Shown piece by piece: positions 1 to 64,000 of a stretch of 64,000 nucleotides of DNA. A model generated the notes under the pieces. It made no database searches and was not told the DNA's origin. It saw only the letters and a list, made by a program, of their open reading frames with translations. Positions within the stretch are counted from its first letter, which is position 1. Each line of letters starts with the position of its first letter. Source of the DNA: Minisyncoccota bacterium (GTDB lineage: Bacteria; Patescibacteriota; Minisyncoccia; Phycocordibacterales; UBA2100); contig JAYWCB010000013.1 of the NCBI GenBank assembly GCA_043780835.1, positions 13,512 to 77,511 of the forward strand. The letters are read 5' to 3'. The position numbers and the translations under genes were made by a program.

Positions 1-1
1 T

Positions 2-469
2 ATGATCGTTTGGTACCGGCTTCCGGGATTGATTGCCGTCATTGCGCTCTCGCTCTACGTGATTGCAAACCTCGCGATTTTCTTGTTCTTCCGCGTCACG
101 ATCACGTCCGCCGGTATTGCGGGTCTTATTCTCTCCATCGGTATGGCGGTTGATGCAAACATTCTGATCTTCGAGCGCACCAAAGAAGAACTGCATGCGG
201 GGAAGAATACCGAGGATGCAATTCGCGAAGGATTCGCACGTGCATGGCTCTCAATTCGCGACTCAAATATTTCGTCTATTATAACGGCGGTCATTCTCTT
301 CTGGTTTTCGACATCGCTCGTGCGCGGATTCGCGCTGGTGTTCGGTATTGGTGTGCTCGTCTCCATGCTCACAGCAATCACGGTATCCCGCACGTTCTTG
401 ATGGCGCTCGGTGTGAACGCAAAAACAGGTATCGCGAGATTCTTATTCGGTAGCGGCACCAAAGCGTAA
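2..469 (+). CDS. secD: Protein-export membrane protein SecD, C-terminal part (5' end lies outside the window)
   Basis: ORF in frame from the window edge. The translation has the SecD/SecF C-terminal membrane-domain signature (GIAGLILSIGMAVDANILIFER, TAVILFWFSTS). SecF follows 2 nt downstream. Confidence 0.8.
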   Translation: MIVWYRLPGLIAVIALSLYVIANLAIFLFFRVTITSAGIAGLILSIGMAVDANILIFERTKEELHAGKNTEDAIREGFARAWLSIRDSNISSIITAVILFWFSTSLVRGFALVFGIGVLVSMLTAITVSRTFLMALGVNAKTGIARFLFGSGTKA

Positions 470-470
470 T

Positions 471-1385
471 ATGTTTGTCGTCAACAACAGAAATCTATTC
501 TTTGCCTTCACTGGCTTTTTGCTCGTGGCATCGATTGTTGCGATTGCGGTATTCGGACTAAAGCTCGGAACGGATTTCACTGGCGGTACGCTCGCGCAGA
601 TTACATACCAAACGCGACCTGCGCCGCAGCTGGTGCACGATGCGCTCGATGCTGCGGGATTCAAAAACTATTCGCTTCGAGAAGCGGGCGCAAAAGATTT
701 CGTGCTGCGCTCGGCAAACCTCACGGACGTGCAACGAAAATCACTGCCTGAAATCATATCCGGCGGAGAAGCGTTCAAGGGCTCTATCACACAACTCACG
801 GAAGTGGGACCGACAATCGGTGTCGAGCTCCGCAATAAGTCGCTTCTTGCAATGGCACTGGTACTTCTGTGCATCATGCTTTTTATTGCATTTGCCTTTC
901 GTCACGTTTCAGAACCAGTTTCTTCATGGACATACGGTTTCATTGCAATCGTGACGCTCGGACACGACGTTATTATTCCGGCCGGCGCGTATGCAGTATT
1001 TGGCCACTTTTGGGGCGCGCAGGTGGATACGCTTTTCGTAACTGCGCTCCTTACAATCCTCGGCTTTTCCATTCACGATACGATCGTCGTGTTTGACCGA
1101 ACACGCGAGAATTTGCGCATCAATAAAGAAAAAGGCCGTCGCGAGGACTTTTCTATCACAGCCGGGCGCTCACTCAATCAGACCATCGTGCGCTCGATCA
1201 ATACTTCACTCACTGTGGTGATTTCATTGCTCACACTGTTCTTCTTTGGCCCCGCCGCGACGAAAGATTTCGCCCTTACGCTTCTTGTGGGCATTATTGC
1301 CGGTACATACTCATCGATTTTCTTTGCGACGCCGCTTTTGGTGGTGTGGGAAAAGGCTCGTCGTAAAGTCGGCAAAACGAAATAG
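471..1385 (+). CDS. secF: Protein-export membrane protein SecF
   Basis: 304-aa multi-TM ORF with SecF-like motifs (FTGGT, HDTIVVFDR, FFATP). Directly downstream of secD. Confidence 0.85.
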   Translation: MFVVNNRNLFFAFTGFLLVASIVAIAVFGLKLGTDFTGGTLAQITYQTRPAPQLVHDALDAAGFKNYSLREAGAKDFVLRSANLTDVQRKSLPEIISGGEAFKGSITQLTEVGPTIGVELRNKSLLAMALVLLCIMLFIAFAFRHVSEPVSSWTYGFIAIVTLGHDVIIPAGAYAVFGHFWGAQVDTLFVTALLTILGFSIHDTIVVFDRTRENLRINKEKGRREDFSITAGRSLNQTIVRSINTSLTVVISLLTLFFFGPAATKDFALTLLVGIIAGTYSSIFFATPLLVVWEKARRKVGKTK

Positions 1386-1457
1386 CGATACGTTGACGCC
1401 GCTGCATTGATGCGGCATTGTGCCCTTCGGAGAAGTTTCGAACACGGGAGGCCGGCG

Positions 1458-1970
1458 ATGACAGAGCAAAACATCTACCTTACCGGCTTCATGGGAGCGG
1501 GTAAATCGACCGTGGGTATCGCATTAGCAAAGCGACTCAACTATCAATTCATTGATCTTGATGAACATATTGAGTTTGTTAACAGGCGATCGATTAGCGA
1601 TATATTTAGTTCAGGCGGGGAGGAGGGCTTTCGATGTATTGAAACCCTCGAATTACAAAAACTATGCGGCTTGGATCGCACCGTGATTTCTACCGGCGGA
1701 GGTGCATTTTGTCAGGACGGGAATCGCGAATTGATGCTCCGTACCGGCCTCGTTGTGTGTATCGACGCTCCGCTTGATCTGATACGAAAGCGGCTCTCCG
1801 GCGACACGGAGAGACCCCTCCTGCAAAATCAGAAAGCGGGCGACTTGTATAAATTGTTCATGACTCGACAACCGCTGTACCGAAAAGCGCATCTCATCGT
1901 GAACGGGAGAAAGTCGGTGCTCGGGATCGTGAATGATATTCTCAGGTATCTCATTAAAACCGGAACGTGA
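1458..1970 (+). CDS. aroK: Shikimate kinase
   Basis: Walker A motif GFMGAGKSTVG near the N-terminus. Size (about 170 aa) is typical. GGGAGG RBS sits 6 nt upstream of the ATG at 1458. The listed ORF start at 1407 is probably an upstream extension. Confidence 0.85.
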   Translation: MTEQNIYLTGFMGAGKSTVGIALAKRLNYQFIDLDEHIEFVNRRSISDIFSSGGEEGFRCIETLELQKLCGLDRTVISTGGGAFCQDGNRELMLRTGLVVCIDAPLDLIRKRLSGDTERPLLQNQKAGDLYKLFMTRQPLYRKAHLIVNGRKSVLGIVNDILRYLIKTGT

Positions 1971-1992
1971 AAAAATAACCAGGTACTTTAAT

Positions 1993-2019
1993 CGACCGGA
2001 AACACCGGTCGATCTTTTA
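1993..2019 (+). terminator. Intrinsic terminator after aroK
   Basis: Stem tcgaccgg/ccggtcga followed by a T-run. Confidence 0.6.
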
Positions 2020-2020
2020 A

Positions 2021-2050
2021 TAAATAAAATACCGATCCTGAGGATCGGTA
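2021..2050 (-). terminator. Intrinsic terminator for the minus-strand gene 2075-2338
   Basis: Stem taccgatcc/ggatcggta, followed on the minus strand by a U-run (plus-strand aaataaaa). Confidence 0.55.
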
Positions 2051-2074
2051 TTTCAAAATGCGCAACGGGATTGA

Positions 2075-2338
2075 TTAGAATCCCCGAAAATCCGCAAGAA
2101 CATTTGTGGGATGACGCCCTTTCTCGACATCGCTCAAGGCTTGTTGGTATCGCGGGTCCTTTTCGTAGCCTGAACCCCAGAGCGCGACCATGGTCTCGTG
2201 ATGACGAGCTAGCCTGGAGCGCGCATCTTCTTCTGGTTGAGCGATATCTGTGTGAGACATTGACACCTCCGGAGTGAGCGACTTGGTTTTAGTCGAGATT
2301 CCCGGTTCGCGAACGAATCCGTATCCTTTGTGTGGCAT
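2075..2338 (-). CDS. Hypothetical small protein (87 aa)
   Basis: Clean ORF with an AGAGGG RBS about 9 nt upstream. Its own terminator lies downstream. N-terminus reads MPHKGYGFVREPG. No family confidently recognised. Confidence 0.5.
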   Translation of the reverse strand: MPHKGYGFVREPGISTKTKSLTPEVSMSHTDIAQPEEDARSRLARHHETMVALWGSGYEKDPRYQQALSDVEKGRHPTNVLADFRGF

Positions 2339-2473
2339 GTAAGAACCCTCTGTGATTGAAAGAGCGCGAGGTACGAAAGAACTGGCCGGATTGATGATCC
2401 GGAATCTGGTTCGAAGGTCTTCGAGCGAGATTCCGAGGCACTATCCGTTCTCCGATAGTCTTGCCGTAACAAA

Positions 2474-2525
2474 GAAGCCCCCGCTTGGGGCGGGGGCTTC
2501 TGGTGTTGTTTCGGTTTGTTTATTT
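2474..2525. terminator. GC-rich hairpin plus T-rich tail, terminator-like
   Basis: Stem gaagcccccgc/gcgggggcttc with a ttgg loop, followed by a T-rich tract. No annotated gene ends here. Confidence 0.4.
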
Positions 2526-2755
2526 CTGAACCGTTGCATACGCCAAAGCCCCCTGTTTCCAGAAGCTATAAAAGTATACAAATGCGATGACTGCTCGATT
2601 CATTACGATTGAGAGTACGCCTGTCTGAAATTCTGTCAAGATTTGATCACATAATTATTCTTGACAGGATGCGCGTCCGCAGTAGGCTTCGTTGAGTACT
2701 GTTGCGTAGCGTGCGTAAAGGACGGTAGAAGACTGCCATTACAAGGGAGATACCA

Positions 2756-3139
2756 ATGGCGCAAGTCAGACTAAAAGAAACGGACTACGAAGACGGCGAC
2801 ACATCAGTGATGCATGTCAGTGCAAGGCAAGGTACCGGTGACGAGCTCATGGGTCCGAGCGGTCGGCTCGCGTACATGTTACGTGGTCACTGGGTCGGTA
2901 TTCTCGGCGGGGAGCCTACGGGGGCACGAGGCTCGCGCCCAAGTCGTAAGCAGTACGCGCTCTTTATCGTGAGTCAGAAGAAAGGCGGCGGGTACGACGT
3001 TCATTTCAAAGAGGCACTCACGAAGAGCGAGGTTGAGCGCGAAGAGATTTCGAAGCGCCTGCATCATTCGCATGAATTACATTCATTCGTATTGCCGGTC
3101 ACTGTGCGGAATCAACGCTGCCAACTTATTACGCTCTAG
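2756..3139 (+). CDS. Hypothetical protein (127 aa)
   Basis: ORF with an AAGGGAG RBS. Followed by a terminator hairpin at 3164-3200. Confidence 0.5.
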   Translation: MAQVRLKETDYEDGDTSVMHVSARQGTGDELMGPSGRLAYMLRGHWVGILGGEPTGARGSRPSRKQYALFIVSQKKGGGYDVHFKEALTKSEVEREEISKRLHHSHELHSFVLPVTVRNQRCQLITL

Positions 3140-3163
3140 TCACTGCGACTAGAGCACACCTCA

Positions 3164-3200
3164 ACACCGGCGTGCAATGCATGCCGGTGTTTTGTTCTTT
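3164..3200 (+). terminator. Intrinsic terminator
   Basis: Stem caccggc...gccggtg followed by tttgttcttttt. Confidence 0.6.
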
Positions 3201-3280
3201 TTATTCTTGACCGCGTTCTGATCGGGCGTACTATTCCACAAGCAAAGACAGAGTGTCTTTCTAAGAAGAGGATATCGGTC

Positions 3281-3487
3281 ATGTCGAAAACACCGCATCA
3301 TCGCAAAGATGAGAGTGCCGTTGGCGTCACTGAAAATGCATCCGAACCGTTTGTGGACGGACAGGTCGCGCACGCGCCGTTTCCGGATCAGCGTGTTCGC
3401 GCAACGTTTGCGGCACCGCATCCGCGTAAACGTGACGTGAATCGGGACTTTGACGTTCTGCCTCGCGGACGTCTTGCAACGGATTAA
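3281..3487 (+). CDS. Hypothetical small protein (68 aa)
   Basis: AAGAGGA RBS 7 nt upstream. Followed by a terminator at 3511-3550. Confidence 0.4.
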   Translation: MSKTPHHRKDESAVGVTENASEPFVDGQVAHAPFPDQRVRATFAAPHPRKRDVNRDFDVLPRGRLATD

Positions 3488-3510
3488 TGACGGCATCGCA
3501 GATACGTAGA

Positions 3511-3550
3511 CCCCGGTACATAGTGCCGGGGGCTATTTTTTTATTTTACT
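3511..3550 (+). terminator. Intrinsic terminator
   Basis: Stem ccccggtac/gtgccgggg followed by a T-run. Confidence 0.6.
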
Positions 3551-3616
3551 TTTTCTGAAAATAATTTACACTCCATCGGTCGAGCAATCCGCTCGTCGCT
3601 ACGTAGGAGACTTCGA

Positions 3617-3772
3617 GTGAATCCGAATCAACAGAAGCCGCAGTCGCAGCACGATCAGGACCAGTCGCGTCAGGGTCAGCAGAATCAAGAAAGCGGCGGA
3701 CATCAACCCGGTCGCGATGAAAAATCGGGCAACAAGCGCCAGAATCAGAAGCCCGGCTCGAAGTCGAAATAA
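3617..3772 (+). CDS. Small Gln/Lys-rich low-complexity protein (51 aa, GTG start)
   Basis: Not in the ORF track (under 60 aa). A TAGGAGA RBS sits 7 nt before a GTG start. Translation VNPNQQKPQSQHDQDQSRQGQQNQESGGHQPGRDEKSGNKRQNQKPGSKSK. A strong terminator lies at 3801-3833. Confidence 0.35.
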   Translation: MNPNQQKPQSQHDQDQSRQGQQNQESGGHQPGRDEKSGNKRQNQKPGSKSK

Positions 3773-3800
3773 CCAACGGTCATTACGACCGAAGATCTTT

Positions 3801-3833
3801 AGTCCCGGCAGCTCGCTGCCGGGACTTTTGTTA
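3801..3833 (+). terminator. Intrinsic terminator
   Basis: 12-bp stem agtcccggcagc/gctgccgggact followed by ttttgtt. Confidence 0.65.
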
Positions 3834-4149
3834 TTAGAAGCGGCGCATTGACCGGTCATTGCCGAGGTTCACAATGGTGGAAGTGCCGCGCGGAGATCCG
3901 TGGAGAAAAGGCGCCAATGCCTAGCCCTGCCATCGGACCCAGTGAGGCGTCATGCCCTCAAATGGGATTTAAAAACAGCACGTGCAATCAATCGGGAGCA
4001 ATCTGCTCAAAGCCTCGGAAATTGGCGCGCCGCTTGTCGACGCGCCCTTTCATTGTAAAAGCCCTCCCTCAGGAGGCCTTCATCACGCTTACGATATACT
4101 GCCAAAACGGGCCTTTTGTGGCTTCAATCATGGTCTTTCGGCCTTGGGG

Positions 4150-4177
4150 TTGACTCTCATGGTTTAGCGCTTATAAT
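4150..4177 (+). promoter_or_regulatory. Sigma-70-like promoter (TTGACT, 16 nt spacer, TATAAT), candidate rRNA promoter
   Basis: Near-consensus -35 and -10 hexamers about 535 nt upstream of the 16S start. No protein gene lies between them. Confidence 0.4.
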
Positions 4178-4711
4178 GGCTCGACCATCGCTCCTGATGG
4201 CCTTTTATTTGGGGTCGGAATTGATTTTCTGATCAACGAATATGCCTGACTGCCACTCGGCACGACGGCCTTCAAACCGAAGAGGGCGGGATGTGGATGG
4301 CTGAACTTTGACATTTGAATAGACAAAGCATTTTGCATCGAATTCTGTAGCGGAATTCGGTGTGAGAAAAACAATCAATGTAAATTCACAAAGATTGGTA
4401 AGACTCGAATATCCAATAAGCCGGATGTTCGAGAAGCAATGCAACACACAAGCAAGCAAACAAAATACAACGTACTGCGAAGCCCTAGGAGAGTTTCGTA
4501 GTATATGAGGAATAGAAACAGTACTGATTACATTGATCCAAATGTAAATCAGGAAACAAAAAATCAGATTGAATCATGTTCTTCGAACATGCATAAATGT
4601 GCATTCTTTTGTTTCGTCCATCCTAAAAAAGAACTAAATCAAATTTGTAACAGAATTTCATGGCAGTGCACTCAAGGATCCGTCCACGTGCACACTATGT
4701 AATACATTCTT

Positions 4712-6169
<1,458 letters not shown>

Positions 6170-6254
6170 AAATTGGACGCTGAAACACCCGCGAGGGTGC
6201 GGTAAGCTAATAGGCGATTTGGGTATCTCGATCGAGTACCCAAGGGAAATGGCA

Positions 6255-6345
6255 TTCATCCATAAATGATGCCTGACATATCGGCAAAGACCGGTAGTTT
6301 GGACGAAACAAAAGAGTGTATATTCTTTTTTGTCTGCAAGTTTGT
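6255..6345 (+). repeat. Noncoding repeat R1 (paralog of 6722-6790 and 8150-8245)
   Basis: Shares GATGCCTGAC..AAGACCGGTAGTTTGGACGAAACAAAAG(A)GTG and the downstream block ...TAAATAATGCTTTGTCTATTCA with the other copies, at about 85% identity. Confidence 0.7.
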
Positions 6346-6387
6346 GTGCTAAATAATGCTTTGTCTATTCAGATGTGAAATAAAAAA

Positions 6388-6420
6388 ACAGCCGGCTCGC
6401 AATGAGTCGGCTGTTTTTGT
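6388..6420 (+). terminator. Intrinsic terminator after 16S/R1
   Basis: Stem acagccggctc..gagtcggctgt followed by tttttg. Confidence 0.6.
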
Positions 6421-6447
6421 GTAATTCACCAATGCTATGCTTTGTTT

Positions 6448-6690
6448 ATGATTCAGGTACGTATTGTAAAGCGAAGCGAGAACCCGTCTCTGTTTTGGAG
6501 TTCTGTTTTTCAAGGGGCGTTTCTTGCTCTCTTGCCGGTACTGGGTTTTGCCGCATTTATCGGATATATCCTTCAGCTATCAACGCGGACCAATATTGTG
6601 TTCATCGCGGGCACGGGAATAATTGTATTCTTGGTAACAGCGTTCGCGCTTTCAAGGCGTGAGGTAATCCCCGAGATTGGCCTTGTATAA
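6448..6690 (+). CDS. Hypothetical small membrane protein (2 predicted TM)
   Basis: ORF with two hydrophobic segments. No clear RBS. Weak support. Confidence 0.3.
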   Translation: MIQVRIVKRSENPSLFWSSVFQGAFLALLPVLGFAAFIGYILQLSTRTNIVFIAGTGIIVFLVTAFALSRREVIPEIGLV

Positions 6691-6721
6691 GTCGCACAAA
6701 CATCCAAGTTTGTACCTACCC

Positions 6722-6790
6722 CCAAATGATGCCTGACGTACTGGGAAAGACCGGTAGTTTGGACGAAACAAAAGTGTAAATAAAAACACC
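6722..6790 (+). repeat. Noncoding repeat R2 (shorter copy of R1/R3)
   Basis: AAATGATGCCTGACGTACTGGGAAAGACCGGTAGTTTGGACGAAACAAAAGTGTAAATAAA. A terminator-like hairpin follows at 6785-6817 (aacaccc...gggtgttttttt). Confidence 0.65.
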
Positions 6791-6904
6791 CCAGAACAAT
6801 GACGGAGGGTGTTTTTTAGGTATGCCATAATTCATGGTATTTCGTCTGGTTTGATTCTCACGATGCCGCAGGTTTAACCTGCGGCATTTGGCGGTTACTT
6901 AGCA

Positions 6905-7456
6905 TTAACCGCCAAATTTCCACATTCCAAGCATAAATAAAGTCATGAGCACCGCGAATACAAGAATTCCAGACAATAGCACTTTTATAAGATTACTCAA
7001 CGCATTTTTCTTGCTTCCTGAAGCTGGGCCGGTCAAAGTATCGACACCGTTATTTTTAGCATATATATTTCTCAGCCCGACTTTCACCAGATACATGCCG
7101 AATCCAAGTAGAGCAAGGGGTCCGGCATAATCTATGTACGGTTTGTCCGACTGGCCCAATGACGTTCTCCATAGAACTAGCCCATAGAGTGCTAGAAGTG
7201 TACTAAGGCTTCCAAGAACTGTGTAAAGATATCCAGTGAAACGGCGTGAATGAGGTGTCATCTCACGGACCCCTATCCATGTGCACATGAGACCTGCCGG
7301 AATTCCTACAATCCAGAATAGTGTTTCTGTGCCTGCGAGCACAAGGTCACCAGACGAATAAAGAATGCCCACCGCGATGATGCAAAAGAGTGTAAAGAGA
7401 ATGCCGAATGCCCCAAGGGCAATACCTATGAGGGAGTAAAGAGGGTCTTTTCTCAT
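6905..7456 (-). CDS. Hypothetical integral membrane protein (about 183 aa)
   Basis: Multi-TM hydrophobic ORF. The likely start MRKDPLYSLIG overlaps the upstream gene's stop by 4 nt (ATGA). The listed ORF extends to 7615, probably an artefact. Confidence 0.5.
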   Translation of the reverse strand: MRKDPLYSLIGIALGAFGILFTLFCIIAVGILYSSGDLVLAGTETLFWIVGIPAGLMCTWIGVREMTPHSRRFTGYLYTVLGSLSTLLALYGLVLWRTSLGQSDKPYIDYAGPLALLGFGMYLVKVGLRNIYAKNNGVDTLTGPASGSKKNALSNLIKVLLSGILVFAVLMTLFMLGMWKFGG

Positions 7457-8052
7457 TTGACCGAAGAAGCAATAGCTTTTTTGGTGAAGAAATACGTCGC
7501 GTAGTAGAGGATAGCGATGGATACGAGAAGTCGGATGATGGTGACTGTATCGAGATGTTCCGAAAGAATGAACGTGCCAAGGAAGAAGAAAACGGCCCAA
7601 ATACCCGCAAACCAAAGTGCGACACGGGCGGGATCATGTTTACTTTGGAGATAGCCTTTTCGGGCAACGTATGACACTGACGCCCAGCAGCTTATTATCG
7701 TTACGATAATGCCCAACAACAGACCCACAAAGAAATTCTGGAGTAAATCTTTTGGTAAAAGATAGTATGCAGGAACGTTAAGTACGATACCGCATATAAT
7801 GAAAATAAACGCCATCCGATTCGTTACGAAGAAGTACCCGTGGTCTTTCTCAGACTGCGCCTCAGCTCTAGACATGCTACGGCCAAGCCAACCCAGTAGA
7901 AGAGCGCCGCCGATGGTGCCAATACCTGTCCCCACAAGATGAATTGAGCCCGGTGTATTCGCGGGCAACACAGATTCGAGTACAACAGCTGAAATAATCA
8001 GTCCCAAAAAAAAGCCTATAATTCCGTACAAGAAAGCGCGAATTGATAGCAT
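7453..8052 (-). CDS. Hypothetical integral membrane protein (199 aa)
   Basis: Five or six hydrophobic helices. Translationally coupled to the downstream membrane-protein gene. Confidence 0.55.
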   Translation of the reverse strand: MLSIRAFLYGIIGFFLGLIISAVVLESVLPANTPGSIHLVGTGIGTIGGALLLGWLGRSMSRAEAQSEKDHGYFFVTNRMAFIFIICGIVLNVPAYYLLPKDLLQNFFVGLLLGIIVTIISCWASVSYVARKGYLQSKHDPARVALWFAGIWAVFFFLGTFILSEHLDTVTIIRLLVSIAILYYATYFFTKKAIASSVK

Positions 8053-8149
8053 GTCAATATTTTACCCCCCCCCGTGGAGTCCGTGCCTGATACCTTTCTC
8101 ATATATGGGGACAGAGATAATACGACACTATTCGAGCGAATAAGGGAGA

Positions 8150-8245
8150 GAGACCGGTAGTTTGGACGAAACAAAAGAGTGAATATTCTTTCTGTGTTGT
8201 TTGAATGTTTGTGTGTAAATAAATGCTTTGTCTATTCAAAAGTCA
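8150..8245 (+). repeat. Noncoding repeat R3 (paralog of R1)
   Basis: AGACCGGTAGTTTGGACGAAACAAAAGAGTGAATATTCTTTCTGTG...GTGTGTAAATAAATGCTTTGTCTATTCAAAAG. Confidence 0.7.
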
Positions 8246-8401
8246 GTACTCGCGAGTAATGGTCGTAAAAAACGCCCGCTTCCTTCGAGGAACACGGTTT
8301 TTTTGTACTGGTATGCTTTCCAGATATTAAGGAAAAACTCCTCATACAACACCAATCTTGCCGCAGGTTTAACCTGCGGAAACTTTCACCTCAGGAGCGA
8401 A

Positions 8402-8568
8402 AGATTTTGGAAATGCGCAAGGGCCTGACCGAGGAGGGGATTTGTTTTCTCTCGAAGAGGTCGGAGGGAATTCGACATTACCCACGAGCGTATCCGACAA
8501 ATCGAAGCCAAAGCCTTGGAGCACATCCGTTTCTACGATTGTGCTAAACAGCTGCGAAGTTACTAGTG
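8402..8568 (+). pseudogene. Frameshifted remnant of a sigma-70 (RpoD/SigA) C-terminus, region 4
   Basis: Three frames read in succession give EMRKGLTEEG, then SLEEVGG, then EFDITHERIRQIEAKALEHIRFYDCAKQLRSY*. RIRQIEAKAL is the hallmark sigma-70 region 4.2 helix. No upstream sigma domains are present. Confidence 0.55.
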
Positions 8569-9120
8569 AGTCTTGTGAGCCTCGATTCTGTCGGCAATCT
8601 CGTCTGCGAGGTACGTTCGAATCATGTATTCAGTACTAGCGTCTTTTGGTTTTAGGACGAGAAATGAACGTGCGAACGTAGGGCTGTTATAGAATCGCTG
8701 GCCGAACATTTTACCGAGTGCTGTGTTCCCGGTAGGGACCGTACCGAAACGTGAAGTCTCGTACGCATCGCCAAACTCTGACGCGTTATGGTAGCGGTCG
8801 CCATATTTTCCGTTCCAAAATTTGAATCCGAAATATTGTGACCATGGAAGACGAACTACTTTCGCTTCACGAATCTTCGAAAGGTCGATGATGAGCGGCT
8901 TATACATGCGACCCATTGCAATCGTGAGCTTATCTTGGTGAATGGTAACGATTGTCCATCCATACATGAGTACAATGTATAAGGAGACCAGAGGAGGTGT
9001 GATTACAAGGGGCATTGTTTGGTTGGTGATGCCTTCACGAGCAATAATATAAAGAGGGATTAAAAGTGCGAGCGCGCCAAAACCCAAGTAGAAGATATGG
9101 AGTTGAACGCGCCGGTACAT
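8563..9120 (-). CDS. Hypothetical membrane protein (2 N-terminal TM plus a soluble domain, possibly bacterial PH-like)
   Basis: 185-aa ORF with two hydrophobic helices followed by a soluble domain. Domain assignment is tentative. Confidence 0.5.
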   Translation of the reverse strand: MYRRVQLHIFYLGFGALALLIPLYIIAREGITNQTMPLVITPPLVSLYIVLMYGWTIVTIHQDKLTIAMGRMYKPLIIDLSKIREAKVVRLPWSQYFGFKFWNGKYGDRYHNASEFGDAYETSRFGTVPTGNTALGKMFGQRFYNSPTFARSFLVLKPKDASTEYMIRTYLADEIADRIEAHKTH

Positions 9121-9351
9121 AAAGAAATCATAGCACTAACAATCTCGTCGCAGCTCGATGGGAAGGCGTATGACCAGCTCAATGTAGTCTTGGAGACATA
9201 ATACAGTCTGTAACAGAGAGGCGAGGCCTCCCTGTTCAAAATAATGCTTTGTCTTTATTGCGGTTCTAATTTTTAATTTTCTGCCGTAGTAATGACGCGT
9301 GACAAACCGCCGGCGGCAATGCCGGCGGTTTTCGTATGCTAGTGTCTTTTT

Positions 9352-9975
9352 ATGATAGAAATGGTCTCGTACTATCTTACAGACATATTGCCGCACGCCA
9401 TCGTATACAGTGTCATCACGATCGTCTTACTGATAAGTTTTGTCGCCGCGCTGGCGATAGCCGGAAGAGCGCCTACCACTTCCATACTGCGCTTCGAGCG
9501 TTGGCTCATGTCGCCGTTTACAGTGTGGGAGTTCCTGTATCTTTCGGCACTCTATTTACTGTTCGAAATCGCCGATCTCACACTCGGTGTTATGGCGGCA
9601 TTCGGTGTGCCACAAGTATCGGACATACAGATCTATTTCTTTTCTGGAGGAGATATATTTGCAATCCTCGCGCTACTCATAGCTGTCGCTATTGAAGAGT
9701 TAATATTCCGAGTCGTACCGCTTCTTATTTCAGTACGATTCTGGGGGTTTGGACTGCCTACATTTGCGTGCTTGATCGGGAGCTCTATCGTATTCGGATG
9801 GATGCACGGCGACATCAGAAACGTCTTTATCCAGGGCGCCGGAGGGCTCTTTTTCGGCATGTTCTTCCTTAAACTCTCATATGGCGGCAAGCGGCCGGTC
9901 CAAGCGGCCGCGTTTGTCATCGCGCTGCACTTTGCCTTCGATATGTTCATTATCATCCTTACAGGAACTTTTTAA
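9352..9975 (+). CDS. CPBP-family intramembrane glutamic endopeptidase (CAAX protease/Abi-like)
   Basis: Multi-TM protein with the CPBP motifs EELIFRVVP (EExxxR), FGWMHG (FxxxH) and HFAFD (HxxxD). Confidence 0.8.
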   Translation: MIEMVSYYLTDILPHAIVYSVITIVLLISFVAALAIAGRAPTTSILRFERWLMSPFTVWEFLYLSALYLLFEIADLTLGVMAAFGVPQVSDIQIYFFSGGDIFAILALLIAVAIEELIFRVVPLLISVRFWGFGLPTFACLIGSSIVFGWMHGDIRNVFIQGAGGLFFGMFFLKLSYGGKRPVQAAAFVIALHFAFDMFIIILTGTF

Positions 9976-9987
9976 ACCGATACGACA

Positions 9988-11223
9988 TCAGATGCAGTAG
10001 GTCTGCAGCGGTTCAAAACCATTAAAGCCGACCGAGGAGTAGCTCGATGTGTATGCACCGGTCGCATGAATGCGCAGCCGATCGCCGACTTTCAGCGAAA
10101 GCGGCAGCTGGTACTGAAATTTCTCATACAGGATATCGGCCGAGTCGCACGACGGTCCGGCAAGGATAACTGCCCCGGTCGCACCTTTACGACCGACGGC
10201 TTCGATCCTGTATTTGATGGCCTCATCAAGCGTTTCCGCAAGACCGCCGAATTTTCCGACATCGAGATAGACCCACCGCACATCTTCTCCGTATGATTTC
10301 TTCGATATCAGCACGACCTCGGCTTCAAGCACCCCGCTATCGCCGACAAGGGAACGACCCGGTTCGATAATAATGCGAGGCGAGCCGTCGGCGAAATTCT
10401 TGGAGAATGCCACACGTATGGCCGCTGCGTAGGAGTTGATCGATTCGATCTTGTCGCGGTACTGAGCGGGCAGCCCACCGCCGATGTTCACGACATCGAG
10501 CGCAATACCTTGCGCGCGTAGATTGCGAAAGATCTGTGCCGCCTGTTCCAAGGGACGTTCCCACTGTTCGAGACGAGTTTGTTGCGATCCCACATGGAAC
10601 GAAACGCCGCACGGCTCAAGTCCGAGATTCTTTGCTTTGAGGAGGAGGTCGTACGCCATATCGACTTCGCAGCCAAATTTGCGCGAAAGCGGCCAGTCCG
10701 CTCCGTCGCAGCTCGTCAGTATTCTGCAGAATACTCGTGCGCCCGGTGCCGAACGCGCGAGCTTGTCCAATTCGGACTCGGAGTCGAACGCAAAAAGCCG
10801 GCCTCCTTTTGCGTATGCATAGGCGATGTCCGTCTCTTTCTTTATTGTATTTCCATAAGAAATACGATCGCAAGAAGCGCCGGCAGCGAGAACAAGGTCA
10901 ATTTCTCCGGGGCTTGCCACATCGAAATTGGAACCGAGACCCACCAGGAGCCTGATCACATCCCGCGCAGGATTTGCTTTAACCGCATAGAAAATTTCGC
11001 CGCTGGGCATCGCGCGACGCATGTCCGCATATTTCGTGGCGACGACATCTAGATCGATAAGAAGAAAGGGTGTCGCGGGAGCGTGCTCGTCTATGTAACG
11101 AGCCATTTTCACCGTTGACGGGGCCGATTGTTTGATCGGTTGAGCACGAGAACCTAGATGTATTTTCGAAACAGGGCTCGGAGCTACCTCACGAGTCTGC
11201 AATTTCGTACCGCGATTGTTCAT
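9988..11223 (-). CDS. Fold-type III PLP-dependent decarboxylase (ornithine/lysine/diaminopimelate decarboxylase family)
   Basis: FYAVKANP PLP-lysine motif, GGGLP and EPGRSLVG motifs, about 400 aa. Substrate not assignable. The true start may be the internal Met (MARYIDEH, about 11106). Confidence 0.75.
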   Translation of the reverse strand: MNNRGTKLQTREVAPSPVSKIHLGSRAQPIKQSAPSTVKMARYIDEHAPATPFLLIDLDVVATKYADMRRAMPSGEIFYAVKANPARDVIRLLVGLGSNFDVASPGEIDLVLAAGASCDRISYGNTIKKETDIAYAYAKGGRLFAFDSESELDKLARSAPGARVFCRILTSCDGADWPLSRKFGCEVDMAYDLLLKAKNLGLEPCGVSFHVGSQQTRLEQWERPLEQAAQIFRNLRAQGIALDVVNIGGGLPAQYRDKIESINSYAAAIRVAFSKNFADGSPRIIIEPGRSLVGDSGVLEAEVVLISKKSYGEDVRWVYLDVGKFGGLAETLDEAIKYRIEAVGRKGATGAVILAGPSCDSADILYEKFQYQLPLSLKVGDRLRIHATGAYTSSYSSVGFNGFEPLQTYCI

Positions 11224-11396
11224 TTCTGATGAGCATAATTATTGTTCTAGCAATAGACCAATCATACATATCGTCACGCACTTGTATATCCTGTGGGGGT
11301 GTATACCTGCCGACCGGGATCGAAGACACTCACTCCTTCAGGTTGTCTTTTTGCCACACGGTGTTCCCAGTGGGAATGTGTCTGTGCGTTAACACT

Positions 11397-13106
11397 CTAT
11401 ACAAGGTGCAATGCCATGCGCATCTCGGCGATGGTGTGAAAGATCGTGCGATGCTCGAAGTAGGAGATGTTTTTGAGGATTTCAAATACGGGGGGCCGTA
11501 CATAAATCATCGATACACGGATGCGTTTTTGCTCAAGGCGTTCGATAAATTCTTCCAGTATTTCCATGCCGCTGATGTCGATAAAATTCACGCCCGACAT
11601 ATCAAACACCACTTCGCGCACCGTGTGGTTCACACGCATTTCGTGGAGCGCGATGAGGCCATGGATCTGATTGAGGGCATGCGAGGTGTTCGCATAATAG
11701 AGCGATACACCAATGCGCGCGATGACCACGCTTGGGAATATATGCACCTGATCGTCTTCGATCGTGCTCAAAAGGACTTTGCGTTCCAGATCAATACCGA
11801 CCTCGGAAACTTGTGCGCCCCACACGGTGCGGCGAATAAAGAGTAAGAGTGCGACAAGCATGCCTGTAAGGAGGGCGTCTTCCGGTTTCATCAGGAAGAC
11901 CATGCAGAACGTAAGTAGTGCGACGACGCCGTCTGAACGTGAAATCTTGTACATCGCCTTGATCCGATGGAAATCAACGAGCGACGCAGCAGAAAGTATC
12001 ACGATAGCGGCGAGAGCAGCGAGCGGCAAATAGTAAAAAACCGGTGTTAAAAAGAGAATGGTAATGACGGTCATTCCAGAACTTACGAGCGACGAGAAGC
12101 CCGATTTTGCACCAGCCTCATTATTTATTGCGGAGCGCGTAAACGATCCACTGATGGGGAATCCTTGGAAGAAACTTGTGGCGATATTTGCAAGACCTTG
12201 TCCGACCAATTCTTGATCGGTATTCAGGTGTTCTTTCTTCGGGCGGGCGAGCGTTGTGGCGTTAGCGTGTGTGGCGACGAATGCGACGAGTGCGATCACA
12301 ACGGCCTTCGGAAGCAGCACAGCGAGCGCAGTTACGCCAAAGAAGGGCAATAAGAAAGACGGTAATCCCGACGGTATGGTGCCCACGATCGCTACATGAT
12401 GGGTGTCGAGCCGGAAAAAATATCCCGCGAGGATTGCAAGCAAAAGTACACCAAGTGCGATCGGATATGTTTTCGGGAGCCGCTTCGTGAGATACAAAAT
12501 TGCCAGTGCCGTTATGCCGACGAGTGTTGTGAGTACGGTCAGACTCGGCAACTCATGCAACAAATTGATGATTGTTTTGAGTACCACATCAGAGCGCGCT
12601 GCAGAAATACCGAGCAAGACCGGAATTTGCGATACCACGATAAGTAATGCTGCGGCCGAGGAAAAACCCGCTATCACCGAGTGAGGAACGAGGTGAATCA
12701 TGGAACCGACACGAAATAATCCAAGGCCAAGATAGAGAAGGCCAGTCAAAAGTGCGAGCGTTGCTGCAAGCCGCACGAATTCGTCAGACCCCGGCGCGGC
12801 GAGTGATACGAGAGATGTGAGGGTGAGCAAACTTACCATTGCGACCGGTCCGGTAGAGAGCGTACGCGATGATCCCCAGAGAGATGCAATACATCCGAAA
12901 AGAGATGCGTACAGTCCGTACACGGCGGGCAGGCCGGCAGTGAGCGCAAACGCCATCGATTGTGGTATCTGAATAATGGCAACGGTGATGCCTGCCTGCA
13001 CATCGGCATGCAAAAACGATGATGAATACCTGAAACCGGGTCGCAGCCAAAGCGGAGTGAACAGGCGTGGAATACCGGCAACAAAACTTTGAACACGCGG
13101 CATCAT
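11397..13106 (-). CDS. SulP-family anion transporter with a C-terminal STAS domain
   Basis: 569 aa. Ten or more TM helices with the SulP signature region, and a C-terminal STAS-like domain (VVFDMSGVNFIDISGMEILEEF). Confidence 0.85.
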   Translation of the reverse strand: MMPRVQSFVAGIPRLFTPLWLRPGFRYSSSFLHADVQAGITVAIIQIPQSMAFALTAGLPAVYGLYASLFGCIASLWGSSRTLSTGPVAMVSLLTLTSLVSLAAPGSDEFVRLAATLALLTGLLYLGLGLFRVGSMIHLVPHSVIAGFSSAAALLIVVSQIPVLLGISAARSDVVLKTIINLLHELPSLTVLTTLVGITALAILYLTKRLPKTYPIALGVLLLAILAGYFFRLDTHHVAIVGTIPSGLPSFLLPFFGVTALAVLLPKAVVIALVAFVATHANATTLARPKKEHLNTDQELVGQGLANIATSFFQGFPISGSFTRSAINNEAGAKSGFSSLVSSGMTVITILFLTPVFYYLPLAALAAIVILSAASLVDFHRIKAMYKISRSDGVVALLTFCMVFLMKPEDALLTGMLVALLLFIRRTVWGAQVSEVGIDLERKVLLSTIEDDQVHIFPSVVIARIGVSLYYANTSHALNQIHGLIALHEMRVNHTVREVVFDMSGVNFIDISGMEILEEFIERLEQKRIRVSMIYVRPPVFEILKNISYFEHRTIFHTIAEMRMALHLV

Positions 13107-13502
13107 GTGTGCAGTATAAACGCATAAACCGATTGTATTTTATGGTACCGTTTGGACGGGTCAATGCTCCGGCTTTTGAGGGAGGTACGACATGAATATT
13201 TTTACTCTCGGTGTGAGGAGCGGAACCGATCGACACGTGAACGGTCCGAATCGTTTCACCTTTACCCATAACGGACTGTACGCGCTCCTTTCGCTAGCTG
13301 TGGTGATCGGTATCGCGGTCGCCGTGTGTCGGTGATTTCGAGCAAGCGCGCATGATTGCGCACTATTCCAAAGGCGGCTATATGGCCGCCTTTGCTTTGT
13401 GTAAAGTGAGGTTTTTTGCTACTATCGTGCGACTTGTGGTGGTTCACGGGAACGCCGTCCTGCAGTCCTCCGGACGCGGATGGGTCGCTCGGACGAATTG
13501 CG

Positions 13503-13545
13503 AGAATGTTTCTTTGTGTCTTGTGAGCCAGTAGCTCCTGTGGAT
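13503..13545 (+). repeat. Degenerate direct copy of the tRNA-Ile leader plus 5' portion
   Basis: gtttctttgtgtcttgtgagccagtagctcctgtgg versus the authentic gtgtgtttgtgtcttgtgtgcgctagtagttcagtgg about 65 nt downstream. Confidence 0.5.
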
Positions 13546-13588
13546 GATACAGGGTTATGATGTGAGGTCGTGTGTTTGTGTCTTGTGT

Positions 13589-13660
13589 GCGCTAGTAGTT
13601 CAGTGGTAGAACGCTGTCCTGATAAGACAGAGGTCGTAGGTCCGATTCCTACCTGGCGCA
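13589..13660 (+). tRNA. tRNA-Ile (anticodon GAU)
   Basis: Cloverleaf: 7-bp acceptor (GCGCTAG/CTGGCGC), D-arm gttc/gaac, anticodon stem ctgtc/gacag with loop ctGATaa, T-arm gtagg/cctac with loop tccgatt, discriminator A. CCA is not encoded. Confidence 0.85.
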
Positions 13661-13710
13661 CACAGCACGCAAAACACTCTCTGAGTCGCTCCTCACTACC
13701 ATCCGACAAA

Positions 13711-13746
13711 ACAGGGGTCATAGGTCCGATTCTTACCTGGCGCACA
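13711..13746 (+). repeat. Partial direct copy of the tRNA-Ile 3' half (33/36 identical)
   Basis: acaggggtcataggtccgattcttacctggcgcaca versus the tRNA's acagaggtcgtaggtccgattcctacctggcgcaca, 50 nt downstream of the intact gene. Confidence 0.6.
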
Positions 13747-13831
13747 AATGGGAACGAGGGTGGTCGGTTTCAAATACCGTTGCGATGTCGAGAGGGGTCG
13801 TAAAACGCGGCTAAAAACGTATAATGTCCCG

Positions 13832-15136
13832 ATGAATTACCGCGTACAGGGAGGGAGAACCCTCTCAGGAACCGTACAGACCAATATTTCCAAAAACGCC
13901 GCCGTGGCACTGCTGTGTGCTTCGATGTTGAATCGCGGCGAGACGATATTGAAGCGTATGCCGAGGATTGAAGAAGTGAAACGACTCATCGAAGTACTCG
14001 AATCCATCGGAGTTAAAATCGTGTGGGATCCAAGCGGTGATATGCGTATCACGCCTCCCGATAAGGTAGATCTCACGAATATTAACTACGAAGCGGCATC
14101 GCGTACACGATCGATCGCATTACTCATTGCGCCGCTCGCACACTTGCTCGGCGCCTTCGAGCTGCCGGCGCCGGGCGGATGTAATTTGGGCAAGCGAAGT
14201 TTGGGCTCACACATCGATTCACTCGGCAGGCTCGGCATAAAAGTCGAAGGTAACGAAGGTGCGCATACCTATCAGGTTACGACAGAGAATATGCAGCCTG
14301 CAGAAATCATTATGTACGAAGCGTCTGACACGGGCGTGGAAAACGTGCTCATGGCAGCTGCAAAGATTCCGGGCGTTACTACTATAAAATTCGCGAGCGC
14401 GAATTACATGGTGCAGGATCTGTGTGTGTTTCTTGCCCACTGTGGTGTCAAAATTGATGGCATCGGGACATCAACACTCGTTGTGCATGGAATCTCTGAT
14501 ATTAATGCTGAGGTGCACGGGCATCCGAGCGAAGACCCGATCGAGAGTATGTTTTTTATTGCGCTTGCAGCTACTACGCATTCCACCATCACCATCGAGC
14601 GCTGCCCGATCGATTTCATAGAGCTTGAACTCTTTACGCTTGGACAAATGGGACTAAAATATTCAATGGGTGAGCGATACGCATCCGAAAACGGTCACAC
14701 CGTATTACGCGACATTACGGTAGAGGCATCTGATTTAACTGCACCACCTGATAAAATCGCACCGCGTCCGTATCCAGGTATCAATATCGATAACCTTCCG
14801 TTTTTTGTGCCCATCGCGACGCAAGCATATGGGAAGACTCTTATCCATGACTGGGTATACGACGGCAGAGCACAATACTATTTAGAAATGAATCACCTGG
14901 GAGCGAATGTCGAACTCCTCGATTTGCACCGGGCGCTTGTAACCGGTCCGACGAAATTCCACCCGGCGCATATCGAAGCGCCTCCTGCGCTCCGGCCCGC
15001 TACGCTCATTTTGATCGGTATGCTTGCTGCAGAGGGCGAATCAATGCTCTATAACGTGTATCCGATAAACCGCGGGTACGAGAATCTTCACGATCGACTC
15101 AAAGCAATCGGAGCATCTGTTGAGGCGGTTGAATAA
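13832..15136 (+). CDS. murA: UDP-N-acetylglucosamine 1-carboxyvinyltransferase (MurA)
   Basis: N-terminus MNYRVQGGRTLSGTVQTNISKNAAVALL matches the MurA/EPSP-synthase family N-terminus. About 435 aa. The listed ORF starts earlier (13748). TATAAT lies 8 nt upstream of the ATG at 13832. Confidence 0.85.
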   Translation: MNYRVQGGRTLSGTVQTNISKNAAVALLCASMLNRGETILKRMPRIEEVKRLIEVLESIGVKIVWDPSGDMRITPPDKVDLTNINYEAASRTRSIALLIAPLAHLLGAFELPAPGGCNLGKRSLGSHIDSLGRLGIKVEGNEGAHTYQVTTENMQPAEIIMYEASDTGVENVLMAAAKIPGVTTIKFASANYMVQDLCVFLAHCGVKIDGIGTSTLVVHGISDINAEVHGHPSEDPIESMFFIALAATTHSTITIERCPIDFIELELFTLGQMGLKYSMGERYASENGHTVLRDITVEASDLTAPPDKIAPRPYPGINIDNLPFFVPIATQAYGKTLIHDWVYDGRAQYYLEMNHLGANVELLDLHRALVTGPTKFHPAHIEAPPALRPATLILIGMLAAEGESMLYNVYPINRGYENLHDRLKAIGASVEAVE

Positions 15137-15138
15137 TT

Positions 15139-16038
15139 ATGGGATGGGAATCAGACAAAAATAAGAAGGGCTCCGGAATACCTAAGCAAGTGGAACCTGA
15201 TATACATGAACTCCGTAAAGTAATTCGGAAGCTACAGGGTGTCGAAACGGACCCGTACGCTCCTAAAAACAGCGAGACACCCCACTCATTGGAAGCGAAG
15301 GCATATCCTGATCTCGTAGCCAAATATAGTGTATTTAAGGAGGCTGTTGCCTTCGACACCGGCGTCATCTACCACCCATGTGGCTCTGCAGATATTTCAC
15401 CCAGCGAAGCCTTTCCCGGTAGTCGTGTGATATACGCAGATATGGATGCCGATGCCATGGAGGCTGTTTTAGAAAAAGGATACGAGGCCCATGTTGTCGA
15501 TGTGACATCCTTTAACCCAGGAGAAGTCGATGTATTGATCCTGTTAAATCCGCAGATCGCTCCTGATGCACCCGCGAGTTTCATAAAGCCAGGAGGGTAC
15601 ATTGTGTGCAATGATTATCACCAGACGGCAAGGCGTCTGCATGAAAAAGGCTACAAGTCGATCGGTATCGTTTTAAACACAAAGGACGGAATTACGTATG
15701 ACAGAGAAACAGAGGGATGCTGGCAAGAGGTGGATACGGATGAAGAATTGAAAAATGCACCTTTTAGTTTTAGCTTCAGTACGGTTCGTTATGATGATGC
15801 GGTTCGTATGGTACAGAAATTCTCCGGAGATAAGACGGATATTGCGAAGGAGTATAAACGGATTATCGCGGCAATTAGAAGCGGGTCGCTTGCTGGTGTG
15901 TTGGAGCTTGAAGATGGTCACGACCAAATAACGCTGACGTACAACGGCGAACACATGATGCTGCCTTGCCGCCTTCCGCGAAAAAAAGGAGTCGCTGATG
16001 ATTTATATGTTTTTCAAAAAACAATTGCCGAGAAATAG
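15139..16038 (+). CDS. Hypothetical protein (299 aa), possibly a Rossmann/methyltransferase-like fold
   Basis: ORF tightly following murA (2-nt gap). No canonical SAM motif. Family unassigned. Confidence 0.5.
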   Translation: MGWESDKNKKGSGIPKQVEPDIHELRKVIRKLQGVETDPYAPKNSETPHSLEAKAYPDLVAKYSVFKEAVAFDTGVIYHPCGSADISPSEAFPGSRVIYADMDADAMEAVLEKGYEAHVVDVTSFNPGEVDVLILLNPQIAPDAPASFIKPGGYIVCNDYHQTARRLHEKGYKSIGIVLNTKDGITYDRETEGCWQEVDTDEELKNAPFSFSFSTVRYDDAVRMVQKFSGDKTDIAKEYKRIIAAIRSGSLAGVLELEDGHDQITLTYNGEHMMLPCRLPRKKGVADDLYVFQKTIAEK

Positions 16039-16123
16039 GTCATGGGGATCGTGATGGTGGCGCGATAACACCTTTTTATCTATAGTCGGGGCAGGTTCAT
16101 TGAAACAACAGGGGATAAAACAC

Positions 16124-17494
16124 ATGTGCGGACTGTTCGGTGTTATGAACGTCAGAAAAGCAGCAGAGCTTGTCGCAATTGGACTGCATCACAATCAACA
16201 TCGCGCAGTCGATGCCGCGGGAATTGTCGCGTCCAACGGTCGCTATCTGCATCGTGAACGCGGACCGGGAATCGTTCGAAACGCGTTCGACAAGGAAATG
16301 CTCGATCGACTCCACGGCACGGCTGCTATCGGTCACATTCGCTATGCCACGTCGGGCAAGGAAGGCGAGGACAGGAGATACGACAACGTCCAACCCATCA
16401 TGGGGTACTTTCATGGTGAGGAAATTGCACTTGCGCACAACGGTAATCTGACCAACATCAGCGAGCTCGCGCGGCATGTATCGCCAAACGAACTGAGGAC
16501 GACAATGGATAGCGAGTATATCGTGCGACTCCTCGAGCGTGAAAGATCACACGACATCGAGTATGCGCTCACGAATGTGCTCTGCATGTTGAAAGGAAGC
16601 TTTGAACTCTTGATACAACTTCCGGATCGGATTATCGCAGTGCGCGATCCTCGAGGAAATCACCCACTCTCCATCGGAAAAGAGGGGGGCGGATATTTTG
16701 TGTCGTCGGAAACATGCGCCTACCCGAGTGTCGGCGCGGAGTACATTGGCGAGATCGAGCCGGGGACATTCGTCTCTTTTATGGAGAGTGGCGAAATGAA
16801 AGTCACGCGCTACGCCGAGGCGAACAAGAAACAGTGTGTATTCGAGCTCGTGTACTATGCGCATCCGGCAAGCTTCGTATTCGGACACAACGTCGGACGT
16901 TTCCGACAACAGTTGGGTCGTCGCCTGGAAGCGGAGTTTGGTGTGCCCGGGTCGGATATCGTAGTTGGTGTTCCGGACAGCTCGAACTTCATTGCGATGG
17001 GATTTGGTACATCTCTCAAATCGGGTGAGTACTATCCGGCAATCAATCGACATCACAATGTCGGACGAACCTTCATAGCTGCTTCGCAGGCACAACGCGA
17101 CGAAGAGGTTGCCAATAAGTTCACATTCTCGGCCCAAGAAGTGGCAGGGAAAGTGGTTGTATTGATCGATGATTCAATCGTGCGTGGAACGACGCTTAGG
17201 AAAATCATCACGGTAATGCGCTTGATGAAAGCGCGGGCAGTGCATGTGCGGATTGCGTCGCCGCCGTTTCGGCACCCGTGCGCGTATGGAATCAACACCA
17301 AAACGTACGAAGAGCTCATTGCGAATCAAAAAACTATCGAAGGTATTCGCGAAGAAATCGGTGCGGACTCACTCGAATACCTCTCCATCGAAAGTCTTCG
17401 GAATCTTGTAGAGAAACCGACAGAGTTCTGTTTCGCCTGCATGGACGGGAACTTCTGGGATAAACCTGAAGCGACCCCCGAGCCCTGTCTCTAA
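16124..17494 (+). CDS. purF: Amidophosphoribosyltransferase (PurF)
   Basis: MCGLFGV N-terminus (Ntn catalytic Cys2), a PRTase type I motif (VVLIDDSIVRGTT) and a C-terminal Cys cluster (CFACMDGNF) as in [4Fe-4S] PurF. Confidence 0.9.
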   Translation: MCGLFGVMNVRKAAELVAIGLHHNQHRAVDAAGIVASNGRYLHRERGPGIVRNAFDKEMLDRLHGTAAIGHIRYATSGKEGEDRRYDNVQPIMGYFHGEEIALAHNGNLTNISELARHVSPNELRTTMDSEYIVRLLERERSHDIEYALTNVLCMLKGSFELLIQLPDRIIAVRDPRGNHPLSIGKEGGGYFVSSETCAYPSVGAEYIGEIEPGTFVSFMESGEMKVTRYAEANKKQCVFELVYYAHPASFVFGHNVGRFRQQLGRRLEAEFGVPGSDIVVGVPDSSNFIAMGFGTSLKSGEYYPAINRHHNVGRTFIAASQAQRDEEVANKFTFSAQEVAGKVVVLIDDSIVRGTTLRKIITVMRLMKARAVHVRIASPPFRHPCAYGINTKTYEELIANQKTIEGIREEIGADSLEYLSIESLRNLVEKPTEFCFACMDGNFWDKPEATPEPCL

Positions 17495-17507
17495 GATCTT
17501 TTAAAAA

Positions 17508-17548
17508 AGGAATGCCCCGCGTTGCGATTGCGACGCGGGGCATTTACT
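17508..17548. terminator. Bidirectional intrinsic terminator after purF
   Basis: Palindrome aatgccccgcg..cgcggggcatt flanked by an A-run and a T-run. Two mirror-image spurious ORFs start here. Confidence 0.6.
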
Positions 17549-17624
17549 GTGGATTAATTGGTATACGCTACTTACTTCAGGTTATTATTGTGAGATTAAG
17601 CCCGGACCAAAGCCGAAGGGGAAC

Positions 17625-18245
17625 GTGCGTATCGAATGGTCGTCTCGGTTTGCGTACGCCATTGGTTTACTCGTCGCTGACGGATGTGTGCAAAAAGATG
17701 GGCGACACGTTGATCTAACCTCAGTCGATAAAGCTCAGGCTGAGTTATTTAGAAAATGTTTGGGATTAAAGACGAGTGTGAGTACGAAGCGATCGGGACA
17801 AGGGAATATCGCTTATTGTATGCAATTTAGTGATGTACTTTTCCATCAGTTTCTTATGGGAATCGGCATATTCCCAGCAAAGTCAAAGACAATAGGTGCC
17901 GTCGCGGTCCCCGAAGAGTTTTTCGTCGACTTTGTGCGCGGATATTTTGATGGTGATGGTAGTAGCTATTCCTATTACGATCCGATTTTTAAAAAGAGCT
18001 ATCGGTTTTATCTCTCGTTTACGTCTGCGAGTCCGGTGTTCATTGCTTGGTTTCGAGAGAGACTTCGGCAGTCGATAGGGGTGAAAGGGTACATCAGTCT
18101 CAATCGTAATAATCCCTACGTACAGTTGAAGTACTCGAAACGAGAGGCGGTTCGAATATGTGTCTATATGTACCACGCGAAGGACGTGCCCTGTCTTGTT
18201 CGCAAACGATTGAAAATTATGAAATCTATGCGCATAATCGCCTGA
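17625..18245 (+). CDS. LAGLIDADG-family homing endonuclease (single chain, two motifs)
   Basis: Two dodecapeptide motifs, FAYAIGLLVADGCV and FVRGYFDGDGSS, in a 206-aa ORF. GTG start with an AAGGGG RBS. It is free-standing, not inside any gene or intron visible here. Confidence 0.75.
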   Translation: MRIEWSSRFAYAIGLLVADGCVQKDGRHVDLTSVDKAQAELFRKCLGLKTSVSTKRSGQGNIAYCMQFSDVLFHQFLMGIGIFPAKSKTIGAVAVPEEFFVDFVRGYFDGDGSSYSYYDPIFKKSYRFYLSFTSASPVFIAWFRERLRQSIGVKGYISLNRNNPYVQLKYSKREAVRICVYMYHAKDVPCLVRKRLKIMKSMRIIA

Positions 18246-18246
18246 C

Positions 18247-18330
18247 GCCGCGGTGGTGAAATTGGTAGACACGCTAGCTTCAGAAGCTAGTTCTCGGAAG
18301 GGATTGGGAGTTCGAGTCTCCCTCGCGGCA
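18247..18330 (+). tRNA. tRNA-Leu (anticodon CAG)
   Basis: Acceptor GCCGCGG/TCGCGGC, D-arm gtg/cac, anticodon stem gctag/ctagc with loop ttCAGaa, long variable arm (type II tRNA), T-arm gggag ttcgagt ctccc. The gene is uninterrupted. It starts 2 nt after the endonuclease stop. Confidence 0.8.
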
Positions 18331-18427
18331 CATTAATGCAATGCATGTACATCGACGTACATTCCGTCTGGCGTGGTATTACGGACCGGATGTTCTATCT
18401 CCCTAAAAATGCACTATACTGACAATC

Positions 18428-19303
18428 ATGAGATTCGGTGAGTCCTTTGTTCCTCGAAGTAAGCCGGACGACGGTTCTTCGGATGAGCAATCTAAAGCCA
18501 CAGTTGAGGTAAAGCCAGAGTTTAAATTTGCACCACAAATCTACTTCCGCTCGGCAGACGGCAATTTCGATGTCTTGACGAAAGAAAATAGGTACCTCAC
18601 CGATGAGGACATTCTCCAGCGGGGCTTTCTAACGAACAGCGATAAAGTGAACCTTTCCTTTGCTCGGCTGCTCGATGAGCTACCAGCAGTCTTGCACGCG
18701 CCTGGACAAAATATGTCTACCGAGCGCAGAGAAATCGTCAATTCGCTTTTGAAGCGAAGACCGACGTTTGTGCCGATAGACGTAGCAAGAGTGGACTCGG
18801 AATTTTCAAATGCAGTTACGAAGTTCGAGGGTGCCCAGCTCGGTGTAATTCTTTTCCCCGAAACCAATGAGATCATGAATCAGTTTTCGGGAGTGCGATT
18901 CACAGATGGTAGAGTTGCGCGGCTTATGCGCGGGCGCGTGAGAGAAAATCTGCAAGAATTCACGTCGCAGCTTAATATGCTTTCACCACACATTGAGGCG
19001 CGTGAAATTGACCGTAAACAGTCTGCGTACGCGGTGGAGTACATGCAAGGAGCCGAACGACCCAAAACAATTTCACCGCAAGAACGCGATGACTGGCTCA
19101 ATCGCGTGAGGTCAAGCGGATTGATTTTTGACTTTGATGTGAGTACGAAAGACGAATCGCTCGATAATCTTATGCGAAAAGATGGAAAGTTGTTTTGGGT
19201 AGATGGAAATATCTTACTCGCGAAGCCAGCAGAAAACCCTGAACAACTTGAGATGTTCATTGAGGAGCAGAGAATCGTTTTAGAGAAATTCGTAAAAGAA
19301 TAA
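18428..19303 (+). CDS. Hypothetical protein (291 aa)
   Basis: Long clean ORF with no recognisable family. Confidence 0.5.
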   Translation: MRFGESFVPRSKPDDGSSDEQSKATVEVKPEFKFAPQIYFRSADGNFDVLTKENRYLTDEDILQRGFLTNSDKVNLSFARLLDELPAVLHAPGQNMSTERREIVNSLLKRRPTFVPIDVARVDSEFSNAVTKFEGAQLGVILFPETNEIMNQFSGVRFTDGRVARLMRGRVRENLQEFTSQLNMLSPHIEAREIDRKQSAYAVEYMQGAERPKTISPQERDDWLNRVRSSGLIFDFDVSTKDESLDNLMRKDGKLFWVDGNILLAKPAENPEQLEMFIEEQRIVLEKFVKE

Positions 19304-19439
19304 GTTGGTGTGTCGCGGAGCGTCGGTTCTGTTGTCCGACATCGACGGTACCGATTTACAAGAGCTTGGCATCGCGCGAAACGCAGACGGCCTAACAAAA
19401 GGCCGCACAAAGTACGGTCTTTTGTTGGCGCGGTCACGT

Positions 19440-20435
19440 TTAGATCACCTTTTTCTTTTCGCTGTCGCCTGAGTTCACTTCGTAGTTTGTATTTTGTGAC
19501 TCGAAGAAGTTCACGAGTTCGAACACATCCGTTGCGGTCGACATCCATTTTGCGGGATTCGACGCGTTGTAGTGCTTCTCCATGCCAAGCTCAACAAGAC
19601 GGCGGTCGGCCACGTACTGCACGTACTGATTTACATAGTCAGCATTCAGTCCAAGGATGCCACGCGGGAACAAGTCGGCATTGAATGTGGTTTCAAGATT
19701 TACGCCTTCGATCACGATTTGGCGGATTTCTTCGGCAAATTCTGCGGTCACGAGTTCCGGATTTTCTTCAAGAATGGAGTGAATGAGGTTGATGCCGAAC
19801 TTCAAATGCAGCGATTCGTCACGAAGCACCCAGTTGATCATCGATCCCAGATTGCGCAGTTGATTTCTTTGTCTAAACGAGAGTGCCACCATGAAGCCCG
19901 AGTAAAACCACACGCCTTCCATAACCACGTTTGTTGCAACAAGATTGCGCACAAAGTCTCGCTTACCATCGAGTGTAGACACATCAAGCTCGTCCTCAGT
20001 CATGCGCTTCATGTATTTGTTGATGAATGCTTCTTTTGCAGCCATTGACGGCACCTGCGTGTGCAGATTGAATACCTTTTCGCGATCGAGCGGGAACGTT
20101 TGCAGAACGTATTCAAACGCGACGCAGTGGTTTGCTTCCTCCCACATTTGCTTTGCGAGATAGAGATGGCATTCAGCCGACTTGAGGTGCGGATACACGC
20201 CAAGCGCGAGTGAACGGTTCACCACCAGTTCCGCTGGATTAAAAAATGCGACGAGGAATTCAACCGCATGGCGTTCGTCATCGGTCATCTTTGCCCAATC
20301 GTCGAGATCTTCTTTGAGTGCAATTTCGTGTGGGAACCACGTGTTTCGGACGGCCTGGTTGTAGAGGTCGTATGCCCACGGATATTGCGAGGGGTGCAAG
20401 TTGTAATCGTCTGGTGATGGTTTGCCTAAGAGCAT
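19440..20435 (-). CDS. nrdB: Ribonucleoside-diphosphate reductase beta subunit (class I R2)
   Basis: Ferritin-like di-iron motifs (EANHCVAFEY, EGVWFYSGFMVALSF) and the radical Tyr region. Lies downstream of nrdA in an operon. Confidence 0.85.
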   Translation of the reverse strand: MLLGKPSPDDYNLHPSQYPWAYDLYNQAVRNTWFPHEIALKEDLDDWAKMTDDERHAVEFLVAFFNPAELVVNRSLALGVYPHLKSAECHLYLAKQMWEEANHCVAFEYVLQTFPLDREKVFNLHTQVPSMAAKEAFINKYMKRMTEDELDVSTLDGKRDFVRNLVATNVVMEGVWFYSGFMVALSFRQRNQLRNLGSMINWVLRDESLHLKFGINLIHSILEENPELVTAEFAEEIRQIVIEGVNLETTFNADLFPRGILGLNADYVNQYVQYVADRRLVELGMEKHYNASNPAKWMSTATDVFELVNFFESQNTNYEVNSGDSEKKKVI

Positions 20436-20502
20436 AATTGAAGTTGCGCACTACTTCTTGGTAATTGAGTTGTGGAATTTTACTTTGAGACTGTGTGATT
20501 TC

Positions 20503-23394
20503 CTATTGACACGCGATGCAAACGTTCGGACTATCTGCACCGTCATCGGGCATATCGTATTCCTGCTTTGCAGGAGCTGGCGCCTGTGCGGCCGGTGCAT
20601 GAGACGCGGTTGCTACTGGTATGGAAGCGGGAGTTTCGGCAACTGATTTAAGCGTTGCGAATCCCATCGGAGTATTCTGATCGCTTATTGATGCACCTGT
20701 GGATGCGCTTGGTACCACTGATGCAACAGACGAGAATCCTCCCCTGGAGGCCACAGCCGGTGCGGGAGCGGTCTCTTGGGTCGCCTGGGCATCTATAGAT
20801 GCTATCGAGCTCTCGGCTGCGTCTGTAGGCAGGTGGGCGGCTGCGGCACTTACCGCTGCAAAGCCCCGAGCCGGTTGCGCAGGAACCGGTACGGGCGTGT
20901 GGGTTGGCATTTGAACAGGAGTGTCGAATGTGATCGGCGATGGTGACATATCGAGCGGTGAGAGTGTTGCATCTGACGGGATACCCGCAGCAGCGAGCTT
21001 GATCGATCCGAATCCGCGCTTGCCCGTCATTTCAGATTTGTTCACATTGGTCGTCGATTGTTCTGCAGTATGACGAGGCTTCATGTGCAAGTAGTAGGTC
21101 GTCTTCAAACCCTTTTTCCATGCAGTCATATAGACCTGTTTCATATCAACCATGTCGCGACTATCGAGATACATGTTGCGCGAGAGGGCCTGGTCGACCC
21201 ATTTTTGCGCACGCGCAGCAACCTCGATGTATGCGTACGGATTGGTAGTAAACGCGGTTTTGTAGATTTCTTTGAAGTATGCGGGAAGGCCTTCGATGTT
21301 TGAGATGTCGCCCTGCGCTTCGATAATCTTCTCTTTCATCTCATCCCAGAGACCCATGTTCTTGAGATCCTTTACGAGATTGTGGTTGAGGTCGAGGTAC
21401 TTTCCGGAAATCTTGTTGCGTGCAAAGACCTGTGCAAAGCGGGGATCGATGCCCGGCGTGGTGCCGGCAACGAGTCCGATGTTTGCATTTGGTGCAACTG
21501 CCATGAGTGTTGCGTTGCGCATGCCAAGCTTCACGCGGGCGCGAAGCTTGTCCCAATCCAATCGCTTTTGCTTGGTAATTTTTGTGAGATCGGTCGTCAT
21601 GCCGCGATCTTTTTCCATACGCTCAATAGTATCGAGCGGCACCATGCCCTCGGACCATCCGGAACCGGGGAAATTCTTATAGCTGCCGCGCTCTTGCGCC
21701 AAATTCGCGCTTTCATCAATTGCCATGTAACTGATGAATTCAAATACACGATCCGCAAAATCCCAGGCATGCGGACTCTCGTAGCTCATCGAGAGTTGTT
21801 CAAGCGCATCGGAGAATCCCATAACGCCAAGTCCGATCGCACGGTTTTCGTTGTCGGAGCGCGCAGCCTCTTCGATGGGAAGTACATTGATGTCGATGAG
21901 GTTGTCGAGCTGACGCACTGCGGTACGGACCGTGTCTTCGAGCTTCGCCCAATTGATCTGCTTACCCTCAATATGTCCCGCTATGTTGAGCGACGCGAGA
22001 TTGCAGACTGCAATGTTGTTGCGATCCTGAGGAAGCGTGATTTCCGTGCAGAGATTCGACATGTGGATGGTGCCGGTGTTGTTGTTGAGCGCGCGCAGGT
22101 TGATCGGATCTTTCCACGTGAGCCACGGGTGAGAGGTGGACTGGAGGGCAGTCAAAATATGCTGGAACTGTTCCGTTGCAGGCACTTTCTTGAACATGCG
22201 TAGTTTGCCGGCCTTTGCCATTTCCACGTACTCTCCGTAGCGCTTTGAGAACGCGGAACCGTAGAGCTCGTTCAGATCCATGGTTTCTTTCGGATCGAAC
22301 ATGTACCAGTCGTCGCCCGATTCCACACGCTTCATAAATTCATCGGAGATGAATACGGCGGTGTTTGCCGTGCGCATACGCAGATAGTCGTCGCCCGCAT
22401 TGTGCTTCCAGTCAATAAACTCGGGGAAATCGTAGTGCCAGTTCTCCATGTAGAAGCAGAGTGCACCGAGCTTCTTGCCGCCGCGCTGCACCGCGCGAAT
22501 TGCGGTGTCCATGATTTTTGCAAACGGTGTCGGACCGCTCGACACTGTGTTCGAAGATTTGAGAGGCGATCCTGTTGCACGGAGCTTGGTGATTGAAACA
22601 CCGATACCGCCGGATCCTTTTGAGATTTTCAGCACGTCGGCAACCGATTTTGCGATGTGGTCCATGTCGTCGTGCACTTCGAGTAGGAAGCAGTTCGAGA
22701 GTGACGGTCGGGATGTGCCTGCACCGAGATTCGTGGAGCCACCTGCAAGATAGAGCAGCTGCGACATCTTTTCGTAGAACTTAATTGCAGAGACGGTAGG
22801 ATTCTTTTCGTTGTAGGAGAGTCCCATCGCCACACGCATAAAGAAATACTGCGGCGTCTCGATGCGCTTTTGGTTTTCGTCGCGCATCGAGTATCGGTCG
22901 AGGAGGGAAGAAAGTCCCGCGTAATTCAAGAGCTCATCGCGTTCCATCTTGAGTGTGGCACCGAGCGTTTCAAGGTCAAACATGGATACCATCCTCTCTT
23001 CGAGGAGTCCTGCAGTGACGTACTTTTGTATATGGAGCGGAAACTGCGTAGCATGCTTTGCGGCAAGTTCAGTCTTATCATCGTTGTATTCTCCCACGAC
23101 GCGGCGATAGACGGTTTTGAGGAGGAGTCGTACGGCAACTTTGTCGTACTCGATGTCTTCTTTGATGTTTTGAACGGCGGCGTTGATCGTGGCCAAGTCC
23201 ATTTCATCGGTGGTGATGCCATCGTAAAGCGTGAGACGTGTTTCGGTCGCGATTTGCGTGACCATCGAAATCGGATCCGAGAGGCCTTCGGCCGCTCGTT
23301 CGATTGAACGATTGATCCTATCTGCGTTGAAAAGTTCTTTCTGTCCGTCGCGTTTTGTAATTGAGATGTTTGTCATATGGCTTGCCGCTACCAT
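20503..23394 (-). CDS. nrdA: Ribonucleoside-diphosphate reductase alpha subunit (class I) with an N-terminal ATP-cone and an extended low-complexity C-terminal linker
   Basis: ATP-cone (ITKRDGQKELFNADRINRSIERA), catalytic core motifs (NLCTEI, SNLCTE region, GLGVMGF), and a C-terminal CIACQ redox pair preceded by about 180 aa rich in A/P/S/T. The start may be the Met at 23376. Confidence 0.9.
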   Translation of the reverse strand: MVAASHMTNISITKRDGQKELFNADRINRSIERAAEGLSDPISMVTQIATETRLTLYDGITTDEMDLATINAAVQNIKEDIEYDKVAVRLLLKTVYRRVVGEYNDDKTELAAKHATQFPLHIQKYVTAGLLEERMVSMFDLETLGATLKMERDELLNYAGLSSLLDRYSMRDENQKRIETPQYFFMRVAMGLSYNEKNPTVSAIKFYEKMSQLLYLAGGSTNLGAGTSRPSLSNCFLLEVHDDMDHIAKSVADVLKISKGSGGIGVSITKLRATGSPLKSSNTVSSGPTPFAKIMDTAIRAVQRGGKKLGALCFYMENWHYDFPEFIDWKHNAGDDYLRMRTANTAVFISDEFMKRVESGDDWYMFDPKETMDLNELYGSAFSKRYGEYVEMAKAGKLRMFKKVPATEQFQHILTALQSTSHPWLTWKDPINLRALNNNTGTIHMSNLCTEITLPQDRNNIAVCNLASLNIAGHIEGKQINWAKLEDTVRTAVRQLDNLIDINVLPIEEAARSDNENRAIGLGVMGFSDALEQLSMSYESPHAWDFADRVFEFISYMAIDESANLAQERGSYKNFPGSGWSEGMVPLDTIERMEKDRGMTTDLTKITKQKRLDWDKLRARVKLGMRNATLMAVAPNANIGLVAGTTPGIDPRFAQVFARNKISGKYLDLNHNLVKDLKNMGLWDEMKEKIIEAQGDISNIEGLPAYFKEIYKTAFTTNPYAYIEVAARAQKWVDQALSRNMYLDSRDMVDMKQVYMTAWKKGLKTTYYLHMKPRHTAEQSTTNVNKSEMTGKRGFGSIKLAAAGIPSDATLSPLDMSPSPITFDTPVQMPTHTPVPVPAQPARGFAAVSAAAAHLPTDAAESSIASIDAQATQETAPAPAVASRGGFSSVASVVPSASTGASISDQNTPMGFATLKSVAETPASIPVATASHAPAAQAPAPAKQEYDMPDDGADSPNVCIACQ

Positions 23395-23903
23395 TGGTAA
23401 TCTCTCTCAAATATAGATTTGAAGAGAGCGCACGCTACCCAGCCGAAGACTCAAAAGGGGGCCACAAAAGACCTGGCAGGGTTAGCTCCCAGGCGGACCG
23501 ATCTCTCGAGTCAAGATACATCTCGGAGAGAAAACGAGATGTATCTGTTGGATGCGACTCTTATTTTTGCACGATAGCCTTCCACGCTTGATGCTATGGA
23601 GTGGGGATAACACGCGATTGAATACAAAAATGGCTTACTTATTGAGCGTCGGAAACGTCGCACATCGCAACCGGAAACGCTTACGAAACGATACCTCGGG
23701 ATGTCAATTTTTGTATGAAGAGTGATGGTTTTTATGCAACAAAAAACGCGTCGCGGTATACAATACGGCACTGTGCCCGCACACACGAAACGGCATAGTA
23801 TGCGTCGACTCTTTTACCTACCTACAACAAAGTAACAATCTCTATGTCTTCATTATCAATTTCAAACGGCATACAGAGACGATGCCGTTTCGTGTGATCG
23901 GGT

Positions 23904-25130
23904 ATGCAGAACAATCCATGGGAACGCGCGCTTCGTCAGCTGCACACCGCCGCAGCTCATATTGATATCCCAAAGCCATTGCTCGAACGACTGGAAACTC
24001 CTGATCACGTAATCGATGTTTCGATCCCTGTGGTTATGGATGACGGTCGAACCGAAACATTTCAGGGGTACCGCGTGCAGCACAACAACATCCGCGGACC
24101 GTACAAAGGAGGATTGCGCTATCACCCAAATGTAGACATGGACGAGGTCAAGGCGCTCGCATTTTGGATGACAATGAAAAATGCGGTGATCGGTGTGCCG
24201 TTTGGGGGAGGAAAGGGTGGCATCCGCGTTGACCCGAAACAACTTTCCAGCGGCGAACTGGAGCGCTTAACACGCGGATTTACGCGCGAACTCGCACCGC
24301 ACATCGGTCCGCACGTAGATGTGCCTGCGCCGGATGTAAATACGAATTCCACGATCATGAGTTGGATCCGCGATGAGTACTCAAAAATCGTCGGTGAGGA
24401 CACTCCGGCAGTGATTACCGGCAAAGCAGTTGAGCATGGCGGATCGCGTGGCCGAACCGAGGCAACGGGTATCGGTGGTTTTTATGCGCTCGACGAATAT
24501 TTGAAACAGACCGGTCAACAACACAATTTAAGCGCCGCGATTCAAGGAATGGGAAATGTGGGCGGATATTTGGCCGGATACATGCAACAGAGCGGATTCA
24601 AGATCGAAGCTCTCACTGATTCGAAAAGCGGAGTGTATGTGCCCGGCGGATTGCGCGACATTGAGGCAATTCGGACATTCAAAGAGTCGCACGGTTCGCT
24701 TGAGGGTTCTGCAGATTCGGGTGATGCGCAGTACATCGCCTCCGGCGATATTGTTGCGCTTCCGGTCGATATTCTCATACCTTGCGCACTTGAAAATTCA
24801 ATCACCGGTGACAACGCGGGTTCTGTGCAGGCACGGATTATTTTGGAAATGGCAAACGGTCCGACCACGACTGACGCTGATGCAATCCTTGAAAAGAAAT
24901 CGGTGGTAGTAATTCCGGACATTCTTGCAAACGCAGGAGGCGTCGCGGTCTCATATTTTGAGTGGTACCAAAATATTCACCATGAATCATGGACGAAAGA
25001 CGATGTATTTTCTAAACTCTCAGACCTCATGCGTGCAGCTGTCGATACGGTGCTCGTAACCGCACAAGAGAAAAACGTATCGCTGCGAACGGCGGCATAT
25101 ATCGTTGCGCTCAAAAAGCTCTCTGAGTGA
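23904..25130 (+). CDS. gdhA: Glutamate dehydrogenase (Glu/Leu/Phe/Val dehydrogenase family)
   Basis: Catalytic motif GGGKGGIRVDP and the NAD(P)-binding motif GMGNVGGY. Confidence 0.9.
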   Translation: MQNNPWERALRQLHTAAAHIDIPKPLLERLETPDHVIDVSIPVVMDDGRTETFQGYRVQHNNIRGPYKGGLRYHPNVDMDEVKALAFWMTMKNAVIGVPFGGGKGGIRVDPKQLSSGELERLTRGFTRELAPHIGPHVDVPAPDVNTNSTIMSWIRDEYSKIVGEDTPAVITGKAVEHGGSRGRTEATGIGGFYALDEYLKQTGQQHNLSAAIQGMGNVGGYLAGYMQQSGFKIEALTDSKSGVYVPGGLRDIEAIRTFKESHGSLEGSADSGDAQYIASGDIVALPVDILIPCALENSITGDNAGSVQARIILEMANGPTTTDADAILEKKSVVVIPDILANAGGVAVSYFEWYQNIHHESWTKDDVFSKLSDLMRAAVDTVLVTAQEKNVSLRTAAYIVALKKLSE

Positions 25131-25142
25131 TAGAGTATTTCT

Positions 25143-26477
25143 ATGGAGATACACGGGCCTGATTTCAGGGCTTATTTCAAGGGTAAAAAGGTAACCGTCA
25201 TGGGTTTAGGGCTATTGGGACGCGGGGTAGGTGACGCCGCGTTTCTTTCTGATTGCGGAGCGCTCGTAACCGTGACCGATATGAAAGACGAGATCGCACT
25301 TGCGAGCTCTCTGCAGCAGCTGAAGTCATATACAAATATTACGTATCATCTCGGCGGGCACGTTATATCAGATTTTACCGATACGGATCTCGTGATTAAA
25401 GCGGCGGGCGTCAAATTGGATTCACCGTTCATCGAAGCGGCCCGCGAAGCGGGAATACCGATCGCGATGTCGACTTCGCTCTTCGCACAATTTGCGCAGG
25501 CTCAGGGAGTGACGATCGTGGGGGTAACGGGTACCCGTGGAAAATCCACTGTTTCTCATATGATCTATCACGCACTTACCCACGCCGGTAAGCGGGCGCA
25601 TCTGGGCGGGAACATTCGCGGACTCTCCACACTCGCCATGTTGCCCGACATGTGTGCAGGTGACATTGCGGTGCTTGAATTGGATTCGTGGCAACTTCAG
25701 GGATTCGGGGACGCATACATGAGTCCGCATATTTCCATATTTACGAACCTGATGCCCGATCACCAGAATTATTATCCAGACATGGATTCGTATTTTAGAG
25801 ATAAGGCGAATATCTTTTTGTACCAAACGAAAGACGATGCGCTGTTTGTGGGCGCAGATATTGAGGCACAGGTGCGCGCAGCGCATCCACCGGTAGAGCC
25901 AACGGTTATCAGCGAACTCGCACCTGATTGGGAGCTTAAGATCCTTGGCATCCACAACAGAATAAATGCCGCACTCGCAGCCGCAGCGTGCCTTCGCTTG
26001 GGACTCACCAGTGAAGTCATTCGCGCCGGACTCGAATCATTTAACGGTGTGGAAGGTCGACTACAATTTATGGGCCTCGCAGGCGGCGTGCGTGTATTCA
26101 ATGACAACAACGCAACCACGCCTGAGGCAACGATTGCGGCGCTGCGCGCGCTCGATCAGGGGAGGCGCGACATCGTGCTCATTGCAGGCGGCGCTGATAA
26201 AAATCTAGATCTGGATATATTGGTCTCAGAAATTCAGCGCACGTGCAAAGCGGTCTTTCTTATTGCAGGCACAGGGACCGATCGTATCAAGCCGTTGCTC
26301 AATGATCCGCAAATATTCCAATCGCTCGAGACGGCGACAGACTCCGCGTTTGATACCGCAGTGTTCGGTGATGCGGTCTTATTCTCACCCGCATTTACAT
26401 CGTTCAGTGCCTACGCAAACGAATACGAACGTAATGATCACTTTTTATCACTGGTACGGCCGCGTATAGAGACGTAG
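25143..26477 (+). CDS. murD: UDP-N-acetylmuramoyl-L-alanine--D-glutamate ligase (MurD)
   Basis: N-terminal Rossmann (VMGLGLLGRG), Mur-ligase P-loop (GVTGTRGKSTV) and Mur ligase C-domain. Lies in a mur cluster. Confidence 0.85.
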   Translation: MEIHGPDFRAYFKGKKVTVMGLGLLGRGVGDAAFLSDCGALVTVTDMKDEIALASSLQQLKSYTNITYHLGGHVISDFTDTDLVIKAAGVKLDSPFIEAAREAGIPIAMSTSLFAQFAQAQGVTIVGVTGTRGKSTVSHMIYHALTHAGKRAHLGGNIRGLSTLAMLPDMCAGDIAVLELDSWQLQGFGDAYMSPHISIFTNLMPDHQNYYPDMDSYFRDKANIFLYQTKDDALFVGADIEAQVRAAHPPVEPTVISELAPDWELKILGIHNRINAALAAAACLRLGLTSEVIRAGLESFNGVEGRLQFMGLAGGVRVFNDNNATTPEATIAALRALDQGRRDIVLIAGGADKNLDLDILVSEIQRTCKAVFLIAGTGTDRIKPLLNDPQIFQSLETATDSAFDTAVFGDAVLFSPAFTSFSAYANEYERNDHFLSLVRPRIET

Positions 26478-26531
26478 GTGGAAGGCTAAATTTTCGGCTG
26501 AATTGAACACGCACCGTGATATATTGCCGAA

Positions 26532-27041
26532 ATGATCGATTTCTCAAAGTACGCCATCAAAGGGAAAAATCGAATGGATCTCAATGCATTATTTAGGGAT
26601 GTAGGTGCGTTCGATGCCGCGATACAGTCTATGGCGGAACCGTTCCGCGCGAAGAGCGTATCAGCAGTTGCTGCACTTGATGCACTCGGATTTGTCTTTG
26701 GAACCGCAATCGCACGAGAGCTCGGCTGTGGATTGATATTGGTACGTAAAGGAGGAAAACTTCCTGTTGAATGCGAGTCCACAACATTTGTTGATTACTC
26801 AGGGGATACGAAAACATTTGAGATTGCACGTGGAGTAATTTTCGAAGGTGACACTGTGCTTATCGTTGACGAATGGTCATCGACTGGTGCGCAACTTGAG
26901 GCGAGTGCGTTATTGATTGAAAAGATGGGGGGAGTCGTTATTGGCGCGGCATGTTACAGCATGAACGCACGGGTTAAAGCCAACCCACTTCTATCGAAAT
27001 ACGTATTGCATTCATTGCTTGTGTCCGAATCGACGATGTAA
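26532..27041 (+). CDS. apt: Adenine phosphoribosyltransferase-like (type I PRTase)
   Basis: PRPP-binding motif VLIVDEWSSTGAQ and an APRT-like core (GFVFGTAIARELGCGLILVRKGGKLP). Confidence 0.75.
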   Translation: MIDFSKYAIKGKNRMDLNALFRDVGAFDAAIQSMAEPFRAKSVSAVAALDALGFVFGTAIARELGCGLILVRKGGKLPVECESTTFVDYSGDTKTFEIARGVIFEGDTVLIVDEWSSTGAQLEASALLIEKMGGVVIGAACYSMNARVKANPLLSKYVLHSLLVSESTM

Positions 27042-27094
27042 GGTGGAAAGCTAAACCTTCCACATGACGTTGGAAATGATAGAGTCGAAATAAT

Positions 27095-28174
27095 ATGGAT
27101 ACACCGGAAATCGCAAGCCCCGCATTTTTCATAGGGAAAGGAACAAATGCTGAGGGAGATCTCATTTCTTTCGGCTCCGGCCAGCCGGACTTACCGCCGC
27201 CGCCAAGTGCGTTTTCGGTATTGCAGAATTACCGGGGATTTAAATACGGCATGGTGCAGGGCGAAGAGAATCTGCGCGCAGCTATCGCAAAAGAGTATCC
27301 GAGTGCGATTGCAGAGGAAATCGTCATTACCAACGGTGCCTCCGAAGCAATCGATCTAGTGCTGCGCGCTATTTCGGTCTCCGGTGGACGCGTTGCATTA
27401 CCGCGGCCGTTTTACTATTCGTATCCGCACAATGTAACGCTCGCTGGGATGACTCCGGTGTACTACGACCTTGAAAAAGGCAAGATCAATTTCGAGACAT
27501 TTGAACAAGCGGTTCAGGGATGTCGTGCCGTCATGATCAACTCACCGTCAAATCCGACCGGCACCGTGCAAGACGTGGAAACACTGCGGAAAATTGAAGA
27601 GCTGTGCAATGATCTCGGCATCTACGTGCTCTCCGACGAAGTCTATAAAGAACTCATGTACGAGCGCGAAAATTATTTGCTTAAGGGCAAGCGCGTGGTG
27701 ACTATCAATTCATTTTCAAAAACCTATGCCATGTGCGGACATCGTCTCGGATATTTTCATTCGCTCGATCGTGAACTCGTTGCTCGAGTGGTTGAGATGA
27801 AATCGCATACATCGATGAACACGTCGGTTGTAGCTCAGGCGATGGGCTTAGCGGCAATGAGCGAGCGCTCAACGTATGTAGCGTCGCACGTGCCGATATG
27901 GGAAAAGCGCCGCGACAATATTTATACCGGCATGCAGACACTCGGACTCGATCTCTGGAAACCGGAAGGGGCGTTTTATGTGCTGCCGAAATTCAAAAAC
28001 CCGTCTCGTGTCATGCACGATCTGTATTACAACTACAAAATGATTACGTACGACGGCACGTGGTTTGGTGCGCCGGATCGTTTGCGCTTCAGTTATGCCC
28101 TCGATGAGGCGAAGATCACCGAAGGTCTTGCGCGACTCGGTCGGTTCTTAGAATCGGAATACAAAACGTATTGA
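27095..28174 (+). CDS. PLP-dependent aminotransferase, class I/II
   Basis: SFSKTYAMCGHRLGY (PLP lysine motif SFSKxxxxxGxRxGY). About 360 aa. Substrate unknown. Confidence 0.75.
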   Translation: MDTPEIASPAFFIGKGTNAEGDLISFGSGQPDLPPPPSAFSVLQNYRGFKYGMVQGEENLRAAIAKEYPSAIAEEIVITNGASEAIDLVLRAISVSGGRVALPRPFYYSYPHNVTLAGMTPVYYDLEKGKINFETFEQAVQGCRAVMINSPSNPTGTVQDVETLRKIEELCNDLGIYVLSDEVYKELMYERENYLLKGKRVVTINSFSKTYAMCGHRLGYFHSLDRELVARVVEMKSHTSMNTSVVAQAMGLAAMSERSTYVASHVPIWEKRRDNIYTGMQTLGLDLWKPEGAFYVLPKFKNPSRVMHDLYYNYKMITYDGTWFGAPDRLRFSYALDEAKITEGLARLGRFLESEYKTY

Positions 28175-28310
28175 TGCATGCCCGCACACTAACACTGTCG
28201 TCGTTATGCATGCAGAACAGTGTCTATTTCAGAATATGGCTACCAAATCAGTCAGTCCAAGAGTTGTCAAAATTGTTTCCACGGCATTACGACAGTGTTA
28301 GTGTGCGGGT

Positions 28311-29072
28311 ATGATCGGGATATTTGACTCAGGAGTCGGTGGTCTTACGGTATTGCACGCGATTCGCGAAAATTTGCCGAGCGCAGACGTGATCTATTTC
28401 GGCGATACAAAGAATGCGCCCTACGGTGAAAAAAGTCGGGAACAATTATCTGACCTCACCGTTGCCGCCATTCAGTTATTACAGAAACGCGGAGCGAATA
28501 ATATCGTGAGTGCGTGTAATAGTGTCTCCGCGTCGCTCGCGGTCTCACTTCTTGATGCGTTCGATCTTCAACCGGGACAATTAATCGAGATGGTCGGGCC
28601 AACGGTCAGCGTATTTCGCGGCGCGGATATGCGTATCGCATTGGCAGCGACTCCCGCAACGATCTTGTCTGAAATCTATCAAAATGCATTCCGTATGATT
28701 GGAAAGGATATCCAAGCGATTCCTGTGCCGGGACTCGCTGGTGCCATTGAACTTGGAAAACCGAACGAAGAAATAGAATCAATCATCGCCACTGCCTTTG
28801 CCGGGGTGGATCCTGCATCGTTCGATGTGTTGGTGCTTGCATGTACACACTATCCGTTTGCGACCACTTCATTCAAAGCAGTCCTCGGGGAACAGGTTTC
28901 TCTATTTGATCCGGCACTCGCGGTTGCGGCTCGCGTGGAGAAACAGTTCTGGCCCCGCGAAGTAGGCGACGGTACGACAAGATTTATCATCAGCGCTGAA
29001 TCTGCTGAATTTCGCCGTCTTGTTACACAATTTTTCCCCGACACGCGCATCGATATCGAGGTGCTCGTTTGA
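28311..29072 (+). CDS. murI: Glutamate racemase (MurI)
   Basis: N-terminus IGIFDSGVGGLTVL and the second catalytic Cys motif ACTHYP. Confidence 0.9.
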   Translation: MIGIFDSGVGGLTVLHAIRENLPSADVIYFGDTKNAPYGEKSREQLSDLTVAAIQLLQKRGANNIVSACNSVSASLAVSLLDAFDLQPGQLIEMVGPTVSVFRGADMRIALAATPATILSEIYQNAFRMIGKDIQAIPVPGLAGAIELGKPNEEIESIIATAFAGVDPASFDVLVLACTHYPFATTSFKAVLGEQVSLFDPALAVAARVEKQFWPREVGDGTTRFIISAESAEFRRLVTQFFPDTRIDIEVLV

Positions 29073-29162
29073 CATTTATAGATACTGTGTTAATATCCTG
29101 CCCGGTCGAGGCAGTCTCGAAACAGGCTCAATGAGTCGAAACACGCACGGTAGGAGTTCTAA

Positions 29163-29615
29163 ATGTCCGTCAAATCGCCGCATCTCATGGACAAGTACGT
29201 CGGCGCCCGCATTCGCATGCGACGCATGCAGGTTGGTATGTCGCAGGAAAAACTCGCCACGGGAATGGAATTGTCGTTCCAGCAGGTGCAGAAGTATGAA
29301 AAGGGTACCAATCGGGTGAGTGCGAGCAGACTACAGAAACTCTGCGAATTACTGGAGGTTACCGTTTCGCTCTTCTTCGAAGGTGCTCCCGGGTCGTCGA
29401 AAATAGCTGTTGCCTCACCGGCACAGGACCTGATGATAATGCTTTCGACAAGGGCGGGGGTTCGCCTCGCGAGCGCCATCAACGTCATCAAGCACGACCA
29501 GGAACTCATGGATCTCGTGGTCGGATTCGCGCAGACGGTGGCAACACGTGTTGCTTCACCGGAGCGGAAGGTCACGAGTATCGCGTCACGAGCAAAGAAG
29601 CGCGCGACACGGTAA
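29163..29615 (+). CDS. XRE-family helix-turn-helix transcriptional regulator
   Basis: HTH_XRE core (IRMRRMQVGMSQEKLATGMELSFQQVQKYEKGTNRVSASRL). TAGGAG RBS. Terminator at 29645-29675. Confidence 0.7.
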   Translation: MSVKSPHLMDKYVGARIRMRRMQVGMSQEKLATGMELSFQQVQKYEKGTNRVSASRLQKLCELLEVTVSLFFEGAPGSSKIAVASPAQDLMIMLSTRAGVRLASAINVIKHDQELMDLVVGFAQTVATRVASPERKVTSIASRAKKRATR

Positions 29616-29644
29616 TCTTCGGAACCCATCATCACGCTGTTCGT

Positions 29645-29675
29645 TAAAGGCCGCATCATTGCGGCCTTTTTCATT
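29645..29675 (+). terminator. Intrinsic terminator after the XRE gene
   Basis: Stem aaaggccgca..tgcggccttt followed by ttc. Confidence 0.6.
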
Positions 29676-29704
29676 TGTGTGTCGCAAACGCGTATACTGG
29701 TGCA

Positions 29705-30976
29705 ATGAAGCTTCCGAAACGCATACATATGGTGGGTATCGGCGGCATCGGTATGTCTGCGCTCGCGCAGTATTTGGTGCACACAGGGTACGAAATCACC
29801 GGTGAAGACCGCGATCAATCGCCGACCACTGATTTACTCGAAGCAAAAGGAATCGAAGTTTCAATTGGCACGGGAGTCCACGCAGACGCGGGGATGATTA
29901 TTTACAGTGATGCAATTCAGTCTGAACATCCTTCGCGCATCTATGCCAAAGACGCGGGACTACCTGAACTTTCGTACTTCGAAGCGCTTGGCGAAGTTTC
30001 AAAAAAAGCTCGCACCATTGCAGTAGCCGGTACACACGGGAAAACCACGACCACCGGCATGCTCGCAAAGATCTTGCAGCACGCAGGAAAAGAGCCGACG
30101 GCGATCGTCGGATCAATCGTGCGCGATTTTGAATCCAATTTCTTACCGGGCAAACCTGATTTGTTTGTGGTGGAAGCATGCGAGTATCGCGACCATTTGT
30201 TGAAACTCACGCCCTCAATACTGGTGATTACAAATCTCGAGCTCGATCACACGGATTACTTTCCCTCGATTGAGGCATTGCAAGAAACATTTCGCACCGC
30301 GATAAAAGCCGTGCCATACGACGGCGCGATTATCACCAATCCGAATGACACGATTATTGCTGCGGCACTTGATGGCGCCATTGCACCCGTAATCGATTAC
30401 ACCGGAACCCCTGTGCCGCATTTAAATCAAATTGGAGATTTCAATAAAGAGAACGCGCGTGCTGCGAAAACTGCGGCAAAAGTCGCGTTTCCTGATCTTG
30501 AAGAGAATGTAATTGATGATGCGCTCGCCGCATTTAAAGGCTCATGGCGACGATTTGAATATCGGGGGGAGACACCACGCGGTGCATTGGTATACGACGA
30601 CTATGCGCATCACCCAACAGCGATAGAGAAGACCATTACAGCAGCGCGTGAAAGGTTTCCTGCAAAAGAAATTGTTGTTGCGTTTCATCCGCATCTCTAC
30701 AGCAGAACAAAATCGTTCTTCGAACCATTTGCAGAAGCGCTCGCACGTGCAGACCGAACATATATCGCACCGATATACGCTGCTCGCGAAACGCCGGACC
30801 CATCGGTTTCGAGCGAGGCACTTGCGGAGCGCGCGACCGATAAGGGAGGGAATGTAATTGCACTTCCATCTTTCGATACGATTCGCGAGAAGCTTCTCGA
30901 AGAAGACGAAAACTCGCTCATTATTACAATGGGGGCGGGGGATATTTACAAGGTTGCGGAACAAATCGCTGATTGA
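29705..30976 (+). CDS. murC: UDP-N-acetylmuramate--L-alanine ligase (MurC)
   Basis: N-terminus HMVGIGGIGMSALAQ and Mur-ligase P-loop VAGTHGKTTTTGM. The listed ORF start (29675) is probably an upstream extension. Confidence 0.9.
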   Translation: MKLPKRIHMVGIGGIGMSALAQYLVHTGYEITGEDRDQSPTTDLLEAKGIEVSIGTGVHADAGMIIYSDAIQSEHPSRIYAKDAGLPELSYFEALGEVSKKARTIAVAGTHGKTTTTGMLAKILQHAGKEPTAIVGSIVRDFESNFLPGKPDLFVVEACEYRDHLLKLTPSILVITNLELDHTDYFPSIEALQETFRTAIKAVPYDGAIITNPNDTIIAAALDGAIAPVIDYTGTPVPHLNQIGDFNKENARAAKTAAKVAFPDLEENVIDDALAAFKGSWRRFEYRGETPRGALVYDDYAHHPTAIEKTITAARERFPAKEIVVAFHPHLYSRTKSFFEPFAEALARADRTYIAPIYAARETPDPSVSSEALAERATDKGGNVIALPSFDTIREKLLEEDENSLIITMGAGDIYKVAEQIAD

Positions 30977-30978
30977 GT

Positions 30979-31413
30979 ATGGAACCAATCGCCGGAAAGA
31001 AGAGGCTCGTCGCAGCATATGTGGCTTATAGAAGACGCGGTGAGGAGTATGAATTTTATTTGCAAAAACGTGATGCAAATGCACCTCGGGGCGCAGGAAT
31101 GTTCGGTGTCTTTGGCGGAGGAGTAGACGAGGGTGAGTCGATAGAAGCCGGGTTGTATCGTGAGGTCGCGGAAGAGCTCCGCTATCGGCCAGTTGCGATT
31201 CGCTATTTCAGCCGATACGAACACGCACAGAATCTTATGCATGCATTTATAGAGGAGGTTGGGACGGAATTTGAAACGAAGATTGAGGTGTGCGAAGGCG
31301 AATACGGTAAGTTCTTCACAGCGAGTGAGGCTCGCGCAGAGCCGACAGCATCAGATACGGTAAGGTTGATTACATTGCAGGTCTCGGAGTATCTCGCGCA
31401 GAAAGGTGATTAG
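30979..31413 (+). CDS. NUDIX hydrolase
   Basis: Nudix box GGGVDEGESIEAGLYREVAEELRY (GX5EX7REUXEEXGU). Confidence 0.7.
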   Translation: MEPIAGKKRLVAAYVAYRRRGEEYEFYLQKRDANAPRGAGMFGVFGGGVDEGESIEAGLYREVAEELRYRPVAIRYFSRYEHAQNLMHAFIEEVGTEFETKIEVCEGEYGKFFTASEARAEPTASDTVRLITLQVSEYLAQKGD

Positions 31414-31428
31414 TGGTAGCGTCGAGGC

Positions 31429-32151
31429 ATGAACGAAGGCGCGAGTGAAGATTCAGAGAACCCGAACCCGAATGGGCGGCTCTCGGTTGTAGCTACTCCC
31501 ATCGGAAACATGGGGGATATTACATTTCGGGGACTCTGGAATCTCAAAGAGGCGAATGTGATTTACGCAGAAGATACGAGGGTTACGTCGAAGCTCCTCG
31601 CGCACTACGGTCTTCGCACGTCGCTCCAACGCCTCGACGCGGCAACCGAAGGAAAAAAGGGACCAGAAATTGCTGATCGACTCGCGGCAGGGGAACATGT
31701 GGCACTTGTGACGGATGCGGGCACGCCAGGGATTTCCGACCCGGGTTCGCGTCTGATTGCATACATTCGAGAACACGCGCCACTCGCAGTTATTGATGCC
31801 ATTCCCGGTGCAAGCGCACTTACTGCCGCGCTTTCAATTGCGGGTATTGATGCAACGCAATTTACATTTCTTGGATTTCTGCCGCACAAAAAAGGTCGTC
31901 AAACAGCGGTAACAAATATCTCGAAAAGCACGATACCGGTTGTGCTTTATGAATCGCCGCATCGCGTCCTGAAACTCCTTGCCGAAATCCAAAAGGCGGC
32001 ACCGAAGTTTCGCGTGACCATTGCCCGTGAAATCACGAAGATGCACGAAGAAGTGCTTGTGGGCACTGCTTCGGAGCTTGCGGCAGCGCTCGAAAAGAAG
32101 AAAGGAGTACGAGGGGAATTTGTGGTCATACTTGAACCCGTTAAAAAATAG
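31429..32151 (+). CDS. rsmI: 16S rRNA (cytidine1402-2'-O)-methyltransferase RsmI (tetrapyrrole-methylase fold)
   Basis: N-terminus LSVVATPIGNMGDITFRGLWNLKEANVIYAEDTRVT is typical of RsmI. About 240 aa. Confidence 0.8.
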   Translation: MNEGASEDSENPNPNGRLSVVATPIGNMGDITFRGLWNLKEANVIYAEDTRVTSKLLAHYGLRTSLQRLDAATEGKKGPEIADRLAAGEHVALVTDAGTPGISDPGSRLIAYIREHAPLAVIDAIPGASALTAALSIAGIDATQFTFLGFLPHKKGRQTAVTNISKSTIPVVLYESPHRVLKLLAEIQKAAPKFRVTIAREITKMHEEVLVGTASELAAALEKKKGVRGEFVVILEPVKK

Positions 32152-32214
32152 GAAGCACTATTGCCACAGTGCTTCATAATTGGAGCCGTTTATCCGACGG
32201 GGTATACTCGTGCC

Positions 32215-32439
32215 ATGACACTCGATTCTTTGATCATGCTGTGTGGAGCGCTCGTGGCAATTCTGCCGTTTCTCGGATTTCCGAATAGCTGGGATGCGGT
32301 CATTCTTTTGATACTTGGCGTGATAGTGATTTCACTCGGAATTGTGGTGCGGCGACGTTCGCCGCGTCGTGCCATGCATGAGCGCGATTCCATATTTGTA
32401 GAAAATTCTCCAAAACAAGACGACTCGCATGAGTCGTAA
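32215..32439 (+). CDS. Hypothetical small membrane protein (2 TM)
   Basis: ATG at 32215 (MTLDSLIMLCGALVAIL...). Two hydrophobic helices. The listed ORF starts at a TTG at 32161. Confidence 0.35.
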   Translation: MTLDSLIMLCGALVAILPFLGFPNSWDAVILLILGVIVISLGIVVRRRSPRRAMHERDSIFVENSPKQDDSHES

Positions 32440-33541
32440 GGCGGAGCACGCGGAACGTTTTAGCCCGATGGTACTCGGTGCGATAACCGGTTTTGCAATC
32501 GTCGTTATCGTTATCGGTGTTTCGACGACTTTCTTTTTTAGCGCATCACCAATTTCGTTTTCGCGGACTGCAACCTCAACGCCACCGGTGAAGATCGACA
32601 CACGACCCGTACTTAATACGCATGCCTACGATGTAAAACTACTTTCGATGGCGCATATCGCAACATCCAGTCCGTACTACGGTCGATTTTTAAAGAACGA
32701 TTTCGGTACGTCATCTCGACCTACGTGGCCAGTGAAAACTGCATATCCGAAAGCGGGCGCGCTCCTGCCGTTTAATCGAATCGTCGCATATTACGGCAAT
32801 TTTTATTCCAAGGGCATGGGTGTGCTCGGCGAATATCCTGAAGATGTAATGCTTGCAAAGCTCCATACCGAATCCTCTCGATGGGAAGCGGCAGATCCCG
32901 CAACGCCAGTTATTCCGGCCATCCACTACATTGTAGAAACCGCACAAAGTTCTGCCGGGAAAGAAGGGCTCTACCTTGCACGTATGCCTGATAGTCAAAT
33001 CGATAAAGCGCTCGCAATAGCCGACAAAATCCATGGCATCGTGTTTATAGATTTCCAGGTCTCGCTGAGTTCCTTGCAAAAAGAGCTGCCCATGTACGAG
33101 GAGTATTTGAAAAAGCCGAATGTGCACCTTGGTATCGATCCCGAGTTCTCGATGAAAACCCGCGTTGCTCCCGGGCGTGAGATCGGTTCATTTGACGCAG
33201 CGGATATCAATTATGCGATTGATTTTTTGGCCAAACTCGTAAAAGACAACGATCTGCCGCCGAAAATCCTCGTGGTACATCGCTTTACACTGGATATGGT
33301 CACGAATTACAAACGCATTAAAACGGTCCCAGAAGTACAGTTTGTAATGGATATGGACGGTTGGGGATCAACCGCCAAGAAAAACGGCACATACCAACGC
33401 GTTATTGTTCCGGAACCGGTGCAGTTTACCGGCTTCAAACTGTTTTATAAAAACGATCTATTTGCACCATCGACAGGAATATTTACTCCTGCGGAGCTCC
33501 TCAAGATGACGCCGCAGCCGATGTACATTCAGTATCAATAA
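32429..33541 (+). CDS. Hypothetical membrane-anchored protein (N-terminal TM, about 340-aa extracytoplasmic domain, possibly glycoside-hydrolase-like)
   Basis: N-terminal hydrophobic helix followed by a soluble domain. Family uncertain. Confidence 0.5.
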   Translation: MSRKAEHAERFSPMVLGAITGFAIVVIVIGVSTTFFFSASPISFSRTATSTPPVKIDTRPVLNTHAYDVKLLSMAHIATSSPYYGRFLKNDFGTSSRPTWPVKTAYPKAGALLPFNRIVAYYGNFYSKGMGVLGEYPEDVMLAKLHTESSRWEAADPATPVIPAIHYIVETAQSSAGKEGLYLARMPDSQIDKALAIADKIHGIVFIDFQVSLSSLQKELPMYEEYLKKPNVHLGIDPEFSMKTRVAPGREIGSFDAADINYAIDFLAKLVKDNDLPPKILVVHRFTLDMVTNYKRIKTVPEVQFVMDMDGWGSTAKKNGTYQRVIVPEPVQFTGFKLFYKNDLFAPSTGIFTPAELLKMTPQPMYIQYQ

Positions 33542-33580
33542 TTGAACGTACTCGCGAAGCGCTTTTGATATACTGGCGAC

Positions 33581-35749
33581 ATGGCGGATCACTCACACCA
33601 CGACGAGCACGATCACGGCGCAGCAAAGCCGGTGCACATGGATCATGCAAACGATGATCGCCGCATTACGTATTTTGCCGCAACGCACACACGCGGAAAG
33701 CGCGACATGTTTGGCATTCGGGCAATTGATCGCGGAAAACATATTTACGTTATCGGTAAAACCGGTATGGGTAAATCCACCATGCTTGAGAACATGGCTA
33801 TTCAGGATATCCAAAACGGCGAAGGAATCGCATTTATCGATCCGCACGGATCGACTGCCGAAAAACTGCTCGATTTCATTCCGCAGGAGCGCATCAATGA
33901 CGTTGTGTATCTTGCACCGTTCGATACGGACTATCCGATGGGATTCAACGTCATGGAGGACGTGGGATACGACAAGCGGCATCTCATTGTGTCGGGATTG
34001 ATGGGTGCATTCGAGCGCATTTGGGAAGATCAGTGGAGTGCTCGTATGGCATACATTCTGCAGAATGTAATGCTCGCGCTTTTGGAATATCCAGACTCAT
34101 CGCTCCTCGATGTAAACCGCATGCTCACCAACAAAACGTTTCGCGAAGCGGTTATTGAAAAAGTAACCGATCCGATCGTGAAAGCATTTTGGACAGAGGA
34201 GTTTGCAAGCTTTACGGATCGTTACACCGCAGAGGCAACGCCTGCAATTCAAAACAAAATCGGTCAGTTCATCGCAAATCCGCTCATTCGACACATCGTC
34301 GGACAATCGACGTCGTCATTTGATCTTCGTAAGATCATGGATGAGAAAAAGATTTTTATCGTGAACTTATCGAAAGGCCGCATGGGCGAAACCAATGCAG
34401 CGCTTCTCGGCTCCATGCTCACGGTGAAAATTTATCTCGCGGCCATGTCGCGCGCAGATGAGCCGGCATCGCGAATGGCAAAATTGCCGCGCTTCTATTT
34501 CTACGTCGATGAATTCCAGTCGATGATGAATAAGGCATTTGCCGATATTCTCTCTGAATCCCGAAAATATAAACTCGCCCTTACGCTTGCTAACCAATAT
34601 ATAGAGCAAATGGATGAAGAGGTGCGAGACGCGGTGTTTGGCAACGTAGGCACGTTAATCGTGTTTCGTGTAGGTCCGTTCGATGCGGAAGTGCTCGAGA
34701 CTGTATTCCAACCGACCTTTTTACCGGAAGACTTAGTCGGACTTGGTATCGGACAAATTTATCTCACACTGATGATCGATGGTGTGGGTAGTCCGCCGTT
34801 TTCAGCGGAAACAATTCCGCCGATCGAAGCGCCGTCGATTTCATATCGCAACGATGTAGTTATGGCGTCGCGCGCGCATTATAGTCGCAGTCGCGAGGAA
34901 GTCGTCGCAGAAATCAACCGAAAGCAGACTGAATTTGTGGCACCTCCGAAAGAAAAGAAAGGCGAGCGACGTGATGCGCCTCGTTCATCCAACGGATGGA
35001 ACGCGGCACCCCAAGGTGGTACCACGCCACGAGAAAAGTTCGCCGCGGCAGCACCGGCAAGCGCATCGCTCAGCATGCCACTACAGAGCCCGCCTCCGCA
35101 GAGCTCCTTGAGCGAAAAGATACAGCAAATACAACACGCTCCGCGTCCTGTACAACAATACGCGCGTCCTGCGGACAGAGCACCGGAACGTGCCGGACAT
35201 GTAAACCCGATGGCCGTGCGCCAAACCCCGCAAACGCCGCGACCATTTAATCTGCAGTCCAAGCGTGAGGCTGAGGGGAACGTGCACCGGAACGCTTTGA
35301 AAGACGCAATCGAAAAAGCGAAGGGCGAAAAGCAGATTCGCGAATCTGCGCCGGGAACACCTGCCAAATCGCCGCTCGAACTCATTCGCGAAAAAAACGC
35401 ATCCAAAATGCAACAACACCGGCCGCATGATTCGCAGTCGCCGCGTCACAACCCGCCGGCGCAACACGAGCAAAAACAACGCGACTGGGAACCCGCACAT
35501 TCTGCTCACGTGAGAAAACCGGATACTCAAACCGCGCCAGTCGAAACAAAAATCCCAGAAAAGTCTGCCGAAACCATTCGCGAGCGTCCCGTATCGGAAG
35601 TGAAGCCTGAACAACAGCAAGCGCAAAATCAAACGCAAACGGGCAACAGATCAAATTCATATACGCCCGAGGCTCATCACGGAGAAGTCTCGCATCGTGA
35701 ATTGCAACGAGTACTCAACGGTTCCGACCGCGACTCGGATGATCTATGA
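33581..35749 (+). CDS. P-loop NTPase of the VirD4/TraG/TraD (type IV coupling protein, HerA/FtsK-like) type, with an about 280-aa disordered Q/P/R/E-rich C-terminal tail
   Basis: Walker A GKTGMGKST. Walker B-like FYFYVDEFQSM. LALTLANQ sensor. Sequence is collinear with TraG/VirD4-like ATPases. No N-terminal TM. Residues from about 440 onward are low-complexity. Confidence 0.65.
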   Translation: MADHSHHDEHDHGAAKPVHMDHANDDRRITYFAATHTRGKRDMFGIRAIDRGKHIYVIGKTGMGKSTMLENMAIQDIQNGEGIAFIDPHGSTAEKLLDFIPQERINDVVYLAPFDTDYPMGFNVMEDVGYDKRHLIVSGLMGAFERIWEDQWSARMAYILQNVMLALLEYPDSSLLDVNRMLTNKTFREAVIEKVTDPIVKAFWTEEFASFTDRYTAEATPAIQNKIGQFIANPLIRHIVGQSTSSFDLRKIMDEKKIFIVNLSKGRMGETNAALLGSMLTVKIYLAAMSRADEPASRMAKLPRFYFYVDEFQSMMNKAFADILSESRKYKLALTLANQYIEQMDEEVRDAVFGNVGTLIVFRVGPFDAEVLETVFQPTFLPEDLVGLGIGQIYLTLMIDGVGSPPFSAETIPPIEAPSISYRNDVVMASRAHYSRSREEVVAEINRKQTEFVAPPKEKKGERRDAPRSSNGWNAAPQGGTTPREKFAAAAPASASLSMPLQSPPPQSSLSEKIQQIQHAPRPVQQYARPADRAPERAGHVNPMAVRQTPQTPRPFNLQSKREAEGNVHRNALKDAIEKAKGEKQIRESAPGTPAKSPLELIREKNASKMQQHRPHDSQSPRHNPPAQHEQKQRDWEPAHSAHVRKPDTQTAPVETKIPEKSAETIRERPVSEVKPEQQQAQNQTQTGNRSNSYTPEAHHGEVSHRELQRVLNGSDRDSDDL

Positions 35750-36465
35750 GTCTTGAGCGTCCAGATCCGATGCGATCGTCGATTCGTCCTGCGTCGACGA
35801 GGAATCTCAATAAAATTGGTGCGAACCCACGCGGGCACGGCATATACAAGGATACAGAGGGTCGTATATATCACGAAATCAAAGGATATCCAGCAGACCA
35901 GATGCTTGTCTCCCGAATGCTAAAAGGAATAGTTAATGTGTGCGATGTTATTTATAACAAGGATCGCGACCTCTACATGTCGAATCAAGTCGACATGAAT
36001 ACGGTGGCGCCACAAGACCCTGGGCAGGTGTATGCGCAGGCCAAGGCCGACGAGGATATTCTCATGTTCATTTTTAATGATGCTGATCACGGAAGCAGTA
36101 ACTATGTGGTATCCGAATTTGCATATGTTTTACACGACTTCGGGAACGTGGGTTCGCATTTTTGGAAGAGAGGGGAAGATATGAACGCAACTGTAGTTGC
36201 GGCAATGAATCTCGGTAGTGAGCGTGATGCGTTGCGTGTACGCGTAGAAAAGCTATCAACGCGCTTTTCCGGTGATGAGGGATACAAATTTATCAATGCA
36301 ATAGTTTTAGAAATCAAAGAAAGTGGAGCTGAAACACCAAGTATTCTACGTTTCGCCTCAGATTCCTCTGATCCCGTGCGTGCTTTTCAGGCTCAATTAT
36401 TGCAGCGTCTAGATAATATAAGTTCGGCGATTGCAGCGTATGAACAAACTATTCACAGTGACTAA
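35746..36465 (+). CDS. Hypothetical protein (239 aa), translationally coupled to the upstream ATPase
   Basis: Start overlaps the ATPase stop (ATGA). No recognisable domain. Confidence 0.5.
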   Translation: MSLERPDPMRSSIRPASTRNLNKIGANPRGHGIYKDTEGRIYHEIKGYPADQMLVSRMLKGIVNVCDVIYNKDRDLYMSNQVDMNTVAPQDPGQVYAQAKADEDILMFIFNDADHGSSNYVVSEFAYVLHDFGNVGSHFWKRGEDMNATVVAAMNLGSERDALRVRVEKLSTRFSGDEGYKFINAIVLEIKESGAETPSILRFASDSSDPVRAFQAQLLQRLDNISSAIAAYEQTIHSD

Positions 36466-37315
36466 AACATCGGCACTTCTGTTCATATGTGCATTGTCGC
36501 TACCCGCGACGGCGGGCGCTGCTATTCGTATCACGGAAATCATGTATGACCCGGACGGCGCCGATGCGAAGCATGAATGGGTGGAGATATATAACACAGG
36601 TAGCGACGCAGTGGATCTTTCGAAATATAAATTCTCGGACACATCGGCACATGTATTGAATGCACCGCCAAAAAACGGCGGAACAGGATCCCTTGTGATT
36701 CCCGCGGGGAGCTTTGCGGTCCTTGCGTCTGATGCTGCGACATTCTCGCTCGAGTATCCCGGCAGAGCCCTAGTTATCGACACCGCCATGAATTTGAGAA
36801 ATTCTGGATCAACCATCCTACTGACGAACGGCACAACTCTGGTGGATAGTGCGACATATGCAAAATCTGAGGGGGCAGCGGGAAACGGCAATTCACTCCA
36901 GTTGAATGGAACTACATGGATTCATGCGAAACCGACACCGGGCGAAGCGAATGCCACTCTGCCGTCAGTGACTATTGCGCCGATTGTGGCGTCCAAGACT
37001 GTGAAGATACAGAAAGCGCAGAAAGTACAGAAAGTACAGAAACTCCAGGCCGAGCCGAAGCAAAAGTTGTCGCAAAAGAAAAGCCGACAAAAGAAACCCA
37101 TAGCAATCTCCGAAGCAGAGGCCGCGGCGAATGATCCGGTCGCGGTCGTAAATGTAACGTCGACAGAAGTAGTCGCGCAAACTGCAGCAGCAGGATCCCT
37201 TGGCGGCTCGTACTGGTGGATCGCCGCAGCCGCACTTGCGATCACGGTTGCTGCGACCGCAACGATTATGTCCCGATCCAAAAAACAGGAATGGGATATT
37301 GAGGAAATCGAGTAG
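36440..37315 (+). CDS. Surface lamin-tail-domain (LTD) protein with a signal peptide, a Lys-rich KxQK repeat segment and a C-terminal TM anchor
   Basis: LTD signature (ITEIMYDPDGADAKHEWVEIYNTGSDAVDLSKYKF). N-terminal signal peptide (MNKLFTVTKTSALLFICALSLPATAGA). KIQKAQKVQKVQKLQAEPKQKLSQKKSRQKK segment. C-terminal hydrophobic helix YWWIAAAALAITVAATATIM. Confidence 0.7.
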   Translation: MNKLFTVTKTSALLFICALSLPATAGAAIRITEIMYDPDGADAKHEWVEIYNTGSDAVDLSKYKFSDTSAHVLNAPPKNGGTGSLVIPAGSFAVLASDAATFSLEYPGRALVIDTAMNLRNSGSTILLTNGTTLVDSATYAKSEGAAGNGNSLQLNGTTWIHAKPTPGEANATLPSVTIAPIVASKTVKIQKAQKVQKVQKLQAEPKQKLSQKKSRQKKPIAISEAEAAANDPVAVVNVTSTEVVAQTAAAGSLGGSYWWIAAAALAITVAATATIMSRSKKQEWDIEEIE

Positions 37316-37335
37316 TACGTGTACGCTGTTCCGAT

Positions 37336-38229
37336 ATGGCCGCACACGAGACTGATTTGAAAGAAGCGGTACTTGTTACCGGCGGGGCAGGACTTATCGG
37401 AACGCACTTGGTCAAATTGCTGCTCGACAAAGGGTACCGCGTCGTATCGCTCGATAATTACTTCATCGGCTCCAAAGATAATCACGTACCCGGTGTCGAG
37501 TACATCGAGGGGCACACGAAAGACATTGAAACATTGTTCGGGCACGAAAACCCAAAACTTATTATTCACCTGGGTGAATACTCGCGTGTGGAGCAGAGCT
37601 TCGAAGACTTGGAATTAGTATGGCAAAGCAATGTGCATGGCACACACTGTGTATTTGAATACTGGAGAAAGCGAGGTTGCAAACTTGTGTACGCAGGATC
37701 GAGTACAAAATTCGCCGATGGTGGGCTTGGGCGTGATCAGAGTCCGTATGCGTGGATGAAGGCGAGTAATACCGAACTCGTCGGCAACTACGGTAAATGG
37801 TTCAACCTTCCGTATGCGATTACGTACTTTTATAACGCGTACGGGGCGCAAGAGCTTGCAACCGGTCCGTATGCGTCGGTGATCGGTCGATTCAAATCAC
37901 AATATTTTGCGGGCGATCCGATCACGGTGCGTGCTCCCGGTACGCAAAAAAGAAATTTCACATTCGCGGGTGATATCGCGCGCGGTCTCATGCTCGTGGG
38001 CGAGGGTGGTAATGGCGATGACTATGGACTGGGCTCCCACGAATCACACACAATTCTTGAAATTGCACAGATGTTCGGCGGTGAAATTACGATGCTCGAA
38101 GAGCGTCCCGGAAACCGAATGGATTCTATTTGTGACACCTCTCGTGCCGAAAAAGAATTCGGATGGAAAACAGAGCAAACGGTGGAGCAATACATCGAAA
38201 GTCTCAAGAAGCAGAAGTTGACTGTCTAA
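37336..38229 (+). CDS. NAD-dependent epimerase/dehydratase (extended SDR; UDP-sugar epimerase or decarboxylase-like)
   Basis: TGGAGLIGTHLVKLL Rossmann motif and YxxxK (YAWMK). Confidence 0.75.
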   Translation: MAAHETDLKEAVLVTGGAGLIGTHLVKLLLDKGYRVVSLDNYFIGSKDNHVPGVEYIEGHTKDIETLFGHENPKLIIHLGEYSRVEQSFEDLELVWQSNVHGTHCVFEYWRKRGCKLVYAGSSTKFADGGLGRDQSPYAWMKASNTELVGNYGKWFNLPYAITYFYNAYGAQELATGPYASVIGRFKSQYFAGDPITVRAPGTQKRNFTFAGDIARGLMLVGEGGNGDDYGLGSHESHTILEIAQMFGGEITMLEERPGNRMDSICDTSRAEKEFGWKTEQTVEQYIESLKKQKLTV

Positions 38230-38270
38230 GCAAAAAATGGTATAAGCCTCACAGAAGATAGGGGGATTTC

Positions 38271-38717
38271 ATGGCCAATTCCTGGCTCTCACAGTCGTTT
38301 ATCGCAGTTATCTTGCTGACACCGCCATGGCTCGCCATGCCGTTTTTCAGCAAGAATTTCGGAGTATCCGGAAGCGTGTTCGCAGTCTGGTACTTTCTCG
38401 GTGCAGCGCTCTCAATCGGGCTTGTACAGGGATCGGTTGCGTTTAAACCGTCCGTCGGCGTCATCGCAGGCATCGTCGCAATTGGAATTGTATTCGGCGG
38501 CGTCGCAAACAGCACGCTTTTTAGTGCGGTAAACGCGGCACCGAATCCGGGCATTCCGATAGCGATCAGCACGGTTTCGAGTCTCACGACATTCATTGCT
38601 GCGGTTGCACTGTTTCGGCTCATGCCGGAATATTTCGCACCCGCAGCACTTGATTGGAAATCATTCGCCGGAGCGATACTCATTATCGCCGGCGCCACAC
38701 TCATCTCAGCGAAATGA
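38271..38717 (+). CDS. Small 4-TM EamA/SMR-like transporter (ArnE/ArnF-like candidate lipid-linked sugar flippase subunit)
   Basis: 148 aa with four hydrophobic helices. Sits in a glycan cluster context. Confidence 0.6.
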   Translation: MANSWLSQSFIAVILLTPPWLAMPFFSKNFGVSGSVFAVWYFLGAALSIGLVQGSVAFKPSVGVIAGIVAIGIVFGGVANSTLFSAVNAAPNPGIPIAISTVSSLTTFIAAVALFRLMPEYFAPAALDWKSFAGAILIIAGATLISAK

Positions 38718-38729
38718 AGGAAGCTTCAC

Positions 38730-39449
38730 ATGCGTCAAATTGAGATACTCACTCATATCAGCGGATATAATTTGCGCGAGATACCGAAGCTCAAGACGGT
38801 CAATAAGGCCGGTGAGCCGCAACTCATGACCGACGGCGACTGGGAACATGCGTGCATGGGGGATGCGGATACGAATCAGCTCGGCAGAGTGCCTATGGGA
38901 CTGTGGGTTGCTAGAAAGTTCGGCGCAAAGACTGTTATCTTCTCGACCGGTTGCTCACGCCGCGTGAGCGACGGCAAAAGTGAGGCTGAGGTTACCTACG
39001 AGATGGCGCGCGAGCGTTACCATGATCTGCACGGATTTTTTCCGCACCGCTTTTCGAAGCGGATGTGGTCGACCGAGCAGGCGTATCATTCATGGCTCAC
39101 CCGAGTGAGCGTGTTTGATAACGTAAGCAAAAACACGAGTGAATCAATGCAGGTGTTGCAGACGAAAGTCTTGGAAGCCAAGCACCGCCGTCAGCACGTT
39201 GTTGTGTTTCTCGTGACATCAGCCAACCATGCCCCTCGTGTCCTACGTGATGCGGAGTTAGCCTTCGGTATCGGTACTGCATCAGCTGCAGCGTCGTTCA
39301 AGCAATTTGTGACGCTCTGCTCGATACCTGCCGAAACGAATTACGGCAAGCGACAGGTTCAGGACGTCAAGGTTGACGATCTGGGCAACTCACTGTTCAC
39401 CCGCAAGGAATGGCTCGCATTGAGTACGGGAGTGGGGGAAAGTGAATAG
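38730..39449 (+). CDS. Hypothetical protein, possibly DUF218 (YdcF/ElyC/SanA-like)
   Basis: The motif VVFLVTSANHAPRVLRDA resembles the DUF218 VTSxxHxxR signature. Tentative. Confidence 0.45.
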   Translation: MRQIEILTHISGYNLREIPKLKTVNKAGEPQLMTDGDWEHACMGDADTNQLGRVPMGLWVARKFGAKTVIFSTGCSRRVSDGKSEAEVTYEMARERYHDLHGFFPHRFSKRMWSTEQAYHSWLTRVSVFDNVSKNTSESMQVLQTKVLEAKHRRQHVVVFLVTSANHAPRVLRDAELAFGIGTASAAASFKQFVTLCSIPAETNYGKRQVQDVKVDDLGNSLFTRKEWLALSTGVGESE

Positions 39450-39461
39450 TTCTATTTAGAA

Positions 39462-39500
39462 ATCAGCAGCGCGGGAGCAATCCCGCGCTGCTTTCTTTTT
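39462..39500 (+). terminator. Intrinsic terminator
   Basis: Stem cagcagcgcggg..cccgcgctgctt followed by tctttttg. Confidence 0.6.
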
Positions 39501-39529
39501 GCCTACGGTCCGCTACCATGCGCTGAATG

Positions 39530-39598
39530 AATCCCGTTAGAAATAGCCCGCCCGTAGGCCCTGTGGGCGCGCCTAGCGCGGGCGCGATTTCTAACGGG
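39530..39598 (+). repeat. Hairpin-forming inverted-repeat element, copy 1 (arms ATCCCGTTAGAAAT / ATTTCTAACGGGAT)
   Basis: 14-bp perfect IR flanking a 42-nt GC-rich internal palindrome. Flanked by direct ATGAA at 39527 and 39599. The downstream ATG is the start of the GT4 gene. The element is in frame with that gene. Confidence 0.7.
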
Positions 39599-40810
39599 AT
39601 GAAGAAAATTCTTATTTTCTCGCTCACGTACCATCCGTATGTGGGTGGCGCAGAAGTTGCTCTGAAAGAAATCACGGACCGCTTGCCGGAATACGAATTC
39701 CACATGATCACGCTTCGCTTTGACAGTGCGCTACCGTATGCGGAAGAAAAAGGAAATATTACGCTCTATCGCATCGGGCCCTCGGTTTCGAATCCGACGG
39801 TATCCGACAGGAACATGCCGTTTATGCTGCGTCTCGCTAAATGGCTGTATCCGATCAATGCCGCGCTCACTGCACTCGCGCTGCACCGCACGCAACGCTT
39901 TGACCTGACGTGGTCAATGATGGCGAATCACGCAGGGTTTGCGGGCATGATTTTCAAACTGTTTCATCCAAATGTGCCGCACGTGCTTGAGCTACAGGAT
40001 GGCCGCGCATTTGCAGACATGAAAGATCGTCAGCCGATCCTGCGCCTTATCTGGCCGCTCTATACCCGCGTGTACCGATGTGCGGATGCTATCAAGGTGA
40101 TTTCGAACTTCCTCGCGAATGAAGTACAGAAACTCGGCGTATCCGCGCCGGTGCATATTATTCCCAACGGAGTCGATGTCGCAAAATTTTCCGCACCGAT
40201 TTCAGACGAGCGGATTCTCGATTTGAAAAACAAACTGAATAAAAAAATGGGGGATGTGATTTTGTTCACCGCGTCACGTCTCGTGCTCTCCCGTGGTGTC
40301 GAGGACACCATCCGCGCACTCTCACATTTGCCTGATAACGTGCGGTTTGTCGTGGCGGGTACCGGTGACGACAAAGAAAAACTTGAAACAATCGCTCGCG
40401 AGGCGCAGGTTGCAGATCGTGTGCAGTTCGTGGGGCATGTCGATCACCGAGAACTCCCGGCGTATTACAAAGCGTCGGATATTTTTGTGAGACCGTCGAT
40501 CATCGAAGGTTTCGGGAATGCATTTGTTGAAGCCTTTGCGGCCGGGATTCCGGTGGTTGCAACTGCAGTCGGGGGCATTCCTGATTTTCTTTTTGATCCG
40601 GATAAAAATAGCGACAAACCACCGACGGGGCTTTTTTGTTCGGTCCGTGATCCGGTATCGATTGCCGCAGCGGTGACGCGATACATCGATACTCCGGCAT
40701 TGGTATCAGAGGTTGTCTCAAACGCAAAAATACTGGTCGCAGAAAAGTACGACTGGAATAGTATTGCGAAAATGCAAAAAGATTTCATGTTCGAGGCTCT
40801 CTTAAAATAA
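39599..40810 (+). CDS. Glycosyltransferase family 4 (GT4)
   Basis: EX7E motif region (EGFGNAFVEAFAAGIPVV). The ORF could extend upstream through the repeat to the ATG at 39527 (extra MNPVRNSPPVGPVGAPSAGAISNG). Confidence 0.8.
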   Translation: MKKILIFSLTYHPYVGGAEVALKEITDRLPEYEFHMITLRFDSALPYAEEKGNITLYRIGPSVSNPTVSDRNMPFMLRLAKWLYPINAALTALALHRTQRFDLTWSMMANHAGFAGMIFKLFHPNVPHVLELQDGRAFADMKDRQPILRLIWPLYTRVYRCADAIKVISNFLANEVQKLGVSAPVHIIPNGVDVAKFSAPISDERILDLKNKLNKKMGDVILFTASRLVLSRGVEDTIRALSHLPDNVRFVVAGTGDDKEKLETIAREAQVADRVQFVGHVDHRELPAYYKASDIFVRPSIIEGFGNAFVEAFAAGIPVVATAVGGIPDFLFDPDKNSDKPPTGLFCSVRDPVSIAAAVTRYIDTPALVSEVVSNAKILVAEKYDWNSIAKMQKDFMFEALLK

Positions 40811-41214
40811 TCCTGCGCACCGAAACCGCTTGCGTGCTTCGTATATACGCGCTTATGTGAATACAGCGTCAACCACGGGAGGCTCTGATGGACTCAGTTC
40901 TTACGGCCTACATCGATGCGAATGAACGTGCTGCTCGAGCACATATGGGTCTCGTGCATGCGTCTATGGCGTTTTATCTCACGTTCGTGACGAGGTGCAT
41001 TGTTGAACCATTGCTTGCGGTTTTGCCGCCGTCTGCCGCACAGCGCGCAATTTCCGCAGTGAGACGATCGTCTTTCGGTGCACATGTGGTCATCGAGACC
41101 AATGTACCGCAATGGAATCTGCGCGCATAAGCGGAACTGGCGCGATGGAAAATCGGTGATAGTTTAACGATAGGCATAGCGTTCAATTGTGCCTCAACGG
41201 AAAGGAGTGACAGA

Positions 41215-41391
41215 ATGACAACCATCTGCACCTCAAGGCCCGAAGCGGATGCGCGTCTTTTATATCCACCGCTCGCACGCGAAGTTGCCCAATTCTGGGC
41301 CGGCGCTCTGGATACCACTGTGCTCTTGCCGTTCAATATCTGGTTTCGAATTGTGTTTGCAATAACTCCTCGGAAACCGGAAACTGCATAG
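41215..41391 (+). CDS. Possible small ORF (58 aa)
   Basis: AAAGGAG RBS 7 nt upstream of the ATG. Not in the ORF track (under 60 aa). Weak support. Confidence 0.25.
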   Translation: MTTICTSRPEADARLLYPPLAREVAQFWAGALDTTVLLPFNIWFRIVFAITPRKPETA

Positions 41392-41472
41392 CCCTCAGTG
41401 CTGACCTGAACCTTTTTTGATGGCGTGCTACATCTCGTAGCGCGCCATCATGCTTTGCGCTATGGTGACCTC

Positions 41473-41757
41473 ATGAATCCCGTTAGAGATTCTGACAATT
41501 GGTACACCTATGTTTTGCGTAGTAAAAAGGACCAGAAATGGTATACAGGGTTCACGCACGATCTTCGGAAGCGCTTCAAAGAGCATAGCGATGGTCAGAG
41601 CGTGTCAACAAAAAACCGTGGCCCATTTGAGCTCATATATTATGAAATGTGTCGGAATGAAACAGATGCAAGGTCGAGAGAATTATTTCTTAAATCGGGA
41701 ATGGGCAAGCGTTTCCTCAAAACTCGTATGAAGCGCTTCCTATCTCTAACGGGATGA
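41473..41757 (+). CDS. GIY-YIG nuclease-family small protein (UPF0213/YhbQ-like)
   Basis: WYTYVLRS...WYTGFTHDLRKRFKEHSDG...FELIYYEMCRNETDARSRELFLK matches the GIY-YIG core. The N-terminal MNPVRD and C-terminal SLTG residues are encoded by the inverted-repeat arms. The stop overlaps the next gene's ATG (ATGA). Confidence 0.75.
   Translation: MNPVRDSDNWYTYVLRSKKDQKWYTGFTHDLRKRFKEHSDGQSVSTKNRGPFELIYYEMCRNETDARSRELFLKSGMGKRFLKTRMKRFLSLTG
41476..41753 (+). repeat. Hairpin-forming inverted-repeat element, copy 2 (arms ATCCCGTTAGAGAT / ATCTCTAACGGGAT) carrying a GIY-YIG ORF
   Basis: 14-bp perfect IR. Flanking direct ATGAA at 41473 and 41754. The loop region equals the GIY-YIG coding sequence. Confidence 0.7.
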
Positions 41758-42746
41758 AGGTGGTAATAGCGACCGGAATATTCCCGCCCGAAGTGGGCGG
41801 TCCTGCGTTTTACTCCAAGAGCCTCTCCGAAGCGCTCAGTGCACAAGGACACGACGTGCGCGTTGTGTTGTATGGAACTTTAAAGTCGTGGCCGAGCGGG
41901 CTTCGTCACGCGCTGTACTGTTTTAAGCTTATGCGGCATGCATTTGGTGCAACATCTATCATCGCGTTCGATACATATTCTGTCGGATTGCCTGCGGTCG
42001 TTGCGGGGATGTTGATGCGAGTGCCGGTCACGATTCGCATCGGCGGGGATTTTATATGGGAAATGTATACCGAGCGCACGGGCGATTTAATACCACTTAC
42101 GGAGATTTATCATGAGCGGGGACGATGGGACTCGAAAGAACGTTTTATCTTCCGAGTGCAGCGCTGGGTCATTCCGCGTGCGACACTCGCGTTTTCGTGC
42201 GCATGGATCCGCGACTTGTGGAAAGATGTCTATTCATTTGATGACACGCAAACAAGTGTTATCGAAAATCCGATACCGCAGAAGCTCGAATCTAAGAAGC
42301 CGCTTCGAAAGAATTTTGCGTTTTACACGCGGCAGATCGCACTCAAGAATAACGATGCGTTCCGCCGAGCGTTTAATCGCGCAAAAAATGTGCACCCCGA
42401 CATTGAGCTCGAAGAGGGCATGGTGCCAAAGGACGATCTGATGCGCCGCATGCAGGAATGCTACGCGGTTGTGCTCCCGTCAATCTCCGACGTGACGCCG
42501 AATTACATAATCGACGCGATACGATGTGGAAAACCTTTTTTGCTGACGAAATACAGTGGCTACGCCGAGCGGTTCAAGGAGTATGGTGTGATCGTGGATC
42601 CGTTAAGCGAAGAGGATATGACCCGGGGCATCATGGCACTTGCCGAAGAAAAGACGTATGACATCTACAAAAAACGGCTTGCGGAGTTCGACACCGTACG
42701 CACGTTTGATGACATCGCGCGCGAGTTTATCGCGCTTACGAACTGA
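41754..42746 (+). CDS. Glycosyltransferase (GT4-like)
   Basis: N-terminus MKVVIATGIFPPEVGGPAFYSKSL is typical of the GT4 N-domain. Confidence 0.75.
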   Translation: MKVVIATGIFPPEVGGPAFYSKSLSEALSAQGHDVRVVLYGTLKSWPSGLRHALYCFKLMRHAFGATSIIAFDTYSVGLPAVVAGMLMRVPVTIRIGGDFIWEMYTERTGDLIPLTEIYHERGRWDSKERFIFRVQRWVIPRATLAFSCAWIRDLWKDVYSFDDTQTSVIENPIPQKLESKKPLRKNFAFYTRQIALKNNDAFRRAFNRAKNVHPDIELEEGMVPKDDLMRRMQECYAVVLPSISDVTPNYIIDAIRCGKPFLLTKYSGYAERFKEYGVIVDPLSEEDMTRGIMALAEEKTYDIYKKRLAEFDTVRTFDDIAREFIALTN

Positions 42747-43497
42747 CCTTCTTCGCCTTTACGATAAAAGCGGTCCCAAGAAATCGAAGTGGGGTGCGAT
42801 CGAGATGCTCGCACACTTTCGACAACCACACGGTGAATTTTGGGAGAAGTCTATCAAGCGGAAAGGGAACGAGTTTAAAATTGTAGTAGAGGACTTCCGT
42901 CGTCTCTAATCCGTGCTCACGTTGGAGTGCGATTACATGTTCGTGCGTGTATTCGCGGTGCAGCAAAATCTTCTTTTTACCCGGTTGTACGATAGATACT
43001 AAAAAACGGAGGAAGCGATTCCAGAGCCGCCACGGACTACGCACATTCGGGTAGGTGATGATTGATATACCGTCGTCTTTTAAAATACGGTTCGTTTCTT
43101 TGAGGTATCGCGGTTCGTCGTCGAGGTATTCAATAAGCCCCATTGCGGTCACGATGTCGAACGCTTTATCTGGAACAGCAAGCACATACGCATCGCCCAC
43201 TGCACATGTAACATGCGGGTCACCGGCCGCTTCTTGTTTTGCGAGCTCCACCATATCCGGTGCGGCATCAATCGCGGTCACCTCGTAGTGCTTTGCGCGC
43301 AAACCTTTGATCATAATGCCCGGCCCGCACGCGAGATCGAGAATGTGCAGCCCCGCGCCGTCCGGGAGCATATCGAGCACCTTTTCGCGCCGCACTCGAA
43401 ATGAGTAGCCTTCGGGTGTTTCGTCCGTGTACCAGCCGAGGTAGGTCTTACTTAAGTCATTGAAATATGTCACCTCTGTTCTTCGATCTGTAGTCAT
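42736..43497 (-). CDS. Class I SAM-dependent methyltransferase
   Basis: Motif I ILDLACGPGIM. Confidence 0.8.
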   Translation of the reverse strand: MTTDRRTEVTYFNDLSKTYLGWYTDETPEGYSFRVRREKVLDMLPDGAGLHILDLACGPGIMIKGLRAKHYEVTAIDAAPDMVELAKQEAAGDPHVTCAVGDAYVLAVPDKAFDIVTAMGLIEYLDDEPRYLKETNRILKDDGISIITYPNVRSPWRLWNRFLRFLVSIVQPGKKKILLHREYTHEHVIALQREHGLETTEVLYYNFKLVPFPLDRLLPKFTVWLSKVCEHLDRTPLRFLGTAFIVKAKKVSS

Positions 43498-44462
43498 AGT
43501 CGTGATTTCAGGAATAATCGCACACCGCTCAGTATATTGGCAAATGTCGCAAAGTCCTCCGTCGCATCGAGCGCGAATCGATGAAGCCGATACGGCGAAG
43601 TCGTCGCATCGTTTACGCCCTCGATGGTAGTGAGAGCGTATGCAAAACCTGCCTCTTTCAACAGCACTTCGGTATCAGCATTCCAATCGCCTGATTGACC
43701 GTTGGGATACGCGAATACCGACGAAACAGTCACTCCGAGCGCTTCCAGATCGTGCTTTGAGCCCAGGATTTCATCTCGTTGTTCAGTGGTAGATTGTGTG
43801 GCCAAAATCGGATGCGTTTTGGTATGCGCCCCGAACGATATGCCATGCGTCTGCATCTCTAGGATCTCACTCTCTGAGAGCGGAGCGTACACCGCTCGAT
43901 CGTCGTCAAAATCTTCGAATTTCGTCCAACCGATTTGTTCGACGTTGCGCAGGTCGTGTTCGAGCATCAATGGTGAAAGTTTCTTGAACCGATCCCGGGT
44001 CTCGGCATCAAGCGCAATTTTCTCGGCATACGTGCCCTCGTCTTTTCCGATTGCATATTCGAGCCGATCGACCCACAAGGGAACTGATCGACACACGAAG
44101 TCTGTTGCGAGATATACGATAGCAGGAATGCCGCGTGCGCGCAGGATGGGAAACGCATGTGTGTAGAAATTTTTGTAGCCGTCATCAAATGTAATCACGA
44201 GCGCATTTTCCGGAAGCGTTCCCGCGATCATGCGCTGCGCCGCCTCTTCCATGGGCAGTATTGTGTACCGATTTTTCATGTATTCGATCTGTTGGGCGAA
44301 GCTTTCCGGCGTAATGAATTTGCCCCGGTAATTGTAAATGCCCGAGTCAATACGGGGTGCTACACCGTGATACAGTACGATCGTAAGCGAATGTTTATGC
44401 CTAGTACGGAACAAAGCGGGGACACCGCACAGATACAACAGTCGAAAGAAGAGGCGCTTCAT
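43494..44462 (-). CDS. Polysaccharide deacetylase (NodB-homology, CE4)
   Basis: NodB motifs (VITFDDGYKNFY, H-rich motif region). The likely start MKRLFF is at 44462. The listed ORF extends to 44498 through the repeat arm (MRHCRPRPISNG). Confidence 0.8.
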   Translation of the reverse strand: MKRLFFRLLYLCGVPALFRTRHKHSLTIVLYHGVAPRIDSGIYNYRGKFITPESFAQQIEYMKNRYTILPMEEAAQRMIAGTLPENALVITFDDGYKNFYTHAFPILRARGIPAIVYLATDFVCRSVPLWVDRLEYAIGKDEGTYAEKIALDAETRDRFKKLSPLMLEHDLRNVEQIGWTKFEDFDDDRAVYAPLSESEILEMQTHGISFGAHTKTHPILATQSTTEQRDEILGSKHDLEALGVTVSSVFAYPNGQSGDWNADTEVLLKEAGFAYALTTIEGVNDATTSPYRLHRFALDATEDFATFANILSGVRLFLKSRL

Positions 44463-44573
44463 CCCGTTAGAAATAGGACGCGGACGACAATGTCGCACAC
44501 CCTAAACCGCTATGCCCAATAAAGACGACCATATGGAAGATAGTACCAGCGCGTCCGCGATTTCTAACGGGAT
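44463..44573 (-). repeat. Hairpin-forming inverted-repeat element, copy 3 (opposite orientation; arms ATTTCTAACGGGAT / ATCCCGTTAGAAAT)
   Basis: 14-15-bp IR flanking an 85-nt segment. In minus-strand orientation the flanks read ATGAAT...ATGAAG, as in copies 1 and 2. The minus-strand deacetylase gene starts at the duplicated ATG. Confidence 0.7.
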
Positions 44574-44691
44574 TCATCCGCTGCATTATAGGCCATATTC
44601 GGTACTCACTGTAGGTACTGAGCTCGCCGTGCTTTCCCCTGAGTCGCCGGTACGAAAACGAATTTTTTCATATGGTAGGTATTTCAAGGCA

Positions 44692-45669
44692 ATGCACATT
44701 GTGCTCATGAGTGGAATTACCGGTCAGGGTAATGCGCACGACGAAAACGTGACGGTGTACCCGACGAATTCACCGTCAAAAATACTTCGCTACTTTGACG
44801 CCCTCAAGATCGGCAAGACAATTGCAGGAATCGACATTGTTTCGTCGCAGGACCCGTTTGAGATCGGATTTATTTCCTGGCGTATCTCGCGACACCACAA
44901 GGTGCCGCTGCATGTGCAGGTACATACTGACTTTCTTTCACCGGAATACGCCGCGCATTCAATCATCAATTTGATACGGGTCGTGATCGCAGGATTTATT
45001 TTGCATCGTGCGGCACATGTACGCGTTGTTTCAAAAGAAGTCGCGGATCGCATCATCGCAAAGTACGGGACAAAAATCCCGCTTTCAATACTACCGATTT
45101 ACGTAGATCTCGAACGGTTCCGTTCCGCAACGGTTCCCGTGTCGATGTCGCAACGATTCCTCACATTTCCGCACAAGGTTCTGGTGGTTGCGCGATTTGA
45201 GCCTGAGAAAAATGTGCTGTTGGCAATTGATGCGTTTTTTGAAGGTGCACCGAAAGACGCGTGCCTCATAATCCTCGGCGAGGGGAGCGAGTATACGATG
45301 CTCGAGCGGCGTGTCACCAAACTCGGGCTTGATGCACGCGTGTTTTTTGAGGGGTACAAAGACCCATCGCCGTATTACGCGCTTGCCGATATCGTGCTCG
45401 TGCCGTCCGTGTATGAGGGCTACGGACAAGTGATAATTGAGGCACTCGCGGCACATAAACCGGTCCTTTCAACGGATGTGGGAATTGCAAAAGAAAGCGG
45501 CGCGATGATCGCCGCACCCGAGCAATTCGGCGCTGCACTGAAGGCGTGGTACGAAAACGGACCGCGAACGGCAGAACTCGTAAACTACCCGTACCCGTCA
45601 CTTCAAGATTACGTGGAGAAATATTGCGACGACATCGCATCTGTTAAAAAAGAAAAAACCGCGGTGTAA
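44692..45669 (+). CDS. Glycosyltransferase family 4 (GT4)
   Basis: C-terminal GT4 motif VPSVYEGYGQVIIEALAAHKPVLSTDVG. The start is taken at MHIVLMSG. The listed ORF extends upstream to 44512 through the repeat (..AISNGIHP..). Confidence 0.75.
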   Translation: MHIVLMSGITGQGNAHDENVTVYPTNSPSKILRYFDALKIGKTIAGIDIVSSQDPFEIGFISWRISRHHKVPLHVQVHTDFLSPEYAAHSIINLIRVVIAGFILHRAAHVRVVSKEVADRIIAKYGTKIPLSILPIYVDLERFRSATVPVSMSQRFLTFPHKVLVVARFEPEKNVLLAIDAFFEGAPKDACLIILGEGSEYTMLERRVTKLGLDARVFFEGYKDPSPYYALADIVLVPSVYEGYGQVIIEALAAHKPVLSTDVGIAKESGAMIAAPEQFGAALKAWYENGPRTAELVNYPYPSLQDYVEKYCDDIASVKKEKTAV

Positions 45670-45690
45670 CCCGCGGTTTTTTTACACAAA
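45656..45690. terminator. Bidirectional intrinsic terminator
   Basis: aaaaaaccgcggtgtaacccgcggttttttt. Confidence 0.6.
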
Positions 45691-45751
45691 GGCACCTCTC
45701 ACAAGCTGGTGCTTTTGGCAATGTTGCGATAGCCCAATGAATACGCCATAA

Positions 45752-46687
45752 TTGGCCACTATGAAGAAGCTACCCCTAAAAAAGACGTCAAAAAAGGGGC
45801 CTCTCGTCGGGTTTGTTGGTCAGGGCTGGCTCGGAAAAAACTATGCAGACGATTTTGAAAAGAGAGGCTATTCGGTGATTCGCTACTCATTGGAAGAACC
45901 GCATGTAAAGAATAGGGACGCAATTTCAACCTGCGATATTGTTTTTATCGCGGTGCCTACGCCGACGACACCGAAAGGTTTTCAGGACCACATTGTGCGC
46001 GAGGCTCTCGCACACGTGGGGAATGGAAAGATTGCCGTCATTCGCTCAACACTGATGCCGGGAACGTTGCGCTCGATGCAAAAGCAGTATCCCAAGAAGA
46101 TTCTCATGCATGCACCTGAATTCTTGAGCAGAATTACTGCGGCAGATGATGCCGCGCATCCGGCACAAAATATTATTGGCATAGCGCGGGCGACACCTGC
46201 CTACACGGCGGCGGCAAAGAAGGTCCTCGCAGTGATGCCAAAAGCGCCGTCCATGATTGTTTCTGCGGAGACCGCCGAACTCTACAAATACGTGCACAAC
46301 ACGTCATTGTTTGCACGCTCAATTTTTATGAATCTACTTTATGAGATAGCTGTCGGATTTGGCGTTGATTGGGATGATATAAAACGTGCCATCCAGCGAG
46401 ATCCGATGATCGCGTTTCAGGTGGAAAATGTATCGCACTGGCATATTGAGCCGCGACACACGGGGGGACGCGGCATCGGCGGTGATTGTCATATCAAAGA
46501 TATCGAGACACTCTCGCGTGTGTACGCGCAGGTTGTTGGTGACACGGACGGAACAAAGGCCATCGATGCGATGAAGCGCAAAAACATTCATTTACTTTTG
46601 CAGAGCAAAAAAGATCTGCACTTGCTTGAAGGTGTATACGGCACACAGGTACACAAAAAGATTTTAAAGAAAGGTTCAAAGAAATAG
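45752..46687 (+). CDS. UDP-glucose/GDP-mannose dehydrogenase-family protein, short (311 aa)
   Basis: N-terminal NAD-binding motif (GFVGQGWLG), IAVPTP motif and a catalytic-Cys motif GGDCHIKD. The usual C-terminal UDP-binding domain is missing. The stop lies 1 nt before repeat copy 4. Confidence 0.65.
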   Translation: MATMKKLPLKKTSKKGPLVGFVGQGWLGKNYADDFEKRGYSVIRYSLEEPHVKNRDAISTCDIVFIAVPTPTTPKGFQDHIVREALAHVGNGKIAVIRSTLMPGTLRSMQKQYPKKILMHAPEFLSRITAADDAAHPAQNIIGIARATPAYTAAAKKVLAVMPKAPSMIVSAETAELYKYVHNTSLFARSIFMNLLYEIAVGFGVDWDDIKRAIQRDPMIAFQVENVSHWHIEPRHTGGRGIGGDCHIKDIETLSRVYAQVVGDTDGTKAIDAMKRKNIHLLLQSKKDLHLLEGVYGTQVHKKILKKGSKK

Positions 46688-46691
46688 TATG

Positions 46692-46810
46692 CGTCCCGTT
46701 AGAGGCCGCGGAAGCTACCGCATGTTTTTGTTCACGGTATAGTGTTTTACATGAACGAACCTACGCAGAGCGAGCGGGTTCGGGAAGCGACGCTTCCTGC
46801 CTCTAACGGG
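46692..46810 (+). repeat. Hairpin-forming inverted-repeat element, copy 4 (arms GTCCCGTTAGAGGC / GCCTCTAACGGGAT)
   Basis: 13-14-bp IR with compensatory changes relative to the other copies. Flanking direct ATGCG at 46689 and 46811. The downstream ATG starts a GT gene. Confidence 0.7.
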
Positions 46811-47842
46811 ATGCGCCTTTTGATCGTCACACAGGCGGTCGACACAAAGGATCCGGTACTCGGTTTTTTTCACCGATGGATCGAGGAAATGGCAGCGCAC
46901 ACGGAGCGCGCGCACGTGATCTGTCTCAAAGAGGGTACGCACTCGCTGCCTGCACATGTGACCGTGCATTCATTGGGAAAGGAGACGGGTCGCTCTCGTC
47001 TCAAATACGTCTTACGGTTTTATTCGTATATATGGCGCTTACGAGGCGAGTATGACGCGGTGTATGTGCACATGAATCAAGAATACGTGCTGCTGGGAGG
47101 TTTGTTGTGGAGGCTCCTCGGTAAAAAAATCGTGCTGTGGCGCAATCATAAGATCGGTACGGTGTGGACGAACATTGCTTGTGTACTTTCAAATACCGTC
47201 TGCTTCACCTCTGGCGCCGCGTATGTTGCGCGTGAACGTAACGCGGTTCAAATGCCGATCGGTGTAGACACGACACTGTTCGCGCCGCGCGGTGCTGTGC
47301 TTGCGCGATCAGTTCTGTTCCTCGGGCGTCTTGATCCCGTAAAGAATGTGCACTTGTTCGTCTCTGCGCTCACAAAAATGTACGAGTCAGGAGAAGTATT
47401 CAAGGCGGCAATATACGGTTCACCGACGGATCCGAGATCAAAATATGCGCACGATGTGCGAAATCAAGCAACTGTCCTCGCGACCGAAGGAGTCCTGAGT
47501 GTACACGACGGCGTGACCAACGACGATGCCGCAAAGCTCTTCGCGGAACACGAAGTGTACGTAAACCTCACACCCTCGGGAAGTTTCGACAAGACAATCG
47601 GTGAGGCAATGTCAGCGGGTGCGATTGTCGTAGCGATGAACGCTGAGGTACAGCCGGTGCTGCCAGCGTCTCTTTTTGTACACGATGAAACACCCGAGAG
47701 TGCTGCGTATGCAATTACCGCAGCACTTGCACTCCCATCAGTGGAGCGCGATCGGATCGTCAATATTTCGCGTCGCTACATCAGCGATGAGCATTCACTT
47801 ACAAAGCTCGTTACAAAACTCATGCCGTTGCTATCTACCTAG
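46811..47842 (+). CDS. Glycosyltransferase (GT4-like)
   Basis: The start MRLLIVTQ sits directly at the repeat's 3' flank. GT-B fold-like sequence. Confidence 0.7.
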   Translation: MRLLIVTQAVDTKDPVLGFFHRWIEEMAAHTERAHVICLKEGTHSLPAHVTVHSLGKETGRSRLKYVLRFYSYIWRLRGEYDAVYVHMNQEYVLLGGLLWRLLGKKIVLWRNHKIGTVWTNIACVLSNTVCFTSGAAYVARERNAVQMPIGVDTTLFAPRGAVLARSVLFLGRLDPVKNVHLFVSALTKMYESGEVFKAAIYGSPTDPRSKYAHDVRNQATVLATEGVLSVHDGVTNDDAAKLFAEHEVYVNLTPSGSFDKTIGEAMSAGAIVVAMNAEVQPVLPASLFVHDETPESAAYAITAALALPSVERDRIVNISRRYISDEHSLTKLVTKLMPLLST

Positions 47843-48633
47843 CGTCGAGCGTAAATAAATTTGTACGGCACTGGTGCGCGCGAGACTTTGAATCCTTTTT
47901 GTGCGAGGAGCACGTCGAGTTCCTCGGGTTGATGACTTTCGACACGGTGCCACTGCAAAAGTACCGAATCGATCTTTGAGAACATCTCATCAGTGAGTCC
48001 GCCGAGTATCTCGTATTCCGCACCTTCGCAATTCATTTTCAAAATACTGCATCGCTCAATACCATACGCATCGAATAGTTCTTTCATGGTCATGCACGGC
48101 ACCGAAATACCTTCGTTCAGATCACGTCCCGCGCGTTTAAACAATGAGCTTGATACGCCACCACCTTCGTCGAGGAAGAGGAGTCGTTCGCTGCTCGAGT
48201 TGGCGACCGCTTTTTCAATGCATACGATACGGCTTTCCAACGCGTTTGCGGCGACGCTTTTTTGCAGATAGGTAAATACTGCAGGATTCGGCTCAAGGGC
48301 AAATATACGGGCCCTCGGGGCTTTGAGGGCAGCGTAGACTGCGTATGTACCGATGTGTGCCCCAACGTCGATCACAACTGGATCTGCTATGTTCGCGATC
48401 TCACCGAGGTCTCCGTATACTTTGTCACTCCAGACAGCCGTGAGGTCGTCGATGCCCCATCCGCGCTTGTCCGCAACATAGACGGGACCCTGCCGGAGTT
48501 TCAGGTACGTGTCGCCGGAAAACGCAGAGATACGGAATTTTTGTAAAAACATCTGCGGCCAATTGCTGAGCAAGTTCCACGTGCGTATGAACCAGTGGAC
48601 ATGCATCTGTACGGTCAGGAGGATCTTTTTCAT
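47839..48633 (-). CDS. FkbM-family methyltransferase
   Basis: VIDVGAHIGTYAVYAA...IFALEPNP (Methyltransf_21 motif). Confidence 0.8.
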   Translation of the reverse strand: MKKILLTVQMHVHWFIRTWNLLSNWPQMFLQKFRISAFSGDTYLKLRQGPVYVADKRGWGIDDLTAVWSDKVYGDLGEIANIADPVVIDVGAHIGTYAVYAALKAPRARIFALEPNPAVFTYLQKSVAANALESRIVCIEKAVANSSSERLLFLDEGGGVSSSLFKRAGRDLNEGISVPCMTMKELFDAYGIERCSILKMNCEGAEYEILGGLTDEMFSKIDSVLLQWHRVESHQPEELDVLLAQKGFKVSRAPVPYKFIYARR

Positions 48634-49481
48634 ACGGTTTTTGTTATGCTAAAGAGTTTCAAGAACATCACGCGCGTGGCAAGCCATGTCGTAACAATGA
48701 GATACTTGAAACGCCAGAGCTCGTACGAGACGGGGAGTTTATTGCCACGTGAAATCAGACGAACACGTAAGAATCGAATCGTAAAAAGTACGAGCTGCGC
48801 ACTTGTGTGAAAGACGGCGTAGATCCATTTACGGGGTGTGATTGATGCATGGTAATGGCGGCGATCCCAATCAAGTGCGCGCTGCAAGCGCTTTCCGTCA
48901 AAATCCTGGTAGGTGTCGAACATTGGCACATACATCACGTTTTTCATGATACCGACGGGTTCTCCCGGATGAATGACAACACGCTCGTGCGTCATTTTTG
49001 TGTAGCCTCCAATCGCGTCGCGTCGAAAGAGCCGGATTTGCCGGTTTGGGTACGTGATGGTGTCGTCGATTATTTTTCCCTGCCAGATGTACTTGCGGGG
49101 AATTTTGTAGATGCGGTATGGAGGATTCGGATCCGCCACAATCGCGCGAATTTCCTCGATCGCCTCGGGCGATAGAAATTCATCGGAGTCGAGCCTGAAA
49201 TGCCAATCCTCGAGAGAGGCATTCACACAGGTTGTGCGTGCGACTCCGAAGTCGGTAATCTTTTGGTGCGGTTCGTCGGTTTCTACTTGCTTTGTTATTC
49301 GTGCACCATGAGCTCGGGCTATATCTTGAGTGCCGTCGGTTGAGTTACCGTCACAGATAAATTTGTCCGAAAATGCGGCGACACTCTCCAATGCGCGGGG
49401 CAGGTCATGTGCGCTATTGAGCGTAAGGATGCCTATCGAAGCCCTGATCTTCTCCGTTTGTCCCATAGCGTAAAGCATCAT
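48630..49481 (-). CDS. Glycosyltransferase family 2
   Basis: GT-A N-terminal motif (SIGILTLNSAHDLPRALESV) and a DxD region. Confidence 0.8.
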   Translation of the reverse strand: MMLYAMGQTEKIRASIGILTLNSAHDLPRALESVAAFSDKFICDGNSTDGTQDIARAHGARITKQVETDEPHQKITDFGVARTTCVNASLEDWHFRLDSDEFLSPEAIEEIRAIVADPNPPYRIYKIPRKYIWQGKIIDDTITYPNRQIRLFRRDAIGGYTKMTHERVVIHPGEPVGIMKNVMYVPMFDTYQDFDGKRLQRALDWDRRHYHASITPRKWIYAVFHTSAQLVLFTIRFLRVRLISRGNKLPVSYELWRFKYLIVTTWLATRVMFLKLFSITKTV

Positions 49482-49506
49482 ACTATGCTCGGTATAGAAA
49501 AGGTCT

Positions 49507-49893
49507 ATGGATGTTAAACAGAGACACGAAAACAGTAGATGGGGACATCAGACGCAGTATTTGGAATTCCGGCATCAGGAGACGCTCGGCGCACTAAAGG
49601 CGGTTGGTCACCTCTACGCGAATACGCCGAATTTTAATGCGGTCGGCAATCGGCTGCGTGTTGTGTGGGGAATGGTGCCGTGGCAGAAGCGACACAGCAA
49701 AGGGTACGTGTATTGGATGAATGTAGCTGTGTTCAGTAAACTCGTTCTCGACGCCGACTTTGAAAGCGAAGAATTTAAATCCCTTGACTATCGCCGTGGG
49801 AAATCTTTCGCGGCATTTTTTGATTCGCTCGCACAAAAATGGCCTGCTCTGTTTGCGCTCTCATTCTTTATACGCTCGCGGTCTCGCATATAG
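49507..49893 (+). pseudogene. Internally deleted paralog of the class I SAM methyltransferase at 52269-52931
   Basis: N-terminal 34 aa and C-terminal about 95 aa align with the intact paralog. The SAM-binding core (about 95 aa, including the DIGCGDG motif) is missing. Confidence 0.55.
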
Positions 49894-49902
49894 TATTTCA
49901 CA

Positions 49903-50376
49903 ATGTACTATCCTTTCACTATGTTTTTTCGATTGTGGATCCGTATTTCAACCATCATGCGAACAATATATTGGAGTCGTGCGTTCGGTTCGTGCGGAGC
50001 AGGTTTGAAAATTTACGGGCGTATTACTGCATTTCCCACTGCACACGTGCATGTCGGCGCACGTGTTTCAATAAACGATCTCGTCATTTTGAATGCCCGC
50101 GATCACATTACAATCGGTGATGACGTGAGTATCTCCCCGGGAGTAATCATTAATACCGGAGGTCTCGATTACACGGCTCCCAGAGGCCATCGTGGCCACA
50201 AAAAAGCGCCGGTTGTAATTAAAGATGGCGTATGGATCTGTTCAGGTGCGGTCATCAATCCAGGCGTCACCATAGGAGAAGACGCCGTGGTTGCTGCTGG
50301 TGCAGTCGTTACAAAAGATGTAGAGGCTCGAACGGTTGTTGCTGGTGTTCCTGCACGTTTCATCAAGTCGCTATAG
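49903..50376 (+). CDS. Hexapeptide-repeat (LbH) acetyltransferase, sugar O-acetyltransferase-like
   Basis: Left-handed beta-helix hexapeptide repeats (ISPGVIINTG...ICSGAVINPGVTIGEDAVVAAGAVV). Confidence 0.75.
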   Translation: MYYPFTMFFRLWIRISTIMRTIYWSRAFGSCGAGLKIYGRITAFPTAHVHVGARVSINDLVILNARDHITIGDDVSISPGVIINTGGLDYTAPRGHRGHKKAPVVIKDGVWICSGAVINPGVTIGEDAVVAAGAVVTKDVEARTVVAGVPARFIKSL

Positions 50377-50677
50377 CAACGGCGATACTCTCTCATACTG
50401 ACTAGGTATTTTTTGGCAGCTTGCCCTTAAAGAATAACCGGTATCATTATTCTTAAGATGTTTTCTTCAACGCAAAGAAAGAAGTGTTTACGAGAAAGTT
50501 CTTGGCATAGCGCTTAGGGAGCAGCCACCACAATACGGTGATTTAAATATGAGTAGCTGCGGTAAGCCGGTTCATGTAGCACCTATCATTAAACAGTGCT
50601 TAAGATGCCTGTAGATGATAAAAGCACCACTGGCAACTACTGCCAGCGGTGCTCCATATCTTTTCAAACTCCTCTCG

Positions 50678-52048
50678 TTAGAGAGTTTGGTGCGAAATCA
50701 CGATGTCATCCCACCATCCTGTTACGATACCGCCAAAGCCGTTATCATTTATTCCTAACCACAAGGCTGTAATTCCAGTTTCCACATATGAAGCCACTTG
50801 CCATGAGCTCCATGCGCCGCCACCGACTCGTGCTCGTGCTCGACTATTCGTGTAGTCGAATTGAACATCCACTGAATATACCGTGTTTGGTGTAAACGGG
50901 GTAAGGTTCTGCACGCCCGTTCCGGACGCAAACCGGACTTCATTCGAGCCAGGGTCTAAACTGACGTTCCATGTAAACGGGTAGACTCCGTCACTTCCTT
51001 GGAATATGACAAAAATACCTTTGTTATCTGAGTTGCTCGCTTCTTTCATTTTAAAACTGATGATGTCACCGTCAGTATGCGAATCAATCAATCGTTTAAT
51101 GGCTAGATTTTTTTGTATTGTCGTTACCGTATTGCTTGCAGTTACGCTCTCGAGCCCGGAAATTGCATTTGAAGTCGCAAGAAATCCAGCTGTTTCGCTT
51201 GTGCTGAAGTTATTACCGAACACTGCTCCGTCCACATTTGACCACGGCCCGAGCCATCCCGTACCGCCGTTTGCGCCGTTCAAATTCTGTCCATTCGAAT
51301 AACTCTCGAAGTTTTCAGCAACCGGTGTGATCGCGCGAATTACAATTTGTTGCGATACCCAGTTCAAGCTCTTATTACTATTGATTGCACTCGATACGGT
51401 GCCGCTTGGTCCTGCAACCGCCTGTGTGGCATTAAATGACGCAATGGAAGGTCCAAACGGCGCATTGCTCGTATCGTATTTCCTCGTCATCCCGGTGGGG
51501 GGAAAGAAATAATTCCCTGCAGTTCCCGCTTTGCCTGCAGTCACCGCGAACACGGAAACGATTGTACTACTTGCGACCACGCTGGTTACAGATGGAGAGG
51601 TCGCGACTGTTCCGTTTCCTATACTGCTGGTTGCGGCGTCGATCGGATTATTAGTATCTACGTTATTGTATGGTGTGATCCCGCCTTGCATGGTCGTTTG
51701 ATTATCCACCTGCCATAAGTAGCTACTCGGTTCCTGTCCCGTAGCAATTTTCTTATATGTGATCAGGCTTACGTTCGTATCGTTGTCGGTTCGAATTACC
51801 TGTGTCCAACCGGCTGGTGCCGTTGTCGTTGCAGATGAACCGCCGTTTATTGCGATACTGGCTAACATAAGCGTACCGGTTGAAACTCCGGTAGGTTTTG
51901 CGAGCGTAAGCTGTGTGAAAGTTACGTCGTTAGAGGATCCCGTTGTTGCGGCTCCTGAAATAATGTCCGCGACAGCAATTGAGCCGACGAAAATTGATGC
52001 AGCGAACGAAGCGAGGAGAACGAGCCGTCCGCCCTTGTGAATGGTCAT
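50678..52048 (-). CDS. Secreted/surface protein, Ser/Thr/Asn/Gly-rich (456 aa)
   Basis: N-terminal signal/anchor helix (LVLLASFAASIFVGSIAVA), then a T/S/N/G-rich beta-type sequence. No enzymatic motif. Confidence 0.55.
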   Translation of the reverse strand: MTIHKGGRLVLLASFAASIFVGSIAVADIISGAATTGSSNDVTFTQLTLAKPTGVSTGTLMLASIAINGGSSATTTAPAGWTQVIRTDNDTNVSLITYKKIATGQEPSSYLWQVDNQTTMQGGITPYNNVDTNNPIDAATSSIGNGTVATSPSVTSVVASSTIVSVFAVTAGKAGTAGNYFFPPTGMTRKYDTSNAPFGPSIASFNATQAVAGPSGTVSSAINSNKSLNWVSQQIVIRAITPVAENFESYSNGQNLNGANGGTGWLGPWSNVDGAVFGNNFSTSETAGFLATSNAISGLESVTASNTVTTIQKNLAIKRLIDSHTDGDIISFKMKEASNSDNKGIFVIFQGSDGVYPFTWNVSLDPGSNEVRFASGTGVQNLTPFTPNTVYSVDVQFDYTNSRARARVGGGAWSSWQVASYVETGITALWLGINDNGFGGIVTGWWDDIVISHQTL

Positions 52049-52180
52049 ATTGAGATAACTAAACTTCTAATAGTATGAAGTGTAGCCTGTCAAAATATAT
52101 GCAGAACACCGCATATAAAATAGTTTTGTGGGGAAAAGCGGGGGATAAGCTTCAGATCATCCTATCGCTATCACCTGAAA

Positions 52181-52243
52181 TTACGTGACCTGAAGGGTTA
52201 GATACAAGTATTTTGCTGTTTGGACCATCGCGTAAAACATCAT
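52181..52243 (-). pseudogene. 20-aa remnant of a GT2 N-terminus (paralog of 48630-49481)
   Basis: MMFYAMVQTAKYLYLTLQVT* versus the intact MMLYAMGQTEKIRASIGILTLN. The flanking intergenic DNA is also duplicated. Confidence 0.45.
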
Positions 52244-52268
52244 ACTATGGTGCGTACGCAGACGCTCT

Positions 52269-52931
52269 ATGGGAGATAAACAACAGCATGAAAACGATCG
52301 GTGGAAAAACCAGGATCAATATATTGAATTTTGGCATCAACACACATTGCAGCGAATACAAAGCGGCAGTGTGCTCGATATCGGATGCGGCGATGGCTTG
52401 CTTCAGTCTGAACTGTCAAAGAAAGGCGTTACGGATACCATCGGAGTCGATGTATCAGAAAGCGGAATAGAAAAAGTTCGTGCCAAAGGATTTAAAGCAG
52501 CTTTGGCTGACACGACCGATTTCAGGAATATTCCTGAACTCAGAGGTAAGACGTTTGATCACGTTGCGGTGCTCGAGGTGCTGGAGCACGTGTTTGATCC
52601 CGCTGCAGTACTTACCGGGATCCGTGCCGTGCTCAAAGACGACGGTCACCTCTACGCAAGCACGCCCAATTTCAATGCAATCGGAGATCGAATACGTGTG
52701 ATACGAGGAATGGTGCCGTGGCAGAAGAAACACGGCAAAGGGCACGTGTACTGGATGAATGTGGCTGTGTTTAAGGACCTTATCCAGGATGCCGGATTCG
52801 ATATTGTGGAATTTCGTTCATTAGGTTACCGCCGCGGGAAATCATTTGCCAGCCTATTTGATCAACTCGCACAGGCGTGGCCAACAATGTTTGCGCTTTC
52901 ATTCTTTGTACACGCGAGGCCAAAAAATTAA
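52269..52931 (+). CDS. Class I SAM-dependent methyltransferase
   Basis: Motif I VLDIGCGDGLL and motif II/III regions. Confidence 0.75.
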   Translation: MGDKQQHENDRWKNQDQYIEFWHQHTLQRIQSGSVLDIGCGDGLLQSELSKKGVTDTIGVDVSESGIEKVRAKGFKAALADTTDFRNIPELRGKTFDHVAVLEVLEHVFDPAAVLTGIRAVLKDDGHLYASTPNFNAIGDRIRVIRGMVPWQKKHGKGHVYWMNVAVFKDLIQDAGFDIVEFRSLGYRRGKSFASLFDQLAQAWPTMFALSFFVHARPKN

Positions 52932-52990
52932 CGCGAACGTGAGTGGTTGCCTTGTCTGCCTAATCCCGCATACTGCGCGAATATCTGTGT

Positions 52991-54103
52991 ATGGACACTG
53001 CAGTAAAAAAACGAATCATAATACTTTTTGCTGGGCGCTTTCCGAGTGAAAAAGCGGCGGCCCTGTTTGTTGATTTGAATGCGCGATCGCTCGTGGACGC
53101 CGGTGCAGATGTAATAGTCCTTGCGCCTCGGCGGCTTGGACGACATCGCATGGAACAGGTCCCGTATTCACTCGTATTCTTGCCGACGCTTGATTTGTCG
53201 CATATCCCGATCCTGTGGAACATCGCAAATTACATTACCGTCGCCGTGTATTCAAAAGTGCTCTTTTTTTGGTTGCTTTTGAAATCGAACAAGTCAGACG
53301 TCATTATTTCAAATGATGTGGTGCCGCTTCTCGTTGCATCACTTATCCGGAAAAATCTGATGTATGAGATGCATGATTTCCCGGATCGTGCACGCACGAT
53401 GTACGGTATCCTTTTCAGGCGGGTGCGGTGGATTCTTGCCACAAACGAGTGGAAGGCAAAAGAAATTCAACGGAAATTTGCCGTAGATACGAAGAAGATC
53501 TTTGTAGAGCGAAACGCCGTGGATATTTCTGCATTCGGGCAGATGACCCGCCACGAAGCTCGTGAGAAGCTCGGGCTCGACGGGAATGCACGGTTTGCGG
53601 TTTATACCGGGCACCTATACGAATGGAAGGGCGCAGACACGCTTGCCCAGGCCGCGAAAGATGTCCCAGACGTCACGGTTGTTTTTGTGGGTGGAACCGA
53701 TTCCGACGTCGCACGCTTTCGGACGACATATAGCGATATTCTAAATATAAAAATTATCGGACACGTACCACACGAAAATATACCAATCTGGCAGTCTGCT
53801 GCAGATGTGCTCGTATTGCCGAATTCCGGCAAAGAAGAAATATCGGTACATTACACTTCGCCGATGAAGCTGTTTGAATACATGGCGAGTGCTCGTCCTA
53901 TTGTGGCGTCTGATCTACCCTCGATTCGAGAGATCTTACCGACCGATGCGGGGTATTTTGCCATATCTGATAATCCCGAGTCCTTTGCATCCGAGATATA
54001 CGCGGCGCTATCTGATTCAACGCGAGCGTCTCGTGCCCGGGACGTCGTTGTGGAATATTCTTGGAGCAAACGAGCGCAGCGTATACTGAGCCGATTCATA
54101 TGA
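52991..54103 (+). CDS. Glycosyltransferase family 4
   Basis: GT-B. C-domain motif (YTGHLYEWKGADTLAQAA). Confidence 0.8.
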   Translation: MDTAVKKRIIILFAGRFPSEKAAALFVDLNARSLVDAGADVIVLAPRRLGRHRMEQVPYSLVFLPTLDLSHIPILWNIANYITVAVYSKVLFFWLLLKSNKSDVIISNDVVPLLVASLIRKNLMYEMHDFPDRARTMYGILFRRVRWILATNEWKAKEIQRKFAVDTKKIFVERNAVDISAFGQMTRHEAREKLGLDGNARFAVYTGHLYEWKGADTLAQAAKDVPDVTVVFVGGTDSDVARFRTTYSDILNIKIIGHVPHENIPIWQSAADVLVLPNSGKEEISVHYTSPMKLFEYMASARPIVASDLPSIREILPTDAGYFAISDNPESFASEIYAALSDSTRASRARDVVVEYSWSKRAQRILSRFI

Positions 54104-55470
54104 ATGTTGTATCGACAGTGGGGCGAGGAGTGGCGTGGAATAGTGCCTCCGCGATTGTCGGCAAGGCTCTCATGTTCACCAATGTGTTAATCATTCTCAC
54201 GTTTGTATCTGTATACGAATATGGGTTTTCCGAGCTCGTATTGTCAGTCATCTCCATGATCGGTATCGTGCTTCTTCCCGGTCTTACGAGCACGCTTATT
54301 GCTGATATGTCAGTAGAGAGAGGGCGAGAGAATTATACACATCTCAATGAGCTTTTTTTCCATCAATTATTACTCAATATAGTTCTGGGTGTCTGTTCGT
54401 GGGCATTCCTATTCTTTCTTTCAAATCCTGTTGCCGCACTTGCGGGTAATCCGTATGCCGCACAATTTCTACAAATTGCGTCATTTTTATTCTTAATTTC
54501 ACCATTTCGTACTAGTGGTCAAACGCTTGCCGCGGTCATGTTGCGATTTTTCGATCAGTCGTTTTATGGTGTTATAGAAGAAGTGTGTAAGCTCATTATT
54601 TTGCTTATATGTGTGGTTTGGTTATCAATGGGTATTCATGGACTCATGTATGCCATAGTGTTTTCTCAACTCGCTGGGGTTATTATTTTCGCTCCGCGCA
54701 CATACTCTGCCTACCGGCTCTTTGCGGCGTATCCGTCCAATGATTGGTTTCGATTTTGGGATATCGTACGAGGTCACCGTACCTGGAGCGTTGGTACATC
54801 TTACATTGGCACATTTACTCAAAATGCCCGAATCTGGATCATCAAATTCTTCCTTGGGACCGAGGCTGTCGCGCTGTTCTCATTTGCATACGGTTTGTTC
54901 TCACACATTGTGTCTCTTTTTCCGCTGACGACCGTACTCGCGCCGATCATCCCGCGGTACATTGAAAGACGTGATCAAATGGCGCGAATTTTGCGTGCCG
55001 CTCTCAAAATTCAACTTGTAGTTGCGATCGCATTTGTGATAGGGAGTTATATCTTCGGCTATCTGTTTGTTTCACTTTTCTTTCCGAAATATATTGCTGC
55101 GGTCCCGCTACTCTATGTGATTCTGCTTGGAACTATTTCCAATAGTGCAATCGCACTTTTTACTCCGGTCTTTGCTGCGTTTAAAGACCAGAGATCATTT
55201 CTGTTTTCCAATGTATTTAAGACCTTCTTAATGCTCGTCCTGCTTCCGTTGATGATTATGGCATTTGGTATTGTCGGTATCGGCGTGGAAATCGTCCTTA
55301 CGACATTCATCAACGGTATCGAACGCTACTTCCGACTCCGTCGCATTCTGCCGGAATTTACTCTTCAATTCCGTGAGTTATTTCGTTCAGATGAGTACGA
55401 GAGCGAGGCGATGCGAACAGTATTGAACACATTGCAATCAAGTATTGCTCGAATTTACCCGAGAAATTAG
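54100..55470 (+). CDS. Wzx-like polysaccharide/oligosaccharide flippase (MOP superfamily)
   Basis: About 456 aa with 12 or more TM helices. Typical polysaccharide biosynthesis protein topology. The start is taken at the ATG at 54100, overlapping the upstream stop. Confidence 0.75.
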   Translation: MNVVSTVGRGVAWNSASAIVGKALMFTNVLIILTFVSVYEYGFSELVLSVISMIGIVLLPGLTSTLIADMSVERGRENYTHLNELFFHQLLLNIVLGVCSWAFLFFLSNPVAALAGNPYAAQFLQIASFLFLISPFRTSGQTLAAVMLRFFDQSFYGVIEEVCKLIILLICVVWLSMGIHGLMYAIVFSQLAGVIIFAPRTYSAYRLFAAYPSNDWFRFWDIVRGHRTWSVGTSYIGTFTQNARIWIIKFFLGTEAVALFSFAYGLFSHIVSLFPLTTVLAPIIPRYIERRDQMARILRAALKIQLVVAIAFVIGSYIFGYLFVSLFFPKYIAAVPLLYVILLGTISNSAIALFTPVFAAFKDQRSFLFSNVFKTFLMLVLLPLMIMAFGIVGIGVEIVLTTFINGIERYFRLRRILPEFTLQFRELFRSDEYESEAMRTVLNTLQSSIARIYPRN

Positions 55471-55471
55471 A

Positions 55472-56143
55472 TTAGTTTTCTGCGCGTGCCGCAAAACCGT
55501 ACCCCTCCGTGTATTTCGGGATCGACGGTGAAGTAATGAGAAAGCGAATGACGCGCATTTCCGCACGCCTCCATACGCGGATGATATTGAGGAGTACTCC
55601 GGAGAGAGCTCCTGCTTTCGCCGCATGACCAAAGAATTTCAGTTCCGCCGTGTTATACGTATCGGTCAAACGACCGAGCGGAACCACTCGTACATGTGTA
55701 AATCCTGCTTCCGTAAGGAGTCGCTCCAACTGGAAGTGCGTATAGCGATTGAAGTCGTAGGGTTCCTGGTGTTCCTGAACAAGAAACGGAACGGTGCCGA
55801 AAATGTACCCGCCGTTTCGTACGATACGTCGACTTTCCTTCAAGAGAGGCAAGGGATCGGGAATATGTTCAAGTGTATTAGAAAGTGTGATGATATCCGC
55901 GCTTCCGTCATCAAGCGGAATGCCTTTGGTAAGATCGGTCACGATTGAAACGTCGGGAAATGCCACAAAATCGACACCCGTGTATTTGAACAGTTTGAAA
56001 ATATCCCGGAACTGCAGGGGGCCGGCGCCTAAATCGACGAGCTCAAGATCCACCGGGAGTGATAGTAATTCATGCGCGTAAAAATCATAATTCGCATTAC
56101 GCCATTCGCTCCAGAAGGGATTCATGCTGCGCGACTCGTTCAT
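55472..56143 (-). CDS. Class I SAM-dependent methyltransferase
   Basis: Motif I LVDLGAGPLQF. Confidence 0.75.
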   Translation of the reverse strand: MNESRSMNPFWSEWRNANYDFYAHELLSLPVDLELVDLGAGPLQFRDIFKLFKYTGVDFVAFPDVSIVTDLTKGIPLDDGSADIITLSNTLEHIPDPLPLLKESRRIVRNGGYIFGTVPFLVQEHQEPYDFNRYTHFQLERLLTEAGFTHVRVVPLGRLTDTYNTAELKFFGHAAKAGALSGVLLNIIRVWRRAEMRVIRFLITSPSIPKYTEGYGFAARAEN

Positions 56144-56215
56144 CCGCGTAACTATACAGTACGACGGCGCGGTAGCGAATGGTTACATACCAGTCGCGTG
56201 TATAATCAGTAATGT

Positions 56216-57595
56216 ATGAAATCGGCCCTGCTCCTCATGCGCGAGGAAATGCCACTATTGGCAGGAATTATCGCACTTGCAATCGCATTTCGGCTCTGCA
56301 TACTTGCCGCGCTGGTGCATTTCAACGGATATGATTCTCTGCTGCTCGGAGACAGCGTTCACTATCTTCGGCTCGCGGAGCACATGCGCGACGGCATTGG
56401 CTACGTATATGAGGGTGTGACTGAGACATACCGTGCCCCGGGATACCCGGCATTTCTTTATGTGTTTGTTGTCACCGGCGTACCGCTCATCGCCGCTTCT
56501 CTTGTGCAGATAATTATGTCCTCGCTCATACCACCCGGCGCATACCTTCTCATGCGGCGACTCAGCGTTCCGCGGGCCTGGAGTATTGGCGCCGCACTGT
56601 TTCTCGCAATTGAACCGGTGCTCGCATTTTATAGCGTTGTCTTGATGCCTGACGTGTTTTTCTCGATACTCACGCTGGTGGCTGCGTGGTGTGCAGTGCG
56701 GTGGTGTGAAGAGGGTGCGGTCAAATGGGCGGTTTCTGCGGGATTGAGTTGTGGAGTGGCTAATTATTTGCGACCCGCAGATTTATATTTGCCGATAGCA
56801 TTCTTCTTGGGTGGACTTATGGTGCTCGCGGTTCGACGTACAATCACTCCGCGCGCAGTGTTCGTGCTCGCGATGGTGCCGTTTTTTTCGTTTCTCGTAA
56901 TGGCACCGTGGTCCTTGAGGAATCTGTATCTTTTCAATACGACAGAGTTTGTTTCAGCGAAAGCGTCGAATCTCTATAAATACGGCGCGGGAGCAACGCT
57001 CGCGACTGCTGAACATCGCGATCTCAACCTGGTGATTCACGACCTGAACGCAAAAGCCGAAGCGGAAGCACCGAATCCGCACTTGAATACGTTCGAGGAC
57101 GAAGATTACCTCCTGCGTGAGTCTAAAAAAATCATCTTTGCTCACCCGTTCGACTACTTGAAAACGTATCTCCTCGGGCTGAATGGATTCTGGTTTTCCG
57201 GTAATTATCACAGTCTGCTCGCGAGTTACGGAATGATTTCGGCTGAACATCGCAGCGTGTCGTACTCACTCATTTTTGCGCAGGAAGGAATCAGTGGACT
57301 TGTACACGCCGTACTCCAGACCCTCGACGTGTATGTGTTGATCGCGCTCTTCGGTAAAGCCCTTTGGTTTGTTCTCACCGCGTTCGCGCTTGGCGGCTTC
57401 TGGATTTTGCGTCGGCGCCCGGAAGTATGGGTGAGCGCACTGCTGAGTGCATATTTTTCGGCTACGCTCCTCTCGACGACGATTGGTGTAGAGGCGCGTC
57501 ATCGCTTCGCACTTATTCCGCTCGTAAGCGTGTTTGCATTCGCGGCGATGGCTACTGTATACCGACACTTTACGCGCGCAAAACGCGTCCTATGA
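56216..57595 (+). CDS. GT39/GT83-family membrane glycosyltransferase (ArnT/PMT-like; polyprenyl-phosphate-sugar-dependent)
   Basis: Multi-TM protein with the periplasmic-loop motif YRAPGYPAFLYVF, typical of ArnT/PMT_2 glycosyltransferases. Confidence 0.7.
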   Translation: MKSALLLMREEMPLLAGIIALAIAFRLCILAALVHFNGYDSLLLGDSVHYLRLAEHMRDGIGYVYEGVTETYRAPGYPAFLYVFVVTGVPLIAASLVQIIMSSLIPPGAYLLMRRLSVPRAWSIGAALFLAIEPVLAFYSVVLMPDVFFSILTLVAAWCAVRWCEEGAVKWAVSAGLSCGVANYLRPADLYLPIAFFLGGLMVLAVRRTITPRAVFVLAMVPFFSFLVMAPWSLRNLYLFNTTEFVSAKASNLYKYGAGATLATAEHRDLNLVIHDLNAKAEAEAPNPHLNTFEDEDYLLRESKKIIFAHPFDYLKTYLLGLNGFWFSGNYHSLLASYGMISAEHRSVSYSLIFAQEGISGLVHAVLQTLDVYVLIALFGKALWFVLTAFALGGFWILRRRPEVWVSALLSAYFSATLLSTTIGVEARHRFALIPLVSVFAFAAMATVYRHFTRAKRVL

Positions 57596-58320
57596 CAGAG
57601 CAGCGGTCCACTCCGAATCTGTCAGTCGTGATCCTCTGTTATCGGGCCGGAGAGCTCGCTCGAACCGTAGTCTCACGTATGCAGCAATCACTTGATGATG
57701 CAGCGATTTCGTACGAACTCGTCCTTGTCGGCAACTACGATGAGGAGCGGTCAGATTCCGATACCACGCCGGGCGTCGTACGCGACATTGCCGCACACGA
57801 TAATCGCATCATTGCACTGACCGAAATCAAGAAGGGCATGTTCGGCTGGGACGTACGTAGCGGATTGCGCACCGCACAGGGAAACATTGTTGCGTTCATC
57901 GACGGGGATGCTCAAAATCCGGTGGAAGACGTTCTCAGATTGTACAAGGCGATGCAGGCGGAGGGGACGGATATGGCACAGACGTACCGCGTCACGCGAC
58001 ATGATGGCGCGCGGAGAATTTTAATCTCACGCATTTTCAACGCATTTTCGCGTCTGCTTTTCCCTCGTATAAAAATAGTGGATATCAATTCAAAACCAAA
58101 ACTTTTCAGACGAGCAGTGCTGGAGAAACTCGATTTGCATTCTGATGACTGGTTCATCGATGCGGAGATCGCCATCCAGGCGACTCGACACTCTTTCACC
58201 GTCACGCAGCTTCCGACGGTGTTCTTAAAAAACGAACACCGTTCGTCATTCGTGCAACTCAGAACGCTCGCTGAGTTTGTATATCATCTCCTTCGTTATC
58301 GTTTCACCGGGCGCGTATAG
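57593..58320 (+). CDS. GT2 polyprenyl-phosphate glycosyltransferase (ArnC/DPM1-like)
   Basis: LSVVILCYRAGE...AFIDGDAQNP (DxD). The start ATG overlaps the upstream stop (ATGA). The listed ORF starts earlier, inside the previous gene. Confidence 0.75.
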
Positions 58321-59273
58321 GCGCGGTACCATTCGAGCGTCTTCTTAAGTCCCTCGTCAAATTGTATACGGGGCTTCCACCCGAGACGTCGAAGTTTTAC
58401 CGAGGAGAGTGCATACCGAAAGTCATGGCCAAGTCGATCTTGTACATATTCGATGCGGGATGACGGAGACTTGGTAAGTGCGAGCAATTTTCGAACAACA
58501 TCGATATTGCGATATTCATTGGATGCGCCGACGTTGTATACCTCGCCGACGTTGCCTTTGCGTAGGACTGTTTCAAACGCAGCTGCCGAATCTTCGACGT
58601 ATATCCAGTCCCGTACGTTGAGCCCTTTTCCATACAAAGGGAGTTGTTTACCGGAGAGGAGTCGTGTAATGAAAAGCGGTATGAATTTTGAGAGATCTTG
58701 TCCCGGTCCGTAGGTATTGGATGATCGTGCAATCACGACGGGTAGTCCGTATGTTTCATGGAACGCACGCAACACGAGTTCCGCCGACGCTTTTGAGGCG
58801 CTGTACGGACTGTTCGGTTTCATCGAGTCAGTTTCGATGAATGGTCGCGCTTTTGCGCTCAGGGCACCGTAGATCTCATCGGTTGAAATGTGAAGTACTC
58901 GCGAGACGTTTTGTGCGAGTGATAGCGCTGCTACATTGTGGGTGCCGATTACGTTTGTTTCAAGAAACAGCAGCGGGTTTTTGATACTTTCGTCCACATG
59001 GGTTTCAGCGGCAAAATGAACGACGAGGGTCGGTTTAAATTCGACAAAGACGCGCTCGAGCGCTTTTTTGTCTCGAATATCGCATTTTCGAAACACAAAA
59101 TTTGGTGCGTCCCACACATGAATGTTCTTTTTGTCGGCAACTGCTGTGAGCGCGTCGACAACCACGATACGTGATTTCGGCCGCTTCGCGACGATCATAT
59201 TCGTAAAGCAGCTGCCCATGAAGCCAGCGCCTCCCGTAATGAGGATGACTTCGTTAGTGTTTCTTTTTGCCAT
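58296..59273 (-). CDS. rfbB: dTDP-glucose 4,6-dehydratase
   Basis: ILITGGAGFMGSCF and the YSASKA (YxxxK) catalytic motif. Extended SDR. Confidence 0.9.
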   Translation of the reverse strand: MAKRNTNEVILITGGAGFMGSCFTNMIVAKRPKSRIVVVDALTAVADKKNIHVWDAPNFVFRKCDIRDKKALERVFVEFKPTLVVHFAAETHVDESIKNPLLFLETNVIGTHNVAALSLAQNVSRVLHISTDEIYGALSAKARPFIETDSMKPNSPYSASKASAELVLRAFHETYGLPVVIARSSNTYGPGQDLSKFIPLFITRLLSGKQLPLYGKGLNVRDWIYVEDSAAAFETVLRKGNVGEVYNVGASNEYRNIDVVRKLLALTKSPSSRIEYVQDRLGHDFRYALSSVKLRRLGWKPRIQFDEGLKKTLEWYRAYTRPVKR

Positions 59274-59997
59274 GGCGCGATTTCATAAATGTCGAGGCCT
59301 CGTGGAGGCTGTCGATGGTGCCGATGTCAAACCACTCTTTCGTCAATTCAACTGCGCGGAGTGTACCCTCCTTGAGGAATTTGTTATTGACCCATGTGAT
59401 CTCTTTTTCTCCTCGTTTCGATACTGGTTGACCAATCATCTTTTTAAATACTGAGTTGTCATAGAGATAGACTCCAACAACAGCAAGATCAGATTTCGGT
59501 TTTGTAGGTTTTTCTTCGATCGCAATTACTTTGCCTTTCGCATCACGGGTTGCGATACCGAACCGTCGAGGATCAGACACTTTCTTGAGAAACACGGTTG
59601 CGCCCTTCTTGAATTTTGAAATATGTGGCTCAAGGTCGTCCTCAATTATATTGTCGCCGAGGTAGAGTACACAGTTGTCGTTTCCTACATAGTCGCGCGC
59701 AATGTAGAGTCCGAATGCGATTCCGTTCGCTTCATTCTGAATACCATACACGATCTGGATTTGTTTTCCCGTTCTCCTCGAATTGAAGTACTGACCGCTT
59801 CCGAGCAGCTGCACGAAATCGTCGAGATGATGCGGGGAAGTGACTATCATGATCCGATCGACCCCTGCAGCAGCAAGCTTTTCAACCGCGTAATAAATGA
59901 CCGGTTTGTCGTAGATCGGGAGGAGGTGTTTGTTCGTCACTCGAGTAAGAGGATCGAGTCTCGTACCTCTTCCACCGGCCAAAATAATGCCCTTCAT
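59254..59997 (-). CDS. rfbA: Glucose-1-phosphate thymidylyltransferase
   Basis: N-terminus MKGIILAGGRGTRLDPLTRVTNKHLLPIYDKPVIYY. The start is taken at this Met. The listed ORF extends to 60096. Confidence 0.85.
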   Translation of the reverse strand: MKGIILAGGRGTRLDPLTRVTNKHLLPIYDKPVIYYAVEKLAAAGVDRIMIVTSPHHLDDFVQLLGSGQYFNSRRTGKQIQIVYGIQNEANGIAFGLYIARDYVGNDNCVLYLGDNIIEDDLEPHISKFKKGATVFLKKVSDPRRFGIATRDAKGKVIAIEEKPTKPKSDLAVVGVYLYDNSVFKKMIGQPVSKRGEKEITWVNNKFLKEGTLRAVELTKEWFDIGTIDSLHEASTFMKSRHGKKKH

Positions 59998-60087
59998 AGC
60001 CCACGAAGAATATAGTATTTGCAAAGGCGCGGCAACAGGTACACATACACCCGCGGCTTTCGCAAATAGACGCCCATACAGTATTAT

Positions 60088-60948
60088 GTGCTCCACATGT
60101 ACAAAATATCTCGCCTCCTCAACGAGCTCTCTGTTATCTTATCGCGCGAGTATCTTACCGGCGGACAGAAAGCAGATCTCGTGTTTCACTATTACTGGAT
60201 GAAGATCCGGTACATGTTTTCCGGACGCGACGTGCACGAGGTGCGGTTCATGGGATTCAATTTTTATGTACCGTCATTTATCAACTTCGTCGGGATTGTG
60301 CGCGAAGTATTCGTATTCGGCGATTATTACTTTAAAGCGACAACGTCGTCTCCGGTAATTATTGATTGCGGCGCAAATATTGGTACAACAACCATTTTCT
60401 TTAAGTGGTTGTATCCGCAGGCTCGCATTACGGCATTCGAACCATCGCCGATCGCTGTAGCGGCACTTCGGAAGAATATCGAACTCAATGCGCTGACTGA
60501 TATCGACGTGGTGGAAGCCGCTGCGTCCAATTCAGAAGAGCCGATCAGTTTCTGGGAGCAGCCGAATAAATCGGGCGGATCGACCGCCGTTCGCGACGTC
60601 TTTGAAACAAAAGCGAACACTGCAAAGTTTGAAGAAGTATCGGTAAAGTCGATCATGCTCTCAACGTACGTCACCGGTCCCGTCGATCTTTTGAAAATGG
60701 ATATTGAGGGAGGAGAAGGAATCGTGATACAAGATCTTGCGACGCACGATTCACTTAAACACATCAAAACCATCATTTTGGAATTTCACGAGAGTGAGGA
60801 AAATAAAAGCAATGATCTCCCCACGCTTCTCTCAACGCTCAAAAAAAGTGGTTACAAGCTTGTGATCTACGCCAGTGAAATCACACCATCAAGCGAGAAG
60901 ATGATGAAGCGCTCTGGGCACCACTTCCTTATACGCGCAACCCGTTAA
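60088..60948 (+). CDS. FkbM-family methyltransferase
   Basis: IIDCGANIGTTTIFF...ITAFEPSP. Confidence 0.8.
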   Translation: MLHMYKISRLLNELSVILSREYLTGGQKADLVFHYYWMKIRYMFSGRDVHEVRFMGFNFYVPSFINFVGIVREVFVFGDYYFKATTSSPVIIDCGANIGTTTIFFKWLYPQARITAFEPSPIAVAALRKNIELNALTDIDVVEAAASNSEEPISFWEQPNKSGGSTAVRDVFETKANTAKFEEVSVKSIMLSTYVTGPVDLLKMDIEGGEGIVIQDLATHDSLKHIKTIILEFHESEENKSNDLPTLLSTLKKSGYKLVIYASEITPSSEKMMKRSGHHFLIRATR

Positions 60949-60966
60949 ATCGCACGCCTGCGCACT

Positions 60967-61797
60967 ATGCGAGCGTTTCTTACAGGCGGATCAGGATTTA
61001 TAGGTACTCGACTCAAGTCTGATTTGATTGCGCTCGGATACGAAGTAATTGCGCCTTCGCACGCTGAGATGGATATCATCTCGCAGATATCTGTGCACAG
61101 AGCTATTGAAACCGCACAACCCGACGTGGTCTTTCACTGCGCAGCCCTCACGAGCGGCGACGAAGAAGCGATGTATCGAGTCAATGTGGATGGCCTGCGC
61201 AACGTGATGGGTGCTTCGAGATCAGTACAACTGTCCGCTGTGGTAATTGTTGGTAGCAATGTGGAGTACGGAAATGCTGCCACACCTTTTTTTGAAACAA
61301 CCGTTCCACTGCCAACCAGTGTGTACGGTTGTACGAAAAATGAAGCGACACAGTTGGCTCTTCAAGACGAAACGGTACCCGTTGTGGTATTGCGGTTTTC
61401 AAACGTGTACGGAGAAGGAGGGCATTCATTTATTGAGCGTCTTGCCAGCGCGGTATATGCAGGCACGACGGTACAAATTTCAGATACGCTTGTGCGGGAT
61501 TTTGTACATGTGAGCGATGCGTCCCGTGCGTGTGTTCTCGCCGCAACACACATCACTGCATGCAGAGGACAGATTTTAAATATTGCATCGGGAGACGTGT
61601 ATACGACGCGACAGATTGTACAGATGTTCTGTGACATGAAACACATGCCGCTTTCAACGTTTGTATCAAACATTCCATATGTGCCAAAATCCGACGATCA
61701 ACTCTCAAATGTTGCAGATAGTACCAAGGCGCGCGCCCGTATTCATTGGAAACCTCTTATATCCCTACGGGATGCGCTCGCGACACTCGCACAATAA
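60967..61797 (+). CDS. rfbD: dTDP-4-dehydrorhamnose reductase-like NAD(P)-dependent epimerase/reductase
   Basis: About 276 aa, short SDR. LTGGSGFIG...VFHCAALTS. Similar in size and pattern to RmlD. Confidence 0.65.
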   Translation: MRAFLTGGSGFIGTRLKSDLIALGYEVIAPSHAEMDIISQISVHRAIETAQPDVVFHCAALTSGDEEAMYRVNVDGLRNVMGASRSVQLSAVVIVGSNVEYGNAATPFFETTVPLPTSVYGCTKNEATQLALQDETVPVVVLRFSNVYGEGGHSFIERLASAVYAGTTVQISDTLVRDFVHVSDASRACVLAATHITACRGQILNIASGDVYTTRQIVQMFCDMKHMPLSTFVSNIPYVPKSDDQLSNVADSTKARARIHWKPLISLRDALATLAQ

Positions 61798-61817
61798 GGT
61801 TCCTGTATACTGCCGCT

Positions 61818-62543
61818 ATGGATCAACGGGCGCTGGATCGCATGAAAAGCGGAGAGCGCTCCTGGTGGTATGCGGGACGACGTCGCATCATTACAGACGC
61901 GCTTGCATATACATCTTTGAAGAAGATGCAAAACGCCCTGGATTTCGGAGCCGGGTACGGCGCAATGCATTCGCTCCTGTCACGATACGCAGATCGTGTG
62001 TATGCATACGAGCCTGTTCCTGAGATTGCGCAGTATGTCCGAACGGAAGGGTACGCCGAAGTCTTCGAGACTGAAGTATCCGCGCTTGCAAACTCCTACG
62101 GCCTCATCGGTATATTCGATGTCCTTGAGCATATTGAGGGAGACCTCGAGGTATTGAAGAGTCTCTACGCTGCAACAGCAGTGGGCGGCACGATCGTCAT
62201 AACAGTTCCTGCCGGCATGCTCCTGTGGAGCATGCATGACGAGCAAAATAAACATTTTCGTAGATACTCGCGTCGCACATTGGTAAAGGTGGTCGAGTCG
62301 ACAGGATTTCGGGTAGAGTTTGTGAGTTACTGGAATACGATTCTGTACCCGCTTGCACTCGCGGCACGTCTGAGCGGTAATTCTGGAGAAAGTTCATTTT
62401 CGCTGCCCCCCTTCATCGACTCGCTTTTCTATGCCTGCATTGCGTTGGAATCATGGCTCATGCGCAGGATCCGGCTTCCGTTTGGTGTGAGTCTCGTACT
62501 TGTGGCAACGAAACCTAGTGTTTCGGCTTCACCCCAGTCTTGA
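61818..62543 (+). CDS. Class I SAM-dependent methyltransferase
   Basis: Motif I LDFGAGYGAM. The start is taken at MDQRAL (61818). Confidence 0.7.
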   Translation: MDQRALDRMKSGERSWWYAGRRRIITDALAYTSLKKMQNALDFGAGYGAMHSLLSRYADRVYAYEPVPEIAQYVRTEGYAEVFETEVSALANSYGLIGIFDVLEHIEGDLEVLKSLYAATAVGGTIVITVPAGMLLWSMHDEQNKHFRRYSRRTLVKVVESTGFRVEFVSYWNTILYPLALAARLSGNSGESSFSLPPFIDSLFYACIALESWLMRRIRLPFGVSLVLVATKPSVSASPQS

Positions 62544-63435
62544 TGAGTTTGCCGGACAGTGCAAATTTCTGCTCCGGAGTCATAGTCGCGATTGCTGCTT
62601 TTGTTGACGCTTGCGTGATGGTGAACCGTGCTCCCTCGGAAAATGCGGCGGAACTGTAGCCTGCGGTGAACATAGTGCGCGGTTTTGTTTTTGCGCGGCC
62701 ACCGAAATGAAGTCCTGCAGGATCACAGAAGATCACCGTACCGGCTTCTCCTGTGCACGATTTCACGTACTCGGGAGGTATGACTGCCTCAAGCTCTTCG
62801 CTATTAGGGTAGCTGCCCATCGGTGGATGCTGCATAAAAAGTTTGCCGAACTTCAGACCGTACGCACTTTTGCGTACATAGGTAAACGGACCCGTGTCTT
62901 GATCAACATCATTCAGGTACAGGAAGACTTTCATGTAGCGCTTCTCCTCAGGATCGCGGTGCCAGTTTTGCGAGAATGCAGGGTCGGACTCCGTGTCAGG
63001 TTCGATTTTTGCGAGATGCGCGAGTGAATATCGCGACCACATGCCGTAGTACGCGTTTGCGGTATGCAGATACATATCAGAGAGCCCCAGATTCATAAAC
63101 GGATTGTTCAAATCAAGCTCGGGAACAGTACTCCAGTATTCGTGCAAAAACTTTTTCTTTGAGGTCTGCGGCAGAGGATTATGGGTTGCAATCCAATCCC
63201 GCAATTGCGCGAGCCTATTTTCTCCTGGAAAAAGCTCATCGAGTGAGCTGAACGCAATACCGTCGGTGCGCATATCGCGAAGAATACGCTCCTGCACTGA
63301 ATTGAGGGGGCGGGGATGCTGGGCGTACAATCTGCGCGGCCTCAGATTGAGGATGCCGTACCATACGAACCAAGAATTTCTGACCGAAAAATAGACTTGA
63401 ATCAATCGAAGATACACCTGTGTAAGCAGTCTCAT
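62515..63435 (-). CDS. Phytanoyl-CoA dioxygenase (PhyH)-family Fe(II)/2-oxoglutarate oxygenase-like protein
   Basis: WHRD and GPFTYV...HFGG patterns resemble PhyH-family facial-triad regions. Moderate confidence. Confidence 0.5.
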   Translation of the reverse strand: MRLLTQVYLRLIQVYFSVRNSWFVWYGILNLRPRRLYAQHPRPLNSVQERILRDMRTDGIAFSSLDELFPGENRLAQLRDWIATHNPLPQTSKKKFLHEYWSTVPELDLNNPFMNLGLSDMYLHTANAYYGMWSRYSLAHLAKIEPDTESDPAFSQNWHRDPEEKRYMKVFLYLNDVDQDTGPFTYVRKSAYGLKFGKLFMQHPPMGSYPNSEELEAVIPPEYVKSCTGEAGTVIFCDPAGLHFGGRAKTKPRTMFTAGYSSAAFSEGARFTITQASTKAAIATMTPEQKFALSGKLIKTGVKPKH

Positions 63436-63454
63436 AGCGATATCCTAACACTCG

Positions 63455-64000
63455 TTACACTTTCGTGAATAGGACAAAAACAGTTTCAACGAATACGTTT
63501 TTCATGTGTCTCGGAAGCAGTGCGGTGAGAATTGGATACAGAATACGGTGCCACATGCGGGTAGCAGGTGCGTGGTAGACGAGAGCAGAAAGTGTGTGCG
63601 TGTTTGCGTGCTTAAGTGCGCGATATGTAAGAAACGATACGGCGTCTTCCGTGTTGAAATACCAATGGTGACGATCCTTCGGTAATTCCAGCTGTAATCC
63701 GTAACTTGCGGTAGTTCCGCTGCCCCATACGATATCTCGCGCTGCTTTTCTCCAGCAATTGGGTAGAGATATAAGAACCGCTCCATTCGACACGCGCAAT
63801 AGATCATCAAATGCATAATGAATCCTATTGATGTGCTCGAGCGTGTCCAAACACAGTACGGTATCTATACTTTTGTCCGTGAACGGTAATGAATCAATTT
63901 CCCAGTCAAACGATGGAATGTCTGGATTGTTTTTGTCGATCTGTTGCGATCGGATGCCAAAAATCCGAAAAAATGTGTCGTTGCGACTACCCATGTCCAA
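63455..64000 (-). CDS. Class I SAM-dependent methyltransferase, N-terminus outside the window
   Basis: C-terminal methyltransferase core (SIDTVLCLDTLEHI). The ORF runs off the window edge. Confidence 0.5.
   Translation of the reverse strand: MDMGSRNDTFFRIFGIRSQQIDKNNPDIPSFDWEIDSLPFTDKSIDTVLCLDTLEHINRIHYAFDDLLRVSNGAVLISLPNCWRKAARDIVWGSGTTASYGLQLELPKDRHHWYFNTEDAVSFLTYRALKHANTHTLSALVYHAPATRMWHRILYPILTALLPRHMKNVFVETVFVLFTKV

Follow-up and report, generated by a model that had tools for sequence, protein, structure and literature searches.

The trailer strand of a stand-alone 16S rRNA gene and its truncated downstream copies at a variable locus of a Paceibacteria genome

The 16S rRNA gene and its transcription unit

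The window (the whole 64,000-nt stretch of DNA that was analysed) carries a 16S rRNA gene on the forward strand at 4711–6171 (Rfam SSU_rRNA_bacteria, 1371 bits, model positions 1–1533). The host genome of this unit belongs to the Paceibacteria (Patescibacteria/CPR); its 16S sequence is 98.8% identical to that of the Paceibacteria MAG ant_bin.587 (L040). No other 16S-like fragments were found in the window outside 4711–6171, and every related locus examined has a single 16S gene. Genes for 23S and 5S rRNA were found neither in the window (23S is absent within 58 kb downstream of the 16S gene) nor at six related loci (23S is absent within 8 kb). Unlinked rRNA genes have been described for Patescibacteria and other phyla (Brewer et al., bioRxiv 10.1101/705046), and the window and these six relatives fit that description; what differs is that the 3' flank of the window 16S gene is also a variable insertion site (the flanks are not described in that study).

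A promoter-like site on the forward strand (TTGACT-16-TATAAT, 4150–4177; 11 of 12 consensus positions in a consensus scan) probably marks where the 16S transcription unit begins, and the similarity of the leader to relatives stops at about 4114–4150. The first terminator 3' of the 16S gene and of the repeat R1 is T1 (6384–6418, forward strand; inverted repeat I3), an intrinsic terminator with a folding energy of −24.4 kcal/mol (z −7.35). From this order (16S end at 6171, R1 at 6251–6380, i.e. 85–210 nt beyond the 16S 3' end, then T1) we infer that R1 is cotranscribed with the 16S rRNA: transcription would begin near 4180, pass through a leader of ~530 nt, the 16S rRNA and a 250-nt trailer, and stop at T1. 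The 16S gene immediately 5' of R1 had been overlooked in a preliminary description of this DNA, which dealt with the repeats.

Three copies of a conserved core

That description had reported three paralogous noncoding elements (R1, R2 and R3), and the repeat is real: the 26-mer GACCGGTAGTTTGGACGAAACAAAAG has exact copies at 6289, 6749 and 8152, all on the forward strand and three in total in the window, whereas 100 shuffles gave no match (0 expected). R1 and R2 align over 51 nt with 92.2% identity (6264–6314 versus 6724–6774, E 2.6e-16), and R1 and R3 over 89 nt with 87.6% identity (6288–6371 versus 8151–8238, E 6e-21), which bears out the longer similarity that had been noticed between R1 and R3. 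The homology of R3 to R1 begins at AGACCGG. The shared core as first drawn has to be narrowed: the 26-mer is present in all three copies, but the GATGCCTGAC part is common to R1 and R2 only. The cores of R2 and R3 (26–30 nt) are still exact, with flanks that are 8–20% different.

R1 as the trailer strand of a leader–trailer helix

In the bacteria studied, 30S assembly and processing of the RNase III type depend on leader and trailer joining the two 16S ends. The structure that they form in bacterial pre-16S rRNA is called the processing stem or leader–trailer (LT) helix (Young & Steitz 1978; Warner et al. 2023, PMC10250234; Gemler et al. 2024, PMC11404451); LT helices have been described as ubiquitous and as a requirement for 30S biogenesis (PMC11404451). 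R1 provides the 3' strand, the trailer side, of such a helix and is not a small-RNA gene. When leader and trailer are cofolded, three intermolecular helices form (25 + 19 + 25 bp, ~70 bp in total): H1 pairs 4596–4620 with 6300–6324 (25 bp), H2 pairs 4445–4465 with 6328–6348, and H3 pairs 4307–4332 with 6355–6380. All strands lie on the forward strand; the leader strand of H1, CATTCTTTTGTTTCGTCCA, extends over 4596–4623 and is invariant in relatives, and a 17-mer of the H3 leader strand is the exact reverse complement of 6355–6371 and of 8222–8238. Within R1, the three trailer strands follow two local hairpins, A (6251–6273) and B (6279–6296). The trailer would first fold hairpins A and B and would then pair with the leader through H1, H2 and H3, which would join the 16S ends and presumably serve processing. 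The complementary leader segments (4307–4332, 4445–4465 and 4596–4620) had escaped the first reading.

The complementary sequences of H1 recur in relatives. A 19-mer of H1 was found in 40 GTDB contigs, of which about 30 are from Patescibacteria. It stands on one of two sides of the 16S gene: in the 5' leader, as the complementary strand (more than 15 Patescibacteria contigs), or some 125 nt past the 3' end. In the window the leader strand of H1 lies about 90 nt 5' of the 16S gene, and the spacing of R1, about 125 nt past the 16S 3' end, is kept in relatives. Both sides of the H1 pair are found in a single contig, spaced 1.6–1.7 kb apart, at L008, L014, L023 and L025, and the same layout of H1 and 16S is seen in 20 additional metagenome contigs. 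Altogether, this leader/trailer pair accompanies the 16S gene in more than 30 contigs of Patescibacteria. All relatives with both flanks have this complementary pair in invariant form, leaving zero covariation to score; the 16S sequences of the genomes that share H1 differ by up to about 12–19%. Strong covariation is seen instead in hairpins A and B: across 29 trailers 98.7% of the cells are paired, and double or compensatory changes occur in 10 out of 11 pairs (slid pairings, used as a control, reach at most 42%). For H2 and H3 we compared duplex energies of cognate and non-cognate pairs, a noisy proxy, in which a genome's own leader came first in two out of 14 genomes and the window pair came second. 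Because the cognate pair ranks first so rarely, the long H2/H3 extension is a predicted one that rests mainly on complementarity in the window genome and a few relatives.

The window unit resembles the LT helix of other bacteria in that complementary segments flank the 16S rRNA within one putative transcript, can form a long helix and, in relatives with both flanks, keep a constant spacing to the ends of the 16S rRNA. It differs in being a stand-alone 16S unit with its own terminator and no 23S downstream, in the invariance of the H1 sequence (the literature stresses structure over sequence) and in having orphan paralogues of the trailer strand downstream.

Orphan trailer copies and their terminators

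On their profile matches and content, R2 and R3 are 5'-truncated orphan copies of the 16S trailer, each with its own terminator-like hairpin. R2 (6713–6777, forward strand; nhmmer trailer profile positions 17–81, E 3.6e-15) is truncated within the loop of hairpin A. It has kept most of the H1 strand as well as hairpin B, which still folds, with two wobble-compatible changes; the invariant GAGTG end is missing. Directly 3' of R2 come T2 (6782–6816, forward strand; −11.3 kcal/mol, z −2.1) and then a T-run. In a consensus scan, R2 is reachable only from a promoter-like site at 6425–6452. R3 (8151–8246, forward strand; positions 52–87, E 2.3e-7) is truncated within hairpin B and retains the H1, H2 and H3 strands, and its H3 part is identical (25/25) to the complement of the leader in the relative CAYYEX (L035), which it matches better than it does R1. 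The same scan found no promoter-like site before R3 (8053–8150). The hairpin after R3, T3 (8268–8304, forward strand), is a decayed terminator (−8.2 kcal/mol, z −0.2, no better than shuffled sequence); by eye it is similar to the JAQBQU/L034 terminator AAAAACGCCGACTTCTTCGAGAAGCACGGTGTTTTTT, of a type found after the 16S trailers of other species. The statement that each copy is followed by a hairpin and a T-run stands for all three, but their quality is unequal (z −7.4, −2.1 and −0.2 for T1, T2 and T3).

A further orphan trailer fragment, R4, is probably present at 9239–9337 (forward strand). It would combine an H3-strand fragment, AATAATGCTTTGTCT (9239–9254; 16/16 against R1, E 0.005), with a terminator, T4 (9304–9331; 19/20 against the L040 trailer terminator, E 0.002; −26.9 kcal/mol); each match is weak by itself, and the two are colinear. 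This fourth fragment and a 21-nt hairpin repeated at 6864 and 8359 had also gone unnoticed.

Neither R2 nor R3 is attached to an rRNA gene; both begin inside the trailer. We also considered whether the minus strand of R3 could be a leader-like 5'UTR of the genes between R2 and R3, and rejected this: R2 and R3 have the trailer-type GAGTG and not the leader-type GAATG, and a −10-like TAAAAT stands 6 nt before the start codon at 8052, which places R3 upstream of the likely start site.

Similar copies occur in other genomes. Among 27 loci whose downstream sequence covers 1 kb or more, a search with the trailer profile yielded five orphan copies, in four of the loci. The five are all downstream, on the same strand and 5'-truncated, with truncation points at profile positions 17, 30, 34, 52 and 58. 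No further decayed orphans past these five were found by profile search of the window and 62 loci. Besides the window, three genomes have orphan copies, flanking unrelated cargo. As units, R2 and R3 are absent from L040 and from 23 out of 27 loci, and the orphans elsewhere have other boundaries.

A variable island downstream of the trailer

R2, R3 and R4 lie in an island of 3.6 kb (about 6420–9990) between the trailer and a conserved decarboxylase gene (9988–11223). The island is missing from relatives: at L009 and L015 the trailer adjoins the decarboxylase gene directly, and other relatives have 0.4–5 kb, or different genes, at this position. R1 and R3 had been described as bracketing a segment with two membrane-protein genes; the bracket (~1.86 kb) and two minus-strand, hydrophobic-rich ORFs are there, but neither ORF reaches a Pfam gathering score. 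These overlapping ORFs, of 183 a.a. (6905–7456) and 199 a.a. (7453–8052), fill 6905–8052 between R2 and R3; the 183-a.a. ORF has a weak T4SS_pilin match (E 0.0049, below the cutoff). A homologue search of 5.8 billion proteins returned one distant homologue only: for the 199-a.a. protein, an identical protein and one 36% match were found, the latter on a 1-kb contig in which no trailer piece is seen by eye. ORF82 (6442–6690) was rejected as a real gene (no Pfam family and no called gene on record).

The perfect 21-nt hairpin TGCCGCAGGTTTAACCTGCGG (−21.2 kcal/mol) occurs in the window only at 6864 (first copy, 6864–6886, no strand assigned) and 8359. Its second copy leads into a frameshifted sigma-70 region-4 fragment (8371–8566; the two together span 8359–8566, forward strand), which when repaired gives 64 a.a. 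matching Pfam Sigma70_r4 (E 1.9e-14) and is gene debris within the island.

At this site, inserts between direct repeats are seen repeatedly: R2 and R3 flank one in the window, and others lie at L017, L020 and L042. For example, L042 has a clean direct duplication of ~95 nt around an insert that encodes MNT/HepT, and the cargo in L020 includes glyoxalase, esterase and Fic genes. The duplications measure 25 nt and roughly 29, 95 and 150 nt. No 23S was found between the canonical and extra trailer copies in L020 and L017. In Pfam scans of island ORFs, no integrase, recombinase or transposase was found in any of the four islands. A single shared mobile element was considered and rejected, because the cargo proteins (199 and 183 a.a. 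in the window, 200 a.a. in L017) have no mutual homology.

Origin of the orphan copies

The reading that we favour, and hold with considerable confidence, is that R1 is the trailer strand of a stand-alone pre-16S rRNA and that R2, R3 and probably R4 are orphan copies left by homology-driven insertion. The island would have been inserted stepwise between the trailer and the decarboxylase gene, and the orphans, without a separate RNA function, would be by-products of homology-driven insertions that recurred at the 3' flank of the 16S gene. The clade-invariant trailer core would have served as the anchor; a plausible route is that circular DNA with a trailer fragment integrated by a single crossover, and unequal crossing-over would be another. 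One mechanism may not cover every case, because the duplicated lengths differ widely.

Some genomic islands are inserted at the 3' ends of tRNA and tmRNA genes and are flanked by direct repeats. The window is similar in that a conserved sequence associated with a stable RNA is duplicated on both sides of variable cargo. The repeats could be attL/attR-type sites of a site-specific element aimed at the 16S trailer, whose recombinase recognises the core: R2 consists of the left flank of R1 plus the core and R3 of the core plus the right flank of R1, bracketing 1.4 kb as attL and attR would, and the repeat-flanked inserts at L017, L020 and L042 recur at the same site. We consider this unlikely. 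The four islands are without integrase, recombinase or transposase, and their cargo genes are unrelated; the duplications are between 25 and about 150 nt long, and the similarity decays with no sharp core boundaries. In contrast to islands at tRNA and tmRNA genes, the target is an rRNA precursor flank and not a mature RNA end.

Somewhat less probable still is that R2 (a 3'UTR piece, as the 3' end of a 6425–6816 unit) and R3 (an independent transcript) are functional RNAs, whose H1 strand would pair in trans with the 16S leader, compete with R1 and affect maturation by titration or by the timing of LT helix formation. The leader-complementary core is exact in three copies with diverged flanks, and selection, instead of a recent or foreign origin, might account for this. 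However, the core is invariant clade-wide, and identity between copies therefore needs no local selection. Each copy has a terminator-like hairpin, the promoter-like site at 6425–6452 could drive an R2-containing transcript that ends at T2, and the wobble-compatible changes keep hairpin B of R2; against this, the orphans lack the hairpin arms that covary in true trailers, R2 has lost its GAGTG end, R3 is without a promoter-like site and T3 folds no better than shuffled sequence. L040, the closest relative, also lacks the orphans, as do 23 of the 27 loci, and the orphan boundaries vary in every case. Like 3'UTR-derived or terminator-associated sRNAs, R2 and R3 have a short conserved sequence directly before an intrinsic terminator, but they are not conserved as units in relatives and have no Rfam match.

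The same evidence speaks against the small-RNA gene family (repeat plus terminator) proposed in the preliminary description: R1 would belong to the primary transcript of the 16S gene, the 5' arms of conserved trailer hairpins are missing from R2 and R3, R3 has no promoter-like site upstream, and the orphans are found neither in the closest relative nor in most others. The Rfam search it had suggested gave no family matching the repeats at the gathering score over the whole window, and at E≤1 over 6172–9400 only two sub-threshold matches, both in the R1–T1 region (29.8 and 26 bits, for gathering scores of 60 and 55). Its alternative, that the repeats are spacer-derived or are recombination or attachment scars, was right in essence: the 3' flank of the 16S gene is the source of the copies, which sit at the edges of inserted DNA.

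Two further explanations are very improbable. That R2, R3 and R4 are remnants of deleted extra 16S gene copies would suit their trailer-plus-terminator layout, as after real 16S genes, but the window holds no 16S-like fragment elsewhere, the truncation points fall within the trailer, and a single 16S gene is present at every related locus examined. An assembly artefact, in which strain variants of one locus are joined through the shared core, is equally hard to credit: the source is evidently a metagenome-assembled contig, and independent Logan contigs end exactly at repeat cores, but these contigs reproduce 6745–8180 and the sequence from about 8152 onward identically, including the non-trailer DNA that leads into R3; unique non-trailer sequence, not expected of strain variants of a 16S flank, precedes both R2 and R3; and the same architecture is found in three unrelated assemblies. 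For the 16S-proximal junction (R1–ORF82–R2) no independent assembly support was found.

Implications

Overall, the locus combines ordinary rRNA biology with what is most likely recombination debris and is not a new small-RNA family. A false small-RNA lead is thereby removed, and a concrete model of the pre-16S LT helix is obtained for a CPR lineage with unlinked rRNA genes. The invariance of the H1 sequence in many genomes of the Paceibacteria and Kaiserbacteria type hints at a sequence-specific partner beyond the helix itself. The DNA just 3' of the trailer is a recurrent insertion site, with accessory genes between duplicated trailer sequences, and no integrase, in four out of 27 loci. It is conceivable, though we regard it as speculative, that in Paceibacteria and Kaiserbacteria the invariant trailer core acts as an integrase-free landing pad for the exchange of small accessory cassettes. 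If such homology-driven exchange does occur, genes could move in a simple way between organisms with tiny genomes.

R1 is the trailer strand of a pre-16S leader–trailer helix

The repeats R1, R2 and R3 are present as the preliminary description stated: the 26-mer GACCGGTAGTTTGGACGAAACAAAAG is found on the + strand at 6289, 6749 and 8152, without further match at up to three mismatches, and it had no match in 100 shuffles. R1 shares 92.2% identity with R2 over 51 aligned nt (6264-6314 versus 6724-6774) and 87.6% with R3 over 89 aligned nt (6288-6371 versus 8151-8238): the left flank and core of R1 are common to R2, and its core and right flank to R3. The reported hairpin plus T-run does follow all three copies, but the quality is unequal: T1 (after R1) is strong (-24.4 kcal/mol, z -7.4), T2 (after R2) is moderate (-11.3 kcal/mol, z -2.1) and T3 (after R3; -8.2 kcal/mol, z -0.2) is not above shuffled sequence.

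In the Rfam scan, the 64-kb window has a complete bacterial 16S rRNA gene, at 4711-6171 (+), and neither 23S nor 5S. As this 16S ends at 6171, R1 lies 85-210 nt past the 16S 3' end, ahead of the first terminator. By sequence inspection, segments of R1 have exact reverse complements upstream of 16S, and leader (4180-4710) and trailer (6172-6425) cofold into three intermolecular helices: H1 (25 bp; 4596-4620 with 6300-6324), H2 (19 bp; 4445-4465 with 6328-6348) and H3 (25 bp; 4307-4332 with 6355-6380). The sole sites of a 17-mer of H3 are 4316-4332 (-), 6355 (+) and 8222 (+). A strong promoter-like TTGACT-16-TATAAT is located at 4150-4177, where the similarity of relatives' leaders stops. The 16S flanks thus have the architecture of the pre-16S leader–trailer (LT) helix, and R1 would be its functional trailer strand. 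The LT helix of Escherichia coli is cut by RNase III and needed for 30S biogenesis, and such helices were found in every bacterial phylum examined (PMC11404451).

Conservation of the helix among relatives

We scanned 185,579 species genomes for TGGACGAAACAAAAGARTG and found it in 40 contigs, about 30 of them from Patescibacteria (contig labels: Kaiserbacteria, Paceibacteria, Parcubacteria and Saccharibacteria). In the leader class the complementary strand lies in the 16S 5' leader (in the window, ∼90 nt ahead of the 16S 5' end); in the trailer class the sequence lies ∼125 nt past the 16S 3' end, with two small hairpins before it and a variable stretch, then a terminator, after it. Four contigs (L008, L014, L023 and L025) carry both, spaced 1.6-1.7 kb apart, and 20 metagenome contigs are arranged in the same way. 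Across 29 distinct trailers, 98.7% of cells are paired in the local trailer hairpins A and B (at most 42% in slid controls), with two-sided changes in 10 of 11 pairs. H1 is unable to show covariation because it is invariant, conserved G·U included. Both H1 strands (4596-4620 and 6300-6324; loci L002-L061) are unchanged, with one G·U, even in contigs whose 16S is only 81-92% identical to that of the window. LT helices are said to rely on structure over sequence, and such sequence invariance is unusual among them. The H1 leader strand, CAUUCUUUUGUUUCG, may be loosely boxA-like. For H2 and H3, cognate and non-cognate duplex energies, a noisy measure, gave no clear separation.

The closest relative is the Paceibacteria MAG ant_bin.587 (L040; 16S 98.8% identical over 1449 nt). 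No 23S gene lies within 8 kb of 16S in six related loci, which fits the unlinked rRNA genes reported for Patescibacteria (10.1101/705046). The 16S genes of seven loci (L004, L006, L010, L016, L017, L028 and L042) are split by 0.4-1 kb insertions, the one in L017 matching Rfam group-II intron D1-D4; the 16S of the window is not interrupted.

Possible leaderless genes

The 16S 3' end (6155-6171) reads GGATTCATTCCAAA, and the CCTCC anti-Shine-Dalgarno is missing. GGAGG, AGGAG and GGAG are found at -22..-4 of none of 53 long ORFs. At these positions TATACT, TACTG and TAGTG are 10-18 fold enriched, which suggests that -10 boxes abut start codons and that the mRNAs may be mostly leaderless. A conserved unit at 2468-2639 (-), seen in seven relatives, looks like a leaderless micro-protein gene from its sequence: TTGACA and a TATACT-like -10 box spaced by 16-17 nt, an ATG ∼8 nt on, a 27-codon ORF (MNRAVIAFVYFYSFWKQGALAYATVQK; changes between species include synonymous ones) and a strong terminator. 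It has no Rfam match at E≤1.

Trailer fragments in a variable island

We placed the orphan copies (trailer copies without a 16S gene) on a trailer profile built from 29 trailers. R2 covers positions 17-81, starting in the loop of hairpin A, so that the 5' arm of A is missing and the invariant GAGTG end is lost; R3 covers positions 52-87, starting within hairpin B, in its 3' arm. Truncated inside these hairpins, both are unable to fold into the covarying structure. There is probably a fourth fragment as well, R4, in which AATAATGCTTTGTCT (9239-9254) is followed by a strong terminator (9304-9331) matching the trailer terminator of L040. Part of R3 is closer to another lineage than to R1: the H3 strand of R3 and the complement of the leader of CAYYEX (L035) are identical (25/25). 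Just past T1, ATGCTTTGTTTATGATTCAGGT (6436-6458) overlaps the start of an 82-codon ORF and may be one more small piece derived from the trailer: by eye, though below BLAST significance, it is similar to the H3 strand ATGCTTTGTCTATTCAGATGT.

An ornithine/DAP decarboxylase gene, at 9988-11223 in the window, follows the trailer terminator within ∼70 nt in L009 and L015; other relatives have 0.4-5 kb between trailer and decarboxylase, or different genes. Because relatives differ here while upstream synteny (SecDF, leader) is kept, 6420-9990 is a variable island, of slightly reduced G+C (46% versus 50%). It encodes two hydrophobic-residue-rich ORFs (no confident Pfam family, one weak sub-threshold pilin match; only one distant homologue between them), the 82-codon ORF (6442-6690, absent from the record of called genes), an ORF without a Pfam family in the scan and an Rce1-like protein. 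A frameshifted sigma-70 C-terminal fragment at 8371-8566 (+) (Pfam Sigma70_r4, E 1.9e-14 for the 64 aa after repair of the frame), unique in the window, is gene debris. A perfect 21-nt hairpin, TGCCGCAGGTTTAACCTGCGG, has only two copies (6864-6886 and 8359-8381), ∼45-55 nt past T2 and T3, the second overlapping the point where the sigma fragment begins; none of the related loci searched has this hairpin.

Origin of the orphan copies

Orphans occur in four of the 27 distinct 16S loci whose downstream sequence extends for 1 kb or more: the window (two), L017, L020 and L042. All five are on the same strand, downstream of the true trailer, 5'-truncated at differing points and running through the core. 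The DNA between trailer copies is unrelated from locus to locus (a 200-aa ORF without a Pfam family in L017; glyoxalase, esterase and Fic/DOC genes in L020; an MNT/HepT-like pair in L042), with no integrase in any of the four. The L042 insert has a direct repeat of ∼95 nt on both sides, with 2-3 mismatches, and the native flank continues from the second copy only.

On the simplest account, the 16S 3' flank underwent insertions or duplications one after another, and the orphans are the scars that these left. The insertions would be anchored on trailer sequence identical across the clade; the core is invariant clade-wide, hence exact cores with differing flanks, and core identity needs no local selection. 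In a Campbell-type integration, circular DNA with a trailer fragment would enter at the 16S trailer, the first copy stopping at the end of the shared fragment and the second starting at its beginning. This prediction agrees with the R2/R3 and L042 patterns, although we infer the mechanism. A trans-acting anti-leader RNA made from the orphans would draw on the complementarity of the core to the 16S leader, and R2 could end a transcript from a promoter-like site at 6425-6452; this improbable reading lacks support in structure, promoters, terminator quality or conservation. Recombination or attachment scars had also been proposed: insertion scars are favoured, but site-specific att sites are unlikely, as no recombinase was found in the islands and repeat lengths vary. 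Relics of extra 16S copies are likewise improbable; no 16S fragment was found beside R2 or R3. An assembly artefact is an unlikely source of the tandem arrangement, since independent SRR23617225 Logan contigs, which break at repeat cores only, reproduce 6745-8180 and ∼8152 onward.

The repeats are real and explained: they add a new case of the LT helix, a known element, together with its orphan duplicates. Their interest is to specialists, and lies in the clade-wide invariance of the H1 sequence and in the way that insertions bracketed by repeats, with no integrase, recur at the 16S trailer.

Follow-up and report, generated by a model that had tools for sequence, protein, structure and literature searches.

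The window, by which we mean the whole 64,000-nucleotide stretch of DNA that was analyzed, probably carries a mobile cassette in which a free-standing LAGLIDADG endonuclease gene split the resident tRNA-Leu(CAG) gene and supplies a replacement 5' part and promoter. In 5' to 3' order, the cassette would comprise a pseudo-5' half of the tRNA (hereafter, the pseudo-half), a leaderless-type start region, the endonuclease ORF, a tRNA promoter within this ORF, and the complete tRNA-Leu(CAG) gene (Table 1).

Organization of the locus and the endonuclease gene

A preliminary description of this DNA had reported a free-standing, two-motif LAGLIDADG ORF adjoining an intact tRNA-Leu(CAG) gene. The ORF, its two motifs and the adjoining tRNA were confirmed using Pfam, ARAGORN, and Rfam; the gap between the two genes, previously given as 2 nt, is 1 nt. 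The gene is indeed free-standing, as Rfam revealed no group I intron at positions 16000–20000 even at E ≤ 10. None was found in the whole window at the gathering score, at which the RNA genes of the window were one 16S rRNA gene and two tRNAs. The tRNA-Leu(CAG) gene is uninterrupted, and the ORF lies outside any intron or intein, beside a conserved gene that elsewhere is found free of the endonuclease. The usual base at position 37 of this tRNA is G, and the window tRNA has A. The flanking genes of the window are housekeeping genes (murA-like, purF-like, and ribonucleotide reductase), and therefore the endonuclease locus is not within a prophage or an island. A terminator-like hairpin after the purF-like gene would form the left limit of the cassette region. 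Rfam picked it up solely as a sub-threshold hairpin-shaped match, and a terminator scan made no call at this hairpin, the T-run of which is weak.

Table 1. Features of the tRNA-Leu(CAG) locus, in window coordinates
Feature	Position	Strand	Basis and remarks
purF-like gene	stop codon 17492–17494		upstream neighbor; glutamine amidotransferase domains, N-terminal MCGLFG motif
Perfect G+C-rich hairpin	about 17508–17547	+	after the purF-like gene; sequence reading
Pseudo-5' half of tRNA-Leu(CAG), gtggattaattggtatacgctacttacttcag	17549–17580	+	corresponds to tRNA nt 7–37; local alignment
-10-like box TATTAT	17583–17588	+	6 nt before the start position; upstream alignment of 15 loci
LAGLIDADG homing endonuclease gene	17595–18245	+	TGA stop codon 18243–18245
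LAGLIDADG motif 1, AYAIGLLVADG	17652–17684	+	D29 presumptive catalytic residue; invariant alignment columns
LAGLIDADG motif 2, DFVRGYFDGDG	17928–17960	+	D121 presumptive catalytic residue; invariant alignment columns
Sigma-70-like promoter TTGAAA-17-CATAAT	18210–18238	+	inside the final 12 ORF codons (..LKIMKSMRII..)
tRNA-Leu(CAG), intact, long variable arm	18247–18331	+	ARAGORN; Rfam, 54.8 bits
Next gene downstream of tRNA-Leu(CAG)	starts at 18428		

Mechanical ORF calling gave 17625–18245 (+), which encodes 206 amino acids from a GTG codon; 216 amino acids are encoded if the ORF is read from ATT 17595. The N-terminus of the homologues is MKRGPKPKG.., and reading the window in frame from this ATT gives IKPGPKPKGN. 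Because the N-termini of the homologues align upstream of GTG 17625, the true start is most likely ATT 17595, judging from this alignment, and the coding region most likely spans the 216 codons listed in Table 1. The GTG was a mere pick of the mechanical ORF caller. Such callers run many genes of the family 15 codons into the tRNA, and the window gene was mis-started.

LAGLIDADG homing endonucleases make site-specific cuts in targets of 18–22 bp, leaving 4-nt 3' overhangs. The window protein matched Pfam PF14528 (LAGLIDADG_3) in two stretches (E = 3.4e-10; 40.5 bits against a cutoff of 22.5), and its sequence similarity to I-CreI and I-Tsp061I was weak. GLLVADG (D29/G30) and GYFDGDG (D119–G122 in the 216-aa numbering) were invariant in 18–20 aligned homologues. 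Both motifs keep the acidic residue and are not degenerate in this alignment, a point that the preliminary description had singled out for checking. An AlphaFold2 model built on 18 homologues (pLDDT 88.5, pTM 0.87) showed an order of secondary structures that fits the pseudo-symmetric fold consisting of two alpha-beta-beta-alpha-beta-beta-alpha units. The best PDB matches of the model in Foldseek were I-Tsp061I (E = 8e-10), an intein endonuclease domain, I-SceI, and I-DmoI, and further matches included I-AniI and WhiA (PDB 3hyi; E = 5e-8). By its motifs, profile match, and modeled fold, the protein would thus be classified as a monomeric two-motif LAGLIDADG homing endonuclease.

When positions 17400–18500 were scanned for consensus promoters, the sole site detected was TTGAAA-17-CATAAT (10 of 12 matches) at the 3' end of the ORF. 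Its -10 box ends 8 nt before nucleotide +1 of the tRNA, and we regard the site as the presumptive promoter of tRNA-Leu(CAG). TTGAAR-17-CATAAT was present in seven of the 14 displayed loci of the clade to which the window belongs (see below), and the others had a looser -10-like element there. The scan called nothing upstream of the ORF, including the -10-like box before its start. When the upstream regions of 15 loci were aligned, the homologues had TATACT or TATAAT at the same spacing as TATTAT of the window. No Shine–Dalgarno sequence was found upstream of the endonuclease start in the 15-locus alignment, nor did the upstream alignment reveal a -35 element with consistent spacing to the conserved core. 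The position of the -10-like box 6 nt before the start, together with the lack of a Shine–Dalgarno sequence, suggests that the endonuclease mRNA is of the leaderless type.

The ATT codon raises the question of whether the window gene is a dead copy that has lost its start codon and is kept solely for the tRNA promoter in its 3' end. All aligned homologues have ATG or GTG at this position, and deletion derivatives that retain the promoter piece alone (see below) show what the host needs. However, the window ORF is full length without a frameshift or an internal stop codon, and the protein carries every invariant and nearly invariant residue of the family. Further, the ten codons from ATT to GTG still encode the conserved KPGPKPKGN, which argues for their translation, and ATT is an allowed bacterial initiator. 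We therefore consider a dead copy improbable. The window copy may either still be expressed at a low level or be at the very start of decay.

Association of the family with tRNA genes and introns

Several hundred relatives were retrieved in a protein search, most of them from Patescibacteria/CPR; the best 120 were 57–70% identical to the window protein. The aligned homologues were 55–71% identical with 59 invariant columns. Members of the family were also found in Omnitrophota and Planctomycetia, and the family occupies at least 492 loci among species-representative genomes. Many database homologues end with ..RRGGEIGKHASFRS, a sequence obtained by translating nt 1–44 of tRNA-Leu; those genomes thus have the same tRNA after the gene, joined to it at the same point.

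We fetched 80 loci from species-representative genomes and mapped the ORFs and tRNAs in these and in the window. In 77 of the 81 loci, a same-strand tRNA adjoined the 3' end of the ORF, that is, the tRNA started within about -50 to +80 nt of the ORF stop codon. As a control, a tRNA was present within 1.5 kb in just two of 80 viral LAGLIDADG_3 loci, which are relatives at ≤31% identity. The adjacency of the ORF and the tRNA is far above chance. We also considered carriage by phages and rejected it, as viral contigs hold only relatives of ≤31% identity that lack the tRNA linkage.

In a neighbor-joining tree, the protein clades matched the identity of the neighboring tRNA, as expected if the DNA-target specificity evolves. 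The Leu(CAG) clade was monophyletic and comprised 15 loci including the window; the other groups were linked to Leu(GAG), Phe(GAA), Leu(TAG), Leu(TAA), Cys(GCA), and, in a large clade, Asp(GTC). Further, protein lineages have moved between tRNA species and between bacterial phyla.

In 12 loci, the ORF is immediately followed by a group I intron detected by Rfam. The tRNA exons were resolved in 11 of these by sequence reading and the intron option of ARAGORN (the default run, without this option, missed the intron-split tRNAs), and in each the intron splits the anticodon loop. Ten of the split tRNAs are tRNA-Asp(GTC) (L045, L046, L049, L052, L053, L059, L070, L072, L073, and L080) and one is tRNA-Phe (L022); in L079, the intron follows the ORF and the tRNA exons are unassigned. 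In the tRNA-Asp loci, the 5' exon ends with ..CCTGT and the 3' exon begins with CACGCGG, with G as the last base of the intron, and thus the intron sits between nt 35 and 36. The introns are ORF-less, and in all 11 resolved loci the endonuclease gene precedes the 5' exon. In the tree, loci with and without an intron are intermingled within the Asp clade. The presence of the ORF beside intron-split tRNAs points to the anticodon loop as the target region of the family, and in the intron-bearing relatives the intron could shield the target.

The pseudo-half and alleles with and without the endonuclease

The pseudo-half of the window resembles the 5' half of tRNA-Leu(CAG), and its right end lies immediately after the anticodon CAG. 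Its significance was assessed by an empirical test against 2058 genomic control windows together with positional consistency; its local alignment score equaled the highest of the 2058 control scores (p about 0.001). An earlier test against shuffled tRNA had given individually weak values (z about 2–3). Among 24 loci of the Leu(CAG) clade, 18 had a pseudo-half 12–33 nt 5' of the start codon; it always ended at the anticodon and in most cases exceeded all controls. The 16-nt core AAATTGGTATACGCTA was 87% identical among 18 of the 21 unique loci of the clade, compared with 39% identity at the codon third positions of the adjacent ORF. This conserved form is derived (GGTATACGCTA), with TATACGC in place of TAGACAC in the neighboring functional tRNA. 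Because a neutral scar would not remain conserved, the pseudo-half must have gained some function, and we interpret it as a scar that appears to have come under constraint in its derived form. Candidate functions are those of a homology arm, an operator, or a promoter. Further, its derived substitutions are shared across loci, suggesting that the pseudo-half, once formed, travels with the cassette.

Outside the Leu(CAG) clade, we searched 62 loci and found convincing upstream copies in L016, together with L015, and in L072. In the Leu(GAG)-linked L015 and L016, the copy is nearly identical to the 5' half of the real Leu(GAG) gene and ends with ..CCTTGAGG, with the GAG anticodon (p = 0.005 for L016). 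In the Asp locus L072, the copy ends with ..CCTGT, which is the intron insertion site. Most of the 62 loci had no recognizable upstream pseudo-half, and the scar is therefore not universal. An upstream match in L077 (p = 0.002) corresponds to a stretch resembling the 3' arm of the tRNA.

The preliminary description had suggested a relic of an intron or a homing event at the tRNA. An intron relic would mean that a group I intron in the anticodon loop formerly contained the ORF, that the pseudo-half is the old 5' exon, and that the ribozyme and the 3' exon were later replaced by an intact copy of the tRNA. The pseudo-half does end exactly after the anticodon, where the group I introns of tRNA-Asp sit, and such introns do adjoin members of the family. 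However, in all 11 exon-resolved loci of the 12 with introns, the ORF lies upstream of the 5' exon and is excluded from the intron, and no ribozyme remnant was found in the window by Rfam at E ≤ 10. The clade-wide conservation of the ORF–tRNA junction and the embedded promoter fit a cassette better than a secondary patch. An intron-borne origin is therefore unlikely, whereas an insertion at the tRNA did leave a scar, the pseudo-half.

We next compared occupied and empty alleles. A metagenome scan for nt 7–43 of tRNA-Leu(CAG) yielded 80 loci, of which ten (about 12%) contained the endonuclease gene. One of these ten, L117, is decayed and recognizable just in its N-terminal half; among the loci from species-representative genomes, the ORF of L009 is truncated. 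Another six of the metagenomic loci, with four distinct sequences among them (L085/L130, L094, L109, and L127/L142), keep the last 40–55 nt of the ORF upstream of the tRNA; in these deleted alleles, the promoter-bearing end persists alone. The survival of this piece makes sense if the tRNA depends on it. The remaining metagenomic loci have unrelated native upstream sequences with their own TGGTATAAT-like -10 boxes.

The occupied loci L107/L144, L001, and L004 and the endonuclease-free loci L096, L118, and L149 have a common upstream gene (71–80% nucleotide identity). In the empty loci, the tRNA starts 17–30 nt after the stop codon of this gene. In the occupied loci, the position of the empty-site tRNA is taken by the pseudo-half, which is followed by the cassette of ~750 nt and the complete tRNA, and MAFFT aligned the tRNA of the empty sites to the pseudo-half of the occupied loci. 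The pseudo-half is thus the original 5' half of the resident tRNA in situ. The insertion appears, from these alignments, to begin after nt 36 of the tRNA and to supply a new 5' part. Presence and absence at one site, along with decayed and deleted copies, is the polymorphism by which a homing element is recognized. The comparison with relatives lacking the ORF, which had been proposed for the window, could be made with these syntenic empty sites of relatives; the search through the downstream gene, with six homologues in total, gave no clean empty site for the species of the window itself. The downstream gene has a single close orthologue, in L081, where the gene upstream is another one and tRNA-Leu is represented by a 3' fragment only; L082, which contains another homologue, has no tRNA. 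The empty-site comparison therefore rests on syntenic pairs from relatives instead of the species of the window.

The same alleles bear on whether the protein has been domesticated, as had also been suggested. The host would then keep it as a DNA-binding regulator or processing factor of the adjacent tRNA gene, an exaptation like that of WhiA, and the identity and invariant columns of the homologues, the tight conserved linkage to one tRNA, the overlap of the ORF with the promoter of this tRNA, the WhiA match of the model, and the conserved non-coding tRNA-like motif upstream, which could be an operator, are all in keeping with such a role; however, domestication has little probability given that both catalytic aspartates are invariant, unlike in WhiA, that the 216-aa protein has no extra HTH domain, that occupancy of the same tRNA sequence is sporadic with decayed, truncated, and deleted copies, and that the protein lineages switch among tRNA species and bacterial phyla.

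Proposed homing mechanism and comparison with known systems

In the mobile cassette that we favor, tRNA-Leu(CAG) genes that lack the endonuclease would be cut by the enzyme on both strands, probably within the anticodon loop or close to it. When the break is repaired from an occupied allele, the ORF would be copied together with the replacement promoter and tRNA 5' part, and nt 1–36 of the broken gene itself would stay upstream as the scar. The host would retain a working tRNA, so that the insertion might be nearly neutral without an intron or intein. The pseudo-half may then serve as the left homology arm, an operator, or a promoter.

Self-immunity of the Leu(CAG) clade may come from target polymorphism, for which A37 in place of G37 is a candidate. 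A37 was present in five of nine occupied alleles and two of 49 naive alleles from metagenomes (Fisher p = 5e-4, in a test that ignores shared ancestry) and in eight of the 15 occupied loci from GTDB, including the window. Overall, 13 of 24 occupied alleles had A37, compared with two of 49 naive alleles, and about half of the occupied alleles keep G37. In occupied L105, nt 1–44 of the tRNA are identical to those of the endonuclease-free L103 and L104, and thus a target wholly within nt 1–44 would lack sequence-based protection in that genome.

We tentatively raise the possibility that these loci represent an undescribed mode of homing for structural-RNA genes, in which the element brings a replacement promoter and 5' part and the pseudo-half is selected as a cis element, acting either as a left homology arm for any genome with the tRNA or as the operator or promoter of the endonuclease. 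If so, many CPR lineages would have an essential tRNA whose sequence, and perhaps also modification, is being reshaped by a selfish element. The element may exert pressure on position 37 of the tRNA. The usual view is that essential genes tolerate a homing endonuclease only when it comes with an intron or intein; the present family suggests a third solution for RNA genes, which is to bring a spare promoter and 5' portion of the broken gene. Further, a single family that is associated with tRNAs with and without ORF-less introns offers natural intermediates between free-standing and intron-associated endonucleases, which bear on the assembly of mobile introns. At about 216 aa, the enzymes are also compact and, given that their natural targets are conserved, are candidates for use as meganucleases.

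Neither the enzyme superfamily nor free-standing endonuclease genes are new, and both intronless and collaborative homing have been described before. Apparently without earlier description in the searchable literature is their combination in a LAGLIDADG family dedicated to bacterial tRNA genes, with placement 5' of the tRNA and a pseudo-half, a tRNA promoter embedded in the ORF, and optional ORF-less introns. We found no description of tRNA-flanking LAGLIDADG genes in CPR in the full texts searched, which covered few subscription journals, and an earlier account may exist.

SegB of phage T4 lies in the tRNA gene cluster of the phage and promotes the inheritance of this cluster. The pathway of intronless homing by the free-standing endonucleases of T-even phages (Seg and Mob) has been reviewed (PMC3984707). 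As in the window, their genes lie outside introns and inteins, beside a conserved gene that is thought to be cut, and they spread, as proposed for the present cassette, by break repair with co-conversion of flanking markers and immunity by target polymorphism. In contrast, Seg and Mob are GIY-YIG or HNH enzymes of phage genomes, and their target gene is neither split nor partly replaced; the window has a LAGLIDADG gene in a cellular CPR chromosome, where the pseudo-half remains as a scar and the ORF includes the presumptive tRNA promoter.

In the collaborative, or trans, homing of phages, a free-standing endonuclease targets the insertion site of a neighboring ORF-less intron (PMC3984707; PMC2790892), as with F-CphI and the cyanophage psbA intron (Zeng et al., 2009, as summarized in PMC3984707) and with mobE and I-TevIII (PMC2790892; PMC6083498). 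The same layout was found in the 11 exon-resolved relatives, mostly at tRNA-Asp. The known cases differ in having phage hosts and other enzyme families; here the hosts are bacteria, the site is the tRNA anticodon loop, and the tRNA of the window itself is free of an intron. A PD-(D/E)XK enzyme encoded inside a tRNA intron has the same homing site, the tRNA anticodon loop, and is likewise sporadic among relatives, but its ORF lies within the intron, whereas the present ORF lies outside, upstream of the tRNA.

LAGLIDADG genes in the rRNA insertions and introns of CPR (PMC11270868; PMC7143001; PMC8172020) share with the present family the host group, the enzyme superfamily, and highly conserved RNA-gene targets. 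They differ in lying inside 16S or 23S insertions, and the study of CPR rRNA insertions in PMC11270868 makes no mention of tRNA. WhiA likewise is bacterial and has the two-domain LAGLIDADG fold; in contrast to the window protein, it has lost the catalytic acidic residues, has a C-terminal HTH, and is vertically conserved. In fungal mitogenomes, free-standing LAGLIDADG genes that insert at a host-gene end carry with them a second copy of the segment that they displace. There, as proposed for the window, the replacement copy keeps the host gene working and a decaying duplicate is left behind; the fungal elements replace the 3' ends of protein genes, fused in frame, whereas the cassette of the window would supply the 5' part of a tRNA together with its promoter.

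Position 37 of tRNA-Leu(CAG)

The tRNA-Leu(CAG) gene of the window (18247-18331), which directly follows the LAGLIDADG endonuclease ORF, possesses A at position 37 (anticodon loop CTTCAGAAG, about 18278-18286). Position 37 of CUN-reading tRNA-Leu is usually G and is the m1G37 site. A37 was more common in the endonuclease-linked alleles (5/9) than in naive alleles, which lack the endonuclease gene (2/49; Fisher test, p = 5e-4, not corrected for phylogeny).

rRNA and ribonucleotide reductase genes of the window

No 23S gene was located downstream of the 16S rRNA gene (see the table) within the 64-kb window, which suggests that the rRNA genes are unlinked. Further, the large subunit of ribonucleotide reductase comprises 963 aa, of which the Pfam barrel domain stops at residue 769. 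The extension beyond this domain has a high content of Ala, Pro, Ser and Thr and terminates in the residues ..CIACQ.

Additional features of the window
Feature	Position	Strand	Description
16S rRNA gene	4711-6171		Complete, without insertion; 1371 bits
tRNA-Ile(GAT)	13589-13661		7.4 kb downstream of the 16S rRNA gene
Ribonucleotide reductase large subunit, C-terminal extension	20503-21080	-	About 190 aa

A possible tRNA fragment at the cassette edge and partial tRNAs in related loci

In loci occupied by the endonuclease gene, namely L001 (about 2903-2920), L004 and L107/L144, a common sequence, tgggtgcggggagactcg, was present between the purN-like upstream gene that these loci share and the pseudo-half, a degenerate copy of nt 7-37 of tRNA-Leu. 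The reverse complement of this sequence (CGAGTCTCCCCGCACCCA) resembles a tRNA T-arm and acceptor 3' end. The sequence could represent an inverted tRNA fragment located at the left edge of the cassette.

Partial tRNAs were detected in other loci. A pseudo-tRNA-Leu without the anticodon arm (GCCCAGATGGCGGAATTGGTATACGCG.. then ..TTCCCGCAAGGGATTGGATG) was found in L021 (1277-1374), flanked by an endonuclease-free tRNA-Leu(CAG) and tRNA-Leu(TAG); it may be a footprint left when a Leu tRNA was broken or repaired in the past. In L081, the gene most closely related to that downstream of the tRNA in the window (71% identity) is preceded only by a 3' fragment of tRNA-Leu (1180-1236; ..GGGTTAAAGTCTCTCCCGCGGCACCA), and the upstream neighbor differs from that of the window. 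This locus appears to be rearranged, with the breakpoint within the tRNA. Further, in L045 (about 3622-3670) and L053 (about 3640-3729), the endonuclease ORF is separated from the real, intron-split tRNA-Asp by incomplete duplicates of the 5' end of tRNA-Asp (e.g., GGCCGTAGCTCAG.., GCGGTCGTAAGCAGC..), which shows that this end of the tRNA has been rearranged repeatedly.

ORF-tRNA arrangement in individual relatives

L003 was the sole locus of the Leu(CAG) clade in which the tRNA-Leu following the ORF (1518-1602) was on the opposite strand. The tail of its ORF (..INALKKKKLSAAGET), which is also present in the protein P0021, runs into the inverted tRNA. Among the 80 viral control loci, the only tRNA-adjacent case was L265, a giant viral contig (427 kb), in which a distant LAGLIDADG_3 relative (1501-2124) is followed after 63 nt by tRNA-Trp (2187-2258) on the same strand. 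In L068 and L069, relatives from uncultured Bacilli, no tRNA adjoined the endonuclease gene; a group I intron (85 bits) was detected about 400 nt downstream in L068 (3985-4221), in an apparently protein-coding context. These two may represent conventional intron-associated members of the wider endonuclease family.

Follow-up and report, generated by a model that had tools for sequence, protein, structure and literature searches.

Does a locus of an ultra-small CPR bacterium, Candidatus Kaiserbacteria, encode one three-gene system, or do its genes form a smaller unit? The window, i.e. the whole 64-kb stretch of DNA that was analysed, contains adjacent genes for a P-loop ATPase, a protein of 239 amino acids (p239) and a surface protein with a lamin-tail domain (LTD). 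The arrangement reported in the first-pass annotation was found again, with three co-oriented, tightly packed and overlapping genes and with Walker motifs in the ATPase (Table 1). The third reading frame opens at 36431 or 36440; the likeliest start is the ATG at 36440, from which the protein begins with a classic signal peptide (MNKLF...ATAGA/A) and the gene overlaps the 3′ end of the p239 gene by 26 nt. Just upstream of the ATPase gene lie murD, a racemase gene, murC and rsmI. A terminator-like hairpin possibly marks the end of a transcription unit of the ATPase, p239 and LTD genes, an epimerase gene and a DUF218 gene. As had been noted before, no member of the pilin, VirB or ComEC Pfam families was detected among approximately 60 ORFs that were scanned over the length of the window, very small ORFs being partly covered, and the window contains no channel or relaxase gene.

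Table 1. Coordinates of the locus features within the window.
Feature	Position	Strand	Evidence
TM-less VirD4/TrwB-type coupling-protein-like P-loop ATPase, 722 aa	33581..35749	+	Pfam, PDB match, hydropathy
Walker A, GKTGMGKST, aa 59-67	33755..33781	+	Invariant in alignments A2 and A3
Walker B, FYFYVDEFQ, aa 305-313	34493..34519	+	D310 and E311 invariant in A2 and A3
Short tail motif SPLELIREK, consensus RSPADILRE[KR]	35369..35395	+	A2 consensus; tails of 70 loci
C-terminal motif GEVSHRELQRVLNG, then acidic residues	35681..35722	+	Nearly all orthologues, variable linkers notwithstanding
ATGA common to ATPase stop and p239 start	35746-35749	+	
p239, predicted protein-kinase-like fold, guest gene	35746..36465	+	AF2 model, Foldseek, genomic contexts
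Type I surface protein, 291 aa	36440..37315	+	PF00932, hydropathy, orthologue comparison
K/Q-rich stalk, aa 186-219, 12 K and 8 Q in 34 aa	36995..37096	+	Residue count
C-terminal anchor: YWW, TM helix, basic residues, EWDIEE	37211..37312	+	Orthologue comparison
EWDIEE tail motif	37289-37306	+	
Terminator-like hairpin, 12-bp stem	39465..39492	+	Consensus scan only; first strong plus-strand one downstream

The ATPase consists of a motor (aa ~25-445) and a disordered tail (aa ~446-722). Its assignment to the VirD4/TraG/TrwB type instead of FtsK/HerA was borne out by profile searches, in which PF10412 (40.6 bits), PF02534 (24.3 bits) and PF12696 (23.2 bits) all scored over their curated cut-offs, while DUF87 reached 19.9 bits, short of its cut-off of 23.2, and FtsK_SpoIIIE gave no match. 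The protein did not reach the equivalog cut-offs that NCBIfam sets for TraD and VirD4. The best solved-structure match was TrwB, a remote one (E about 3e-4), and the PDB matches included no chain of FtsK, HerA or VirB4. As in type IV coupling proteins (T4CPs) such as TrwB of R388, VirD4 and TraG/TraD, there is a P-loop motor with Walker A and B, the profile match covers the nucleotide-binding and all-alpha regions, and the C-terminal tail is variable, similar to the tails with which TraD and DotL bind adaptors. Relaxase-like genes are the neighbours of distant relatives; one on a mobile element, 29% identical, adjoins a Replic_Relax relaxase-like gene, a canonical conjugative context. Unlike T4CPs, the ATPase lacks the N-terminal transmembrane domain, in agreement with the earlier statement that it has no membrane anchor (highest 19-residue Kyte-Doolittle mean 1.47), and neither a relaxase nor VirB4/VirB6 is encoded nearby. 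The tail, rich in P/A/Q/R/E/S, had been described as long and disordered, and it has low confidence in the full-length structure model, itself a poor one; the tail is not featureless, as it carries two conserved short motifs, the C-terminal one with a helix predicted at low model confidence (aa 705-712).

More than 8000 homologues of the ATPase were found, the best 120 being 85-100% identical. Within the same loci, median identity of the motor domain was 84% vs 64% for MurC, 68% for RsmI and 34% for the LTD protein, and at greater distance 69% vs 41% for MurC. Judged from these sequence comparisons, the conservation is of housekeeping grade. In contrast to T4CPs of mobile elements, the locus is chromosomal, single-copy, vertically inherited and far more conserved. 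The ATPase belongs to the VirD4/TrwB/TraG coupling-protein superfamily as a chromosomal, vertically inherited protein without a TM segment. Its class appears to have been catalogued before, by Quinonero-Coronel et al. (2025, PMC12102498), who reported orphan T4CP homologues of the VirD4 type in Patescibacteria. According to that study, such proteins occur in ~96% of genomes, about two per genome (5,713 homologues in 2,918 genomes), only 148 of them lie near virB4, and exaptation is considered possible and left open. The passages found in it by keyword make no mention of a downstream anchor protein, the tail motif, the exchange of LTD and HHH_3 or the extreme conservation, and the word "lamin" does not occur in the text.

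The surface protein, which evolves fast, was confirmed to be exported and C-terminally anchored. It comprises a signal peptide (aa 1-27), an LTD (aa ~23-141; PF00932, 67.8 bits), a basic stalk, a TM helix (aa ~258-277) and a cytoplasmic tail, SRSKKQEWDIEEIE; its hydrophobic segments are aa ~10-30 and ~258-277. ExeM was the only NCBIfam match. Of the histone-like KxQK stretch proposed earlier, the K/Q-rich segment is real, but it contains only two exact K.QK units; it is absent in the closest orthologues and therefore lineage-specific. Conserved parts are the TM helix and the acidic tail on the cytoplasmic side (...K.EW[D/N]I[I/V/E]EE). There is a single copy of this motif in the window and one in each related locus, invariably in the gene that follows the ATPase gene, and it is therefore no general sorting tag.

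Comparison of orthologues at the same position revealed a Sec-exported single-pass membrane protein whose extracellular head is exchanged from genome to genome and can be an LTD, a DNA-binding HHH_3 domain of the ComEA type or an Ig-like domain. In four loci (L043, L060, L067 and L071), HHH_3 (PF12836, E = 4e-21) takes the place of the LTD, and among the best 120 of 460 partner homologues ~45 carry HHH_3 and PKD, ~45 LTD and PKD, and ~30 PKD only. The HHH_3 forms directly follow a PF10412 ATPase, and several HHH_3+PKD homologues are named "ComEA" by JGI. These heads lend support to the supposed link to DNA at the cell surface, since ComEA is a competence DNA receptor that likewise exposes HHH_3 outside the cell. 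Unlike ComEA, the protein in the window is headed by the LTD; the partner is composed in the order signal peptide-head-(PKD-LTD2)-TM-acidic tail and anchored at its C-terminus, and the linkage is to a T4CP-like ATPase instead of comEC or comF. The combination of N-terminal signal peptide, LTD and C-terminal hydrophobic anchor is shared with ExeM of Shewanella and the haloarchaeal Hlac_1867 and Hvo_1477, a group associated with extracellular DNA metabolism; in other prokaryotes LTDs accompany extracellular nucleases and ComEC-like proteins (PMC6085458, PMC5118699). In contrast to these, the protein has no nuclease, metallo-beta-lactamase or phosphoesterase domain and would be a binding or scaffold module only. 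DNA binding by LTDs is putative, and ExeM without its LTD still degrades DNA (PMC6085458).

For p239, no sequence match was obtained in Pfam, NCBIfam, PADLOC or the PDB. An exhaustive search yielded a family of 116 representatives with the conserved elements LKGIxPVSDV and FxDxDHxxxxN (D112, N119) and an invariant D131 (alignment A1), located within HDFG (aa 130-133; family consensus FDF). According to a confident AF2 model (pLDDT 90), the predicted fold is protein-kinase-like. The top Foldseek matches were kinases throughout, and HipA and PI4K gave the best TM-scores (<=0.46). Like HipA and PI3-PI4-kinase-like minimal kinases, p239 is bilobal, with a catalytic-loop-like DxDHxxxxN and a metal-binding-like D-F motif; it differs from them in having only about 240 aa and no antitoxin-like neighbour. 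The proposed three-gene module did not withstand the analysis of neighbourhood conservation, the refuting test named in the first-pass annotation itself, as p239 lies between ATPase and partner in only 3 of ~100 related loci. Homologues on long contigs are found inside unrelated housekeeping operons (uvr or atp) or in other contexts. Hence p239 is a sporadic, lineage-specific guest and no component of the pair. Because it is sporadically inserted, what had been proposed as a three-gene system comes down to two paired genes and a guest.

The gene that immediately follows the ATPase gene is co-oriented with it, often a few nt away or overlapping. Among the 61 loci with at least 2 kb of sequence downstream of the ATPase, 51 have a gene at this position encoding a TM segment and a [WF]xI[IVE]E tail, a combination for which we estimate a chance expectation of about 0.3% per protein. 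The partner is missing in six of the 61; in at least one of these, a minus-strand ORF, transposase-like as judged by eye, is present instead, and the ATPases of the partner-less loci are 82-89% identical with the C-terminal motif kept. Guests tolerated between ATPase and partner in sister genomes comprise a Y1 transposase, PaaX/Cas2-like and CYTH proteins besides p239. The pair is embedded in a larger block, murC-rsmI-...-ATPase-partner-epimerase-GT4, which persists even at 67-71% ATPase identity, and therefore gene order alone is no proof of a functional link. We conclude that the locus very probably represents a chromosomal pair of genes, conserved in Candidatus Kaiserbacteria and in related Paceibacteria, plus a guest gene. 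That ATPase and surface partner also act as a functional unit is a tentative proposal, to which we assign slightly less than an even chance.

The main alternative regards the ATPase as the coupling protein of a chromosomal VirB4-type (MPF-FATA-like) T4SS encoded elsewhere, a system present in most Patescibacteria and located near dnaA in Paceibacteria. The disordered tail would then recruit protein or DNA substrates, and the LTD/HhH protein would be an independent, fast-evolving adhesin or receptor for extracellular DNA, a neighbour by stable synteny only. This reading agrees with the T4CP family membership, the short tail motifs fitting an adaptor or substrate-recruitment role, the retention of ATPase sequence and C-terminal motif where the partner was lost, and the synteny of the entire block including the unrelated murC and rsmI; PMC12102498 adds that VirB4 occurs in 2,417 of 3,035 Patescibacteria genomes and that T4CP genes commonly lie far from virB4. 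We nevertheless consider it somewhat unlikely: the ATPase has neither a TM segment nor a known tether, and the partner with its invariant cytoplasmic tail is the only conserved membrane protein adjoining it. The T4SS of S. epibionticum was described without a recognisable coupling protein (PMC10633639), and PMC12102498 reports that its distant T4CP homologue is dispensable, whereas the T4SS is essential, and that relaxases are almost absent from the phylum.

A housekeeping role analogous to that of FtsK or HerA, with the ATPase translocating or remodelling DNA during chromosome segregation, division or repair, is improbable in view of the profile and PDB results, the lack of a TM or DNA-recognition (gamma) domain and the conjugation-type relatives on plasmids and mobile elements, although the ATPase is vertically inherited and more conserved than MurC and RsmI, its place beside mur genes would reflect a division and cell-wall context, and it shows weak DUF87/HerA similarity and HerA/mad8 profile matches. 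Very improbable is one dedicated DNA-uptake, secretion or surface-polymer system with p239 as integral subunit. The tight packing (4-nt and 26-nt overlaps) and the recurrence of the order ATPase-p239-LTD in L050 and L083 speak for it; p239, however, is lacking in the five closest genomes (L001-L005) and in 79 of the 80 genome loci, no ATPase/LTD context surrounds 21 of its 22 metagenome homologues, and transposases and other guests occupy the same junction in sister genomes. The lowest probability was given to a MADS-like anti-phage defence module of mad8-type ATPase and kinase: the PADLOC mad8 profile matches the ATPase (E = 1.5e-15) and MADS operons include a kinase, comparable to the fold predicted for p239, but these profiles were built from generic HHpred alignments (bioRxiv 10.1101/2023.03.30.534895), p239 has no PADLOC match, the window contains neither a methylase nor a specificity subunit nor any further mad gene, and the ATPase gene, inherited vertically, belongs to the core genes and not to an island.

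For the ATPase-partner pair, the likeliest mode of action that can be proposed is a specific DNA-capture and tethering mechanism, in which a surface receptor for DNA or polyanions would tether a soluble motor by its tail; in this precise form our confidence in it is low. The dispensable T4CP homologue of S. epibionticum counts against it as well. A precedent is TraJ of pIP501, a TM-less coupling protein for which membrane recruitment by TraI was proposed (PMC12857230): here, too, a soluble coupling-type ATPase would need a separate membrane protein as tether, and both systems are monoderm-type, pIP501 being Gram-positive and the T4SS lineage of Patescibacteria likewise of this type. In contrast to TraI, which is small with two TMs, the candidate tether is large and exported, has its binding head outside the cell and crosses the membrane with one TM at the C-terminal end; T4SS genes are not adjacent, and the tail-ATPase interaction is one that we infer. 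Head and basic stalk of the surface protein would capture extracellular DNA or another polyanionic ligand, and its short cytoplasmic tail would recruit the soluble hexameric ATPase to the membrane. Using ATP, the ATPase would engage or pump DNA, or alternatively may hand the substrate to a channel encoded elsewhere, either ComEC or a VirB4-type T4SS.

The three open reading frames of the locus overlap one another and were found at the positions and on the strand given by the first-pass annotation (see table). The ATPase gene and the middle gene, whose product is referred to as p239, are joined by an ATGA overlap, and the gene of the lamin tail domain (LTD) protein overlaps the end of the p239 gene by 26 nt. 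The locus is immediately preceded by murD, a racemase gene, murC, a NUDIX gene and rsmI, and is followed by a glycan-synthesis cluster of ~25 kb (epimerases, GT4 and GT2 glycosyltransferases, a flippase, PMT_2 and rmlA-like genes). Upstream in the window, SecDF, shikimate-pathway genes, a lone 16S rRNA gene, ribonucleotide reductase and glutamate dehydrogenase are encoded. The window is ordinary chromosome, and the homologues of the ATPase belong to metagenome-assembled genomes of Candidatus Kaiserbacteria and Paceibacteria (Patescibacteria/CPR). A family scan of ~60 ORFs across the 64-kb window gave no match to VirB4, VirB6, pilins, relaxases or ComEC, in agreement with the initial statement that no pilin, VirB or ComEC gene is nearby, and inspection of neighbors within ±8 kb in 80 related loci revealed no linkage to a relaxase or a VirB4-type type IV secretion system (T4SS). 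A promoter scan gave no site on the forward strand and fewer sites than in shuffled controls and is therefore uninformative for this phylum.

Coordinates of features in the window and in related loci (L numbers: genomes, metagenomes or plasmids)
Feature	Sequence	Position	Strand	Remark
ATPase ORF	window	33581-35749	+	722 aa
p239 ORF	window	35746-36465	+	239 aa
LTD protein ORF	window	36440-37315	+	291 aa from ATG; TTG at 36431 also open
Upstream anchored protein	window	32429-33541		370 aa
ORF-poor stretch	window	1970-4711		~2.7 kb
Lone 16S rRNA gene	window	4711-6171		
LAGLIDADG_3 ORF	window	17625-18245		
tRNA-Leu(CAG)	window	18247-18331		
Overlapping ORF pair	window	38249-38717	+ and -	148 aa (+), 151 aa (-)
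GIY-YIG ORF	window	41425-41757		110 aa
p239-family gene	L091	7001-7765		
p239-family gene	L096	5094-5912		
p239-family gene	L098			
p239-family gene	L102			
p239-family gene	L085			
p239-family gene	L093			two copies
Junction insertion	L001	~2900-3650	-	Y1 transposase
Junction insertion	L003	~6600-7430	-	Y1 transposase
Junction insertion	L010	9656-11000		Y1 transposase, CYTH gene
Junction insertion	L034	5239-5946		Y1 transposase
Junction insertion	L008	9937-10515		PaaX/Cas2-like gene
ATPase relative, Sulfitobacter plasmid	L109 (NZ_CP081110.1)	6980-8167		395 aa
ATPase relative, plasmid	L110 (CP025942.1)	5644-7734		

Some further features of the window were recorded. Directly upstream of the 16S rRNA gene, which has no 23S gene within the window, lies a stretch without any ORF >127 aa and without a credible Rfam match; in a streamlined CPR genome a stretch of this length is unusual. 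An ORF resembling LAGLIDADG_3 homing endonucleases stops 2 nt before tRNA-Leu(CAG), and the glycan-biosynthesis cluster contains a small ORF with a GIY-YIG nuclease domain. Between an epimerase gene and a DUF218 gene, two ORFs without family match overlap on opposite strands; the homologous stretch in the related locus L025 matches both frames, so that either strand may code. The N-terminally anchored protein encoded just upstream of the ATPase, also without family match, was rejected as a fourth component, since it is present in only ~17 of 80 loci and is not in the conserved unit. In L103 and L104 its slot is held by a DUF4015 protein, and there is no significant similarity between the two.

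The ATPase passed the Pfam cut-offs of three families of type IV coupling proteins (T4CPs), namely PF10412 (TrwB_AAD_bind; 40.6 vs. 20.5 bits; profile positions 16-310 of 387), PF02534 (T4SS-DNA_transf; 24.3 vs. 20.1 bits) and PF12696 (TraG-D_C; 23.2 vs. 22 bits), while it remained under that of the DUF87/HerA profile (19.9 vs. 23.2 bits) and no match to the FtsK_SpoIIIE profile was reported at E ≤ 0.01. Its best match among PDB sequences was TrwB (E = 7e-4 with the single sequence, E = 3.4e-4 with the family profile), followed by DotL, and no FtsK, HerA or VirB4 chain was among the matches. The proposed assignment to the TraG/VirD4 type rather than to FtsK/HerA therefore stands. The kinship to T4CPs is remote, and NCBIfam scores of 33-44 bits fell short of the equivalog cut-offs of 250-647 bits (TraD, CD1115-type VirD4). 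Walker A (GKTGMGKST, aa 59-67) and Walker B (FYFYVDEF, aa 305-312) are invariant across the homologues. No 19-residue window reached the Kyte-Doolittle value of 1.6 (maximum mean 1.47), which bears out the earlier reading that the protein has no membrane anchor, and the homologues begin 20-25 aa before the motor. An N-terminal transmembrane (TM) anchor is typical, not universal, in the T4CP superfamily. Helices that may correspond to the all-alpha domain which T4CPs carry inserted in the nucleotide-binding domain were predicted at aa 132-240; an AF2 model of the full-length protein based on 42 close homologues was of low confidence (pLDDT 55), and Foldseek searches with it gave meaningless matches such as MenB. 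The 277-aa tail is rich in P, A, Q, R, E and S and varies in length and sequence among homologues, with two short motifs kept: RSPADILRE[KR] (SPLELIREK in the window) and the terminal GEVSxExLxxVLxG.

What stands out in the ATPase is its conservation. Its motor domain has a median identity of 84% in 67 Kaiserbacteria-level loci, in which MurC reaches 64%, RsmI 68%, the epimerase 62% and GT4 56%; the corresponding values in seven loci at greater distance are 69% for the motor domain and 41% for MurC. In Kaiserbacteria, one orphan T4CP-like gene is as conserved as core housekeeping genes are. The surroundings of a 29%-identical relative on an IMG/VR element are canonical for conjugation: it adjoins a Replic_Relax relaxase-like gene, a second DUF87/TraG-D_C ATPase and ArdC. 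The closest plasmid relative (39% identity) is a TM-less orphan between transposases on a Sulfitobacter plasmid; another TM-less relative is encoded on the plasmid L110, and in 322 Bacillus plasmid records 27-28%-identical relatives are annotated as DUF87/ATPase, these plasmids being mostly typed as non-mobilizable. No functional context was gained from the Sulfitobacter orphan or the Bacillus DUF87 proteins.

The class to which the ATPase belongs has been in the literature since 2025. In a survey of the phylum, 5,713 VirD4-type homologues were detected in 2,918 of 3,035 Patescibacteria genomes, i.e. about two coupling-protein-like genes per genome, almost all of them far from any T4SS and only 148 near virB4; the homologue of S. 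epibionticum was non-essential, exaptation was "not ruled out", and the role was explicitly left open (PMC12102498). The papers covered by a limited literature search do not refer to the conserved partner or its tail motif, nor to the exchange of its head or the housekeeping-grade conservation described here.

The first-pass annotation had proposed a three-gene system, and the distribution of p239 does not support this. Among the 80 related genome loci, tblastn detected p239 only in L050 (26% identity, same position), and the five closest genomes (ATPase identity 92-96%) are without it. The word-indexed search returned only the query itself, whereas the exhaustive search yielded 116 family representatives of ~250 aa with at best 33-34% identity. 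Of 22 metagenomic loci with a p239 homologue, one (L083) has the order ATPase-p239-LTD; the other homologues are flanked by a response regulator gene and uvrA (L091 and relatives) or by atpA and atpG (L096, L098, L102), or lie in other contexts. In sister genomes, the junction between ATPase and partner gene is a hotspot of insertions, with IS200-like Y1 transposases in both orientations, a PaaX/Cas2-like gene and a CYTH gene. Because p239 occurs sporadically and other guests share its site, it is a real gene of an unannotated kinase-like family lodged in a hotspot and no subunit of a trio.

A bilobal protein-kinase-like fold is predicted for p239. The AF2 model (pLDDT 90, pTM 0.89) retrieved essentially only kinases or aminoglycoside/antibiotic phosphotransferases among its top 50 Foldseek matches in the PDB, with probabilities up to 0.99; the best TM-scores were 0.46 (HipA), 0.45 (PI4KIIIalpha) and 0.42 (PI4KIII beta), with E-values of only 1e-3 to 1e-2. 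The alignment contains the conserved motifs LKGIxPVSDV and FxDxDHxxxxN, whose residues D112 and N119 reach a conservation of at least 90% in 30 sequences, and an invariant D131; by motif resemblance, not by superposition of residues, these would correspond to the catalytic-loop Asp and Asn and the metal-binding Asp of kinases. No Pfam, NCBIfam or PADLOC family matched p239, and its family profile gave only noise against PDB sequences (botulinum toxin, Lon; E ≥ 0.01). In other Patescibacteria, members of the family sit inside housekeeping operons (uvrB-HK-RR-[p239]-uvrA-uvrC and atpA-[p239]-atpG-atpD-atpC), and in the cases examined they directly adjoin a P-loop NTPase gene (atpA, uvrA or the T4CP-like ATPase), which may or may not be meaningful. 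In the database protein P0123 (4,612 aa), 15 separate stretches match p239 residues ~136-226, the helical C-lobe, an indication that a portion of the fold occurs as a tandem repeat unit as well. The small kinase-like proteins that lodge inside housekeeping operons form an unannotated family, which this locus defines, and the idea of a three-gene system is corrected.

The ATPase has a constant neighbor, a surface protein whose cytoplasmic tail is conserved and whose head switches between an LTD and a ComEA-type DNA-binding domain. In the window, it carries a signal peptide (…ATAGA|A), the LTD (PF00932, aa 23-141, 67.8 vs. 34.3 bits), a lysine-rich stretch with 12 K and 8 Q per 34 aa, a TM helix at aa ~258-277 and a 14-residue tail, SRSKKQEWDIEEIE. 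Export and C-terminal anchoring, as first suggested, are borne out by its sequence; the lysine-rich segment, which had also been emphasized, is real in this protein but is missing from its closest orthologues. The partner is a modular type I membrane protein, built of a signal peptide, a variable head, usually PKD and a degenerate second LTD, a linker and the end WW-TM-basic-…EW[D/N]I[I/V/E]EE. With a median identity of 34% it is fast-evolving.

A regular expression run over all six frames located the tail motif a single time in each related locus, without exception in the gene that follows the ATPase, and a single time in the 64-kb window. A slightly looser pattern detected it in 51 of 61 loci with at least 2 kb downstream; the partner is truncated or variant in four of the other ten and its gene is missing in six, in one of which a minus-strand ORF, transposase-like by eye only, holds the slot. 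At positions left unconstrained by the pattern, E precedes W in 43/52 and D or N follows it in 40/52. Since the motif is unique per locus, we rejected a general sorting signal of the sortase/exosortase type, which is tripartite, common to many cargo proteins of a genome and served by a cognate enzyme; no NCBIfam sorting domain matched the partner. An HMM of the LTD region located an LTD after the ATPase in ~48 of the 65 loci whose sequence extends at least 1 kb downstream, allowing for over-extended ORF starts, and partners without a detected LTD keep the same body and end. The heads in the 51 tail-bearing loci were LTD (41), ComEA-type HHH_3 (4; PF12836, E = 4e-21 and 1e-21) and a beta-rich domain without family assignment (6). 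The positional orthologues in L060 and L067 carry HHH_3, and the window protein has LTD and no HHH_3. HHH_3 forms directly follow a PF10412 ATPase in the same synteny in L103 and L104, and the contigs L105 and L106 start just upstream of the HHH_3 gene. A database search with the HHH_3 form returned 460 homologues, the best 120 of which comprised ~45 with HHH_3+PKD, ~45 with LTD+PKD and ~30 with PKD only, several of the HHH_3+PKD proteins bearing the JGI name ComEA.

The anatomy of the locus, a conserved pair of ATPase and anchor-protein genes with p239 as a guest, is secure. From their co-orientation, minimal spacing and persistence over deep divergence, and from the conserved cytoplasmic tail that an otherwise fast-evolving exported protein presents beside a motor without its own membrane anchor, we infer that the two may function together. 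A precedent is offered by pIP501, where the membrane protein TraI has been proposed to anchor the T4CP TraJ (PMC12857230), which, like the ATPase of the window, is without TM. The main rival explanation is that the ATPase serves a distant VirB4-type T4SS of the kind common in the phylum, the surface protein being an unrelated adhesin. Caveats to a functional pair are the lack of a channel gene nearby and the loss of the partner in loci in which the ATPase stays conserved. Guests are also tolerated between the two genes, and no signal of co-variation between the C-terminal motif of the ATPase and the partner tail was obtained, the former persisting in genomes without partner. Furthermore, synteny extends over the entire block from murC to GT4 and persists down to ATPase identities of 67-71%, so that adjacency of the two genes is not independent evidence. 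Another candidate, membership in the MADS defence system, arose from a PADLOC mad8 profile match to the ATPase and was rejected, since the window lacks the remaining components of a mad operon, such as methylase, specificity subunit and kinase, around the mad8-like ATPase and MADS profiles are generic (bioRxiv 10.1101/2023.03.30.534895).

DNA is suggested as ligand by the exchange of LTD for HHH_3, by the DNA-handling ancestry of T4CPs, by ExeM as the only NCBIfam match of the LTD protein and by the fact that LTDs of prokaryotes accompany extracellular nucleases and ComEC-like proteins (PMC6085458, PMC5118699); the LTD head itself is a putative DNA-binding module. A surface receptor, with interchangeable LTD or ComEA-HhH heads, would take extracellular DNA, and its invariant acidic cytoplasmic tail would dock an exapted TM-less conjugative coupling ATPase. 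The organisms, which are unable to make nucleotides, would thereby use a conjugation-type motor "in reverse context" to acquire DNA or to scavenge nucleotides. We consider it rather unlikely that this complete picture, a previously undescribed envelope machine of Paceibacteria in which a swappable-head DNA receptor docks an exapted coupling ATPase, is correct.

The pair gives a concrete, testable handle on the role of the orphan coupling proteins of Patescibacteria, turning an orphan ATPase into a proposal of tail-mediated tethering and DNA capture. If true, such an envelope machine would explain the near-universal, strongly conserved orphan T4CP genes of this phylum, and the proposal bears on DNA acquisition or host contact of nucleotide-auxotrophic epibionts.
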